Shown here one piece after another: positions 1 through 64,000 of a DNA stretch of 64,000 nucleotides. This DNA is from Malacoraja senta (taxonomy: Eukaryota). A program made the position numbers and the translations under genes. How positions within the stretch are numbered: position 1 is the first letter of the stretch; each line of letters opens with the position of its first letter. The notes beneath the pieces are model-generated. The model had not been told where the DNA came from and did no database searches. It saw only the letters and a list, made by a program, of their open reading frames with translations. The DNA lies in contig CM075989.1 in the NCBI GenBank assembly GCA_038087875.1, positions 14,262,001 through 14,326,000 of the forward strand, written 5' to 3'.

Positions 1-295
1 TGAGGATGCTGCTGATTAACTTGGACTTTAGTTCGTTTCTCTGCCGAGGTCTAGGAGAAATAATATACTCATTGTGAATAGTGCATTAGTGATTTTCTAG
101 AATGTATAGAATATTTTGATTATTTAATGACTGACATAGAAATTCATTTAGATAAGAACTTTATTGCAAATGATCTGTGTGGCTGTTACATTTGTTTTAA
201 AAGGTCCTTAAAATATGATTGATTTTAATTTTGCAACTGATAGTAGTGAAATTAACAAGTCAATTATTTTCTTCCTATGCTGCTTGGATAAACAG

Positions 296-301
296 GCTAT
301 G
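296..301 (+). CDS. UNC13C: Putative 6-nt microexon of UNC13C encoding Ala-Met (GCT ATG)
   Basis: Context is aaacAG|GCTATG|GTatgt, with a pyrimidine tract (264-276) and TGCTGC (278-283) upstream. Phase 0/0. It supplies the 'AM' that precedes 'TLAARK' in mammalian UNC13C as I recall it (…VRDV-AM-TLAARKSG…). Confidence 0.65.
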
Positions 302-479
302 GTATGTGCTTTCAAAATATTTAAATTATGTGAATGCTCTATTTTGTAAAATTCTGCAGGACAAGGATTTATACCAATGAATGAAATAAAAATCATGAGA
401 AACTTGGCTCGCTTCAACATTTGTGAATATTTAACCATTGAAATATGGCCATGTGTAGGAAGGAACTGCTTCCGACATT

Positions 480-605
480 TGACTTCTTCAGAAGAAGGGT
501 CTCGACCTGAAACATCACACATTCCTTCTCTCCAGGGATGCTGCCTGTCCCGCAGAGTTACTCCAGCATGTTTTGTCTCTCTTTGGTTTAAACTAGCATC
601 TGCAT
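480..605 (+). repeat. Penelope-derived short repeat with degenerate hammerhead-like motif
   Basis: cagaagaagggtctcgacctgaaacatc…gatgctgcctgtcccgcagagttactccagc; same sequence as the 3' tail of the Penelope fragment at 27.8 kb. Confidence 0.6.
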
Positions 606-1039
606 ATATCTTTAAAACATGGCCATAGTATTGCTGGCTCTCCATTGTCAACAATGACTTTGCATTAAAGCGGGCAACTGAAGATGGATAAGGATAGCTC
701 ATTCATTAAGTTGAACTATGTGCAATTCACACTTTAGTGCACTGGTCTCCCTTTTGGCGAAAATAAGACAAGGTGACTGCTTCATACACATACATGGGTT
801 GTGACTGAATGGTTGGAATTAAAGATGCTTTAAAGGTAGTGATTTATTTTATTGAGGAGAAACTGGTGACTAAATAAAGCAGGCATGGCCATACTGATAT
901 TTAATTGCTTAAATACTCACAAAACTATTAGATTATGATTTAATTAGGCAAGTTCCAAATTATCTCAATTCATTAGCATAACTTTGACTATCATCATAGA
1001 GTCACTGTGTTGTACAGCAAGGAAAGTGGACCAAGCACT

Positions 1040-1230
1040 GATCCACTTAACACACCACTGGTCACAGGCCTCCAATCTGAAAAACAACCTTCATCCCCCT
1101 CCTTTCACCAAGCCAATTTTGTATACAATTTACGAATTCACCCTGGATCCCTTGTGTCCTAATCTTCTGGACCAGCCGACTATGCAGGATCTTGTCAAAT
1201 GCCTTGCTGTAGTCCATGTGGACTAGAGAT
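1040..1230 (-). mobile_element. Degenerate CR1 LINE RT fragment
   Basis: Minus ORF reads VHMDYSKAFDKILHSRLVQKIRTQGIQGEFVNCIQNWL. Confidence 0.75.
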
Positions 1231-2044
1231 GTAAATAGACTGGAAATAAATGACAAATGAGAGTAGTTGTTTGGTTTCTAAACACAGCCACCTCGTCAAT
1301 TCAGTGCGATATTTTGTCTGTTCTCTAGACATTTTCTGAAGATATAACTTCATCTTGTGTAACAATCCAGAATCTTCTCAACTGAGCTTCCAAAGCTTAT
1401 TTTCAGACAAATTATGGCTTGCAATTACACACAGTAGAATTAGGCTAATTTTGTTCAAAGTTAAATATGATAGGTTTTGACAAGTAATGAAAATACATCA
1501 ATTTGGTTTTCCCATTTTGGCATGGTCTCCATTAATATTAGGTTTTATATTCGGATGAAAGCTTCCTGTTTACCATTTTTCCCAGTACACTTTATTAAAA
1601 TATAGTACAGACGTGCAAGATTTGTCAACCACATTGGTAGCTAGAGGATAATATTGTCATATAAATCCCTCTAGGGTATTAACTAAAATAATTTCTGAAC
1701 TGCTCCCCACAATATATGGTACATTAAATTGCTGAGTAAACAACAATGCCTTTACATTTGTCAATAAACCTTGCAAATGTCTGAAAATCCGAATCCTAAT
1801 TGTTGCAACAACCAAGCAGTGAAAGTGTATATTATTGGTTTTCTCTGAGGATCACTGCCTATTTCAGCATTATTTTTTTGTGTGCTTACTTAATAACACT
1901 TAAGTCAAAACACAAGGACTGATTTATAATCTAAGATTCTGTAGATCATTGAAATAACCATATTTTTATTTCACTTATAGAATATTGGTGTCAATCTCAA
2001 AACAAGTATTTGTTGCCCATTCCAAATTGACCTAGAAATGTATA

Positions 2045-2170
2045 GGTAGGAACAAACTGCAGATGCTGGTTTAAATCGAAGATAGACACAAAATGCTGGA
2101 GTAACTCAGCGGGACAGGCAGCATCTCTGGAGTGAATGAATGGATGATGTTTCGGGTCGAGACCCTTCTT
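2045..2170 (-). repeat. Penelope-derived short repeat
   Basis: Reverse complement reads aagaagggtctcgacccgaaacatc…gatgctgcctgtcccgctgagttactccagcattttgtgtct. Confidence 0.65.
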
Positions 2171-2711
2171 AAGTATGTAATTTTGTGTACAGAACAGTGT
2201 TACTCAACCTTGAGATGAGAGTTGCCCTCCTTCTGCAGGGTTTTATCATGGCTGTCTGCACAGTTAGTTCAAGCAATTCCAGTATCTCACTACTGGCCAA
2301 GTTGAGGCGAAGCACTGTTCTAATAATGACATTTACCTGTTGTATGGACATTGGAATATTTCTGTAAATTTCATTTTGCCTTTCTTTCCTGGAGAGCAAC
2401 AAATAGTCCTGAACCCAGCTTAATCAATATTTGAAAGGCACAGAAATAGGCCTGAAATACAGCTTCAAAACTCTAGTAATGCACCAGTACCTCTTATGAG
2501 AAGCACTGGCCAAGAAGAGAATCTGATTCAATTGATAGAATCAACCGATTCTCAATATTTTTCATCAGTATTTGTGGCCCCATCCAATACTACCGACAGG
2601 ATTGTTTTTAGGAATGACAAAAATGTTAACACATGGATTTCTTATTACACCATTTATGAATATAAATGTCTTCCCTTTGCTTATGGTGAACATTTTAACT
2701 CCTCTCAACAG

Positions 2712-2783
2712 ACCCTTGCTGCGAGAAAAGCGGGCATTTCTTTTGCCATGACCACGAGAACCTCGGTAAACAATCAAGAATTG
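2712..2783 (+). CDS. UNC13C: UNC13C (Munc13-3) coding exon, TLAARKAGISFAMTTRTSVNNQEL, upstream of C1
   Basis: caacAG acceptor, GTAAGT donor, 72 nt, phase 0. Resembles UNC13C TLAARKSGLSLAM…TSLNNEEL. Confidence 0.9.
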
Positions 2784-3896
2784 GTAAGTGTGTTTCTTTA
2801 ACAATTACACGGCTGGTAAGCTTTTTCAGTTGATGAATAACTCTTTTGTAGTGAGAATTTTGGGGAAGTCACGAAAAACATGTTTGAACGCATTGCTCAC
2901 TAGTAAGATGTAGTTCTTCCATAGTTACACCTAATCGGTTACATGTAGAAGTTGAAGGTCTGTTTCCATTAAAAATGCCTATTTGTAACAGAAAGAAAAA
3001 CAGTTCCAGATGCTCATGACCATAGGAGTTTTGAGCTGAAACCTGCATATTCTTTAGCACTCGATGGCAAATTGATTTTTTCTCTTGGTTCAATTTTTTC
3101 TAATCTTTCTGCTCATTCAACCAGAGGTTGTATTGTAGAAGCTGTTATCATCAGTTTAACCATTTTCAAATAAATTATCAGTTAAAAGTCATGTTAATAA
3201 ATATACTCAAACTAATTTTTTAAATTATCCACGTCATTTTCATCAGGCATTTTCAAAGTCCTGGCCACCAATTTAAAGGTCACCGAGTAATAAAAGAGAA
3301 TAATCATTTTGAAAAACTGGTATTGAGAAGAAATAACATGAAATATAATTTGCATTTATGAATAGGAAGGATTTAGAGGACTATGGGCCAAATACAGGCA
3401 AATAGGACTAGCCCAATATGCCAATTTGGACTGCATTGCAAGCTGGGCCGAATAGCTCTGTGACAACTGGTGAATAAGCCCAGGGTTTGCATTCCTTCAA
3501 TTGATGGTTATATCACAAGAGAGCTTAAAATATGTTCTTGAGAAGAAAATAAAATCTGATAGGATGCAGGAGCTGTGGAAAATTATCAGTTTAATTAAAT
3601 GGTATCAAATATTGAAATCCTGTGAAATTATAAAGTATTTTAATTAACTGAATTTAACGGATTTAATTCAAATGTAAAACTTTGAGAAGTAATTTGGGAA
3701 GAACTATTAAATAAAATGGATATACTTTATTTGATGTCCTCGTGTCATATCGTACATTCTGCAATGGGCTTGATTCGAGGTTAAGAAATCAGTGAGTATG
3801 TATATTCTACTCCAATTTTGCTAATCTACCCAAGTAGATAAAGCCCCTCATCTCTGGAATTATTCTAATATGTGTGCTTTACACTTGCTCTAAAGA

Positions 3897-4020
3897 GGCG
3901 GTGCATTGGTGCAGTGGGTAGTGCTGCTGCCGCCTGATAGCTACTGTGCTGCCCGGGGCTGATCTTGACTTTGGGCACTCTCTGTGCAAAGTTTACACAT
4001 TGTCCCTGTGACCATGTAAA
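3897..4020 (+). mobile_element. tRNA-derived V-SINE (HE1-like) fragment
   Basis: A-box-like ggtgcagtgggtag head followed by a core ending …tccctgtgacc that is shared with copies at 9.7 kb, 11.9 kb and 53.0 kb. Confidence 0.6.
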
Positions 4021-4569
4021 TTCCCCCCCCCCCCCCCGGGTACACTTGAAAACCCTTCATCAGTTCTGAGAAAGAGAAAAAGTATTTCCGCTGTCTGGTT
4101 AGCATGCAACAAAAGCTTTTCACTGCACCTCGGTACATGTAACAATAAACGAAACTGAACTGGAAAAGCAAAAAAATGACACATGTCAGGCAACATCCCT
4201 GGAGTAGATGGATAGGTGACGTTTCGGGTTGGGACCCTCATTCAGACCTGAAGCATCACCTATCCATGTTCTCTTGGGATGCTGCCTTCCACCTCCAGTT
4301 CCTACAAGAGAAAAAGCAAGTTAGTCCAAGTAGCAGCAGCGGTAGGGTTGGGCAGACTTTAGCAACAGTTCCTTCCGAGTCTCTCCATCCATGTGCTTGT
4401 CTAAATCCCTCTTAAACGCTGCTGTTGTATCTACTTCAATCTCCGCATCTCCACCCCTGACAGCACGCCCAGGCACCCATCACTCTCTGTGTGGGGAAAA
4501 AAATGTCTCACTCTTTAACTTTTCCTCTGTCACCTTCCACAGTTCCCTCCTTGTTGATCTTTATATATT

Positions 4570-6275
4570 ATAGTAAGAAAGGATTTTAATGTTTTCTCTC
4601 GTTAATCAATTGCAAAAATGGAGGCATACGTGTCCGATTATAATTTGGTTGGAACCCGTCCTTGAGCTCGCAAAGGGATACCTCCCTCAGCATGCGTAGG
4701 GATATGGGCACAAACCCAAAATCCTAATCATCCCACTCCGATAAGGAAGCTTGTTTTCCTTTCAGCTGCGAGTTCACTGTGTTCTGTGTGAAAGTTGTTA
4801 GTTGCATTTCATACTCCAACTTCTACCTTCATCCTGTTTCTCGTAACTATCTAGATGCCTCTCTTCACTCTCATGTCCTCTATGATCCCATATAATGTTA
4901 ATATATTCATAAGTATTTAATACTACAAAGAAAGTTAATAAAGAATATGTCTACATTTTGACACTTTTTTATCATCGTCTTATCACTATAAAAATTTTCG
5001 GTTCTTGCGTTTCCTTCTCGAGGGTTCCGTCTGAGTGATGGAGTTTACATCTGGTGGCATGTATCTAATTGGGTTTTTCTTTTACTTTTACTGCCGTTGG
5101 CATTGTTAGCAGCACCAAATATGGTCTTTTCCACCTAGAAGAGAAAGAATCTTTGTTCATTGCTCGCACTTAAACCTGATCTCCTGGTTTAAATGGATGC
5201 ATATTTCCTTTTGCCGGAGGGACCTGTGCCTGCTTAACTTTCTCATAGATTTTACTAACTGTTTCACACATGGCTTGAGCATATTTTTCATATTCCATAT
5301 TTCATCATTCCATATCTGGGCTACCGTCTCAGGAGTCATCGGGGATCGGGTTCCTGTTGTCATAGGTCGCCCCATCAATATCTCGTGAGGTGTTAGGCCC
5401 GTGTTTCTATTTTTCTGATTTCTCAGGGCATACATCACTTCGGGCATGGCGTCTGGCCACAACAACCTATTTTGCTGGCATACTTTGGCCAAAGTAGCTT
5501 TTATTTCCCCATTTACTCTTTTTTACCATCCCTGAGCACTGTGGTTGATATGGTATGTGTAATTTTACTGGAACCCAAGAGCCTTCGACAAGTTATGAAC
5601 TAATTTACTGGTGAAATGAGTGCCTCTGTCACTGTTTATTCCCATGGGTATCCCGGATCTAGGTATTATTTCTTTCATTAAAATATTGACTACCGTCCTT
5701 GCATCATCCCTCCTAGTGGGGTATGCTTCCACCCATCTGGAGAATATATCAACTATGACCAGAATGTACTTAAAACCCTTTGCTGCGGACATATGTACAA
5801 AATCAATTTGCAAATTCTCAAAAGGCATTTCGGGTTGTGATAGGTGATCAGATTTTGCAGGTGTCTTCCCTCTATTATTTTGTTGACACACCAGACATGT
5901 TCTTGCAAGTTTATCAATTATGACTGTTATACCTGGTGCATACCCTTGTTGGGACAATGCATGTGCCGTCCCCTCTTTTTCCATATGAGCCTGTCCATGG
6001 GACAAAAATTGGCTCCTGGGACAAACTACCTGACCATCAGGGTGAACCCAGACAATGGGGTCTTGATAACATCCTGCTTTGCTCAGGGAATTATTTTCCT
6101 GGGGTGATGCTCGGCTCTGGGCACCCTGTAACTGGGTTACATCAATGCTAACCAGGAGCTTTCTTTGTGCTGCAGACTTAATTTTAACCGCTTGTAATTG
6201 CGGGGTTTGCCCGAGGGCAACCTGTTTGGCTACATAATCAGCTGATCTGTTTCCCTTTGATACATCATCATCTGA
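4570..6275 (-). mobile_element. Decayed endogenous retrovirus fragment (class I, gamma/epsilon-like): RNase H end, integrase, possible env remnant
   Basis: KGNRSADYVAKQVA (RNase H end, ~6270-6220); HHCC finger (HGQAH…CLVC); PFENLQIDF, IFSRWVEAYPT, IIPRSGIP…SDRG; TGLTPHEILMGRP; WKRPYLVLL C-terminal motif. Stop at 5565 and frameshifts; no LTR seen. Confidence 0.85.
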
Positions 6276-6583
6276 TATGCCCTCTAATATTTGATATTTC
6301 CATCATGGGAATAGGTTCTGACTGTCTATAAGTCAGACTCTCATAATTTTGTATATCACAAACAATAGAGGTCCCACTCTGATCCCTGCAGAACACTACT
6401 GGTTACAGACCTTCATGTTTGAATCTACCAGTCTACCAAAACACCGTGGATCTTCTGGCTCAACCTACCTTTGGAGGAATGAAATGTTCAATTTTGATGT
6501 TACACATGACACTTTAATTATTGTTACATATTATTAAACAATTGTCCTATTTCTAATTGGGAGAATTAACTTGAAGTAATTTA

Positions 6584-6789
6584 TGGGCCTGTCCCACTTA
6601 GGCGATTTTTTTGGGCGACTATAGGCGACTGCCGCAAAATTGTCAACATGTTGAAAATTTTTCAGCGACAGTTGAGACAATTTTTGCTGTCGTAGGTTGT
6701 CGTAAGTGCTGTCATAGGGACTGGTTTTAATGCCAATAAAACTATTCCCTGGCAGTTGCCTATAGAGTCGCCTAAGTGGGACAGGCCCA
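6584..6789. mobile_element. PIF/Harbinger-type MITE
   Basis: TIR tgggcctgtcccacttaggcga / tcgcctaagtgggacaggccca; TTA target duplication at 6581-6583 and 6790-6792. Confidence 0.85.
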
Positions 6790-6966
6790 TTATTGATACA
6801 TAACACATACAAAGAATGGCTAGGTCACAATTACTGAGGTCCACAGAGAGAATGCCTTAACAATGACCTTGTAGCGTTCGATTAATAGCTTGAAGCTCAC
6901 AATTGGAAATCAGTGTATAATTCACAAATGCAAACCTTAGGAACACAAAGGTAAAACATGCAGTGA

Positions 6967-7287
<321 letters not shown>

Positions 7288-8787
7288 TGACAAAATATTC
7301 TGTATTGCATTTGAGAAAGAGAGATCTGTTTACTGGCAGGGATCTTGCAATCAGATTCTATTGACATTTGATGAAAACTTAGTTATTGCATTAAAATAAA
7401 AAAAGCTGCAGATGCTAGAAATCTGAAATAAACAGAAAATACTGGAAACACTCAGCAGGTCAGGAAGTGTCTGTGGACGGGAAACTGAATTAACATGTTA
7501 GGTCAGAGCTTTCATCAGAACTGTTCTGATGAAGATTGTGTTAGCAGAAGTAGAAGAGCTTGAGCAGACTGTGCATGGTGGCCTCCAGAAGAGACTTTGC
7601 AGGAACCTGCAGAAAAACATTCATTTCAAGATTTGAGCGACCTGACAAGGACCTAGAAATTGGTTGGATACTCTAAACAGTTGATGTGTGGCAGGCTAAT
7701 CAACAGGTGGTAGGCCCAGGGTCTCAAAGGACCATTCCTTTTCATTGTGGTGCTTGCAAAATAAATTCAGTCATTCCTGGTCAGGTTTAGGGACTTCGGG
7801 GAGAACGGCTCAGGGGGGGGTTCAGGGATCTGGTCAGTGCTGATCAGAGTAGTCAGGACAAGAACTGGGGAGGAGGTCAGGATGAGAGATGAAATGGTGG
7901 TACTGGTGGTTGGAATGCTAGAAAAAGGTTTGGTAATAAAGTCACGGTAGAGGTGCGATTGGTAAAAGTTGGAAGTGGCTCCAATTGACAGGAGAGGCAA
8001 CAGATCATTGCCATGAGGTGGCTTGAATTAGTGCAAACTCTAAAATCCTCTTCGATCCAAACAACCATGTTTCAATGCAACCATACGGCCACAACACAGG
8101 ATTGTTTCCATGTCCACCCTGTTTCTCAAACCCATCAACATTGAATTCACATTTGCTCCTTGTCAGGTTCTTGCCCCTATTCCTTTATGACATCTTGTCA
8201 GTCTCTCCATCCATTTGATTTAAAATAATGCTCAGATATCGAGTGCATCGACAGAAGAACATTTTGATGACTATGAAAGGTTTAGAAAATAGTTGGAAAA
8301 ATGCTTATGGATCATAAATTTGCTTGGAGAAAATTCTGAGGTTGTTTTTGTGGTGTTTTTTATCACATTTATTTGAGATGCTATTTTCAAAATATGAGAA
8401 AATCTAAACTGAGATTGGCATCTTGACTGGACCTAATCTTATCATTTACAAAGATGTCAGGAATCAATCTTGTGCAGTAAATGCTTAGTATATATTCAAC
8501 AATCCCAGCAGCTAAAAAGATCTTGGTCTACACTCAGGCGTAACACTTTCCTTGTGCTAGCGTTTATAACTTCCCCCCAAAAAAAGTATTCAGCAGAGGG
8601 TATTTGTTTTTCTCTCAGTGTACAATCTCGGTGCATCCAGTTCAGATGCAGAGGAAATAAACTGATTGAACAGTTTGTGCCACCTGTGCATATCTTCATA
8701 TCCTTTCGATGTTGTTTGTTTCACCTTCACAAATCTCGCTCATTTAAAATTCTAAATAACTACTCGCTTTGATATTTACAATTTCAG

Positions 8788-9015
8788 GAGCAGCCGAGAA
8801 AAGCTCAAAGCATGGTGCAGAGGATAAAACGCAAAACATCATTGCAGCCATGAAGGAAAGAATGAAAGTCAGAGAGCAAAACAAGCCTGAGATTTTTGAG
8901 TTGATCCAAGCACAATTTGAAGTGTCCAAAGAAGACTATGCACGGCACTTGAAGGCAGCAAAACAGAGTGTGTTGGAGGGGACGTCCAAGTGGTCAGCAA
9001 AGATCAAAATAACAG
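8788..9015 (+). CDS. UNC13C: UNC13C coding exon: C1-C2B linker
   Basis: (R)[26 protein letters not shown]…[20 protein letters not shown]; tttcAG / GTcagg; 228 nt; phase matches neighbours. Confidence 0.96.
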
Positions 9016-9789
9016 GTCAGGCCTCCCTGAGCACGTGTTTCCTAACAATTCAAATGCAATATCTGGGGTAAAGACTTCATTAAAAAAAAAAAAAAAATCA
9101 GATTCACTTTGGTTCACTATTAATTTTTATTATAGAAAATGATAAGCAACTGCCAAGGTGTTACTGCCATGACAATGACCATACACAGTATTGACCTGAC
9201 ACAGTATTGACCATGCACAGCAACGACCATGCACAGTATCGAACAGCAATGGCACCGACCAGCCGCGATGCTGACCAGACCTGGCACCATCTGGCACATT
9301 CCACAGATGATCACATCACCACGTTGCCTACCTTCTCAGAATGCGGGTCACTGTTTTATTAAATTATATTATAACAATGCCGGTCACTGGTTGTTTGCGC
9401 ACTTTGAAAGCTTTCTACAACATTGTTAAAGTGAAATGGATGAATATGTAAATTCAATATATTGTTGACATTTATAGTCGCATTGGTGGAAAAAAAGTAG
9501 ACTTTTGGGTTCAAACTCCTATCAGATTGAATTATTGCTCATTTTTTATCAGTTATCCAGAATATTTGCAGGTATTTTTGTACTTGACGTGTTAAATAAA
9601 ACACTCCATTGATAATTAAATAACAGCTTTGTAGCAATACTTTCACTAGCAGGACTGCAGCAGTTGCGTAGCTGGTAAAGCTGCTGCCCCATAGCATCAG
9701 AGACTCAGGTTCAATCCTGATGTCAGATGCTGCCAGAGTTTGTATATTCTACATTGTGACTGCATGGGTTTCGTTCCTGGTTTATCCTT

Positions 9790-10450
9790 CAGCATTCTGG
9801 GACCTCATTGATCAAGGACAAAGGACAAAGATCACTGTCTAGGCCATATCCATCTCCTTCCTTGGCTCTTTCGATAACCCAGACTAAGATCCCACCTGGC
9901 CTTGGGAACTTAACCATCTTAATGTTCTTTAAAAGACTCAACACTTCCTCCTTCTTGATATCAACATGCCTGAGAATATCAGCATATCTCTCCTTAATCT
10001 CATTATCCTTCCCCCTGATGAAGACAGATGCAATGTACTTCATATAGAATCTCTCCCACTCCTCTCGCTCCAGGCATAAATAATCTCCTTTGGCCTTGAG
10101 TGGTCCCACATACCCCCTAACTAGTCTCTTGTTTTTAACGTTTAAAATGCCTTCCCATTTGCCTTACTCGTCAAAAACATTTCATTGCCACCTTTTCCCC
10201 TCTGATTCCCTATTTCCTTTGTGTTCCTCAAGAGCCCTGATGATATCAGCTCCCTGAATCTTTTTCTTCTTCCTTTTACTTTTTGACAGCACTCTCATCA
10301 CCCAAGGTTCCTGAACCTTGCCATCCTTGTCTTTCTTCTTCACAGGACCATGTTGGTCCTGAGTTCTGACTTTAAGTGACTCCGTCAGATGTGGACATAT
10401 CCAATAACAGCCGCTCCCAATCTGCTCACCCTGCTCCTGGACTAATCGTA
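9790..10450 (-). mobile_element. Old CR1 LINE ORF2 fragment
   Basis: GPLKAKGD…YIASVF…IKKEEVLSLLKNIK…PRPGGI, a decayed version of the CR1 pre-RT region seen at 21.5 kb. Confidence 0.7.
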
Positions 10451-11193
10451 AAATTCAGCATCTTTTACGTTTAACCTCAGTGCTTCCTATTGATAGTATT
10501 TCCATGAAGGATCTGACATACAATCCATGAGTATTTTGCTTTATCCATTTATAACTGGTTTCTCTTCAGCCTGACCTATTCTCTCTATATCCATTTTATT
10601 GACCTTTCCATACAATCAATTCAGCAAATTCATTCCAGGAGATGTTGTTTAGGCTGAGTAATCGGCTTGCCTATTATTTCCATCTTTTTACCTGGCCAAG
10701 AAATGAGTTAACTCCAAGGGCATTGAGAAGGGAAATCAGCAGGAAAATAAACTTCCCAGCAAAAAAGAAAAGATCATGCCTGCTGTTGGATAAATGCTTG
10801 GTGCATTTTCAAAGATCCCATCCAACCTGTGATTGATGATGCTGGTGGAAAACAAAAGTTATGGCTTACCAACCTATACCATAATTCTGGAACTCTAAAT
10901 ACTGTAGATAGAACAAAGTGTCAGGAATTGAATGCTATGTATAGGCACCATTATATTCCATGTTGATCTTCTCTGATCAAGGAAGGAAGTCGACCCCATT
11001 GCAGTAAGCTTTTCTCTAATTCATTTTTGAATGGGAGTGCTGGACCAAGGAACATATCCTACCATTCATATAAACTTTGTGCTGGTAATGGCGAGCAGTA
11101 TAAAAGATGCTCATGTACAATTAGTCATATTTATGTTTTACGTAGCTGATTGAAGATATTCATTAAATATTCCAAACTTTCTTTGTGCAACAG

Positions 11194-11335
11194 TGCTCTG
11201 TGCTCAGGGTTTACAAGCAAAAGATAAGACTGGCTCGAGTGACCCTTACGTCACAGTGCAAGTGGGTAAAACCAAAAGGAGGACCAAAACCATTTTTGGG
11301 AATCTCAACCCCAGCTGGGATGAAACATTTCATTT
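11194..11335 (+). CDS. UNC13C: UNC13C coding exon: C2B domain, first half
   Basis: (V)[46 protein letters not shown](F); caacAG / GTAAGT; 142 nt. Not shown in this frame in the ORF track. Confidence 0.96.
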
Positions 11336-11767
11336 GTAAGTACTGGATTATAAATTGGTGTTTGCTGTGCATTATCACATTTTAATGGGTTAACCTCACA
11401 GTCTGCTTCTGCGCAGGATTTTCTGAATACTGTATACAACATATTTGATAAATTTGATATACATATTTTTATAATCATCTAATTTTTTTTACGAGTTACG
11501 AGTTAAAAAGTAAGATCTGACTAAAGTGAAAGCAGTATTCACTGTCATGTTATTAAAACAATAATTTTCAAACATTTTCTACATGATTAAAAAAAAAATC
11601 AAAATGAAAGTAAGGGTATTGATGTAAACAAATTGCAAAACTGCATGTTTTTACTGGGCAAGAATTTGGTCCTTCGCCTGAATTATGCACATAAACAATT
11701 GCTCACTGGAGCTCCAGAACTGCCGCTGAGTCCGAAACAATTCTTGTTTCTAAACTGTGAAGTGTGT

Positions 11768-11770
<3 letters not shown>

Positions 11771-11825
<55 letters not shown>
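11771..11825. repeat. (TA)n microsatellite
   Basis: About 24 TA units read directly. Confidence 0.95.
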
Positions 11826-11826
<1 letters not shown>

Positions 11827-11924
11827 ATAAATGGTGAGCTACCTTCATCGCACAGAGGTTCCACAGTGCTGGTACAATCGGCGTTTCAAGGATTTGACTC
11901 AAAAACAGCGACAGACCTAGCTTT

Positions 11925-12162
11925 TATTCTGAATGTGGGTGCTTTCTGCACGTTCTCCCTGTGACCGCTTGAGTTTTCTCCGGGTTTCCTCCCACATTCC
12001 AAACACATGCAGGTTTTGTGATAAATTGGCTCCTGTAAATTGCCCTCATGTGTAGGATGTGAAACCGGGATAACATCGAACTAGTGAATGGGTGATAGCT
12101 GGTCGGCACGGACTCTGTGGGCCGAAGTGCCTGTTTCCACGCTGCATGTCTAAACTAAAACT
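11925..12162 (+). mobile_element. V-SINE (HE1-like) with CR1-like 3' tail
   Basis: Core tctgcacgttctccctgtgacc…ggtttcctcccacattccaaa; tail gggccgaagtgcctgtttccacgctg…ctaaactaaaact. Confidence 0.7.
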
Positions 12163-13644
12163 ATAGGGGAACATAATGTATTTCCAAGCTAGTATATTTC
12201 GTCAACTGGGGTTGGTGGCATTCCCATTCACTTGTTGCCCTTACCTTTCTTGATGATAGAGACATCAGGTTTGAGATGTGCTTGAAGATACCTGGAGCTA
12301 TTTGAGTACACTTTGTAATTAGTGCACTCTCCAGCAACAGTGTGCATCAGTGGCGGAGGGACTGCATGCTTGAGGTGGTGGATGGAGTGCCAGTCAAGCA
12401 GGCTGCCCACATTTGTTTCTTTCTAGAGTGCAACCTTCTATGCGGCTGCATATAATGCACTGTGGGCTTTCCAATGTGTGGCCAGAGGCCAGTGAGGATG
12501 TCCTTGAAACTGCAGGCAAACTGGGATTAGTAGCAAGGGTAAATCTGAGCAGAGAAGGGTTAGCAGACAATTGCAGTCGTTTTACAGATGCAGGGGGAGC
12601 GGTATTGCACTTTTCAAACCTGTAAATATGTTCCTGCCTTCACACAAAAATTAAACACTTAATTGGGCACCAGTGTTCCTTATAAACATTGTCACCTTGG
12701 CCAAATGGAAAGAATGTCCATACATGTTGCAACCATTTGTATTGAGAAATTGCATAAAAATTCTGTGATTGAAACTGCAAGCATCATTTAGGTTATTTAT
12801 TGCCTGTCCTTTGATGCCAGTGGAACAAGTAAGGTGGAGCTGTCATGTTTCAGTAGCAGATTAACAGTATCATGGCCATTTGTGCTTTTGGAGTAGTCGA
12901 TGCTCTCAATTCTCCCGTTATTCTGTCCATGGCAGCTGCCTGGTACCAGACAGGTTGGCTGTCTGTGGTCTGGTGCCATAACATTCAGCTGTCTTTCTTG
13001 CCTTTCTCCCGGACCACATTTGAGGTTTATGACTCAATATCCTCTCCATCTAATGTCCAGCTTCATTGCTTCATCCATCTGCAGCTCTGCTGCTCAGACC
13101 TTCTGTGGTTTGTAATTTGAGAATTCTCGTGCAATCTTGGCCAACCTCCTTAAACATGACCAACCAACATGAGGGGGAGAATTTAAAGGAGACAAGGAGG
13201 TTACGTTTTTTACACTAAAAATGGCATGCTCTGCCAAGGGTAATGGTGGAAGCAGATTATGATAGTGGTGTTTAAGAAGCCTATAGATAATCACGGGCAT
13301 ATGCAGTTAATGAAGGACACAAATCATGTGCAGTCAGAAGGGATTAGTTTACCTTGGCATCAAGTATGGCATAGATATCGTAGGCCAAAGGGCCTGACCC
13401 TGCGCTGTGCTGTTCTATGTTCTATAACCAACAACCACAAGACTGTCTCACTTCTCTTTTGAAGGACTCCTTAAAATACACATCATCTCCATATGGAAAA
13501 GTGTCACCTTTTCTTTGCTGAGGTTCCTTGAAGTTCTTGCCACTTCAGAGGCACTATATGATTATCAGGTCAATCAAAAGCAGAAAATACTGGAAACACC
13601 TGGCAGGTTGGCAGCATCTGTGGAAGGAGAAAAGGTTAAGTTCA

Positions 13645-14000
13645 TAAGTCATAGGAGCAGAATTAGTCCATTTGGCCCATCAAGTCTACTCCACCATTCT
13701 ATCATGGTTGATCTATCACTCCCTATCAATCTCATTCTCCCGCCTTCTCCCCATAACCTCTGCCATCCTTACTAATCAAGAATCTGTCAGTCTCGGCCTT
13801 AAAAATATGCATTGACTTGGCCTCCACAGCCATCTGTGGCAATGAATTCTACAGATTCACCACCCTCTGACTAAAGGAATTCCTCCTCATCTTTCTAAAG
13901 GTACATCCTTTTATTCTGAGGCTATGGGCACTGGTCCTAGACTCTGTCACTTGTGGAAACATCCTTTCCACATTCACTCTATCCAGGCCTTTCACTGTTC
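13645..14000 (-). mobile_element. CR1 LINE 3' fragment
   Basis: Antisense of the CR1 3' end (tggcctccacagcc…agattcaccaccctctg), related to 18.3-18.7 kb. Confidence 0.75.
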
Positions 14001-15486
14001 GTTAACGCACGGATCTCTTCATCCGAAATATCAGCTTGTATATTCATATTGAGCCTGCTTTTCCTTTGTCTGGAAACAGTTGTGCATTGCATTGTTATAT
14101 TTGGCATTTGATTCTTTTTTTCAACTTTTTGTTTAGTACACCTTCAAAGCGTCTTTTGTTCTTGGAAGAATGGATACCTTCCTCTGTTTCTCTGACCAAG
14201 TATATATTCACTGTAGATTTATCAAACTGCTCTCTGAACTGAATTGAGTTAAATCCTCAGCTTTTATGTTTTTTTTATATCTGTGCCAAAATCTTTTACT
14301 GAGCAACAAGCTCTGATGACTAAATCTGCCCATTTTCTTGTCTCAGCATGGAAACTCTTATTTTCTATCTGGAAAATTACAGCAATTCCATTTTTAAGCC
14401 ACATGAATATCAACATGTCTAAAGAATCCAATCGCTTTACATCAAGATTAGAAATAAAATGTGATGCTTGATTATCATTAGGTCTAAGATGTTACTGCAT
14501 CATTTGCTATGGAGCTGGTCACTATTAGTTTGAAAATTACTTCAGACACTTAAGCAGAGAAATCAAAAGCATTCTTTATAACTTTCTCCTTTATTTATTA
14601 TCTTGGTCTTTCTAGCTAATCTATATTCAAACCTTAGAAGTGTCATAATTCCCCAATTCAAAGTAAAATTGGCTCTAATCTTGTCCTATCTTGCTTGATT
14701 CACATACTTATAATGTAAGGTACAATAAAATGGGGTTTCTTTATTATATTCTGCCATAAATTCGATAATGTCTGTGGTGTGATTGATAGCAATGACAACA
14801 ATCGTTGGAATCAGTATATTTGAAGCTTTTCACATTTGAGATTATCGATGTAGGTCAGTTGAAGATGTTAGTCTGGGATGTGCATATGTTTGTGCATTCG
14901 TGGAATCAGTGATTGTAATTCCTCACCTAGATCTCTGTTTAGCTGCTGTTCCATGTGTAATCATAAAACAGCTTAAGCACAGCACAGCTAAGTGCAGCTG
15001 AAAAACATTGTAACATCACTTTCACCAGATATAAAAATCATATGATTTCTTAAGTCAACTACAGACCACAACATAGGTCATTTATGTACAAAGGATGAAT
15101 ATCAGAACCCTTTCCTCTTTCTAGAACCCAATTTTCCCTAAAATCAATTCACAGAAGCCAGCAAAGAAAGAATAAGTTGCTTCAAAGTTCCACGGAGAAT
15201 AGTGAATTTGTGTTCAATATATTCTTCGGTCTGTTTCCGGTGCCGAGTGTTTATTTTCTGTTGATTAGTACTGCCACAAATGCAGTGTAGTCATGCTGTA
15301 GTTCCAAGTGTGCTTCCAGAGTTTGATTCTGTTGACCTCAGCGCGTTCAGACATCAGCAAGAGAAGTGATGGAGCTGGATGGAGCAGAAATGCTGCAGGT
15401 CCGAGTAACTGCCATTTGGACTGGCATCCCCAGGGTCATTATTCGAGAGGGTGAGCTCTCTCAGGTGTTGTCGGTGACATCGCAGG

Positions 15487-16657
15487 CAGGGCCGGCCTTA
15501 AGCAGATTGGACCAATTGCTCCCAATTGGGCCCCGCGCCTAAGGGGGCCCCGCGCCAGAGTAATCTACTCTCAGCTCAGGTAGATCTACCCCAGGTAGAG
15601 GGGGGAGAGAGGGATGGAGAGAGAGTAGAGACGGTCCAGGGGCAGCGCTCCCGCCCCTCCAGTCGCCGTGCTTCACGCACACAGCCCCGGCTCCCCCCCC
15701 TCTCTCTCCCCGGGAAGACGCGGTAAACAATACAGGGAGGGCCGGGCCGGGGGTTGGAGCAACGTATACAAACCTTGGCCTCAGCTCACACCCGTCCGCC
15801 CGGACCCCGGCATCCGCTCCCGCCCCCGGCCCTCTCCCTCCCTTCTCTCCTCCCCTTCTATCCCTCCCTTCCCTTCTTCCCTCCCTCCCTTCTCTCCTTC
15901 CATCCCTCCTTCCTCTCTCTCTTTTCCCTTCGCTCCTTCCCTCCCTTCTTTCTCTCCATCCTCTCTCTCTTTTCCCTTCTCTCCTTCCATCCCTCCTTCC
16001 TCTCTCTCTTTTCCCTTCGCTCCTTCCCTCCCTCCCTTCTTACTCTCCTTCCCCCTCCTTCCCCCTCCCTTCTTTCTCTACTTCCCTCACTCCCTTCTCT
16101 CCATCCTCCCTTCTCTCCCTCCCTCCCTTCTCTCCCTCCCTCCCTTCTCTCCCTCCCTCCCTTCTCTCCTTCCCTCCCACACACATCACGCACAGACAAC
16201 TAACACACACACACACAACTAAGTTAGGATGGGGTAGAAGCCCAAAGGGTAGGATGGGGCTGAAGCCCAAAATTTAATGCCTGGATTGGTTTTTCACCAA
16301 TAGTTATTGGTTTTCCAGGATCTAGTTAATTTTTTTTTCTTTTTTCATTTCACAATCACTAAAACAACTGGTATTGTCACTGTGTACTTTTCAGAGGTGA
16401 TCTACACATTTTGTTTGTTACTTGTAGGCTTACATGTATGCAATTTTATATAAAAATGTAGCTTAGATCTGTTTGGTCCATTAACTCGCAGGCACTTTTT
16501 AAGCGCACATTTTGATTACTTTCCATTCTACCATCGAGACATAAAGTCTATAATAGACTTTATTTGTATTTCTATGATTCTACAGACCTTGGCTGGGAAC
16601 CTGGGGCTCACCAAAATTGTTCCCAATTGGGCCCCGCACCTCCTAAGGCCGGCCCTG
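15487..16657. mobile_element. Non-autonomous hAT DNA transposon
   Basis: 14-bp TIR CAGGGCCGGCCTTA / TAAGGCCGGCCCTG; 8-bp TSD atcgcagg / attgcagg (one CpG-type change); subterminal repeat cccaattgggccccgc near both ends. Confidence 0.88.
15828..16178. repeat. ~350-bp C/T-rich low-complexity tract inside the hAT element
   Basis: Almost purely pyrimidine on the + strand, with an internally duplicated block of roughly 60 bp. Confidence 0.9.
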
Positions 16658-18004
16658 ATTGCAGGAACTTTAAAATGGGACCTGAGAATCATGAGCCTTC
16701 CCATTTGGGAGAAGGCTCTGTGTGTGACGATGGGTGCGTCCTAATATGGGCCAGTTCTTGGCTATTAAGCTTCAAGCGGAGGCTCTCAAGGGGGAGATAT
16801 TGAGTTATTTAATACAATTCATGAAACATGGAAAAGTAAGTCGTACAAGTAGGACAAGTAGATCTGTGGTTGGATTAATTTAAGGCAGCATCAGAACATT
16901 AATGTCTAGAAACTCTGCACCAAACAGCATCGTTCAACATGCTGACTATTCCATTGGAAGTAGAGTCCAACACTGTGATGCTAATTTATTGTCTTTAGCG
17001 CAACCATGTGAAGATTACATTTTAAGCTGATTCCAGGCAGAGCAGTGGAGGTTTGAAGAAAATGTTTCATGTAAAAAACATACAATGTCCAATGAATTTT
17101 TATGGTCTTTCTGGGCAGGTTGGCCAATTTAGTCTGAATATGTTTCCTGGTTTTGATAGAAGATTTCCCTTTTGGAGAGTGTTCCAATTATACACAGATC
17201 AAAGTCCAATTGAGATTTGACATTGTTGATAATAACAGGTTAGCCAACTAAAAATACACAGCCAAGGCTGGAAGTAGCAGCCAGTGAACTTATCACTGAA
17301 ATCTTCTGTCAGCCATCCAGATACATTCCCGAGTGTTTTAATTGGTTGTGCTGTGCAAGTGTACATCTCTGGAGAGAGGAGAGAACAAAGCACCATCAAT
17401 CCTGGCCTGGCAAAACTAAATACCTTACTGAATTTATTCAAGATATGAACGATTTCTTATTTAGTATTCAGAAAAAAAATCATGCTTTTTCATCTTTGGC
17501 AAAGCACGAAAAGATACTGATCCACAGTTTGCTATTTACCATTCTGAAATGTCACTTTACTGAGTTTATAACAAAGGTTAATCTGAGAGGTTTATTTTAT
17601 TTTATATATGATTCCCAAAGAGTGCCTTGGTACTTGGTAAAATTGGTAAAATGTTATTAAAATTGATGAAATTAATGTAAGTGAAACGGCAAGTGCAAGG
17701 GCTTGGAAATGTTTAAGTGTACATATGTGCAATACATTGGGACTTGCTCACACCACTGGGGTAAAATTCCAACTCACAAGATCCAAGCTATCATGAGATT
17801 TAGCAAATTCAGCATGCTCAAAGGCTAGCCTTGCAGGATAAGTTGAAGATAAGTGATAAATTTCAGGAGTGGTCAGTGAATGGTTTAAGTGACATTTGGA
17901 AGAGTGGAAAATATCCAAGGCAACAGCGGGGTTGTGTTTAGCTCAGGGGGATGGTCAAGGGCTTGTGCTGGGGTCTGAGGGAGATTTGTTGTGCTGGGTA
18001 TATA

Positions 18005-18310
18005 CAGTGCCCTCCATAATGTTTGGGACAAAGTCCCATCATTTATTTATTTGCCTCTGTGCTCCACAATTTGAGATTTGTAATAGAAAAAATCACGTGA
18101 GGTTAAAGTGCACATGTCAGATTTTAATAAAGGCCATTTTTATACATTTTGGTTTCACCATGTAGAAATTACAGCAGTGTTTATACATAGTCCCCCCATT
18201 TCAGGGCACCATAATGTTTGGGACACAGCAATGTAATGTAAATAAAAGTAGTCATGTTTAGTATATTGTTGCATATCCTTTGCATGCAATGACCGCTTGA
18301 AGTCTGAGAT
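18005..18310 (-). mobile_element. Tc1-like transposon remnant: terminal IR/DR plus transposase C-terminus; continues at ~20074-20097
   Basis: TA|CAGTGCCCTCCATAATGTTTGGGACA terminus, inner direct repeat ccataatgtttgggaca at ~18209; minus strand encodes LRLQAVIACKGYATIY*. Confidence 0.8.
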
Positions 18311-20073
18311 TAGATACATAGATACATAGAAAATAGGTGCAGGAGTAGGCCATTCGGCCCTTCGAGCCTGCACCGCCATTCAATATGATCATGGCTGATC
18401 ATCCAACTCAGTATCCCATACCTGCCTTCTCTCCATACCCCCTGATCCCTTTAGCCACAAGGGCCACATCTAACTCCCTCTTAAATATAGCCAATGAACT
18501 GGCCTCAACTACCCTCTGTGGCAGAGAGTTCCAGAGATTCACCACTCTCTGTGTGAAAAAGTTTTTCCTCATCTCGGTCTTAAAGGTTTTCCCCCTTATC
18601 CTTAAGCTGTGACCCCTTGTCCTGGACTTCCCCAACATCGGGAACAATCTTCCTGCATCTAGCCTGTCCAACCCCATAATAATTTTGTACGTTTCTATAA
18701 GATCCCCTCTCAATCTCCTAAATTCTAGCGAGTATAAGCCAAGTCTATCCAGTCTTTCTTCATATGAAAGTCCTGACATCCCAGGAATCAGTCTGGTGAA
18801 CCTTCTCTGCACTCCCTCTATGGCTATAATGTCCTTCCTCAGATTTGGAGACCAAAACTGTACGCAATACTCCAGGTGTGGTCTCACCAAGACCCTGTAC
18901 AACTGCAGTAGAACCTCCCTGCTCCTATACTCAAATCCTCTTGCTATGAAGGCCAACATACCATTCGCTTTCTTCACTGCCTGCTGCACCTGCATGCCTA
19001 CTTTCAATGACTGGTGTACCATGACATCCAGGTCTCGCTGCATCTCCCCATTTCCTAATCGGCCACCATTTAGATAATAGTCTGCCTTCCCGTTTTTGCC
19101 ACCAAAGTGGATAACCTCACATTTATCCACATTATACTGCATCTGCCAAACATTTGCCCACTCACCTAGCCTATCCAAGTCACCTTGCAGTCTCCTAGCA
19201 TCCTCCTCACAGCTAACACTGCCCCCCAGCTTAGTGTCATCCGCAAACTTGGAGATGTTGCTTTCAATTCCCTCGTCCAGATCATTAATATAAATTGTAG
19301 ATAGCTGGGGTCCCAGCACTGAGCCTTGCGGTACCCCACTAGTCACTGCCTGCCATTGTGAAAAGGACCCGTTTACTCCTACTCTTTGCTTCCTGTTTGC
19401 CAGCCAGTTCTCTATCCACATCAATACTGAACCCCCAATACCGTGTGATTTAAGTTTGTATCCTAATCTCTTGTGTGGTACCTTGTCGAAAGCCTTCTGA
19501 AAGTCCAGATACAACACATCCACTGGTTCTCCCCTATCCACTCTACTAGTTACATCCTCGAAAAATTCTATAAGATTCGTCAGACACGATTTACCTTTCG
19601 TAAATCCATGCTGACTTTGTCCAATGATTTCACCACTTTCCAAATGTGCTGCTATCCCATCTTTAATAAGTGACTCTAGCAGTTTCCCCACTACCGATGT
19701 TAGACTAACTGGTCTGTAATTCCCCGTTTTCTCTCTCCCTCCCTTCTTAAAAAGTGGGGTTACGTTTGCTACCCTCCAATCCTCAGGAACTACTCCAGAA
19801 TCTAAAGAGTTTTGAAAAATTATCACTAATGCATCCACTATTTCTGGAGCTACTTCCTTAAGTACTCTGGGATGCAGCCTATCTGGCCCTGGTGATTTAT
19901 CGGCCTTTAATCCATTCAATTTACCCAACACCACTTCCCGACTAACCTGGATTTCACTCAGTTCCTCCATCTCCTTTGACCTGCGGCCCCCTGCTATTTC
20001 CGGCAGATTATTTATGTCTTCCTTAGTGAAGACGGAACCAAAGTAGTTATTCAATTGGTCCGCCATATCCTTG
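18311..20073 (-). mobile_element. Young 5'-truncated CR1 LINE with uninterrupted RT and C-terminal frame
   Basis: NYRPVSLTS, QHGF, YLDFQKAFDKV, GVPQGSVLGP, KFADD; open to the stop at 18408; 3' tail (tatgtatc)n. Confidence 0.95.
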
Positions 20074-20397
20074 GACATCACCAGTTGCTGGGTGTATTGA
20101 TGGTTGGTCCACATGATGTGTTCCCAGAGTTTGACTCTATCACCTGCATTTCCTCAGGCAGCTCTGCCTTTACTTCTTTAGCATAGTCTTTGTGTTGTGA
20201 AGGCCCACTTTTGCACGTGGTGGGTTTTTATTCTTGAGTTCCATAACTACATGCCATTTATCTGCTTATTTCCTGCCACATGCCGCTTGTTGGATTTAGA
20301 TCTTCAGGACTTGATTTGCTGGAAATTTCAGATCTTTCTCGTACCTGTCTTTTTTTTTCTTTCACTCTCTCTTGTTTTTCTTTCTCTCTCTTTTTCT

Positions 20398-20453
20398 CCT
20401 GTCTGTCTGTCTGTCTGTCTGTCTGACTGTCTGTCTGTCTGTCTGTCTGTCTG
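20398..20453. repeat. (TCTG)n microsatellite
   Basis: Read directly. Confidence 0.9.
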
Positions 20454-21420
20454 GACGGTCGAGTCCGTCTCCCCCACCAATCCCACTCTCCTGTCTCGTT
20501 TGCAAAGCTGTTTTGAAATTATTTGTAAAATTAAGTTATTTAGGGACATGTGTGAAATTTGGAACAGGCTGAGTGCTTGCAACTTGCTGGTTTTTTTGGT
20601 GTGAAATTCTGGAATTAGAGGCAATTTGAAACAAAAATGCTCAAGAAAAAAGACAGGCCGTGGCGGTGATGCACCAGAAACTGATCCTCTTCTCAGTTCA
20701 AAGGCTGTTTGAGAGACAGAAATTTATTGAAATTAGTATTTGCAGATTAGCACATTTAAAAAAGAAATTAGAAGCGGTACATTTCCTCGCATAATGTACT
20801 TGAATTAATGGTGAAATTATTTGCGAACATTCTTGTGCTTCATATTTTATGCTTATATTGTAAAATATAGATTTTTCTCATTTTTGAGCTTTGAAAGATG
20901 TTTTTAGGAAGATATTTATTCAGGAAGGGAATGGGCAGAGAAGTGGATGAGGAAAGTGTATCATTTTATTTAATCATGGAGCAGGCTTGAGGGGCTGAAT
21001 GGCCTGCTTCTGTTCCTAATTCTTTACGACTTAAGATTTAGTGCAGTCTTAACAAGTACCTTACATTCTTAGCCATAACTTGGGGATTAGCTCAGTTAAA
21101 TATTGCTGACCATTTAAAAAGCATGGTGTAGCCTTTAATGGTGCCATTCTGCACGTTTGTGCAGTGACTGATATTTTGAGTGTCTAATGCCTGCTGCAGT
21201 ACGTGCGTCAGATGTAAACCTTCCTCAGTCCGAGGAAGGTTTAGCGATTTGGCACACTGGATTACAATTGAAATGAGATGGAAGAGAATTAAAACTGAGG
21301 TAGTGAGCAAGGATTTATTTTATATGATTTTTGGGACCTCCCGGCAACTACATAAGCCTCTGCCACCAATCGGTTAGATCATGACTGATCAGTTCAGCTC
21401 ACTTTCCCAACTTTCCCAGA

Positions 21421-23353
21421 CCAGCAGAGGAGGACAAAGGGCTTAATTAGGAAAGGAAAAATAGATTATGAAAGAAAACTGGCAGGGAACATAACAAACT
21501 GACTGCAAAAGTTTTTATAGATATGTGAAAAGAAAGAGATTAGTTAAAACAAATGTAGGTCCCTTGCAGTCAGAAACAGGTGAGTTGATCATGGGGAACA
21601 AGGATATGGCGGACCAATTGAATAACTACTTTGGTTCCGTCTTCACTAAGGAAGACATAAATAATCTGCCGGAAATAGCAGGGGACCGCGGGTCAAAGGA
21701 GTTGGAGGAATTGAGTGAAATCCAGGTTAGTCGGGAAGTGGTGTTGGGTAAATTGAATGGATTAAAGGCCGATAAATCCCCAGAGCCAGGTAGGCTGCAT
21801 CCCAGAGTACTTAAGGAAGTAGCTCCAGAAATAGTGGATGCATTAGTAATAATCTTTCAAAACTCTTTAGATTCTGGAGTAGTTCCTGAGGATTGGCGGG
21901 TAGCAAACGTAACCCCACTTTTTAAGAAGGGAGGGAGAGAGAAAACGGGGAATTACAGACCAGTTAGTCTAACATCGTTAGTGGGGAAACTGCTAGAGTC
22001 AGTTATTAAAGATGGGATAGCAGCACATTTGGAAAGTGGTGAAATCATTGGACAAAGTCAGCATGGATTTACGAAAGGTAAATCATGTCTGACGAATCTT
22101 ATAGAATTTTTCGAGGATGTAACTAGTAGCGTGGATAGGGGAGAACCAGTGGATGTGGTGTATCTGGACTTCCAGAAGGCTTTCGACAAGGTCCCACATA
22201 AGAGATTCGTATACAAACTTAAAGCACATGGCATTGGGGGTTCAGTATTGATGTGGATAGAGAACTGGCTGGCAAACAGGAAGCAAAGAGTAGGAGTAAC
22301 CGGGTCCTTTTCACAATGGCAGGCAGTGACTGGTGGGGTACCGCAAGGCTCAGTGCTGGGACTCCAGCTATTTACAATATATATTAATGATCTGGATGAG
22401 GGAATTGAAGGCAATATCTCCAAGTTTGCAGATGACACTAAGCTGGGGGGCAGTGTTAGCTGTGAGGAGGATGCTAGGAGACTGCAAGGTGACTTGGATT
22501 GGCTGGGTGAGTGGGCAAATGTTTGGCAGATGCAGTATAATGTGGATAAATGTGAGGTTATCCATTTTGGTGGCAAAAACAGGAAAGCAGACTATTATCT
22601 AAATGGTGGCCGACTAGGGAAAGGGGAGATGCAGCGAGACCTGGGTGTCATGGTACACCAGTTATTGAAAGTAGGCATGCAGGTGCAGCAGGCAGTGAAG
22701 AAAGCGAATGGTATGTTAGCTTTCATAGCAAAAGGATTTGAGTATAGGAGCAGGGAGGTTCTACTGCAGTTGTACAGGGTCTTGGTGAGACCACACCTGG
22801 AGTATTGCGTACAGTTTTGGTCTCCAAATCTGAGGAAGGACATTATTGCCATAGAGGGAGTGCAGAGAAGGTTCACCAGACTGATTCCTGGGATGTCAGG
22901 ACTGTCTTACGAAGAAAGACTGGATAGACTTGGTTTATACTCTCTAGAATTTAGGAGATTGAGAGGGGATCTTATAGAAACTTACAAAATTCTTAAGGGG
23001 TTGGACAGGCTAGATGCAGGAAGATTGCTCCCGATGTTGGGGAAGTCCAGGACAAGGGGTCACAGCTTAAGGATAAGGGGGAAATCCTTTAAAACCGAGA
23101 TGAGAAGAACTTTTTTCACACAGAGCCGTGAATCTCTGGAACTCTCTGCCACAGAGGGTAGTCGAGGCCAGTTCATTGGCTATATTTAAGAGGGAGTTAG
23201 ATGTGGCCCTTGTGGCTAAAGGGATCAGAGGGTATGGAGAGAAGGCAGGTACGGGATACTGAGTTGGATGATCAGCCATGATCATATTGAATGGCGGTGC
23301 AGGCTCGAAGGGCCGAATGGCCTACTCCTGCACCTAATTTCTATGTTTCTATA
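21421..23353 (+). mobile_element. Young 5'-truncated CR1 LINE, same family as 18311-20073, with a late frameshift
   Basis: 554-aa ORF with RT motifs (KFADD); frame diverges after FFTQ (~23120); 3' UTR and tail ctatgtttctat. Confidence 0.95.
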
Positions 23354-23521
23354 TGTTTTGATCCAGAAACCTGGCTTGTCTCATTAAAATGGCTTTTCAC
23401 TAGCTTCCTCATCAGATCCCCCTCTATAATTTTAAACACTTTCATCAATTCACAACCCCCCACTGCCCCCTTTTCTCGAAGCTCTTCAAGTCTGTTTTTG
23501 GGGGAAACGTTAACTTTTCTA

Positions 23522-24278
23522 TGTGGGGGAGGGGGGTAGGGTAAGGGGGAAACTCTTTCCCAGTCGCTTCCTGGTGGGGACGCAACTATTTCTCCAAGTC
23601 GCGTCCTCGCCCCCCTCCTCGCGGCCTACCACCTGGATTGGAGCGGCCTTTCCTGCCGGGGGCCGGGAACCGGACCAGAGCTGCAACAGCGGCGGCGCAG
23701 CGCTGAATTCACCGCGGAGCGGGCGATGCCGACCTGGATCGCCATTTGGAGCTCCGGAGCGTTGGGCTGCTGCTCCAACATCGTGGAGCTGTGGTTTGAG
23801 AGAGTTTCCAGCGCGGCCGGTGCTGAACAACATCGTGGAGTCCTGGGGCCCTTTACCGAGGGCCGCCAGCATTGAATCTCCGCCCAGCATGGCCTGCGGA
23901 CTTTGGGAGCCGCGGACTCCGGTAGGAGGTGGCCGACTCTGATGTCCAGGCCGCTGAGGTCCCCCAGCCCCGACGTCGGACTTACATCACCCCGGCGAGC
24001 GGGCCTGAACATCGGGCCGCCCGTAGCGGCGACTGCGGTGGGCTCGGGGAGGCCCCGAACACGGGTGAACATTGGGGAACATTAGAGGAAGATGACTGAC
24101 TTTGGTGCCTTCCCTCACAGTGACTAACTTTGATTCTGCTGTGTAGGGATGTTTTATGTTGAACTCTATCGTGTGTTGTGTTCTTTATTTTTATTGTATG
24201 GCTGTATGGTGACCACACATTTCACTGTGCCAACTGGCACATGTGACAAATAAATGTATCTTGAATCTTGAATCTTGA
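23522..24278 (+). mobile_element. GC/CpG-rich non-coding retroposon with LINE-like 3' tail
   Basis: Abrupt GC-rich block ending …atgtgacaaataaatgtatcttg(aatcttg)n; the tail resembles the Rex1-type 3' UTRs in this window. Confidence 0.55.
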
Positions 24279-24874
24279 GCTCTTGAAATATGACCTAAGT
24301 TTATGCACCTTATCATTATTTAACTCGTATCCTCCAAAAACCAATATATTCTCGTCCAGAGTCAGTCACCATATTCCATATGGGATCTGATCAATGCCTC
24401 ATGCAAAAGAAACATCTCCTCACTTTTGAATTCAACTCCCTTGAGATAAGCCCATCAGCCCATCAATTATTTGCAGCCATCATTTGATGCGAATGACTGG
24501 ATGAGCTGGTCCTGCCTCCAACTGTTCCTCTGCCCATTAAATCTCCAACACTAATTTGCCTGTTGCACGTCCACTTTGCCTTTTAAATTAATTTCACTTA
24601 GTGTTTTTAGTGCATTTAGTGTTTCTGGCCAAGGATGGTTTTCCAGGCAAGCCATTTCTCGGGAAAATGAGAATCTACAAAACCCATAAGGCCAAACAAA
24701 ATGTAATTATCACTGCTATCAGTTAAAATGTCACTTAGTCATCATTGCATTTGTCCTAAATTTTCCGTGACCTTTAGTGGAATGGTGGTTGGTAAATATC
24801 CTCATTACACATGGCTCCAACCTCCACTGTTGATGATCTCCAAGCACGTATCTCTGGCGGCTTCTTTAACTCCG

Positions 24875-24958
24875 ATTTGAAAGACCCGAAACACCCAATG
24901 ACCCCAGGTTACGTCACTGATGATGTGTTCAGGAGCATCTAGAGATGTATTTGTATCA
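24875..24958 (+). mobile_element. Possible 3' end of an R2/Hero-type LINE
   Basis: ttgaaagacccgaaacacccaatgaccccaggttacgtcactgatgatgtg resembles fish Hero 3' UTRs from memory only. Confidence 0.3.
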
Positions 24959-26697
24959 ATCCGGACTCTGGCCCATTATTATCTTCCTATCAATGTTAAT
25001 GGCATTATCACAGAAACATGCCCTTGTACATGATTGAAAAAGGCAACTGGTCCCATTCCTTGGATCTTTTCATGAATATTTTTATAAATATGTTATAAAC
25101 TTGTTCATTCTTTCCTATTAAAATATATATATAGCTTCCTGCCTTAAAAATAAAATGTGTTAATTTATATTAAGTGTTTTTCAGTAGGTCCCATTATAGT
25201 ACGTGTTTATCTTTATCATGGTGATAGTACGAGTCCACAATTTTCATATAATCTCAGCGTCAGTCTAAATTACTTTAACAAATTTGCATTGTTGAATTGG
25301 CAAATTTGCATTGAATCATTTTTGGAAAAATGTTGTTGCTGTTGGTTTCAGGGGCACTATCCAAAGATTACAATGCCTGTTTTGTGTAGTTTATATATGC
25401 AAAGTCTGCATTTCATTTTGTGAACTGAATTATATAAGACAGATAATGAATATACCCTACTTCAAATTCAAAATACAGCCAATGCTGGAAATCTAAAATA
25501 AGAACTGAAAATGTTGGAAATGATTAGTAGATCAGGCATCATCTATGGAGAGAAAAGTAAAATGGAGAAACAAAGATATTAACTCTCTGTACAGACATCA
25601 GAAGAAAAATAAGCGAGCTCATTTAGAAAGCTAATCAAATCATCCAAAGTGTTCAATAATACTCTTGTGCAATGATTTCATCATTTTTTCATTTGAAAAG
25701 ATTGATAATGATTTTAAAATTGTAGGGAAACCAATAGTGATTTTATTGAGCCTCAATATTCAATAACCTACTTGAAAAAGATTACATTTAGTATCAACTG
25801 AAAATGTTTTTGCCATAGTCGATAAACCTTGTTTCTCAGCGTTGCATATGAATGTTTAATAGAGGCAATACCATTTTCCAGAGAGTTATGAAAGTGACTA
25901 TAATAGAATAAAAGTGAAAGTGGCCTCTATAGCTGCATGTTGGAATAATATCAATAAACTTCTTGGTAAACCAAGTAAACAAGTTGAACTACTTTAATTA
26001 GCTTGGGATTTGCTACAACTACTTCTAATTATAAGTAGAATAAAATTTTAAGTGCAACTTTCTTCATGGACTTAACACCATACTCAATCTTGAGTTGCAA
26101 GCTGACTATTAGTCTTCCTTTTTCTGTACAGCCGCATCCAGCCTGTTTCTTCGAGTTCATTACTCCTTTTCCAATTCATTAATCCTTTTAATAATAAAAC
26201 CATTTATTGTGGGAATATGAGAAAGAAGCAGAGTGTGCATGTTTATTTCGACCGAAATCAACTTTATTTATGATTAATTAGTTTAAAAATTATATCTTCA
26301 GCCTCTCCATGGCTCATGATGAGCTAGAACATTAATGAAACAAAATAAATTCCGGTCCTGCAGAACCACAAAGTCGAACAACTTCCCAAACATAGTCTAT
26401 GCCAGCGGCAACAATTCTCCTGACATCTCATTTGTCTCAGTCTCAAGTAATTGTTAAAGAAAAATTGCAATGATGGAAGAAAAATGTTTTCCAGGTGGCA
26501 GTATGCAGCTAAACACATTATGCAAAAGGTTGTTAATTGAAGTTAATTCCTCTCATATAAATTTAATTCATAATCTGATGAATTGTTTCTGAATGGTGCT
26601 CAGTCAATAAGACAAAATTCCTAAATTAAATAAGAAAAAGTGATTTATTAAATGGTGATCATTGCTGAACTGTGCTTTTTATCTACTATCTTTTTAA

Positions 26698-27066
<369 letters not shown>

Positions 27067-27359
27067 TAAGGTGTTTCATTGTCAGATAATCGTGACCACA
27101 ACTGCATACAGTATTTCAAATGTGGTATCACCAATGACACTGTACAGCTGCAACGTGATGTCCCAACTTTGTAGTAAATACCCTTCCCATTGAAGATAAG
27201 CATGCCAAATGCCTCCTTCACCACCCTGCCTTTCTTCACTCAAGCCTGAAAATTCTTGGTGAAGAAAAGACAGAGTGGATAAGAAGGTCCTCTTGGACTA
27301 AGCATTGACTTGGTGACTGTTGCAACATACACTTACGCTTGTGCTGCCAAGGCCTGTTG

Positions 27360-27925
27360 GATCTCCTGGATGCTAACTATTTTAACCCCCATTCCCATTC
27401 CCATACTAACCTTTCTGTCCTGGGCCTCCTCCATTGCCAGAATGAGGCACATGCTAACTCGAGGAATAGCACCTCACAGTCCACTTGGGTAGCTTACAAC
27501 CTAATGGTATGAACATTGAATTTTCCAATTTTAGGTAACTAACTAACCCCTCTTCCCCATTTATCCCCCTCTCTTCCCAGTGCCCCTTTATCTGGATGTG
27601 CACCCATGTTTCCCTCTATACTGCCCCTCCTTTTCCCTGACCCTTTCCACCTATGTCCCGACCCCTGGCTTCACATCTTCTCTCCTTATCTCACACTTTA
27701 GCTTTCCTTTCTTATCTGGCCTTTGTCCCTACGTTGGCTAACAAAAACCCTCTCATCTGTATGCAACAATCATTTGCCAGGCTTTGTTCCATCACCATCT
27801 CTCTGCCAGCTTTCTCTCCCCTCCTACATTCACTCTGAAGAAGGGACCCGACACAAATCGTCTCCTACCCATGGCCTTAGAGATGCTGTCTGACCTGCTG
27901 AGTTACTCCAGCACTTTGTGTCTTA
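27360..27925 (+). mobile_element. Penelope-like retroelement 3' fragment (GIY-YIG endonuclease end plus 3' repeat)
   Basis: Frameshifted reading YFNPHSHSHTNLSVLGLLHCQNEA…HLGSLQPNGMNIEFSNFR*, then a pyrimidine-rich UTR, then ctctgaagaagggacccgac…ctgctgagttactccagc. Confidence 0.75.
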
Positions 27926-29999
27926 ATGTCTGATGTTAGTATGGATGAGTTAGGCTGAAGGGCCTGTTTCCATGCTGTACAACTCTCTATACACCAACCC
28001 ACTTTGTTCAGTTTAATGATTTCATATTCGTACATTTGGGCAGATAAGTCCAAGTTGGAATTGACATAGGTAGATGATTGCACGCTGAAATATTCTTAAT
28101 CCTTGGGTTTATAATTAGATGTACTTTTCCTAAGGATGCATTTAGAAAAAACTTGACGTTTTTTTCTCCTTGATATCTGGCCATATTGTTTCTGCACAGC
28201 AACCCTAGTATATGCTCTGATTTTGTTTTTGAAACCGATTGTGTATTTTTTTTCTAATTCAGCCACATTTTTTGTGGTGTTTTGTAATTATTCCTTCCCT
28301 TCGTATCAAGCTCAGTGTGATTTGTCAATCCTGCTCAGTCCTTACAGGGTCCCACATTCTCTGGAAGGACATAATGCCTTAAATTCTACTTGCGATTTAT
28401 TCCTGGCATTACACAACAACACATAATTAATTATTTGATCAAATGTTTCTTTTACAAAACAGAAAAAAATAGAGCATCTTCCTACTCTCCACGAGGAGTG
28501 CCTATAATATGTTATATACCATAAATTGGCACCGTGTTAAAAGCTACAATTTTATTTTAGTTCAGATGGATTTATAAACTGTTTTAATCTATTGGTTTTG
28601 AATATCTTCTGAACCATCCATCAGATTACAATCTTTTAATTCACTTCCAGAATTGTTTGTTAGGTTTGAATTTTCAATTTAGGTTGGTAATGCAGTCAGA
28701 ATTTCATTATATCCATATAAATGTTTCAGCATGGCCATGGCAGTAAACTATAACTTAATTTGTTTTTGCTTGTTCACCCTCAGCATACTTTTTTTTTTCA
28801 TCCCACCATGTAAACCTCTGGAAACATATCGACAATTTGCAGCTGGCAAATGTCTGTCACAATGAAATGAATATTAAACTCCAGGTGACTTACAAATGTT
28901 ACATGAAAATCAAATTGGAAAAACGTTCAAAACTTTCAAATAAAATTGAAGATGGCTGAAATAAAGTTAATCATTTCATCAAATGCAAATTAAGGCACAT
29001 TTCCACATGGGCCTATTTCTTTTTTCTTTTCAAATTTCAAATGTACTGATCATGTTTTCAAAACTCGAAACAATGTTGTTAATGTAAAATAGAATCAGAA
29101 AATGTTGGAAATTCTCAGCAGGTTAAGTAGTATACAGAGAGAAAGAAGCAGAATATTTATCTCAGGTTGACGTTTTCTCACCTGAACTGGAAAATGTGAA
29201 TGTTTTTAGGATGTGGAGAGCCAGTGGTAAAAAGATAAATATTAAATGATAAAAGTAGGTTGTGAAAGAAATTTCAGGATATATTGAGACAAAATAAAGA
29301 AATAAAAATTAGTTTGGGAGTTCATTACCAATCTGTTGATGATTTGAAGAGCCATATGATCCATCTGACCCAAATGGGAGTTCCGTAATCAATTTATGCA
29401 ATAATTTAAGTCGGACTTCCAAAGTGACATGTGACAGAATATTTTTTTTACATTCAGTGCTAAAACGAAATAATGAACGATAAATTCAGCTGATCTCTGT
29501 TTTGCTAAGCAGAATGAAAACGCCCTTAAATTTAAACTGTATTACGAATTTAGCTGCTACAACATCCCAATGTTTCTAATTCCATTTACCTGATACCTGC
29601 ACATGGATACTATCTGTGGTGACTGTGAATGAGACCAGGGCTATAGATGTGAAGGGGTTTTATTTAGCAGACATTCAGGAGTAGACCCGGTGGAAGATTC
29701 TCTCCTGGGAGAGGCTCCCAGTAGAGTCTCCCTCAACTTGATTTTTTTTGTTCTTTGAAGAACAAAGATAGCAGCAGGTGGTTGAATACAATTTCACAAG
29801 TCACAATTGCGCAGCTTGCTTCAGAATTTTGAGTGCAGACAAAAGGTTCCATTGAATGGGAGCACATCATAACTAACAAGAAACTTCTGAAAGTTTAAGC
29901 ACCTTTGCTAAGACAAAATTATTCACATGGATGGTTTTAAATCTTCTCAGGACCTCAGATGCTCAAAATTAGTGCAGCCAGGGCTGAGCCACTAGATAC

Positions 30000-31445
30000 A
30001 CAAAGTACCCCCAACTGTTGAGCAAAAACAAACTGGCAGTGGAACTGAATGGGTCAGGCAACTTCTGTGGAAGGTAATGGACAGATGATGTTTTATGTTG
30101 TGACCATTCTTCAGACTGATGGAGTAGAGGGAGGATAAGGTGAGGAGAAGGAGTGGAGCAAGCGCTGGCAAGCGATAAGTTGGCAGAAAACTCAGATGGG
30201 TAGGAGAAGTAGGATTCTGATAAATCTCCTCTGCGCCCTTTCTAAAGCCTCCACGTCCTTTCTGTAATGGGGTGACCAAATGTGGCTTAACTAAAGTCCT
30301 ATAAAGCTGCATCATTACCTCCTGATCCTTAAAATGCCTCAGCCAATGAAGACAAGCATGCAATACCTTTTGTGTGGGAAAGAACTGCAGATGCTGGTTT
30401 AAATCGAAGGTAGACACAAAATGCTAGAGTAACTCAGCGGGACAGGCAGCATGCAATATACTTTATTTACCACTCTTCTTGTGTTGCCACTTTCAGGGAG
30501 TTATGGGCTTGGACCCCAAGATCCCTCTATACATCAATGCTGTTAAGGGACATGTCATTAATTGTTTATTTTCCCCTTAGCTTCAACCTCCCAAAGTGCA
30601 ACACCTTCACCCTTGCTCAGATTAAATCCAACAGATTAAGCCATTTTCACCGGCCTCCTCTGTGGCCGATTCATCTCCCGTTGTATACTTTGACAGCCAT
30701 CCTCACAGTCCGCAACCCCAGTACCTTAGTGCCATCTGCAAACTTACTAACAATGTGGTTAATTAGGGCAAAGCCATAGATGTTGCCTATAGACTTCAGA
30801 AAGGCATTTGGAGCATGGCAAGATGCTCTGGCAGGTTAGATTGCATGGGATCCAGGGAAGCAACCGTCTGGATAGAGAATTGGCTTCATTGAAGGAAGCA
30901 GAGGGTGATGATGGAAGATTATTTTTTTGACTGGAGGCAATTGATTAGTGGTGTACCTCAAGGATCGGATCTGGGCCCATTGCTGTTTGTGGGTTATACC
31001 ATTGATTTGGATGAGATTGTTGATGGCATGATTAGTAATTTTGTAGATGGTGCTAAAGTGGGTGAAGATGGTTATCAAAAATTACAGCACGAACTTGATC
31101 AGGGGCAAATGAGCTGAGGAATGGTTGATTAATCTTAATGCAGATAAGTGTGAGGTGTTGCATTTTGGCAAGGTAATCCATGGCAGGGCCTTGTGGAAAG
31201 TTGTAGAGCAGAGGGATCCAGGAGCGCAGCTACATACTGCAATGAAAGTGGTATTACAGGATGTTCGGGTGGTCAAGAAGGCTTTTAGTCTTCAGACTAG
31301 TGGGTCTCGAGAAGGTCATCCTTCTCGAGACCCGAAACATCATCCATTCCTTCTCTCTAGAGATGCTGCCTGTCCTGCTGAATTACTTCAGCATTTTGTG
31401 TCTATCTCCAGTTTAAGCCAGCATCTGCAGTTCCTTCCTACACAA
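30000..31445. mobile_element. Cluster of decayed CR1 fragments (both strands) and Penelope-derived repeats
   Basis: EVMMQLYRTLVKPHL (minus); SGVPQGSDLGPLLF and NADKCEVLHFGK (plus); Penelope tails at 30.0-30.2, 30.38-30.45 and 31.3-31.45 kb. Confidence 0.75.
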
Positions 31446-34169
31446 ATGCAACTTGGATGAAGTTTGGTCCAAGAGATACTCCCTGTTTTTTTTCCTGAAG
31501 GACAAGACAGCCACTAACTCTGGTCAGATATGTTAAAAGGGGCAAATTTTGCTTTTTATAGTTGATTTACATGAAAGACAGAAGCAATTAGTTCAAATTT
31601 GGAGGAAAATGTATGTAATCATATTAATTCAATGTGACAATACTGTTTTGTATTGCTGTGGCTAACTAACTTGAATACCAAGTAGTTTTTAGGTTTTAAT
31701 ATTCAGTGGCTGATTGAAATATTAAGAGTTATCACTATGTAGAGTGAAATGTCATCGCCCGCAATAAATGTTGAAGATCCATCAATTCCCAACTACGGTT
31801 TCGTGTTAAGTAACTTTCGAATTTGAAATAAACAGAATGACAAATCACCCTTTAAAAGTAATTATGATTTCCCTAAGGGTCTAACATGTGGTATTACCAA
31901 TGAGAATGCTAAGTATGTTCCTCACAAGTTTACGATCAATCAACAAAATTACAAACAAATTGATTATTACTGCTGCCCCTGATCTATCAAAGAGCAGTTC
32001 ATGTCTTCAATCTTTGCCATGTCATCGATTGATTCTGTGTTTAATGAGGACATATGACTTCAATTCATCCTGTGAATGATAGTTTGGGAACAATAATTGT
32101 CACCAATAATTTTACAGAAGGAATTAGCCTCACACAATAGCAGATTAACAGATAGGCTAGGCCCACATCTCTTTAGATGCATATATTTTTACCTCGTAAT
32201 ATTTGGATTCAGTCAGAAGCAGATTGTGATGAGCATTTCCTATAACTGCACAAACTTTAATTAAGATGAGTATTTGTGTGTCTTGATGAGTTTGCGAGAG
32301 TTTCCCAACTGGATCCCATATTTACCATGTCTTAGTATTGGGAAGCTGAAGAGTGAAATTGTATTACTTATCTGAGGAGTTAATGTAAAGGACTAACTAA
32401 GTTATCCAGAGTAGTAAGGACCAGGTTACAGTAATGAAAAGATTTGTAAGTTATTCCAGACTTGTAAAGAAGATCAAATCTTATGGAACCATCACCTTTC
32501 CCGTGCGTGCTGCCCTTACAAGTCTCCACCCTCCCCTTGGCACCAATCCTTATATGGAGGCCATTCCTCTGCTACCTTCTTACTGTGAAGATGTAGTTAT
32601 GAGTCGTAGCTAAGTGGAAACCAGGATCTGTCTGGGACATTATGGAGAGAGATGGAGATTGGCGTCACCATTGTGAGTGAAGGAATGTAACTGAGCCAGG
32701 GCTCATTGATGAAGAAGACGGAAACTACAAAGAATATCTACTCGAGTGAAACCGGAGGAGTAAATGGAATACAACTGAGAGCAGTATTTGTAAGATAAAC
32801 CTCATGACTGCAGACCAACTATGGTACTCCTCTAAGTCACAGAGAAGCAAACCTACATGACACGAGTTCGCTTCTGTGTGAGCATCTCACTCAATTCTTG
32901 GAGCTCAAATTAAGTTTGTGTTAATTAGGTCAAATCATGCATTGTAAACCATTGGAGCCCAGATGCCTGTGTGTCTGCCCTATACACATGGAACTCAGAA
33001 CAAATTTAATGTTCCACAAGAACTGTGCAGTAATGAGATGAAATTCCTCTAGTGTATGCATAAAACTGTTGCGCTGCAGGAAAGAAAATGTTTACAGCTA
33101 CAGCAACCACAACTTGTAGTTACATGATGCCTTAATTATAATGATATGTCCCAATGGGGATTGATGCCATCTGATCACAAGGTGGAATGACTAAAATCAT
33201 GGATGTGCCCAGGGATCTTGGAGAATTGTAAGGCCATCCTGAACAAGGCTGTTCCAGGATGAGAAATTTAAGACCAAATCGTAGGGGTTTGAAGGTCAGT
33301 GAATGGAGGAGCATGGATGACAGACTTGATGCGAATTAGGAGAAACAAAAGATGGAATTAACTTAAGGTTGTGATGGATGATGAGAGGGCTTAAAATGAG
33401 TTCACTGTCACTCACACGTTTCGTAAATATTATGTTTTTCAATTGTTTAGTTAACATTATCTTCTGCTTTCGAGCAGAATTACCAAGAGGTAAGAATTTG
33501 AAACTTTGATTCAAACAGGCTGGATAAGATTTCTGAAAAAGAGGAGAAATGAGCGGGAAGCAGAAACTTATTTCAGCTACAACTGCAAGGAATCATCTTG
33601 CCTGAAATAGAAGTATGATTTAATCAAACATTGACATGTTACTGAAGTCAATCATCAATGATATTGTTGGAATAGAGCCATTGATAAAGTGCATTTTGCA
33701 GTTAGAAGTGGTGGTCAGTCTAGAATTATGGAGACTGAATCGTTGATGATGTTTAAAGAGGAGATATATAATTTTTTAAATCATGGAATTGAGTGCTACG
33801 AGGAACTGTCATAGAGGAGGACTTGAGTCTGGGGCAGATCAGCCACGATCGTAAGGAATGGCGGGGCAGGTTTCAGGGGCAGAGAGGCTTACTTATAATC
33901 TCTTGTTTTCATTTCTCAAATGTATAAGAACTGGGGTGGAAAATTTGTTACCACTGCACCTGGCATAATTTAATTGAACTGCACCTCTGCAAAATTCAAT
34001 TTATGACAACTTTAGCTATGCATAATGCAAACTGATAATGTGACAGTGAGGAAAATTGGGATCTGAGGGAAAAGGGCAAGCAATTTTGTAACTATTTAAC
34101 TAATACGAATGATGGATTGGGAAATAAGCAAGAAAAGGGTTAAGAAGAAAGACAACTTAATTAATTGAT

Positions 34170-34840
34170 AAAGTTGACAACAAAGTGGTAATACAAGTAG
34201 ACAGAATGGTAAAGAAGGTGTATGGTATGTTTGCTTCCATCAACCTAGGCATGAAGTATAAGAATTAGTAAGTAACGTAGCAGCTTTATGAAACATTGGT
34301 GAGACTGTATTTCAAGTAATTGTGTACAGTTCTGGGCGCACCATTAGATAAGATGTGGAGGCTTTGGAGAGGATGCAGAAGAGATTTACCAGAATGCTGC
34401 TTGGATTAGAGGCTATGATCTATAAGGAAAGGTTAGACAAACTTGGATGTTTTCTCTGGAGTGTCAGAGACTGAGGGGAAACCTGATAGAATTATATCAA
34501 ATTCTAAGATGGATAGATAAGGTTGATGGTCAGAACCTTTTTTTCCAGGGTGGAAGTGTCAAAGACTAGAGGGCATAGTTTTAGGTCAGTGGGGGGGGGA
34601 ATTTAAAGGATATGTACGGGACAAGTATTTTACACAGAAAGTGGTGGATGCCTGGAAAGTGTTGCCAGGGTTAGTGGTGGGAGCAGATACATTAGTAGCA
34701 TTTAAAACGCATATGGATATGCATGGAATGATGGAATATGGATCACGTGAAGGTAAGAAAGATTAGTTTAACTTGACATCATGTTGGGCATATACATTGT
34801 GGGAGGAATAGTCCGCACCTGTGCTATACTATTCTAAGTT
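34170..34840 (+). mobile_element. Decayed CR1 LINE 3' portion
   Basis: gctttggagaggatgcagaagagatttaccagaatgctg…gtcaaagactagagggcatag, matching the CR1 C-terminus. Confidence 0.8.
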
Positions 34841-35732
34841 TATGTGCAGAAAGATTGTGTCCATGAATTGCTAAATAAACTCTTTCCAATCAGTTAGAGT
34901 TAATGCACTGTCATGTGAGTAACTTGTAAACGCTGGAATTTAACTTGCTGCAATGCCATCCTAGATATGGAGAAACAGAAGCTGTGGTTCCTATTAAACA
35001 GTAAACCTAGCACTATTTTTGTTGGGAATGAATGGTCCAGTGGCACAGCAGACAGTGCTCCTGCCTCTCTGTTCCAGCGACCCAGGTTTGATCCTGATTT
35101 CTGGTGCTGGCTGTGCAAAGTTCTTACATTTTCCATGGAGCTGTGTTGAATTGCACCAATGTCTCAAGGATGTGATGGTTGATAGGTTTGTTGGCCGCTA
35201 TATATTGCCCCCTCCTCTATGTGTGTCGTAGGAGAATCAGAGAGGAGTTAATGGGCATATTGGGGAGAATAGTTTGTGAGTCATTGGTCTGAGAGCCAGA
35301 ATAATCTCAGTGATCCATGTGCCATTTTTTCTGTACTGTAAGGAAATATAAAATAAGAAATGTAATTTGCATTTCCAGATTTTCTTTCTCACTTTTTATT
35401 TCTCTGAATTTATTCTCCCTTACCATGTGTTTTTTTCACAACTCTTCACACTACATAACAATCTATTATATTTTTTAATTTATTTAAATACATTTCTAGT
35501 TTATATAATGAGAATCATGAAACAATGTTTTAGTTTGAAGAGTCAATTTACAGCATTGGTAACGGTGATTATCTGTGATTGGAAGAAGGCTCTGAGCAAC
35601 CTCTTCCACTTCACTAATAATGTACTGAGCTATTGCATGTTATTTATAAATCATAACTGTCCAAATAAGCACTCAGATAATTAGTTCCATTGTAAAATAG
35701 AAAAAAATTAAACAACTATATCTTTTCCACAG

Positions 35733-35848
35733 AGAAGAGAACGGACAAATCTGCTGTTTCTGGAGCAATTAGAATGAAAATCGCTGTTGAAATTAAAGGA
35801 GAAGAGAAAGTGGCCCCGTATCATGTGCAGTACACATGCTTACATGAG
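35733..35848 (+). CDS. UNC13C: UNC13C coding exon: end of C2B
   Basis: (E)[38 protein letters not shown]; ccacAG / GTGAGG; 116 nt. Confidence 0.96.
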
Positions 35849-36029
35849 GTGAGGGAACAGAGTAAATATGTGCATTTATATAACATTGCATGAGGCCATC
35901 TTGGATATTGACATTGAGTCAGAGAGTGGCCAAGGATGGATGTATGTGAGCAATGCTGTTGAATGGGGATCAAATCTGGAGGTAGGCTGGCTGAAAACAG
36001 ACAAGTGCCACAAGTGATCATGATGATCA

Positions 36030-36600
36030 ATTTTAGTCCTCAGTCTTTTGGTCAGGGTTGTGGAGAGGCTGCTTTGGGATGGATTACAGCAAGGATGTGG
36101 AGGCATTGCAATGGGTGCAGAAGAGGTTTACCAGAATTCTGTTTGGATTAGGGGCTACTAACTATAAAGAGCAATTGGGCAAACTTGGATTGTTTTCTCT
36201 GGAGCATAAGAAGCTAATGGGAGACCTGATAGAAGTTTATAAAATTATGGAAGGCACAGATGGGGTAAACAAACAGATTCATTTTCCCAGGGTGGAAATG
36301 TCAAAGACTAGAGAGCACAGCTTTAAAGTGAGAGGGGGGGGGGGGGGGGGAGTTTAAAGGAGATGTGTGCAGCAAGTTTTATACACAGAAAGTTGTGATT
36401 TTACACAGAAAGTACGTGCTCCAAGCATGGTGGTGGAGGCAAATATGATCATGCCATTTAAGGGGCTCCTAGATAGACATGTGGATAAGCAGGGAATGAA
36501 AGGATGTGGAGCATGTGCAGGCAAAGATGATTAGTTTAACTTGGTATTATGTTCCGCACAGACATTATGGACTGAAGGACCTGTTGCTGTGCTGTCTATT
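36030..36600 (+). mobile_element. Decayed CR1 LINE 3' portion
   Basis: YSKDVEALQWVQKRFTRILFGL…LGLFSLEHKKLMGDLIEVYKIM. Confidence 0.85.
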
Positions 36601-36821
36601 ATAATTAGTGTGAGTGGGGGTTTGGGGGAAAGAAAAATTAATGGTGAGGATGAAGAAAATGTTCATCTGTGACTATAAAAAAGAACAAATGTCAGAAGAA
36701 GTGAAATAGAATAGAAGGAAAAAGCACTGCTTACCTTCATGGGGTGTGGCTTTGTTCCCAAATATACCCTGCGACATTTGTTCCCTGAACCACTTGGTCT
36801 AATTTACCTTGCAACACTCTA

Positions 36822-37580
36822 AAGCACCAAGTTCCTGGGAGTACACATCACAGATGATCAGACATGGTCCACCAACACCATCTCCCTAGTCAAGAAAGCA
36901 CAGCAACGCCTCCACTTCCTTCGACGGATGAGGAGAGCCGACCTCCCCCCTTCTGCCCTCACAACTTTTTACAGGGGTGCCATTGAGAGCATTCTTACCA
37001 GCAGTCTCTCAGTCTGGTATGGCAGTTGCTCTGCTGCTGACCAGAAGGCCCTACAGAGAGTGGTGAGGACAGCGGAGAAGATCACTAGATCACCCCAACC
37101 AGCAATCCAGGACTTATACCCATCTCGCTGTCGCAAGAGAGCAACCAATATCATCAAAGACACCACCCACCCAGCACACAAACTGTTCACCCTCCTACCA
37201 TCCGGCAAGCGCTACCGCAGCATGCGGAGCAAAACCACAAGATTCAAAAACAGCTTTTTCCCTCAGGCCATCAGACTACTCAACACACTCAAGAAAATAC
37301 CATGAACATTACACAAACAAAGACCAACTGACTGTCAAATTAACTTTAACCCAATGTCTGCAGTATGCTATTTGCACTTTTCTATATTGCACCTTTTATT
37401 AATGAATATTTTATATAATGTATATGTCCATTGTCTATTTTTATTGGTATATTGTCTGTCTGTGTTATAAATATTACGTGCACATTGGAGTATGGGGAAA
37501 CGCAATTTCAATCCTCTGTGTAACTACTTGTTGCATTATTTGAATTGACAATAAAGTTATTATTACTATTACTATTACTA
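36822..37580 (+). mobile_element. Rex1/Babar LINE 3' fragment
   Basis: KFLGVHITDD…KKAQQRLHFLRR…LTTFYRGAIESILTSSLSVWYGSC…LLPSGKRYRS…FKNSFFPQAIRLLN; AATAAA plus (tattac)n tail. Confidence 0.9.
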
Positions 37581-38144
37581 GAAGAAGTCTACTATTGGGA
37601 ATGGCATTATCCAACACTCAATCGATGCAGAAATCATATCGGGTGTGGATTGGTGAATCACAGCTGGAAATGCCCAGTTGGATTTCTGGAGTGGAGTCTT
37701 GGCCCAGAAATGGTCTAACTCATGTTCTTTGCTGGAAATAATCAATCTTCAAAAATTCTCAAAAAGCTCTGAAAAGAAAGTCAATACGATACACCTGAAT
37801 TTCTAGACTAGTAACATAAACTGTATTGAATCTACCTTTTATCAAAAATGTTCAATTTTTGAGCTATTTAACCACTGAATTATTATCCGCCTGTTGTGTT
37901 TGAATTTGTGGTTGACTATGTCACTTGTATTTTGATCCATTTTCTGTAAAACAATTTGACACAAGAGAATTTGTAATACCTTGCATCTTCTTGATGTAGC
38001 TTTGTTTCCCTTTAATATTCACAGATTAATATTTTCTTTATGCTGCTTTAAAATGGGAATATAATTTGAATAAAATGAATAGTTTTTATAGACTATCTTC
38101 AAAATGGGAATATGCAGATTTAACACAACTGTTATTGCCTTCAG

Positions 38145-38308
38145 AACCTGTTCAATTATTTGACTGAAACAAAGTATAGCGGTGTTGTAAAAATCCCACA
38201 AGTGAAAGGAGATGAAGCATGGAAAGTGTACTTTGAAGATTACGCTCAAGAAATTGTGGATGAATTTGCAATGCGTTATGGAGTTGAATCAATTTATCAG
38301 GCCATGAC
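38145..38308 (+). CDS. UNC13C: UNC13C coding exon: start of MUN region
   Basis: [54 protein letters not shown](T); ttcAG / GTGAGT; 164 nt. Confidence 0.96.
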
Positions 38309-38919
38309 GTGAGTAACTATTTGTGATTTTTTTCTTTTTGACTTACCCAAAATCAGTTTTGGCTATAAAGAACCATTTTGTCAAGCAAGTGTTGCAGTTA
38401 TTATTGGATTAATTATCCCGATGAAGAATTCATATCATATAATTTACATTGACAATTTGAATTTGGATTTAAATATTCAGAATTAAATGCTGGTGCCAAT
38501 ATAAATGACCATGATGTGCCAGATTGTTGCACAGTTATCTGGTATATCAGTATCCTTTCATGATGGGAGCAACCTATCCTCACCTGGTTGGGGCTACACG
38601 TGGCATCAGTCCCTTCCTATCATGGTTACTTCTCAGTTCCCAAGAGAGGGTGTTGTGTGCAGGGTTGGTAAGTTCAATGGTCGCTGTAAATTGCCCTGAG
38701 TGTGCAGGTGGCTGTTAGACTCTGGGGGCAGGTGATGAGAATGTAGAGAGAATAACACAAACTTGCATTTATTGCTACAACCCAGACCTCAGCTAAATGA
38801 GTGGGACTGTGTGTTAACTGAGTGGGAGTGTCGCTGGGGGCTGGATGTGGAATCACAATGGAGACAGCGCTGAGCAGGCAGTGGTGACAGGACTGGCCGC
38901 AGGGCTGAGCAACATGCTG

Positions 38920-39625
38920 ACACTGCCCTGGGCACGGTGACCACACTGCCCCGGGCATGGTGACCACACTGCCCCGGGCACGGTGACCACACTGTCCCGG
39001 GCACGGTGACCACACTGTCCCGGGCACGGTGACCACACTGTCCCGGGCACGGTGACCACACTGTCCCGGGCACGGTGACCACACTGCCCTGGGCACGGTG
39101 ACCACACTGCCCCGGGCACGGTGATGACACTGCCCCTGGCACGGTGACCACACTGCCCTGGGCACGGTGACCACACTGCCCCGGGCACGGTGATGACACT
39201 GCCCCTGGCACGGTGACCACACTGCCCTGGGCACGGTGACCACACTGCCCCGGGCACGGTGACCACACTGCCCCAGGCACGGTGACCACACTGCCCCGGG
39301 CACGGTGACCACACTGCCCCGGGCACGGTGATGACACTGCCCTGGGTACGGTGACCACACTGCCCTGGGCACGGTGACCACACTGCCCCGGGCACGGTGA
39401 TGACACTGCCCCGGGCACGGTGACCACACTGCCCCGGGCACGGTGACCACACTGCCCTGGGCACGGTGACCACACTGCCCTGGGCACGGTGACCACACTG
39501 CCCCGGGCACGGTGACCACACTGCCCCGGGCACGGTGACCACACTGCCCCGGGCACGGTGACCACACTGCCCTGGGCACGGTGACCACACTGCCCTGGGC
39601 ACGGTGATGACACTGCCCTGGGCAC
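38920..39625. repeat. 23-bp GC-rich minisatellite, ~30 copies; resumes degenerately at 40590-40662
   Basis: Unit cacactgcccYgggcacggtgac; period 23 (for example 39001 vs 39024). Confidence 0.97.
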
Positions 39626-39626
39626 A

Positions 39627-40589
39627 TTTTCTTTTTAACCAAAAATAATTTTATTCAATTATTTACAAAAATTAGATGTACAATACAAAACAATACAAAC
39701 AAACCCACCACCATAATACAAAGTAAAACAAATATTCTTAAATACTAAATATTAAATAACTATTTCACACTCCTTGTTAAGGATACATTCCACCCCCCCG
39801 CGGTGCCCAACGGTCCCGGAAATCCCACAGGGGGCCCCTGGACAGCACGCAGTCCTTTTCTAAAACCACCCAAGCGCGGACGTAACCCTGGAAAAGGGGC
39901 AGGCAGCCAGCTCTGTCAGAGCCTGTTCTGCCTTGCGCCGTGACTCGCGGATGGCCAGCTTGGCCAGACCCAGGAGCAAGCCAACCAGGACATCTTCAGC
40001 CCTACCCTCTCCCCTACGCACAGGGTGACCAAAGATGATGATGGTGGGTGTGAAGTGCAGCCAGAAGGCAAGGAGCAGCCCCATTAGATATTGGAACAGG
40101 GGCTGCAGCCTCACACACTCCATATGCACGTTGAACACAGACTCTTCCAGCCCGCAAAAGTGGCAGGAGGCTAGCGAGTCTGAACCGAGGGAGAAACAGG
40201 TTACAAGGGACTCCTTGGTGCAGTACCCTGCACTCCAGCTCCCCGATGTAGTGGGGGAGAATCCCTGCATAAAGGGACCCCCACTGGGGTGCCCTCTCAT
40301 GACCAAAAGGCAACATCGACCGCCACTTTGTGTCCGGACAGTGGACGAGGGCGAGGAAGTGCGGGGTGTGGAGGAGGATCCCGTACAGAACACTCCTCCT
40401 TGCGTCTCGGAGGGAGATGGAGGGAGTCAAGGAAAGGCGGCTCAGGTTGTGTGGGACCGGCTCCTGAGAAGGATTTCGGCGCCTGGGTCCGACTGAGCGA
40501 GGGTTTGCTCAGCCACAAATACTCCACACGTTCGAGTCTCCCCGACACCTGGGGCGGGACAAGGACCTGCCGCTCTCACGACCAGGCCG
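39627..40589 (-). mobile_element. 5'-truncated Tx1-like (L1-clade) LINE inserted in the minisatellite
   Basis: Frameshifted C-terminus RVLHQG…CHFCGLEESVFNVHMECVRLQPLFQYL…FWLHFTP…IFGHPV…LLLGLAKLAI, like the Xenopus Tx1 ORF2 zinc-binding C-terminus; AATAAA and a short A tail at 39627. Confidence 0.88.
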
Positions 40590-41784
40590 CTGCCCCTGGC
40601 ACGGTGACGACACTGCGCCGGGCACGGTGACACTGCCCCGAGCAAGGTGGCACCGCCCTGGGCTAATCTAGTTTGGAGTGGAAGATTAGTTGCTGCAGGG
40701 TGCTGTTGTGGAAGTCGGGCAGGCGCTGGGCTACTGGTTGCAGGTGGCTGGCACTATCATCAGCCACAGCACTGTCCAGTCCTTGACCTGTGATGAGCAT
40801 CACTGCTGCAGCCAGCCTGTCTCCGTTTGCAGGGCAGCAGGTGAGAAATGCTTGTGAATTGATTTTAAATGTCAATAAATATCCTAAAAGATCAAAAATG
40901 CCAGATCCAGTTTCAAATCAATGAATGTATAGACTAACGTTTAAAATTCTTTTCAATGTGAAAGTATCATGTAAAATTACTGTAAAGGCAAGGTGCTTGT
41001 GGAAGTTGTAGCTTCAGCTATTGTTTTTGATTTAGAGAAGTTAATTTAGAATTTATTGTTGGTTGAGCTTTTTCCTGTCCAGTTTTCTTGTTTTTCTCAT
41101 TCAAAGTGTTTATATGTCGTCAATGTTACCTCCTCCCGAATGTAGATATAAACCATCTTGTGGGAATATATTTTGAACTAGAAAGCAGGAATGGAAGGGC
41201 TGTAAAGAAACATTTCGTGGGAATATCCCAATCTATTAATTGTTTCCTCATATTCAGCCCCAGTGCTGAAGATTTACTTTCACCCCTTGGTGAAGACCTG
41301 ACCTTCACACCTGTCTATCTCCACATGTGGGAACTGGTCATGAAAGGTAGTGTCAGAGGTTGTGAGAGATGAGTAATGGAATGGACATGTAAAATTTCAG
41401 TGTATCGTTGTTGTGTTTAAATAAGCAGTTTGACCCGTTGTATAGGATTTAAGTGGATATAATAATATTTTCTAGCTTCGTTAGGAATATTCCAGAACAA
41501 TGGAACTCTGTTTAATTTTCAGTGTCAGTCCTCTAGAATTCATTCATGGCATGGTGGTGAGGGAGTTGCCAGGGTTACAGCTACCATTTGCTACCTATTG
41601 CACAGCTAATTTATTTAATTGGTTCTGCAGGTGGCTGGTGGGAATGTAGAGAAAGGTGAAAGAAATTGTCCAGATATTTTTTTAAAGCAATAGTTATTTT
41701 AAAACCAGGGGGAGAGAGAGGCAGGTGGAAAACTTAAAAAATGGGAATGTCTTTTAAAATTCATTGCACCAGTGAAAATGGACA

Positions 41785-43420
41785 TAGAGTCATAGAGTCA
41801 TACAGTGTGGAAACAGGTCCTTCAGCCTAAGTTGCCCACAACGGCCAACAATGTCCCAACTATACTAGTCCCACTTGCCTGTGCTTGGTCCATACCCTCC
41901 AAACCTGTCCTATCCATGTACCTGTCTAACTGTCTCTTAAACGATGGGATAGTCCCAGCCTCAAATATCTCCTCTGGCAGCTTGTTCCAGACACCCACCA
42001 CCCTTCGTGTGAAAAAGTTACCCCTCGGATTCCTATTAAATCTTTTCCCCTTCACCTTGAACCTATGCCCTCTGGTTCTTGATTCCCCTACTCTGGGCAA
42101 AAGACTCTGTGCATCTACCTGATCTATTCCTCTCATGATTTTTTATACCTCTATAAGATCCCTTCTCATCCTCCTGCTCTCCATGGAACATCCTCATAAA
42201 TCTTTTCTGAACCCTTTCAAGTTTGACAATATCTTTCCTATAAAATGGTGCCAAGAACTTAACACAATATTCTAAATGCGGTCTCACCAACGTCTTATAC
42301 AACTGCAAAATGACCTCCCAACTTCTATACTCAAGACTGATGAAGGCCAAAATGCCAAAAGCCTTTTTGACCACCTTATCTACCTGCGACTCGACCTTCA
42401 AGGAACCATGCACCTGTACTCCAAGATCCCTCTGCTCTAAAACACTACCCAGAGGCCTACCATTTACTGTGTAGGTCCTGCCCTTGTTCGACGTCCCAAA
42501 ATGCAACACCTCACACTTCTCTGCATTACATTTTTTCAACCATTCCTCTGTCCACCTGGCCAATCGATCCAGATCCTGCTGCATGCTTTCACAATCATCT
42601 TCACTATCTGCAAAACCTCTCACTTTTGTATCATCAGCAAACTTGCTAATGTTGCCCTGTAAGTTTTTTTCCAAATCATTGATGTAGATGACAAACAGTA
42701 ACAGGCCCAGCACTGAACCCTGAGGCACACCACTAGCCACAGACCTCCAGTCCGAGAAGCAACCTTCCACCATCACCCTCTCCTTCCTTCCATGGAGCCA
42801 ATTTGCTATCCATTCAGCTATCTCTCCTTGGATCCCATGCGTTCTAACCTTCCAGAGCAGCCTACCTTGCAGAACCTTGTCGAATGCCTAACATCTAGAG
42901 CTCTGCCCTCATCGACCTTTTTGGTCTCGTCTTCAAAAAAATCAATCAGATTTGTGAGACATGACCTCCCATGTACAAAACCATGCTGACTAACCCTAAT
43001 CAGACCTTGCCCATCCAAATGCCTGTATAACTTATCCTTCAGAATACTCGCTAGTAACTTTCCAACTACAGATGTTAAGCTCACCGGCCTATAGTTCACA
43101 GCATTTTCCCTGCAGCCCTTCTTAAAAAGAGGCACAACATTTGCCACCCTCCAGTTTTCCGGCACTTCTCCTGTATTTAAGGACGACTCGTAAATTTCAA
43201 CTAGGGCTCCCGCAATTTCCTATCTAGTTTCCCGCAATGTCCTCGGATATATCTGATCAGGCCCTGGAGATTTGTCTACTTTCATACATGACAGTACCTT
43301 CAGTACTTCTTCGACGGTAACATTGACTGCTCTCAAGACACTGCCATTAACTGCCCCAAGTTCCTCCGTCCTACTGCCTTTTTCCTCGGTAAATACAAAG
43401 GAGAAATACTCATTGACATA
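41785..43420 (-). mobile_element. CR1 LINE, moderately decayed
   Basis: Three ORF pieces (NYRPVSLTS; GVPQGSVLG, KFADD; RGNFFTRRVVG); (ctatgact)n tail at ~41785. Confidence 0.92.
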
Positions 43421-43585
43421 ATCCAGGAAGTTTCAATACATCGCCTCAGGCTCTCAACTGCTCTCCTTTCTTGCATTACAAGAATATTATCTATAACTGA
43501 TGTATAACACTCAAAAAAGTGTATTTAGAGGTAATATTGTGTTTGATCCAGTCCGCTCCTGGTTTCTGTCCTGCTGTGCTATTTA

Positions 43586-43792
43586 AGGGCCTGTCCCACC
43601 CACATGTCACGGGGTGTCACCAGGGGGCAGGTCGCCAGGGTGTCGCCTGTATGGTCGTGAAAGGTCTCCTAGTCACCCAAAGAGTCGTAGCGTCTTTCTG
43701 GTCGCTGCTGAATTTTCAACATTGAAAATTTTCGGTGACCTATGACGGGTGCCGGCAGTCACCAAAAAAGTCGCATAAGTGGGTCGGGCCCT
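43586..43792. mobile_element. PIF/Harbinger-type MITE related to 6584-6789
   Basis: TTA|agggcctgtcccac…gtgggtcgggccct|TTA. Confidence 0.8.
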
Positions 43793-43977
43793 TTACTCTT
43801 TGTAGTCCCAGGGGTCAGGTTGACCCCTAGACTGCTGAAGTTGCCTCATGAACAGGACTGGACCCCAAATGCTGACCCGGCTTCAAGCCAGAGGCTCTGC
43901 CCCTGCATCAGCCTCTTTGCCTTTTGGAGCTTGTGCTGAAATAGGCCATTCAAACAGATTTAAGAGTTTTATCATAA

Positions 43978-44455
43978 TTGGAGATAACGGGAGCTCGCGG
44001 GTCCGGGTGGGAGACCGCTTTTCGGAGCACCCGCAACGCAACTTCTCCAGCCCGTGTCGCGGGGTTGGAACGACCCGGAGCGGGGCCATACATCGCCCAG
44101 CGCGGCTTTAATGGACGCGGGACATTCCAGCGCCCGCCGGGGACTCCAACGTTGTGACATTTGGGCCTGGAGCAGGGCCGTACATTGCCCGGCGCTGCCT
44201 TAAATGGCCGTGGGACTTACCATCGCCTGCCTGGGGCTTCGACATCGGGAGAGAAATGGTGCAGGGGAGACAAAAGACTTTGCCTTCCATCACAGTGAGG
44301 AGGAGATTCACTGTGATGGATGTTTGTGTAAATTGAATTGTTTGTGTGTCTTGTAGGAATTGTTTTGTTTGTATGGCTGTGGAAACGGAGTTTCGTTTGA
44401 GCCTCACTGAGGTTCAAATGACATGGAATAAATATTGTATTGTATTGTATTGTAT
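43978..44455 (+). mobile_element. GC/CpG-rich non-coding retroposon related to 23522-24278
   Basis: Shares tgccttcc(a/c)tcacagtga; ends AATAAA plus (attgt)n. Confidence 0.55.
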
Positions 44456-45324
44456 TTAAAAGCTTAAGAAATAGATTAAGATATTTGAGAATTTTAAGGT
44501 GAGTGGGGAAAGATTTAATAGGATCCCGAGGGGTAAATTTTTCACACAAAGGGTGGTCGGTGTATGGAACGAGCTGCCGGTGGAGGTAGTTGAGGCAGGT
44601 ACTATCCCAATGTTTAAGAACCATTAAGACAGGTACATGGATAGGACAGGTTAAGAAGATGTGGAGCAAACACAGGGAGGTGGGACTGGTGTTGAGGCAT
44701 ATTGGTCGATGTAGGCAAATTGGGCTGTGCCTGTTTCCACATTGTATGATTCTGACTAATTATTAAAATAATAAGAAGGAATTATTTAATACTCCAATTA
44801 TGGCAACTAATTAAGAACATCAAGATTGAGTAAATTAAGGAATAGAAGTGAAGATACCTTTAGTTTAGTTTTAGTTTAGAGATACAGCGTGGAAACAGGC
44901 CCTTCGGCCCACCGAGTCCGCACCGACCAGCAATCCCCGCACATTAACACGATCCTACTACTAGGGACACCTTCACCAAGCCAATTAACCTACATACCTG
45001 TACTCCTTTGGAGTATTTCTGCACTTCTGTCTTTCTGCACTTCCCTTTTCATTTCGAGGTGACAAGGATTACCTGCAGTATCAGCAGTTTCTCCTTCCAC
45101 AGAGTCTGCCAGACCTACAGAGTATTTTCAGCATTTTCTGTTTTTATTTCAAATGAACAAGCTTGTGTTATTACTGCCAGCCTGGGCTGCCATAAAGGTG
45201 AAGGTCCCGATGTGAAATGCATCTGGAGCCTCAGCTCAGCACAATGAGGTATCCAGTAGTGGAGTCACTACTTCCTCAGGTCAGATTCTGACACCTGCTC
45301 TTCAGTGCACACCTGGAAGGAGAA

Positions 45325-46128
45325 TGAGAACCTCGTGTCGTGGTGTCGAGACAACAACTTTCTCTCAATGTCACCAAGACAAAGGAGATAGTGAACGACT
45401 TCAGGAAGCGTAGCCCAGTTTGCATTGACGGCGCCGAAGTAGAGATGGTTGAAAACTTCAAATTCCTAGGAGTAAATATCACCACAACTTCTTCTGGACC
45501 AACCATATTGAAGCAATGACAAAGAAAGCACACCAATTACTCTACTTCCTAAGAATGTTCCCGTCAACCATCACCAACTTCTACAGATGTGCTGTAGATA
45601 GCATTTTATCGGGATGCATCAAAGCTTGATTTGGGAACAGCTCCATCCAGGACCGCAAAAAATTGCAGCAAATTCTGGACACAGCCCAGACCATCACACA
45701 AACCAACCTCCATTCCATTAACATAATTTATACCTCATGCTGCCTCGGCAAGGCCAGCAGCATAGTCAAAGGCGTGTCGTACCCTGGCTACTCCCTGTTC
45801 TCCCCTCTCCCATCGGGCATAAGGTATAGAAGAATAAAAACGCACATCTCCAGATTCAGGGACAGTTTCTTCCCAGGCAACTGAACCATCCTACCGCAAC
45901 CAGAGAGTAGTCCTGAACTACTATCTACCTCATTGGGGACCCTCAGACCATCTTTGATCAGACTTTACTGGCTTTACCTTGCACTAAACGTTATTCCATT
46001 ATAATGTATCTGTACACTGAGATTGGCTCGATTGTAATCATGTATTGTCTCCGCTGGCTGGTTAGCAAGCAAAAAATGTTTTTCATTGTACCTCGGTACA
46101 TGTGACAATTAACTGAATGAACTGAACT
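45325..46128 (+). mobile_element. Decayed Rex1/Babar LINE 3' fragment
   Basis: ctcaatgtcaccaagacaaaggagatagtg…ttcaaattcctagga; SLFSPLPSGIRYRR…SRFRDSFFP; (tgaac)n tail. Another decayed antisense copy lies at ~46400-47010. Confidence 0.8.
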
Positions 46129-48767
46129 AAATCTGGGTATTGCAAATAGCTCAGGGTTCTTTATGTTACCTCTGGGTAGCAAGCGTGATAATTCATGATA
46201 AAATCACTAGAATATTTTTTTAAATCTTTAGACTGGGTTGTGCTAACCGACTCTAAAGATTAAAAAAAATTATTGTGATTTATCATGATTTTTCTCCATT
46301 AAAGTATCAGTTTTTGACCTTGACCATAAATAACATTGCCTATGAAATTAGAACAAGTAGGATTGTTCCTGTCAGTGTGAGTTTATTATTGGCTGCTTAA
46401 ATTGGAATTGGCATTTGTTTATTGATTTATTGTTGCATGCACATTGTTACAGTGAAGAACTAAAAATACTCGATTACAATCAAAACCAAACACCAGGATG
46501 TGCAAATAAACCAGAATGCAGAATAATGTATTGTAGCTAAAGAGAAAATTCTGTTGAAATATGTGTGACTATTGCAATGAGGTAGATTGGTGGGTTAGGA
46601 ATACATGAGGTAGATTGGTGGGTTTGGAGGTCTGTTCAGGAGTGTGATAATAGTGAGAAAATAGCTGTCCTTGATTCTGATGATGCATTCCCTCAAGCGT
46701 TTGTGTCTTCTGTCCAAAGAGAGTGGGGGGAAAAAAGAAATGATCAGGGTGTGAGTGACCCTTGATTTTATTAGCTGCTTTCCCGAGGCAGTCTGATAAC
46801 GATAGTCAGTAGAGGCAGGCTGGTTTGCATGTTGTACAGGGCTGTGTTCACAACAATCTGTAATATCTTGTGGTCTTGGGTGGAACATTTGATAAGCCAG
46901 TCGTACAGTCGCTCTCTGATGAAGTAGAGCCGCTGGCGTGCTTTCTCGGCTGTAGCATCAATATGTTTGGACCAAATTGTTGATGATATTTACACCCAGG
47001 GACTTGAAGCTCTCGATGCATGTTATTAATAGAATCTATTGTACTCAGCAGATTGGGTAATGTGGCAATGTGTGCATTTACAGGTGGGCTCTCTGGGCAG
47101 TTTATGACATCCATCAACTTACTCGACCACACTCACTCCAAGCATTGCCACGTGCTAATCACACTAGAAAAACTGCTGTACAACCTGAGCATCTTATAGG
47201 AGGAGTCTTTAATTACTTTTTTGTTGTGAAAGGAAGTATATTGTTGTTGAGTTGATAAAGTAAATCCTTCTGCCTCAGCATAGAGAGCTGCAGCTGAGCG
47301 GGAATGTCCAACATCTCTATTGCTGACAAAAATGGGAGATTTGATGCATGTTTGAATGGGCCCCCAGGATGATAGGGAGGAAGATTGAGACTGGAGAGTC
47401 CAAAATGCTAACAAGAGGCCAAAGATTCTGAGAGGATGCATGATGTCCTGTGTAAGGAGAAAGGCTTTCAGAGATATGGCCTCTCCAGGGAGGTGTGGAC
47501 AGTGTGCTGCTGCATCCTTCAAGATTTGTAGACTTGAAACTGTGCAGAAGCTGTTGCTTGAATTAAAGAGTATTACCTTATGAGGAGAGATTGGGCAAAC
47601 TTGTATTGTTCCTAAGTTAACCAGCTGCCACAAAGTATTCTTAATGTTAAACATTGGTGTGAAATATTTTGCTGCAAAACATAATTATTTTTGAGCAAGG
47701 AGCAATGGGAATTTAATGATGCATGCATGAGTCACATTTATAGATATCCAAGGGTTATGATATATCTTAATTGATTAGCTGTGAATGCCTGGAAGGCACA
47801 ATTATTGCAATATAGCATGCTGAAAATGTGGAAACTAAGAAATGTTATTCACATTAACAGTGGTTAGGAATAAAGAAAAGTATCAAGTCAGAGAATTTTT
47901 TGTTTTTGAGTAATTGAGATGTTTAGTACAATGTAAAAGATGTAATTTAGTACCCTGAAAAAGTATGAGCTTAATTTAAAATAATGTATATGTTCATTTT
48001 AAATTGCATTGCAAACAAGGATTATTCATATCTCACCTAATGTGTTAAATTTGATGAAGAAATTGCATTTGACAGTTTTTAAAATGTTTTGCTGCTCTTA
48101 GTTAAGCAGCATTTTCTCATACAATCACAAACTGCCAATAACTTGTACAATATTGTGTTAATACCTCAACACAGTCCATTGAGTGAGTGTGGAGGACTGT
48201 GTCTCCCCTGACTGGCATGAATCAGCTCAATGGGGGGACTGCCAACTATCAGTTGTTCACTCATTCCATACATCATGACATGCTAAAAACCAGTCACCAG
48301 CACACCTGATCTATCTCTGCCTCCTCCCCTGGGCTCTCCGTTCACCCCTGCAACACAATCCTGACTCATCAGGAAAGATATTTAGCATCAGCGGCTTCAG
48401 CTTTATCCCTGGGCTGCTGACAAACAGCCGAAAAATCGTATCTATTTGAAAGGGGTTGAAAGTGTTTGGAAAATGCTTTAAATTATTTGTTAGTATTTAA
48501 ATTTTTTAATGACATTTTCAGAGTTTAATTGAAAAAGTATTTACGTTTAATTTTGAAAACCCTTTGTCAGCTGATCCCGTAAAACTTCACCTGATGCACA
48601 AAATGTTGATCTTCATATACTTGGCTATTCATCCTCGATGAACTCAATGAACTTTCCATTGTTCCAATATATTGTCATTAGTTTTGCCCATCTAGATATT
48701 CTGTTTATGTGAATACCAACAATAAATTGTGGTGCAGGATAATATAAAAGTAAGGGGAAAAAAAGAG

Positions 48768-48975
48768 ACACAAAGTGCTGGTTGGTCAAAGATGCAGTTG
48801 GTCAGACTGCATCTCTGGAGACCATGGATAGATGACATTTTAGGCTGGGTCCTTCTGCAGATTCAAGAATGGTTCTGACCAGAAATGTCACCTATCCATG
48901 TTCTTCAGAGATGCTGTCTGATTTGCTGAGTTACACCAGCACTTTGTGTATTTTAAACCGCATCTGCAGTTCCTT
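48768..48975. repeat. Self-inverted (palindromic) Penelope-derived repeat
   Basis: cacaaagtgctg…catctctggagaccatggatagatgacattt / aaatgtcacctatccatgttcttcagagatg…cagcactttgtg. Confidence 0.65.
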
Positions 48976-51900
48976 GTCTCCCCATAAAAGCAGAGAAGTC
49001 ATGCTTCAGGTGCATAAAATGTTGGATATAGTATTGTGTACAGTTCTGGTCACCAGACTCAAGGAGAGTATGGAGGCTTTGGAGAGGGTGCAGTCGAGGT
49101 TTTACCAGGGGGTTGCCTAGATTGGAGAGTATTAGCAATAAGGAGAAGTTGGACCAACTTGGCGTTTTCTCTGGAGTATCGGAGGCTCGGGGGCAACCTG
49201 ATAGAAATGTATAAATTTAATACTCATAAATAGGGCATATAGTCAATTGACAAATGCTATAATGGGCATTACTTAAAGGAGATTTACAAGGCAAGTTCTT
49301 TACACAGAGATTAACAGATGCCTGCAAGCTCTGCCAGGGAACTTGCAGATATGATCACAATGTTTAAAACAGACACGTGGACAGACAGAGAGCAAGGGAA
49401 ATGGACTATGTGAAGGCAGATGGGATTGTGACTGGCAGAGGCATGGTGGGTGAGTGGTCTGTTACAATGCTGTCCTGTTCTATGTTCTAAGGAGGGATAT
49501 TCAAATCCCAGCTTGTTTATTCAAGTCACTTGGCTAATGTCTTGCTGAAGTGCAGAACAGGTATGAGTATGACCATGGCCTTTTAGACCATGTGATATTA
49601 TAATCTTGCAATTCAATTATGGATTACCAGCAGTGTTTGGTATCATTGATCCACAGACTTCATTTGAATCTCAATGTGACACATGGAACATAAATTCAAG
49701 TGATTAAATCAATCAAAATTAATTGAAGCTAGGCTCAGCACTGGTAACAATGAAAGCAATGGTTTTTTTTGTAAAAATCCACCTGTCCCGAATGTACTTC
49801 ATTGAATGAAATCAGCCATTCTTATCCTTATCCTGGCCTTTATTTGAGTTCAGATGCAGCAATATGTGTAACTTGTATCTTTTACTTGATTTATGAACTG
49901 TAAAGGTTAGACAACCAGTTGTCAGCAACTTCTCCATTCCACAAAGGTGTAAATAAAATTGATGAAGAGAAGATTGAGAACATCTTTGGGCATTTCTGAA
50001 CCAAATTTGGGATTCTACAGTTAAACAGAAACAGCTGAGTCAACAAAGTCACCATGATAATAATCAGAAAGAATGTAGTTTCAAGTACAATAACTACATT
50101 ATCCCAGCAAGCAGGTCAAGCTTGCACATAAGGGCACAAACCTTTGCACTGGTGTGGAGAACCATGAAAAAAGTGGTTTAAAACATTAGAAATCTTCACT
50201 TAGATCAAATACTAGAGATAAACTAAGACTGGAATATTCAGTTTGCCAACTCACAACCTCAATAAGTTGATGGTTACATGTTTTATAAATTTGTTGTGCC
50301 TCAGTACATATGTGAAGTTATTACAAAATTGTTTCAGAATAAGCACTGAACATTACAGATGGAGAGCTGGGAAACGGGAACAACCTAAATGGTTTGATTT
50401 TTTGGTGATGTCCCATGCTGTAAATGTTGCTGCATGCGGATGGTTCATCTGTAGACATCTTGCACTAGCAATGTAGTAATTATTGGTCTGAGACAGATTG
50501 TGTATCTTTCATCTTCATCTTTCATCCATGACATTGTGGCAGACAATATTATAGTAATAAGGTATTCTGTTTTAAATTAAATGATAGCACACTTGCTTCT
50601 GAAACAATAGTTTGATGCTCATACTGCACCTGTTCTTGAGTACAGAATTCACACTGACATAACACTTCTGTATTGTCAGGGATGTTCTCTGATGATAGAA
50701 GATATTTAAACATTTGTCCACCTGTAGAAAACCAGAACATTTTGAAAAGCAGCAGAGGAATGCTCCAGCTCAATTGCCTCGTAATCAACACCACCGTTTG
50801 GATGTTTTGCTCTCTTAATTACTGTTTTACAATTTGGGCCTGCATGCAACAGTAAAACGGTCTCCCCACAAAACCACAGTCACAAAACTACAATTTTAAT
50901 TTATTCGCTGTACCTTAAGGATTTCCCAAGGATGTAAAAGGTGCTATTTAAACCCCTTGTTCTTTCTTGCAATAATAATGCAATAGAGATATTAAAACCC
51001 CATAAAAATTGTAAACATGTCCGCGAATGTTAAATATTGGTGATTCCATTTCTTTGGGGCTTCTCTCAATCATCTGTCTTGCCTAAGCAGAAAACAGCTG
51101 AAATCCTGAAGAAGTGATGAATTATTTCATTCTGCTAATGAAGCAATAGATCATTCTTTGTAGAAGCTTTTAACCTGTACTCTTGACACAATTGCATCAG
51201 TATTAACACTGGCATAACTGAAACCAGTCACCGGGAGAGGTTCAAGCCTGCATAGAACATTATCACATTACTACTTTTTAAATTGTTTGTTTATTAACTG
51301 GTGGTCCTGGTATGTGTGTCTAAAAAGCCACATTGACTGTTGTTTTAATCTAATAGATACTGGTTCAAACTAGGTCAAACCGATATTTAATCATTAATCT
51401 TAATTGTTGAAAGGCTCCATAGGCAAAGAATTACAATCAGTAGGCCAGACCAATTTCATGGGCCAAGCTAAATTAAAATCCCAGTAGCCAGCTCTCCACT
51501 GCAGTGGCCATCAGAAACATATGTGATAGGCAGTTAAAATAGTATCAGAGCCATTCAGAGCAAAATGGGCCAGATATATTAATAAGACATTAGCTTGTGT
51601 AAAAAAACAGCAGTTTTCAAATAGCCACGAGACCATGAGTTAAGGCAAATGTGCAGCAGAAAGGATTCAAGTTATCTCTTAAGTCCTATCTTTGGCGTAA
51701 AGTAATGTTCTTAGGAGGGACTGGGAAATCAATAGCTTCCTTTATCTGGATGAACAATTTGGAGAAAGGCTTGGAATTCTTCCTCTCATTTTAAAGTAAT
51801 AGATGAACTTTGAGGAAATTCCCAATAATGATGGAGCCCTTGGTCTCATTCGCTCCAGGGTAAACAATTCCAACCGATCCAATCTCTCTCCTAACTGAAG

Positions 51901-52227
51901 CCCTCCAGTCTGGGTATCATTCTGGTGAATCTCCACTGCACTCTCAGTGTAACCACATACTTACGTGTGCAGTGACGTGAACTGCACACAATATTTCAAG
52001 TAGTTTTTAACGAGTATTCTATAAAGTTGCAAAATAATGCCTTAACTTTTATATTCTGTGTCTTGAGCTAAGAAGGCAGACATGCTATATGCCTTCTTCG
52101 CCACCCTGTCTACCTGTTTTTTATTTCTGATTTATGTTGGTACGATATAATCACATACCTCAAGTTGACAGGCAAGATATAAATAGGGCCATGAAGAAAT
52201 ATGGTCTGTAATCCCTTTTAACTCTAA

Positions 52228-52425
<198 letters not shown>

Positions 52426-52705
52426 TGAAACACCTTTGGGTGCAGAGAATCCAGCCAATATATCGGGTGTAGCATTGGTATGAGAAATACTCCAAGGAGA
52501 CCTGAACTGAGTTGCGATCCATCTATTTCCCCTTTTCATATCCCATTGCTTATTTCCTACAACATAGGAGGAAGTTATTTTTCCCATTGAGTTTCAGTCA
52601 GTTCTCTGAGAAACCGCGTCAATCCTGCTCTCTAACTACTTTTCCCCACCTGGCCATCAAACCTGCTCCACCTCTCTATGATACACCTGCCACATTCCTT
52701 TACTG

Positions 52706-52934
52706 CAGGGGTTCCCAACCTCGTGCCGGTTTACTTCTGGCAACCTTAATAGCACATAACAATGTTATTTCACTTATTTATGAACAACTAATGCTGAACA
52801 GATACTGGTATACCAGAACCAAACACAGTCAGTCAATGAGAAAAAATGTACAAATCCAGAGTCAACAAATTTACCCCCTGGGTAGGTGAAATTTACCCCC
52901 TGGTGGTAAATTGATCCCAGGTTGGGAACCCTTG
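52706..52934. mobile_element. hAT (Charlie-like) MITE
   Basis: TIR caggggttcccaacct / aggttgggaacccttg; perfect 8-bp TSD ctttactg at 52698-52705 and 52935-52942. Confidence 0.9.
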
Positions 52935-53759
52935 CTTTACTGGGAGTGATTTACATTAGCCATTTATCCTTGCAGCAAACACATCTTTGGGCTATGGGAA
53001 GAAACTAGACCATCCAGAGGATAGCCACACAGTCACAGGGAAAGTATGCAAACTCGAGACACACAGCACCAGAGGTCAGCATCGAACCTGGTCCTCAGAT
53101 CGGTGCAGCAGTAGGTCTGCATGCTGCACCACAATGCTGCTCTCTGCCTTGTGTGAAATTTGTTCTTCTGGAAAGTTGTTTGGACGGGTCTGAAATAAAA
53201 TTATTATCTACAGCAACTCTAGTTTGCCCCACATTTAGGGTTTGGAATTGCACTTGCAATCACCCCAACATCACTTGCACAGGAAATAGATTCTGGCTAT
53301 AAACCAGCAACACAAGAGTGGATTTGTCATTTTTCTATTTTTAAAACTTATCATTTATTAACTTCATGGGAACTGACTTTTGGTCTGTTAATTGCCTGCA
53401 CTGCCTCTTTAAGAATATTTTGCTAACTTGCCACATTTAATATTTAATGTCTCAGTTCAGTTTTAGAGAAACACAAAAATAAAGCCTTGAGTTGTAGCGC
53501 TTGGCACACTTGTTTAATTTGGGGAAAGCACAGAGCAGGAAGAGGCCATTTAGCCTCTTCAGTGTTTTATGTTGAGCTCTGAGCTCCATGGATGGGTAAA
53601 TACAAGAGCTTCAGCTTAGTTTAAAGGTACATGTTCTTGCGCGAGGAACGTACAAATAAGGGAATTAGGTATTTTCATACATGTCCAATTTCCTAATTTG
53701 AAAGTCCTTATTCGTCAAATTTTATAGGAGAAAATGAAAAAGTTAAGATTTATGTGGAT

Positions 53760-54530
53760 TTTTAAAAGCAAGGAATGATCTGAGGTAGTCCACATGGCTT
53801 TGTGTGGGGGAAATCCTGCTTCACTAATTTGATTGAGTTTTTTGAGGAGGTAATGAAAAATATTGATTAAAGCAGGGCAGTGGATGTTGTCTTTAAGACA
53901 TTTGACAAGGTCCCACATGTTAGGCTGGTCCAGACGATTGGGACACTTGGAATTCCAATGTGCAAACTGGATTCAAAATTGTTTTGGTGATAGGAAGCAG
54001 AGGGTTGTGGTGGAGGGTCATTCTTCTGATTGGAAGCCAGAGACCAGTGAAGTACAGTGATCTTTCCTAGGAGCCTTGTCGTTTATGATGTATGTTAATA
54101 AGTTGGATGTGAATGTAGAAGATAGGATTAGTCATTTTATAGATGCCATGAATGTTGGTAGTGTTGTGGATAGCAGGGAAGATTGTCCAAGGCTGCAGCA
54201 GGATATGGATCAGGTTGAAAATTGGCCAAGCACTGCCAGATGTAATTTAATCCCAACCAGTGCAAGGTGATGCATTTTGAGAGGTTAATAATGGACATAT
54301 ATAGTAAATGGTAGGGCGCGAAAGGGTGTTGATTAACAGAGTGTCCTTGGGATTCAAGTCCTCAGTTCCCTGAAAGTGGCAACAAAGGCGAAAGGACTGA
54401 AAAAGGCATACGACTTGCTTGTCTTCATAGTCACAAAAATAAAATAGAGGTGAGATAGCACATTAAATATTGTATGCAGTTCTGTTTGCCACAATATAGG
54501 AAGAATGTTATTGCACAGGAGAGTGTGATT
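53760..54530 (+). mobile_element. Old CR1 RT fragment
   Basis: Decayed catggctttgtg…cactaatttgattgagttttttgaggagg; ANWIQNCFGDRKQRVVVEG. Confidence 0.8.
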
Positions 54531-54598
54531 CTATAACATTACATCCTAATTATCGCACTCAGATAAAGGAAAACATGCCATATGTGTTCTTTGCCATC

Positions 54599-55025
54599 CT
54601 AGAATTTAGGAGATTGAGAGGGGATCTTATAGAAACGTACAAGATTCTTATGGGGTTGGACAGGCTAGATGCAGAAAGATTGTTCCCGATGTTGGGGAAG
54701 TCCAGGACAAGGGGTCACAGCTTAAGGATAAGGGGGAAATCCTTTAGGACCGAGATGAGGAAAAACTTTTTCACACAGAGAGTGGTGAATCTCTGGAACT
54801 CTCTGCCACAGAGGGTAGTTGAGGCCAGTTCATTGGCTATATTTAAGAAGGAATTAGATGTGGCCCTTGTGGCTAAAGGGATCAGGGGGTATGGAGAGAA
54901 GGCAGGTACGGGATACTGAGTTGGATGATCAGCCATGATCGTATTGAATGGCGGTGCAGGCTCGAAGGGCTGAATGGCCTACTCCTGCACCTATTTTCTA
55001 TGTATCTATGTATCTATGTATCTAT
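54599..55025 (+). mobile_element. Young CR1 3' fragment, same family as the 18.3 and 21.4 kb copies
   Basis: LEFRRLRGDLIETYKILMGLDRLDAERLFPMLGKSRTRGHSLRIRG…GYGEKAGTGY*; (tatgtatc)n tail. Confidence 0.93.
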
Positions 55026-55570
55026 CTGTGTTGCGACTTTCAGGGAATGATGTACATGTACCCCAAGGTCTCTATGCAGCGACGCTCCACAGGGCCCTGT
55101 CATTCACTGTGTATAACCTGTCCAGGTTTAACTTCCCAAAATACATCACTTTGCACTTGTCTTGGTCAAATTCCATCTGCTATTCCCTTGCCCAATTTCC
55201 TAGTTGATCTATATCATGTTGTAAGCTTGAACTGCCTTCTTCGCTGACCACCATACCACTAATTTTGATGTCATCCACAAATTTATTAATCATTCCACCA
55301 ACATTCTCATCCAACTAGTCAATATACATGCCAAACAACAAAGGACCCAGCACTAATTCCTCTGGCAATTCACTGGTTCAAGCCTTCAGTCTAAGAAACA
55401 TAGGCGAGCATAGAACAGTGCAGCATTGGAACAGGCCCTTTGGCTCACAATATCTGTGCCGAATATGATGCCAAGATAATCTAATTTCATTATCCTGCAC
55501 TGGATCCATATTCCTCAATTCTCGGCATATCCATATGCCTTTCTAAATCTTCTTTTACACTACTAACATA

Positions 55571-57011
55571 CAGTGGCTTGCAAAAGTATTCATACCCCTT
55601 GAACCTTTCCACATTTTGTCACGTTACAACCACAAACGTAAATGTATTTTATTGGGATTTTATGTGATAGACCAACACAAAGTGGCGCATAATTGTGAAG
55701 TGGAAGGAAAATGATACATGGTTTTCAAATTTTTTTACAAATAAAAAACTGAAAAGTGTGGCGTGCAAAAGTATTCAGCCCCCTTTACTCTGATACCCCT
55801 AAATAAAATCCAGTGCAACCAATTGCCTTCAGAAGTCACCTAATTAGTAAATAGAGTCCACTTGTGTGTAATCTAATCTCAGTATAAATACAGCTGTTCT
55901 GTGAAGGCCTCAGAGGTTTGTTAGAGAACATTAGTGAACAAACAGCATCATGAAGCCCAAGGAACACACCAGACAGGTCAGGGATAAAGTTGTGGAGAAG
56001 TTTAAAGCAGGGTTAGGTTATAAACAAATATCCCAAGCTTTGAACATCTCACGGAGCACTGTTCAATCCATCATCCGAAAATGGAAAGAGTATGGCACAA
56101 CTGCAAACCTACCAAGACATGGCCGTCCACCTAAACTGACAGGCCGGGCAAGGAGAGCATTGATCAGAGAAGCAGCCAAGAGGCCCATGGTAACTCTGGA
56201 GGAGCTGCAGAGATCCACAGCTCAGGTGGGAGAATCTGTCCACAGGACAACTATTAGTCGTGCACTCCACAAATCGGGCCTTTATGGAAGAGTGGCAAGA
56301 AGAAAGCCATTGTTGAAAAAAAGCCATAAGAAGTCCCGTTTGCAGTTTGCCACAAGCCATGTGGGGGACACAGCAAACAGGGAAGCTGGTCAGAGTTGAT
56401 GGGAAGATGGATGGAGCCAAATACAGGGCAATCTTGGAAGAAAACCTGTTAGAGTCTGCAAAAGACTTGAGACTGGGGTGGAGGTTCACCTTCCAGCAGG
56501 ACAACGACCCTAAACATACAGCCAGAGCTACAATGGAATGGTTTAGATCAAAGCATATTCATGTGTTAGAATGGCCCCGTCAAAGTCCAGACCTGAATCC
56601 AATTGAGAATCTCTGGCAAGACTTGAAAATTGCTGTTCACAGACGATCTCCATCCAATCTGACTGAGCTTGAGCTATTTTGCAAAGAAGAATGGGCAAAA
56701 ATTTCAGTCTCTAGATGTGCAAAGCTGGTAGAGACATACCCCAAAAGACTTGCAGCTGTAATTGCAGCGAAAGGTGGTTCTACAAAGTATTAACTCAGGG
56801 GGGCTGAATACTTTTGCACGCGACACTTTTCAGTTTTTTATTTGTAAACAAATTTGAAAACCATGTATCATTTTCCTTCCACTTCACAATTATGCACCAC
56901 TTTGTGTTGGTCTATCACATAAAATCCCAATAAAATACATTTACGTTTGTGGTTGTAACGTGACAAAATGTGAAAAAGTTCAAGGGGTATGAAAACTTTT
57001 GCAAGCCACTG
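55571..57011 (+). mobile_element. Tc1 transposon, Passport-like (IR/DR type), internally deleted, inserted in an older antisense CR1
   Basis: TA|CAGTGGCTTGCAAAAG…CTTTTGCAAGCCACTG|TA; ~215-bp TIRs with an inner direct repeat (gcaaaagtattca). Confidence 0.95.
55950..56793 (+). pseudogene. Tc1 transposase pseudogene: paired-like HTH, GRPPK, QDNDPKH, SPDLNPIE; segment carrying the first catalytic Asp is missing
   Basis: The two ORF pieces meet at ~56378 (…VGDTAN / TGKLVRVDG…), with no W-x-x-V-x-W-S-D-E segment between them. Confidence 0.9.
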
Positions 57012-58163
57012 TATATGTCTTCACCACCACCCCAGGCAGCAAGTTGCAGGCAGGTCTCTTTAAAATTTGCCCCTCTCATCTTAAAGCTATACCCTCTAGT
57101 CTTTGACATTTCCACCCTGAGAAAAGGTTCTGACTGTCTTGCTGTGCCTCTCATAACATTATATACCACTATCAGGTCTCACCTCACCTTCAGCATTGCA
57201 GAGAAAACAATCAAAGTCTGTCCAATCTCTCATAGCTAATATCCTGTAATCCAGGCAGCATTCTGGTAAAACTCTTCTGTGCCCTCTCCAAAGCCTCCAC
57301 ATCCTCCTTTTAATGGGGTGACCTGAACTGCATGCAATGCTCTAATTAAAGTCTTCCAGAGCTGCATCAAGTTGGCTGTCTTATCCTGGATCCCAAGAGT
57401 GGCATTGATACATGAGTAAGCTGGATATATCAATGTCAACCTCTGCAGCCATTGAATGATGAGGTGACTGCTTCCCCGACATTGATCTCCACAGAAGGAA
57501 ATACACCACCAGTTAGTGGAATAATAACACCATTTGCTGGCACGCCAACCAAAACAATTTGAAATATCACCCATCTGTTACAATGCTTAAAGTTACTATT
57601 GATTTGCAAGAGATATGCACAATTCCCAGAAACATGTAATGCAAAAAGAGGTGTTTTTATAACTGCAGATAAGTGAAATGCCTCAGTAGGCAGTCAAATC
57701 CAATCATTGCCTATTCATCAACTAAATAGAAACTAAGTAAGAGAAAGCCTAATAATGATGCGGAAGATGAGTTTTGTTTTAATATTTGAGAATTTGTCGT
57801 AAAGTTTTATGGTAAGTTTCTTTGTTATCCAAAGCACATTAAATATATCATTTTTTTAAAGTACAGTTCTAAATTGAATTTGGAAATCAATTAACAGTTA
57901 AAATAACTATAAATTTGAGTAGAATGTCTCAGCAAAAGTATTTGGAGGTTACCTGCAACATCAATCTTTGGTTAGACAGATTTCCTAAATTTCAAAATGA
58001 ATTCTTATTCCTTGAAGGTAATAACCAGCAGAAAATTGACTAAAACTGTTGGAACAAGTGGCACCTACTACATACATAATATCACAAGGAAGTGGCAGGC
58101 CTGCACTTGCTGTCTATAGAGTCTGTGGATGCACATGATTTCACTCTAAATATTTATAACTGA

Positions 58164-58310
<147 letters not shown>

Positions 58311-58526
58311 TAATCTGTTCAAAAGCTGGTAAATAATAAACCAATACCAATGGTTATACAGTATGTTACTGAATACTGAAAATACATTTGTTTTCCTTTA
58401 GTTTCAATTTCTTGCCACCAAAGCATTTCTTCTTCCTTTGAGTTTATAGTCAACCTTTGGGTACTGGGGAGGAGTAGTAGCGGAGCTGTGGCATTCGATA
58501 CCAACACTGTATTGATTTTCCTTTGC

Positions 58527-58704
58527 TGGATACTTTCAAGAGAGAGCTAGACAGGGCTCTTAAAGATAGCAGAGTCAGGGGATATGGGGAGAAGGCTGGA
58601 ACGGGGTACTGATTGGGGATGATCAGCCATGATCACATTGAATGGCGGTGCTGGCTTGAAGGGGCGAATGGCCTACTCCTGCACCTATTGTCTATTGTCT
58701 ATTG
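58527..58704 (+). mobile_element. Short CR1 3' end
   Basis: gggatatggggagaaggctggaacggggtactga…gcctactcctgcacc(tattgtc)n. Confidence 0.85.
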
Positions 58705-59920
58705 ATCCAGACCATCCAAACATGTTGATTCCATGATTATTTATTTACACCTCATGCTTTAGCGGAAGTTGGCTGTCAGTTCATATTCATTGTAAGGAAA
58801 ACTGTGTTGTGAAAAAGTTATTACTGAGCATTGCGCCCTACTTGGATTGCCATTTGTGAAATTTAGGTCGATATAGGTATGTCTCACCTGGATCCAGGTG
58901 AAAGTCAAGAGGCATGATTGACAATGTGGATATGGCCAGAACCAGGGGCCGGAAACAAGGTATAGATTTGTTCACAGAATGGCCTCCTTTGCCAAATGAA
59001 TACAATGAGTCTGAATAGGTTGGTTCCGGCCTGTGTTGTGCAAGAACTGACTGCAAGAGACTTTATTAAATAACATATGTGAAATATTCCATGGCTGACT
59101 AGATGGTAACTATTGAGTTGCATGTTGGTATTTGGAACTCTACCAAGTGAATCAGACAACCTAGAATAGGATTAATTCTAAACTTGGCAAGTGTTTGAAT
59201 ATTTGTAACCTGAAAAGTTCTCCAGAGCTTGGAAGGGGCATAGATTAATGGTTGATGGCAGGAATTATATTTAACGAGGCGTTCTATTTATTCTCAGGAC
59301 CTGGGTGTCACAAGCAACAATAGTATTTATTTCCTGAACCAAAATCTGATTGAACAACTGCTGAGTTGTTTGCTTGATATAAGATTGGAGTTACTAATAT
59401 TGGCAGTTGTTCACTTATGAATCATTTGATCTTTTATGACAATGTAATTACAGTACAATCACATCTCATGGAACCAATTTTCATATTTTATTTTGCATAA
59501 ACATGTAGTCATGTCAATTCGTGTATTATTAATCAAGGCTTCCAGATTCCCATTGACACCATTTAATATCTGCTCTAATGTATCTGCGGTACGATATTTA
59601 TATTTTGATTGTGGGAAAAAAATTGAGGTGAAGTTGTTGTCTTTTATAATTTTATATTTCTTTTTATCCTATTTTATTCCCATTGGTCATGAGTGGAATG
59701 TAATTTTATTGTAAGGTCTTAATTATATTAATATAGTATATAGTAGTATACCATATGGTAGAATCAAATTCACCATGTGATAAAATGGCAGCTACCATCA
59801 GATTTACAAAATAGAGGGGTAATGTACATCCCGATTCCCAGTTTTAAAGAACCAAGTTTGCAGCCAGTAGCTACGTACCATCAACCACACACCAACCCTA
59901 ACCAGTTGCTGTCTCTAGCC

Positions 59921-60630
59921 CAGCGTTTCTCAACCTTTTTACCCTTGCGGAACCCTTGAAATAATTTTCATGTTTCAGGGAACCCCAATATAAATATTTA
60001 TTATAGAACTTTATTAATCTCTTTCTTTCTCTTTTATAGACTTCTTTCTCTTTCATAGTTCATAAGGCAATTATATTTTTCTGATAACTGGTTTAAACAA
60101 AAAATAACTTACGTTTTTCTCAAGTTTATTGACAATGCAAAAAAAAACTGAAATCAAACTGCTTGTTCAAAACTGAAGCAAATAAAGGCAAACAGAAGTA
60201 CTAACCTTGGAGGAGAGAGAGAGAGAAATAGAAAGAGAGAAAACAACACACTTATACATTTCATAAACTAACAAAAACATACATCAATATACTTTTGATA
60301 ACAAACTAACAAAAATAAACATAAACATACTTAATTTTTTTTAATTCATGTAACATCCCTAAATGATGGGTAAAAATTACTAAATAACATGGGTGAATGA
60401 GGGACTGTACCTGCATGCCAGAAAGCACGTGTTCGACCGCCGGAGCCCTTAATGACCGCCGACCACAACTTCCGCTGCACCGACCTTCTTGTCGATAACT
60501 GTACCGACCTTCTCGACCACAAACGCGGGCTCCGTCGATCCAGGCTCCGGCCACGTGTTCCGTTGATGCAGGCTCCGGCTGCGGTTTCTGCTATCACTGC
60601 TACCCGGTTTCTTTGCGGCCTCCTGGAAGT
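59921..60630. mobile_element. Possible truncated hAT/Charlie-like element
   Basis: Begins cagcgtttctcaaccttttt (Charlie-like TIR), then AT-rich and CpG-rich blocks; no matching right TIR found. Confidence 0.4.
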
Positions 60631-60792
60631 TGTCTTACCTAGCAACCTGCATATTCTGTATCTTAGCATCGGAATCAAAAAGGCCTCGTTATTCTGGGCG
60701 GAATCAGCCCTTTTGGCCCAAAATGTCCAAGCCGACTAAGGTGCCTATTTGTAATCGTCCTATTTGCCTGCATCTGTCCGATACCCATTTAA

Positions 60793-62964
60793 AAGGCCTG
60801 TCCCACTTAGGTGACTTCTTTGGCGCGTGCAGGAGACTCTGCGCTCGCCACAAGATCGCCACATGGTCACAGGTGGTCTCCTTCATGGTCGGGAGGAGTT
60901 CCCGCATTCTGGGAACTAGTCGCGGCCTCAGTGTGGTCTCGGAAACATTTTCAACATGTAGAAAAATTTTCTGCGACCAAACATTGGTCGCCATGGAGAA
61001 AATCGATACTTTTGTAGTCGTAGGTCTAGTCATAGTGGGGTCGTAGGTAATCGTGGGTAGTCTTAGTTAATCGCCTTTGCTGACCGGTCATTTTCAGTGG
61101 CTCATTGAGAAAAAAAAGGTATGTAAACAGCAGCACATGATGCGCTGTCATTCCAGTGCACGGTCTTTGCGCAATTTTGCTTTCAGTGGATCAGACGGTG
61201 TGAGACATGGCTCCGAGGAGAAGGCTTCAGCGCAGGGGCAGAGCACAACCCTCAACACCATCCACCAGGCTGTTATCAACATTTGTTTGTTTATAAGACT
61301 TTTGCATGTGTCAGTACCAATATAGGAAATCTGTGACTTTTAACCTCAAATTGATGTATGAATATCATTCTTTTTCAGAGTAGTCCCTCATGTCATCACT
61401 TATATCGCATATTTCATTTCTCATATATTTAGATCATTGAAACACACACAAATGCAAGGAAGGAATGCACTGTATTTAAAGTTTGCCTTTTCACATTTAT
61501 TTTGATGAAGAAAACAGACACAAGCACTTCAAATGCACTGTATTTAAAAGGATTTTATTTTTATACATCTTGATAAATCTAACACTAAAACAAGCAATAC
61601 ACTAAATTGTTTGAAAAATATAACGTCATTTTTTTTAGGTGATCTTACGACTATAGAGTTGTAGCCAGTCATAGTAGCAATGTTACAAAATTTTGAGATT
61701 TTAAAAATAGTTTGTAATTTATCCCATCAGATAAAGCATAAAAAGAAGTTTAATTTGACACCTAATTTACTTTCATATCTTCAGTATTAAAAAGGTTATG
61801 GCCATTTTCATACTCGGAAATTAGCATCTTGTTCCCTATTGCTTTTCCATTGACTTAACACAAAAGCTATGATCGAGGACAGTCAAAAGCCCATAACTTT
61901 CTTAAAAATTAAGAGAACTGAAAGAAATTTTCAGTTATTATAGTTTGAAGCATTCTGAAACAAATATGAAACAATTTTACTTAGATGACATGAAATTAAA
62001 GCATATAATTAGTTAGTTACCTAATTGTAGCTAATTACAAAATTCAATTACTAGATCTAAACATTTATCAATTTCTTAAGAATAGATTAACATTTTTAAA
62101 TAGCCTAAGTGTCCAAATAACATTCACACAAGAATTCACAATATAACATAATTTTTAAATCTCATTGTCATGGATTTACAGGCCAAATGGAAGGAATTTA
62201 ATGTTTAATACCTGTAAATTAATGGCCATTTAAATCATCTTGCGAGTTGGGTTTTCTGGAACGCGATCATTTGGAACGTTGATTTGCGGTGAATTTAAAC
62301 CCGTATCGACATGAAAAATTCTGCCGTTAGTTCAGGGAAAAGAATTACCGTTTCGCATTAAAAAATGTGAATTAAAGGCTTCTTAAGAAGCACTTTTATA
62401 CAAAAAAATAAACTGCTTTCGTTTACCTGTCCCGTGTGTGAAATCCGTCCCCGTTGTTGGCGTTGACGGCTTCAGAAGCTGATTTTAAAATGACTCCAGC
62501 GCTGACATTGTCGATCGAATAAAAATAAAAAATACACAAAATGCCGTCGGAACGATTTTTCAGCATACGCTTGCACTCCAACGAAATATTAACCAGGACA
62601 AGGTAGGAGAAACTCGCGTTTTAACCCCGCCCCCCCCTCAAAGGCGCCAAAATCGCGCACAGGGCCTGTGGCAGAATTACAGCGCCGCTGAAGGTAAGTA
62701 TTGTAACATACCTAGTCGTAGCTTGTCGTAGCTTGCTTTCTGTGATCATGGGTGTAGTCGTCTGCAAGTCGAAGGTGGTCGTCTTCAGTCCCCACTATTG
62801 GGTCGCCAATTGTCATGAGTGCATCGGCGATTAAGTTGTAGATAGTCGTAGCTTGTCTTCTACATAGTCGTAGGATGTCTGCTACACATTCACTTTTCGG
62901 CGATTCAACAAGACTATGACAGTCGCCTGCACTCGCAAAAGAAGTCGCCTGTGAGACAGGCCCT
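60793..62964. mobile_element. Long non-autonomous PIF/Harbinger element containing a nested insertion
   Basis: TAA|aaggcctgtcccacttaggtgacttctttggcgcgtgcagg…cctgcactcgcaaaagaagtcgcctgtgagacaggccct|TAA; (tagtcg)-like subterminal repeats. Confidence 0.82.
61674..62712. mobile_element. ~1-kb unclassified insertion nested in the Harbinger element
   Basis: Interrupts the host (tagtcg) run; short inverted core ATGTTACAA (61680) / TTGTAACAT (62701); TA or TAG on both sides. Confidence 0.55.
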
Positions 62965-63535
62965 TAATGTCTTTCCCATCCACCGATACATCCAAAGTTC
63001 AAATGGTAATTGTACCCACATCAGACAGTTTAAAGAAATTGTATTACATTTTCTCAGTAACTGGATATGACCAAAGCATTTGTAGCTGCAGCATTCCATA
63101 TTTTTGATTTGACAAAAGAGCAGACAAATCAGCAAGAAGTGCTATTCTCCCGTTAATTTTATTCAAAGGAACGCGTCAGTAATACTTGAAGGTCAAAATA
63201 CAATTAAATTTACTGAGGAATGCATATCGATGTATTGGTGACGCATGTATCAACGTAAGCGTTATCAGTGGCAGTTAACAAATTGTTTTCGTCTCAGAGG
63301 AATCACGTGATAAACGACTCCAATCGTTCTGCAGTACTCATTAAACCCGAGAGCTTTTTAAAAATATAAAATTCCAAGGTGGTTCTGTTCCGTGTATTGT
63401 ATGAGGAATGGATGAGCGCCTTGCTACCGTTTATCATTACCAAAGGATGACATAAGCCCTGTTGACATCACGAGATTTCGCTAACACAAAAATGACTCAA
63501 AAAGGCATTTACCTATGATTAGCATATCTTTACTA

Positions 63536-64000
63536 CTAGACTAAGTGGGACCCATTGGGTCCCAGCTTCACACGGGAGGGCTGGTTCCCCAACACAATAT
63601 TCCACCTCTCAACCAATTCCAAGATTGCTGGCCAGTGTGGGGGGGGGGGGGCTTTCTGGGGTGCTAGCATGGGTGTTGTGGGCCAAAGGGACTGGTTTCC
63701 AGAGGGATAGTATGGACATTGTGGGCCGAATGGATTCTTGGGCAGGCAGCTCAGTCACTCAGGCCTGGCAGCTCAGTAACTCAAGCCTGGCAGGCTGGCA
63801 GCTCAGAAACTGCCATAAATCCTGCCGAAAACAGGTGAGAGACTGTGAGAGAGAAGGGGAGAGGGTGGACAATCAATTTTAGACATTTTCATCTTTTACA
63901 GTTACAAAAGGCACACAGTTGCAAAAGGCACAGTTGCAAAAGGCACACGGTTGTTAAAGGTACACATTTCAAAAGCCACACAGTTGCAAAAGGCACAGTT
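63536..64000 (-). mobile_element. Helitron-like non-autonomous element 3' end; probably extends beyond the window
   Basis: Minus strand reads GGGACCCAATGGGTCCC hairpin, 7 nt, CTAG|T; tandem repeat aaaggcacacagttgc at 63897-64000. Confidence 0.6.

Follow-up and report, generated by a model that had tools for sequence, protein, structure and literature searches.

A conserved 6-nt Ala-Met microexon of UNC13C in the skate Malacoraja senta, with a splice layout like that expected of SRRM3/4 targets

Introduction

A 6-nt microexon located between CaM and C1 is described for mammalian Unc13c in the available text of PMC12287369 and is also evident from mouse proteins. A second microexon of the Munc13 family, MmuEX0050598 of mouse Unc13b, is likewise 6 nt in length, depends on nSR100 and on eMIC activity and affects neurite growth (PMC4387716; PMC8797185). 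The supplement of PMC8797185 lists the Unc13b exon and a 9-nt exon of fly unc-13 as eMIC-dependent, along with a 6-nt exon of mouse Unc13a whose position in the gene is unverified. In Caenorhabditis elegans and Drosophila, an unc-13 microexon is reported to occupy the very same position between CaM and C1, and in the worm both isoforms are needed, in different neurons (PMC12287369, in the portion available). The same portion relates that forced inclusion or skipping of the worm exon alters behaviour and synaptic transmission, and proposes the included form as the more active one.

Targets of SRRM3/4 are characterized by a distal branch point and polypyrimidine tract with UGC near the AG, and the human median branch distance is given as 45 nt for such targets versus 34 nt for comparison (available parts of 10.1101/2024.09.17.613571, PMC12871342 and PMC8797185). 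UGC is neither universal nor strictly required among them, as far as the accessible text of 10.1101/2024.09.17.613571 goes. Here we describe a 6-nt cassette exon in skate UNC13C, the gene for Munc13-3, a protein that prepares synaptic vesicles for release; the exon is likely to be included mainly in neurons via SRRM3/4 and likely to tune vesicle priming, an account which, taken as a whole, we hold with reasonable confidence.

Results

The DNA analysed here (the window) spans 64 kb of contig CM075989.1 of Malacoraja senta. A tblastn search with the UNC13C protein of the thorny skate, Amblyraja radiata (P0153), identified nine coding exons in the window between 2712 and 58286, all on the forward strand. 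The first is a 72-nt exon (2712-2783) encoding linker sequence ahead of helix H1 and C1, and its peptide is identical to those of Amblyraja and Leucoraja at 24 of 24 residues. The second (7054-7273) encodes helix H1 and the C1 domain, as supported by a PF00130 match, alignment and tblastn, whilst seven further exons (8788-58286; acceptors at 8788, 11194, 26709, 35733, 38145, 52245 and 58218) encode linker helices, C2B and the start of the pre-MUN region. The acceptors at 11194 and 38145, apparently constitutive, display UGC at -8 and -9. Six exons were compared with Amblyraja and Leucoraja UNC13C and displayed identities of 24/24, 72/73, 74/75, 56/56, 38/38 and 23/23; sharks and mammals matched the exons of the window less well. 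In a tree of 16 rows, the window gene grouped with UNC13C and apart from UNC13A with support of 100/100. The tree contained no UNC13B rows, and UNC13B is therefore set aside only by source names and by the UNC13C-type N-terminus of P0153. Near-identity to skate UNC13C, domain content and the tree bear out the gene assignment made by an earlier, sequence-only reading of the window.

Several other features of the gene and its surroundings were observed. Skates and sharks carry a short UNC13C form of approximately 1,600 residues with a different N-terminal part (P0022, P0121, P0126) beside the form of 2,250 residues (P0153, P0144). In several databases, copies from sharks and rays often go under the name 'unc-13 homolog B-like', and two such rows in our tree fall in the UNC13C group. 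Integrase remnants are present in a UNC13C intron at 5157-6302 on the reverse strand, comprising an rve match (E 2.9e-18) and an integrase zinc-binding domain split over two frames, which we take to be Gypsy-like. Open frames at 21871-23248, 34549-37062 and 54563-54905 resemble fragments of LINE reverse transcriptase, presumably of CR1/L2 type. Two related short repeats of very high copy number, at approximately 469-575 and 2039-2170, reached read depths in the millions in four sequencing runs and are probably SINEs.

Re-reading the window upstream of the 2712-2783 exon placed every splice element exactly where the sequence-only reading had put it, all on the forward strand. A candidate branch point, TTAAC (252-256), was predicted by pattern, with the branch A at 255 or -41 relative to the exon. 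It is followed by a polypyrimidine tract (264-276) in which 12 of 13 bases are pyrimidines and which is set back from the 3' splice site, and by TGCTGC (278-283; UGCUGC in RNA), a putative SRRM3/4 enhancer located between the tract and the AG, with UGC starting at -18 and -15. The setback is also reflected in pyrimidine content, with 15 of 20 bases at -35 to -16 versus 11 of 20 at -23 to -4. The 3' splice site CAG (293-295; AG 294-295) is preceded by 34 nt free of AG. The microexon itself, GCTATG (296-301), encodes Ala-Met, as supported by its sequence and by isoform pairs of other species, and is followed by the 5' splice site GTATGT (302-307). This donor scored 7.9 versus 9.3 for that of the next exon, both being rough weight-matrix values. 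The reading frame through 296-301 is open into the exons at 2712 and 7054, which upholds the earlier claim that the exon preserves frame. With its 6 nt and canonical AG/GT borders, the site lies within the microexon class, neural microexons having a size range of 3-27 nt (PMC4387716). Predicted RNA folding of 236-330 revealed nothing special (z = 0.04).

Protein models of other species were then compared at the corresponding junction. In A. radiata, UNC13C isoform X1 (XP_032906566.1) minus Ala-Met (AM) is exactly isoform X2 (XP_032906567.1), AM standing immediately ahead of the residues encoded by 2712-2783; isoform X3 (XP_032906568.1) also carries AM. All nine isoform pairs examined, from eight species ranging from sharks to mouse, differed by AM only (Amblyraja, Mustelus, Heptranchias, two from Scyliorhinus canicula, coelacanth, Xenopus tropicalis, mouse and Mus pahari); the pairs had been picked for a length difference of two residues, and the isoforms are annotated models, mostly computed. 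For mouse Unc13c, the reference protein (NP_001074622/Q8K0T7) includes AM and XP_006510997 omits it. An upstream exon that already encodes AM had been named in the sequence-only reading as what would speak against the microexon; isoforms without AM exist in skate and sharks, which removes the need for AM to be encoded in the upstream exon. An alternative acceptor at 2712 was also considered as the source of AM and rejected, as the 6 nt upstream read Gln-Gln.

Among the 120 UNC13C-search matches listed, the junction contained AM in 72, AL in 20, no insert in 24 and another dipeptide (VK, FQ or AQ) in four, a tally that leans towards inclusion because the query carried AM. Among the 120 teleost UNC13A-type matches listed, AM was present in 104 and absent without replacement in nine, with VK or VR in six and one other, and on this basis the UNC13A paralogue carries the same optional dipeptide. 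A sample of 74 proteins comprised 22 with AM, six with AL, 31 that skip and 15 in which the junction was not parsed, whilst 50 models mostly from cartilaginous fish comprised two with AM, 42 that skip and six without the junction. Both skate-like Logan proteins containing the junction (P0022, P0126) skip, and AM was found in none of the Leucoraja, Rhinoraja, Mobula, Narcine and Callorhinchus models sampled, these being samples rather than full lists. The conservation across jawed vertebrates anticipated from the sequence was thus recovered, with AM at the same junction, or AL in the case of most teleosts and of some amphibians. The further suggestion that gene predictors miss the exon fared unevenly: it held for 42 of those 50 models and failed for RefSeq models of several species, the exon being present in those of Amblyraja radiata, S. 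canicula, Mustelus, Heptranchias, coelacanth, frog and mouse.

Variation in the dipeptide was also noted. AL was found in most sampled teleosts, in Polypterus, in two caecilians and in Xenopus laevis, whereas pike, X. tropicalis, lungfish and sharks have AM, indicative of repeated switching between Met and Leu (P0169, P0178, P0209, P0221, P0428, P0437 and others). VK, VR or FQ occupied the place of the microexon in P0245, P0247, P0250, P0298, P0301 and P0372-P0375; such models probably represent intron ends filling the two-residue gap.

DNA contigs from related organisms (designated X1, X3, X4 and X6, independently of isoform numbers) were aligned over the exon, and for the covering contigs of X3, X4 and X6 the listing comprised 15 of 19, nine of 16 and eight of 35 differences, respectively. 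The one listed change inside 296-301, 298 T>G in X3, X4 and X6, is silent and keeps Ala. Since only three of the 18 possible changes in GCTATG are silent and 298 T>G counts as one shared event, we regard it as modest support for a coding exon. Four places within 236-330 were changed among the differences listed, none of them at the AG, GT or UGC. The X1 contig covering 16-433 differed at two places, both outside 236-330. The branch sequence TTAAC at 252-256 is CTAAC in X3 and X4 (252 T>C); the branch motif given in the available text of PMC8797185 is CUAAY, to which CTAAC is closer than TTAAC.

We also estimated how far chance could explain such a site. A crude scan of the 64 kb identified 51 look-alikes of the form YAG, 3n nucleotides, GT on the forward strand and 36 on the reverse, of which five and two, respectively, also passed a filter for UGC, pyrimidines and branch point (seven in 128 kb of both strands). 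The splice pattern alone at 296-301 is accordingly not rare and not decisive. YAGGCNATGGT occurred twice, on the forward strand at this exon and on the reverse strand at 44219, versus 0.24 matches expected on both strands together. A looser pattern, with Leu or Val also allowed at the second codon, gave three matches, no excess over chance with 1.53 expected. Seven AG-N6-GT sites are present in 1-2711, and Ala-Met is encoded by one of them, namely 296-301. What sets 296-301 apart from the look-alikes is that it encodes exactly the two residues separating known isoforms.

Discussion

The acceptor of 296-301 fits the displaced layout of SRRM3/4 targets, with a predicted branch A at -41, a tract set back from the splice site and UGC between tract and AG. 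Judged by this layout, neural inclusion driven by SRRM3/4 appears probable. The weight of the individual motif differs with its form. A single UGC at -20 to -6 was found at 356 of the 1906 YAG sites of the window, whilst tandem UGCUGC was rarer, at 14 of 1906, and within the gene UGC lies near the AG in three of ten acceptors, the microexon and two of the nine others. A single UGC is hence weak evidence of SRRM dependence. Published tables of regulated exons contained other members of the family: the nSR100 knockout tables from mouse (PMC4387716 supplement, all but file 6) included Unc13b only and no Unc13c, and no Unc13c row was found in the mouse eMIC table (PMC8797185 supplement). The zebrafish neural-exon table (PMC12626424 supplement) lacked any entry for unc13c and any unc13 exon of 6 nt. 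Absence from these mouse and zebrafish tables may reflect lack of coverage. The supplements of PMC12626420 (all but file 13) and PMC12868881 yielded no unc13 match. The SRRM4 result for Unc13b may not transfer to Unc13c, because the Unc13b exon is called unrelated to the worm exon in the available text of PMC12287369.

The absence of Unc13c from the mouse nSR100, mouse eMIC and zebrafish tables is one of the observations that suit a different regulator, whereby the exon would be real and optional but its inclusion set mainly by MBNL or ELAV-type proteins with PRPF40, varying by neuron type. The worm unc-13 exon requires EXC-7, MBL-1 and PRP-40 rather than an eMIC protein (PMC12287369 and 10.64898/2026.09.14.751627, in the parts available), and YGCY is present downstream of the skate exon at 307, 335, 410 and 467 as raw pattern matches. 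Worms, however, are stated to lack the eMIC domain in the available part of 10.64898/2026.09.14.751627, whereas the fly exon is among those that depend on it (PMC8797185 supplement). The upstream layout in the skate, including the rare UGCUGC, moreover fits eMIC targets, and neither exact worm element was found in 302-520. We consider MBNL- or ELAV-type control unlikely on balance, and favour SRRM3/4.

Under SRRM3/4 control, the exon would be skipped by default, owing to the distance of its branch point and pyrimidine tract from the AG. In cells with SRRM3/4, binding of this protein to UGCUGC at -18 to -13 would aid early spliceosome assembly and lead to inclusion. Default skipping with inclusion promoted in this way through UGCUGC is, from the arrangement of the motifs, the course of events we expect to apply.

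That 296-301 is spliced as an exon in M. senta seems to us close to certain on the sequence evidence. It is very improbable that the exon is an ancestral one used rarely or never in this skate lineage. Sampled ray and skate models outside Amblyraja mostly skip, and the branch site here is TTAAC versus CTAAC in X3 and X4, both of which would suit disuse. Yet neither the frame nor either splice site is damaged, AM is present in two models (X1 and X3) of the closely related Amblyraja, and tissue sampling together with the difficulty of mapping short exons would readily account for models that lack the exon. Least credible of all is that AM derives from an alternative donor of the upstream exon and that 296-301 is a chance look-alike: this exon and its donor lie outside the window, so that the alternative is set aside indirectly, and microexon-like patterns do arise by chance (the seven in 128 kb noted above), but a YAG/GT site encoding Ala-Met, expected 0.24 times on both strands of the window together, was found in the right intron and in the right orientation, the available text of PMC12287369 presents the mammalian event as a microexon, and the change within the exon in relatives is silent.

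At the protein level, AM corresponds to residues 1094-1095 of P0153, and the Pfam match for C1 begins at residue 1141. Alignment places the beginning of exon 7054 within helix H1, approximately 25 residues after AM, and C1 follows 45 residues after AM. In rat Munc13-1, helix H1 precedes C1 and packs against MUN, and release probability rises when the helix is disrupted (available portions of PMC5344669 and PMC11991699). At cerebellar synapses, release probability is set by Munc13-3 (PMC4441738, in part). A search of the PDB with the 72-nt exon alone gave no match. With a junction query, two matching chains were found, both starting at the seventh residue after Met, such that no solved chain aligns over AM. 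AlphaFold models were unusable over their first 156-159 residues, with a mean pLDDT of 51 for an AM form (P0052, rhinoceros) and below 50 for a skipped form (P0155, manta). We propose that Ala-Met would lengthen the linker before H1 and thereby alter how the N-terminal regulatory region is coupled to the priming core, and that release strength could in this way be adjusted differently in different cell types, an effect like that proposed for the worm exon. By analogy, tuning of priming and release through this linker is a plausible and evenly balanced proposition. A broader scheme, which we regard as doubtful, would hold that the AM exon predates the UNC13A/UNC13C split, is the same ancestral exon as the VLK exon of worm and fly, and acts as a neuron-type switch of release probability in Munc13-3, through the linker ahead of H1 or a basic, docking-site-like stretch just before H1.

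The skate exon is real, conserved and already known, the last because the mammalian Unc13c exon is in print (PMC12287369, available text) and RefSeq models with it exist for thorny skate and sharks. The literature searched, largely outside subscription journals, yielded no paper on the exon in cartilaginous fish and none on what it does in Munc13-3. The gain here is a small one, namely that the mammalian microexon is extended to another cartilaginous fish, in which its splice signals are arranged as would be expected for an SRRM3/4 target. Retained from sharks to mice, the two-residue insert also offers a cheap handle on the control of priming by the linker ahead of H1.

In comparison with known systems, the unc-13 exon of C. 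elegans and Drosophila shares the position and differs in being 9 nt long and encoding VLK. The available texts of PMC8797185 and PMC12287369 disagree or are vague on homology across paralogues and phyla, and in the former convergence of the fly and mouse unc-13 exons is favoured over common ancestry. Mouse Unc13b MmuEX0050598 differs in belonging to another paralogue, and it is this exon that the accessible part of PMC12287369 separates from that of the worm. The nearest annotated counterpart is UNC13C of Amblyraja radiata, in which X1 and X2 differ by AM only and the exons are near-identical, the window itself being not identical to Amblyraja. With the mammalian Unc13c microexon, the skate site shares the gene, the junction, the length and the dipeptide; there is no difference of substance over the features compared, and the skate site is its orthologue.
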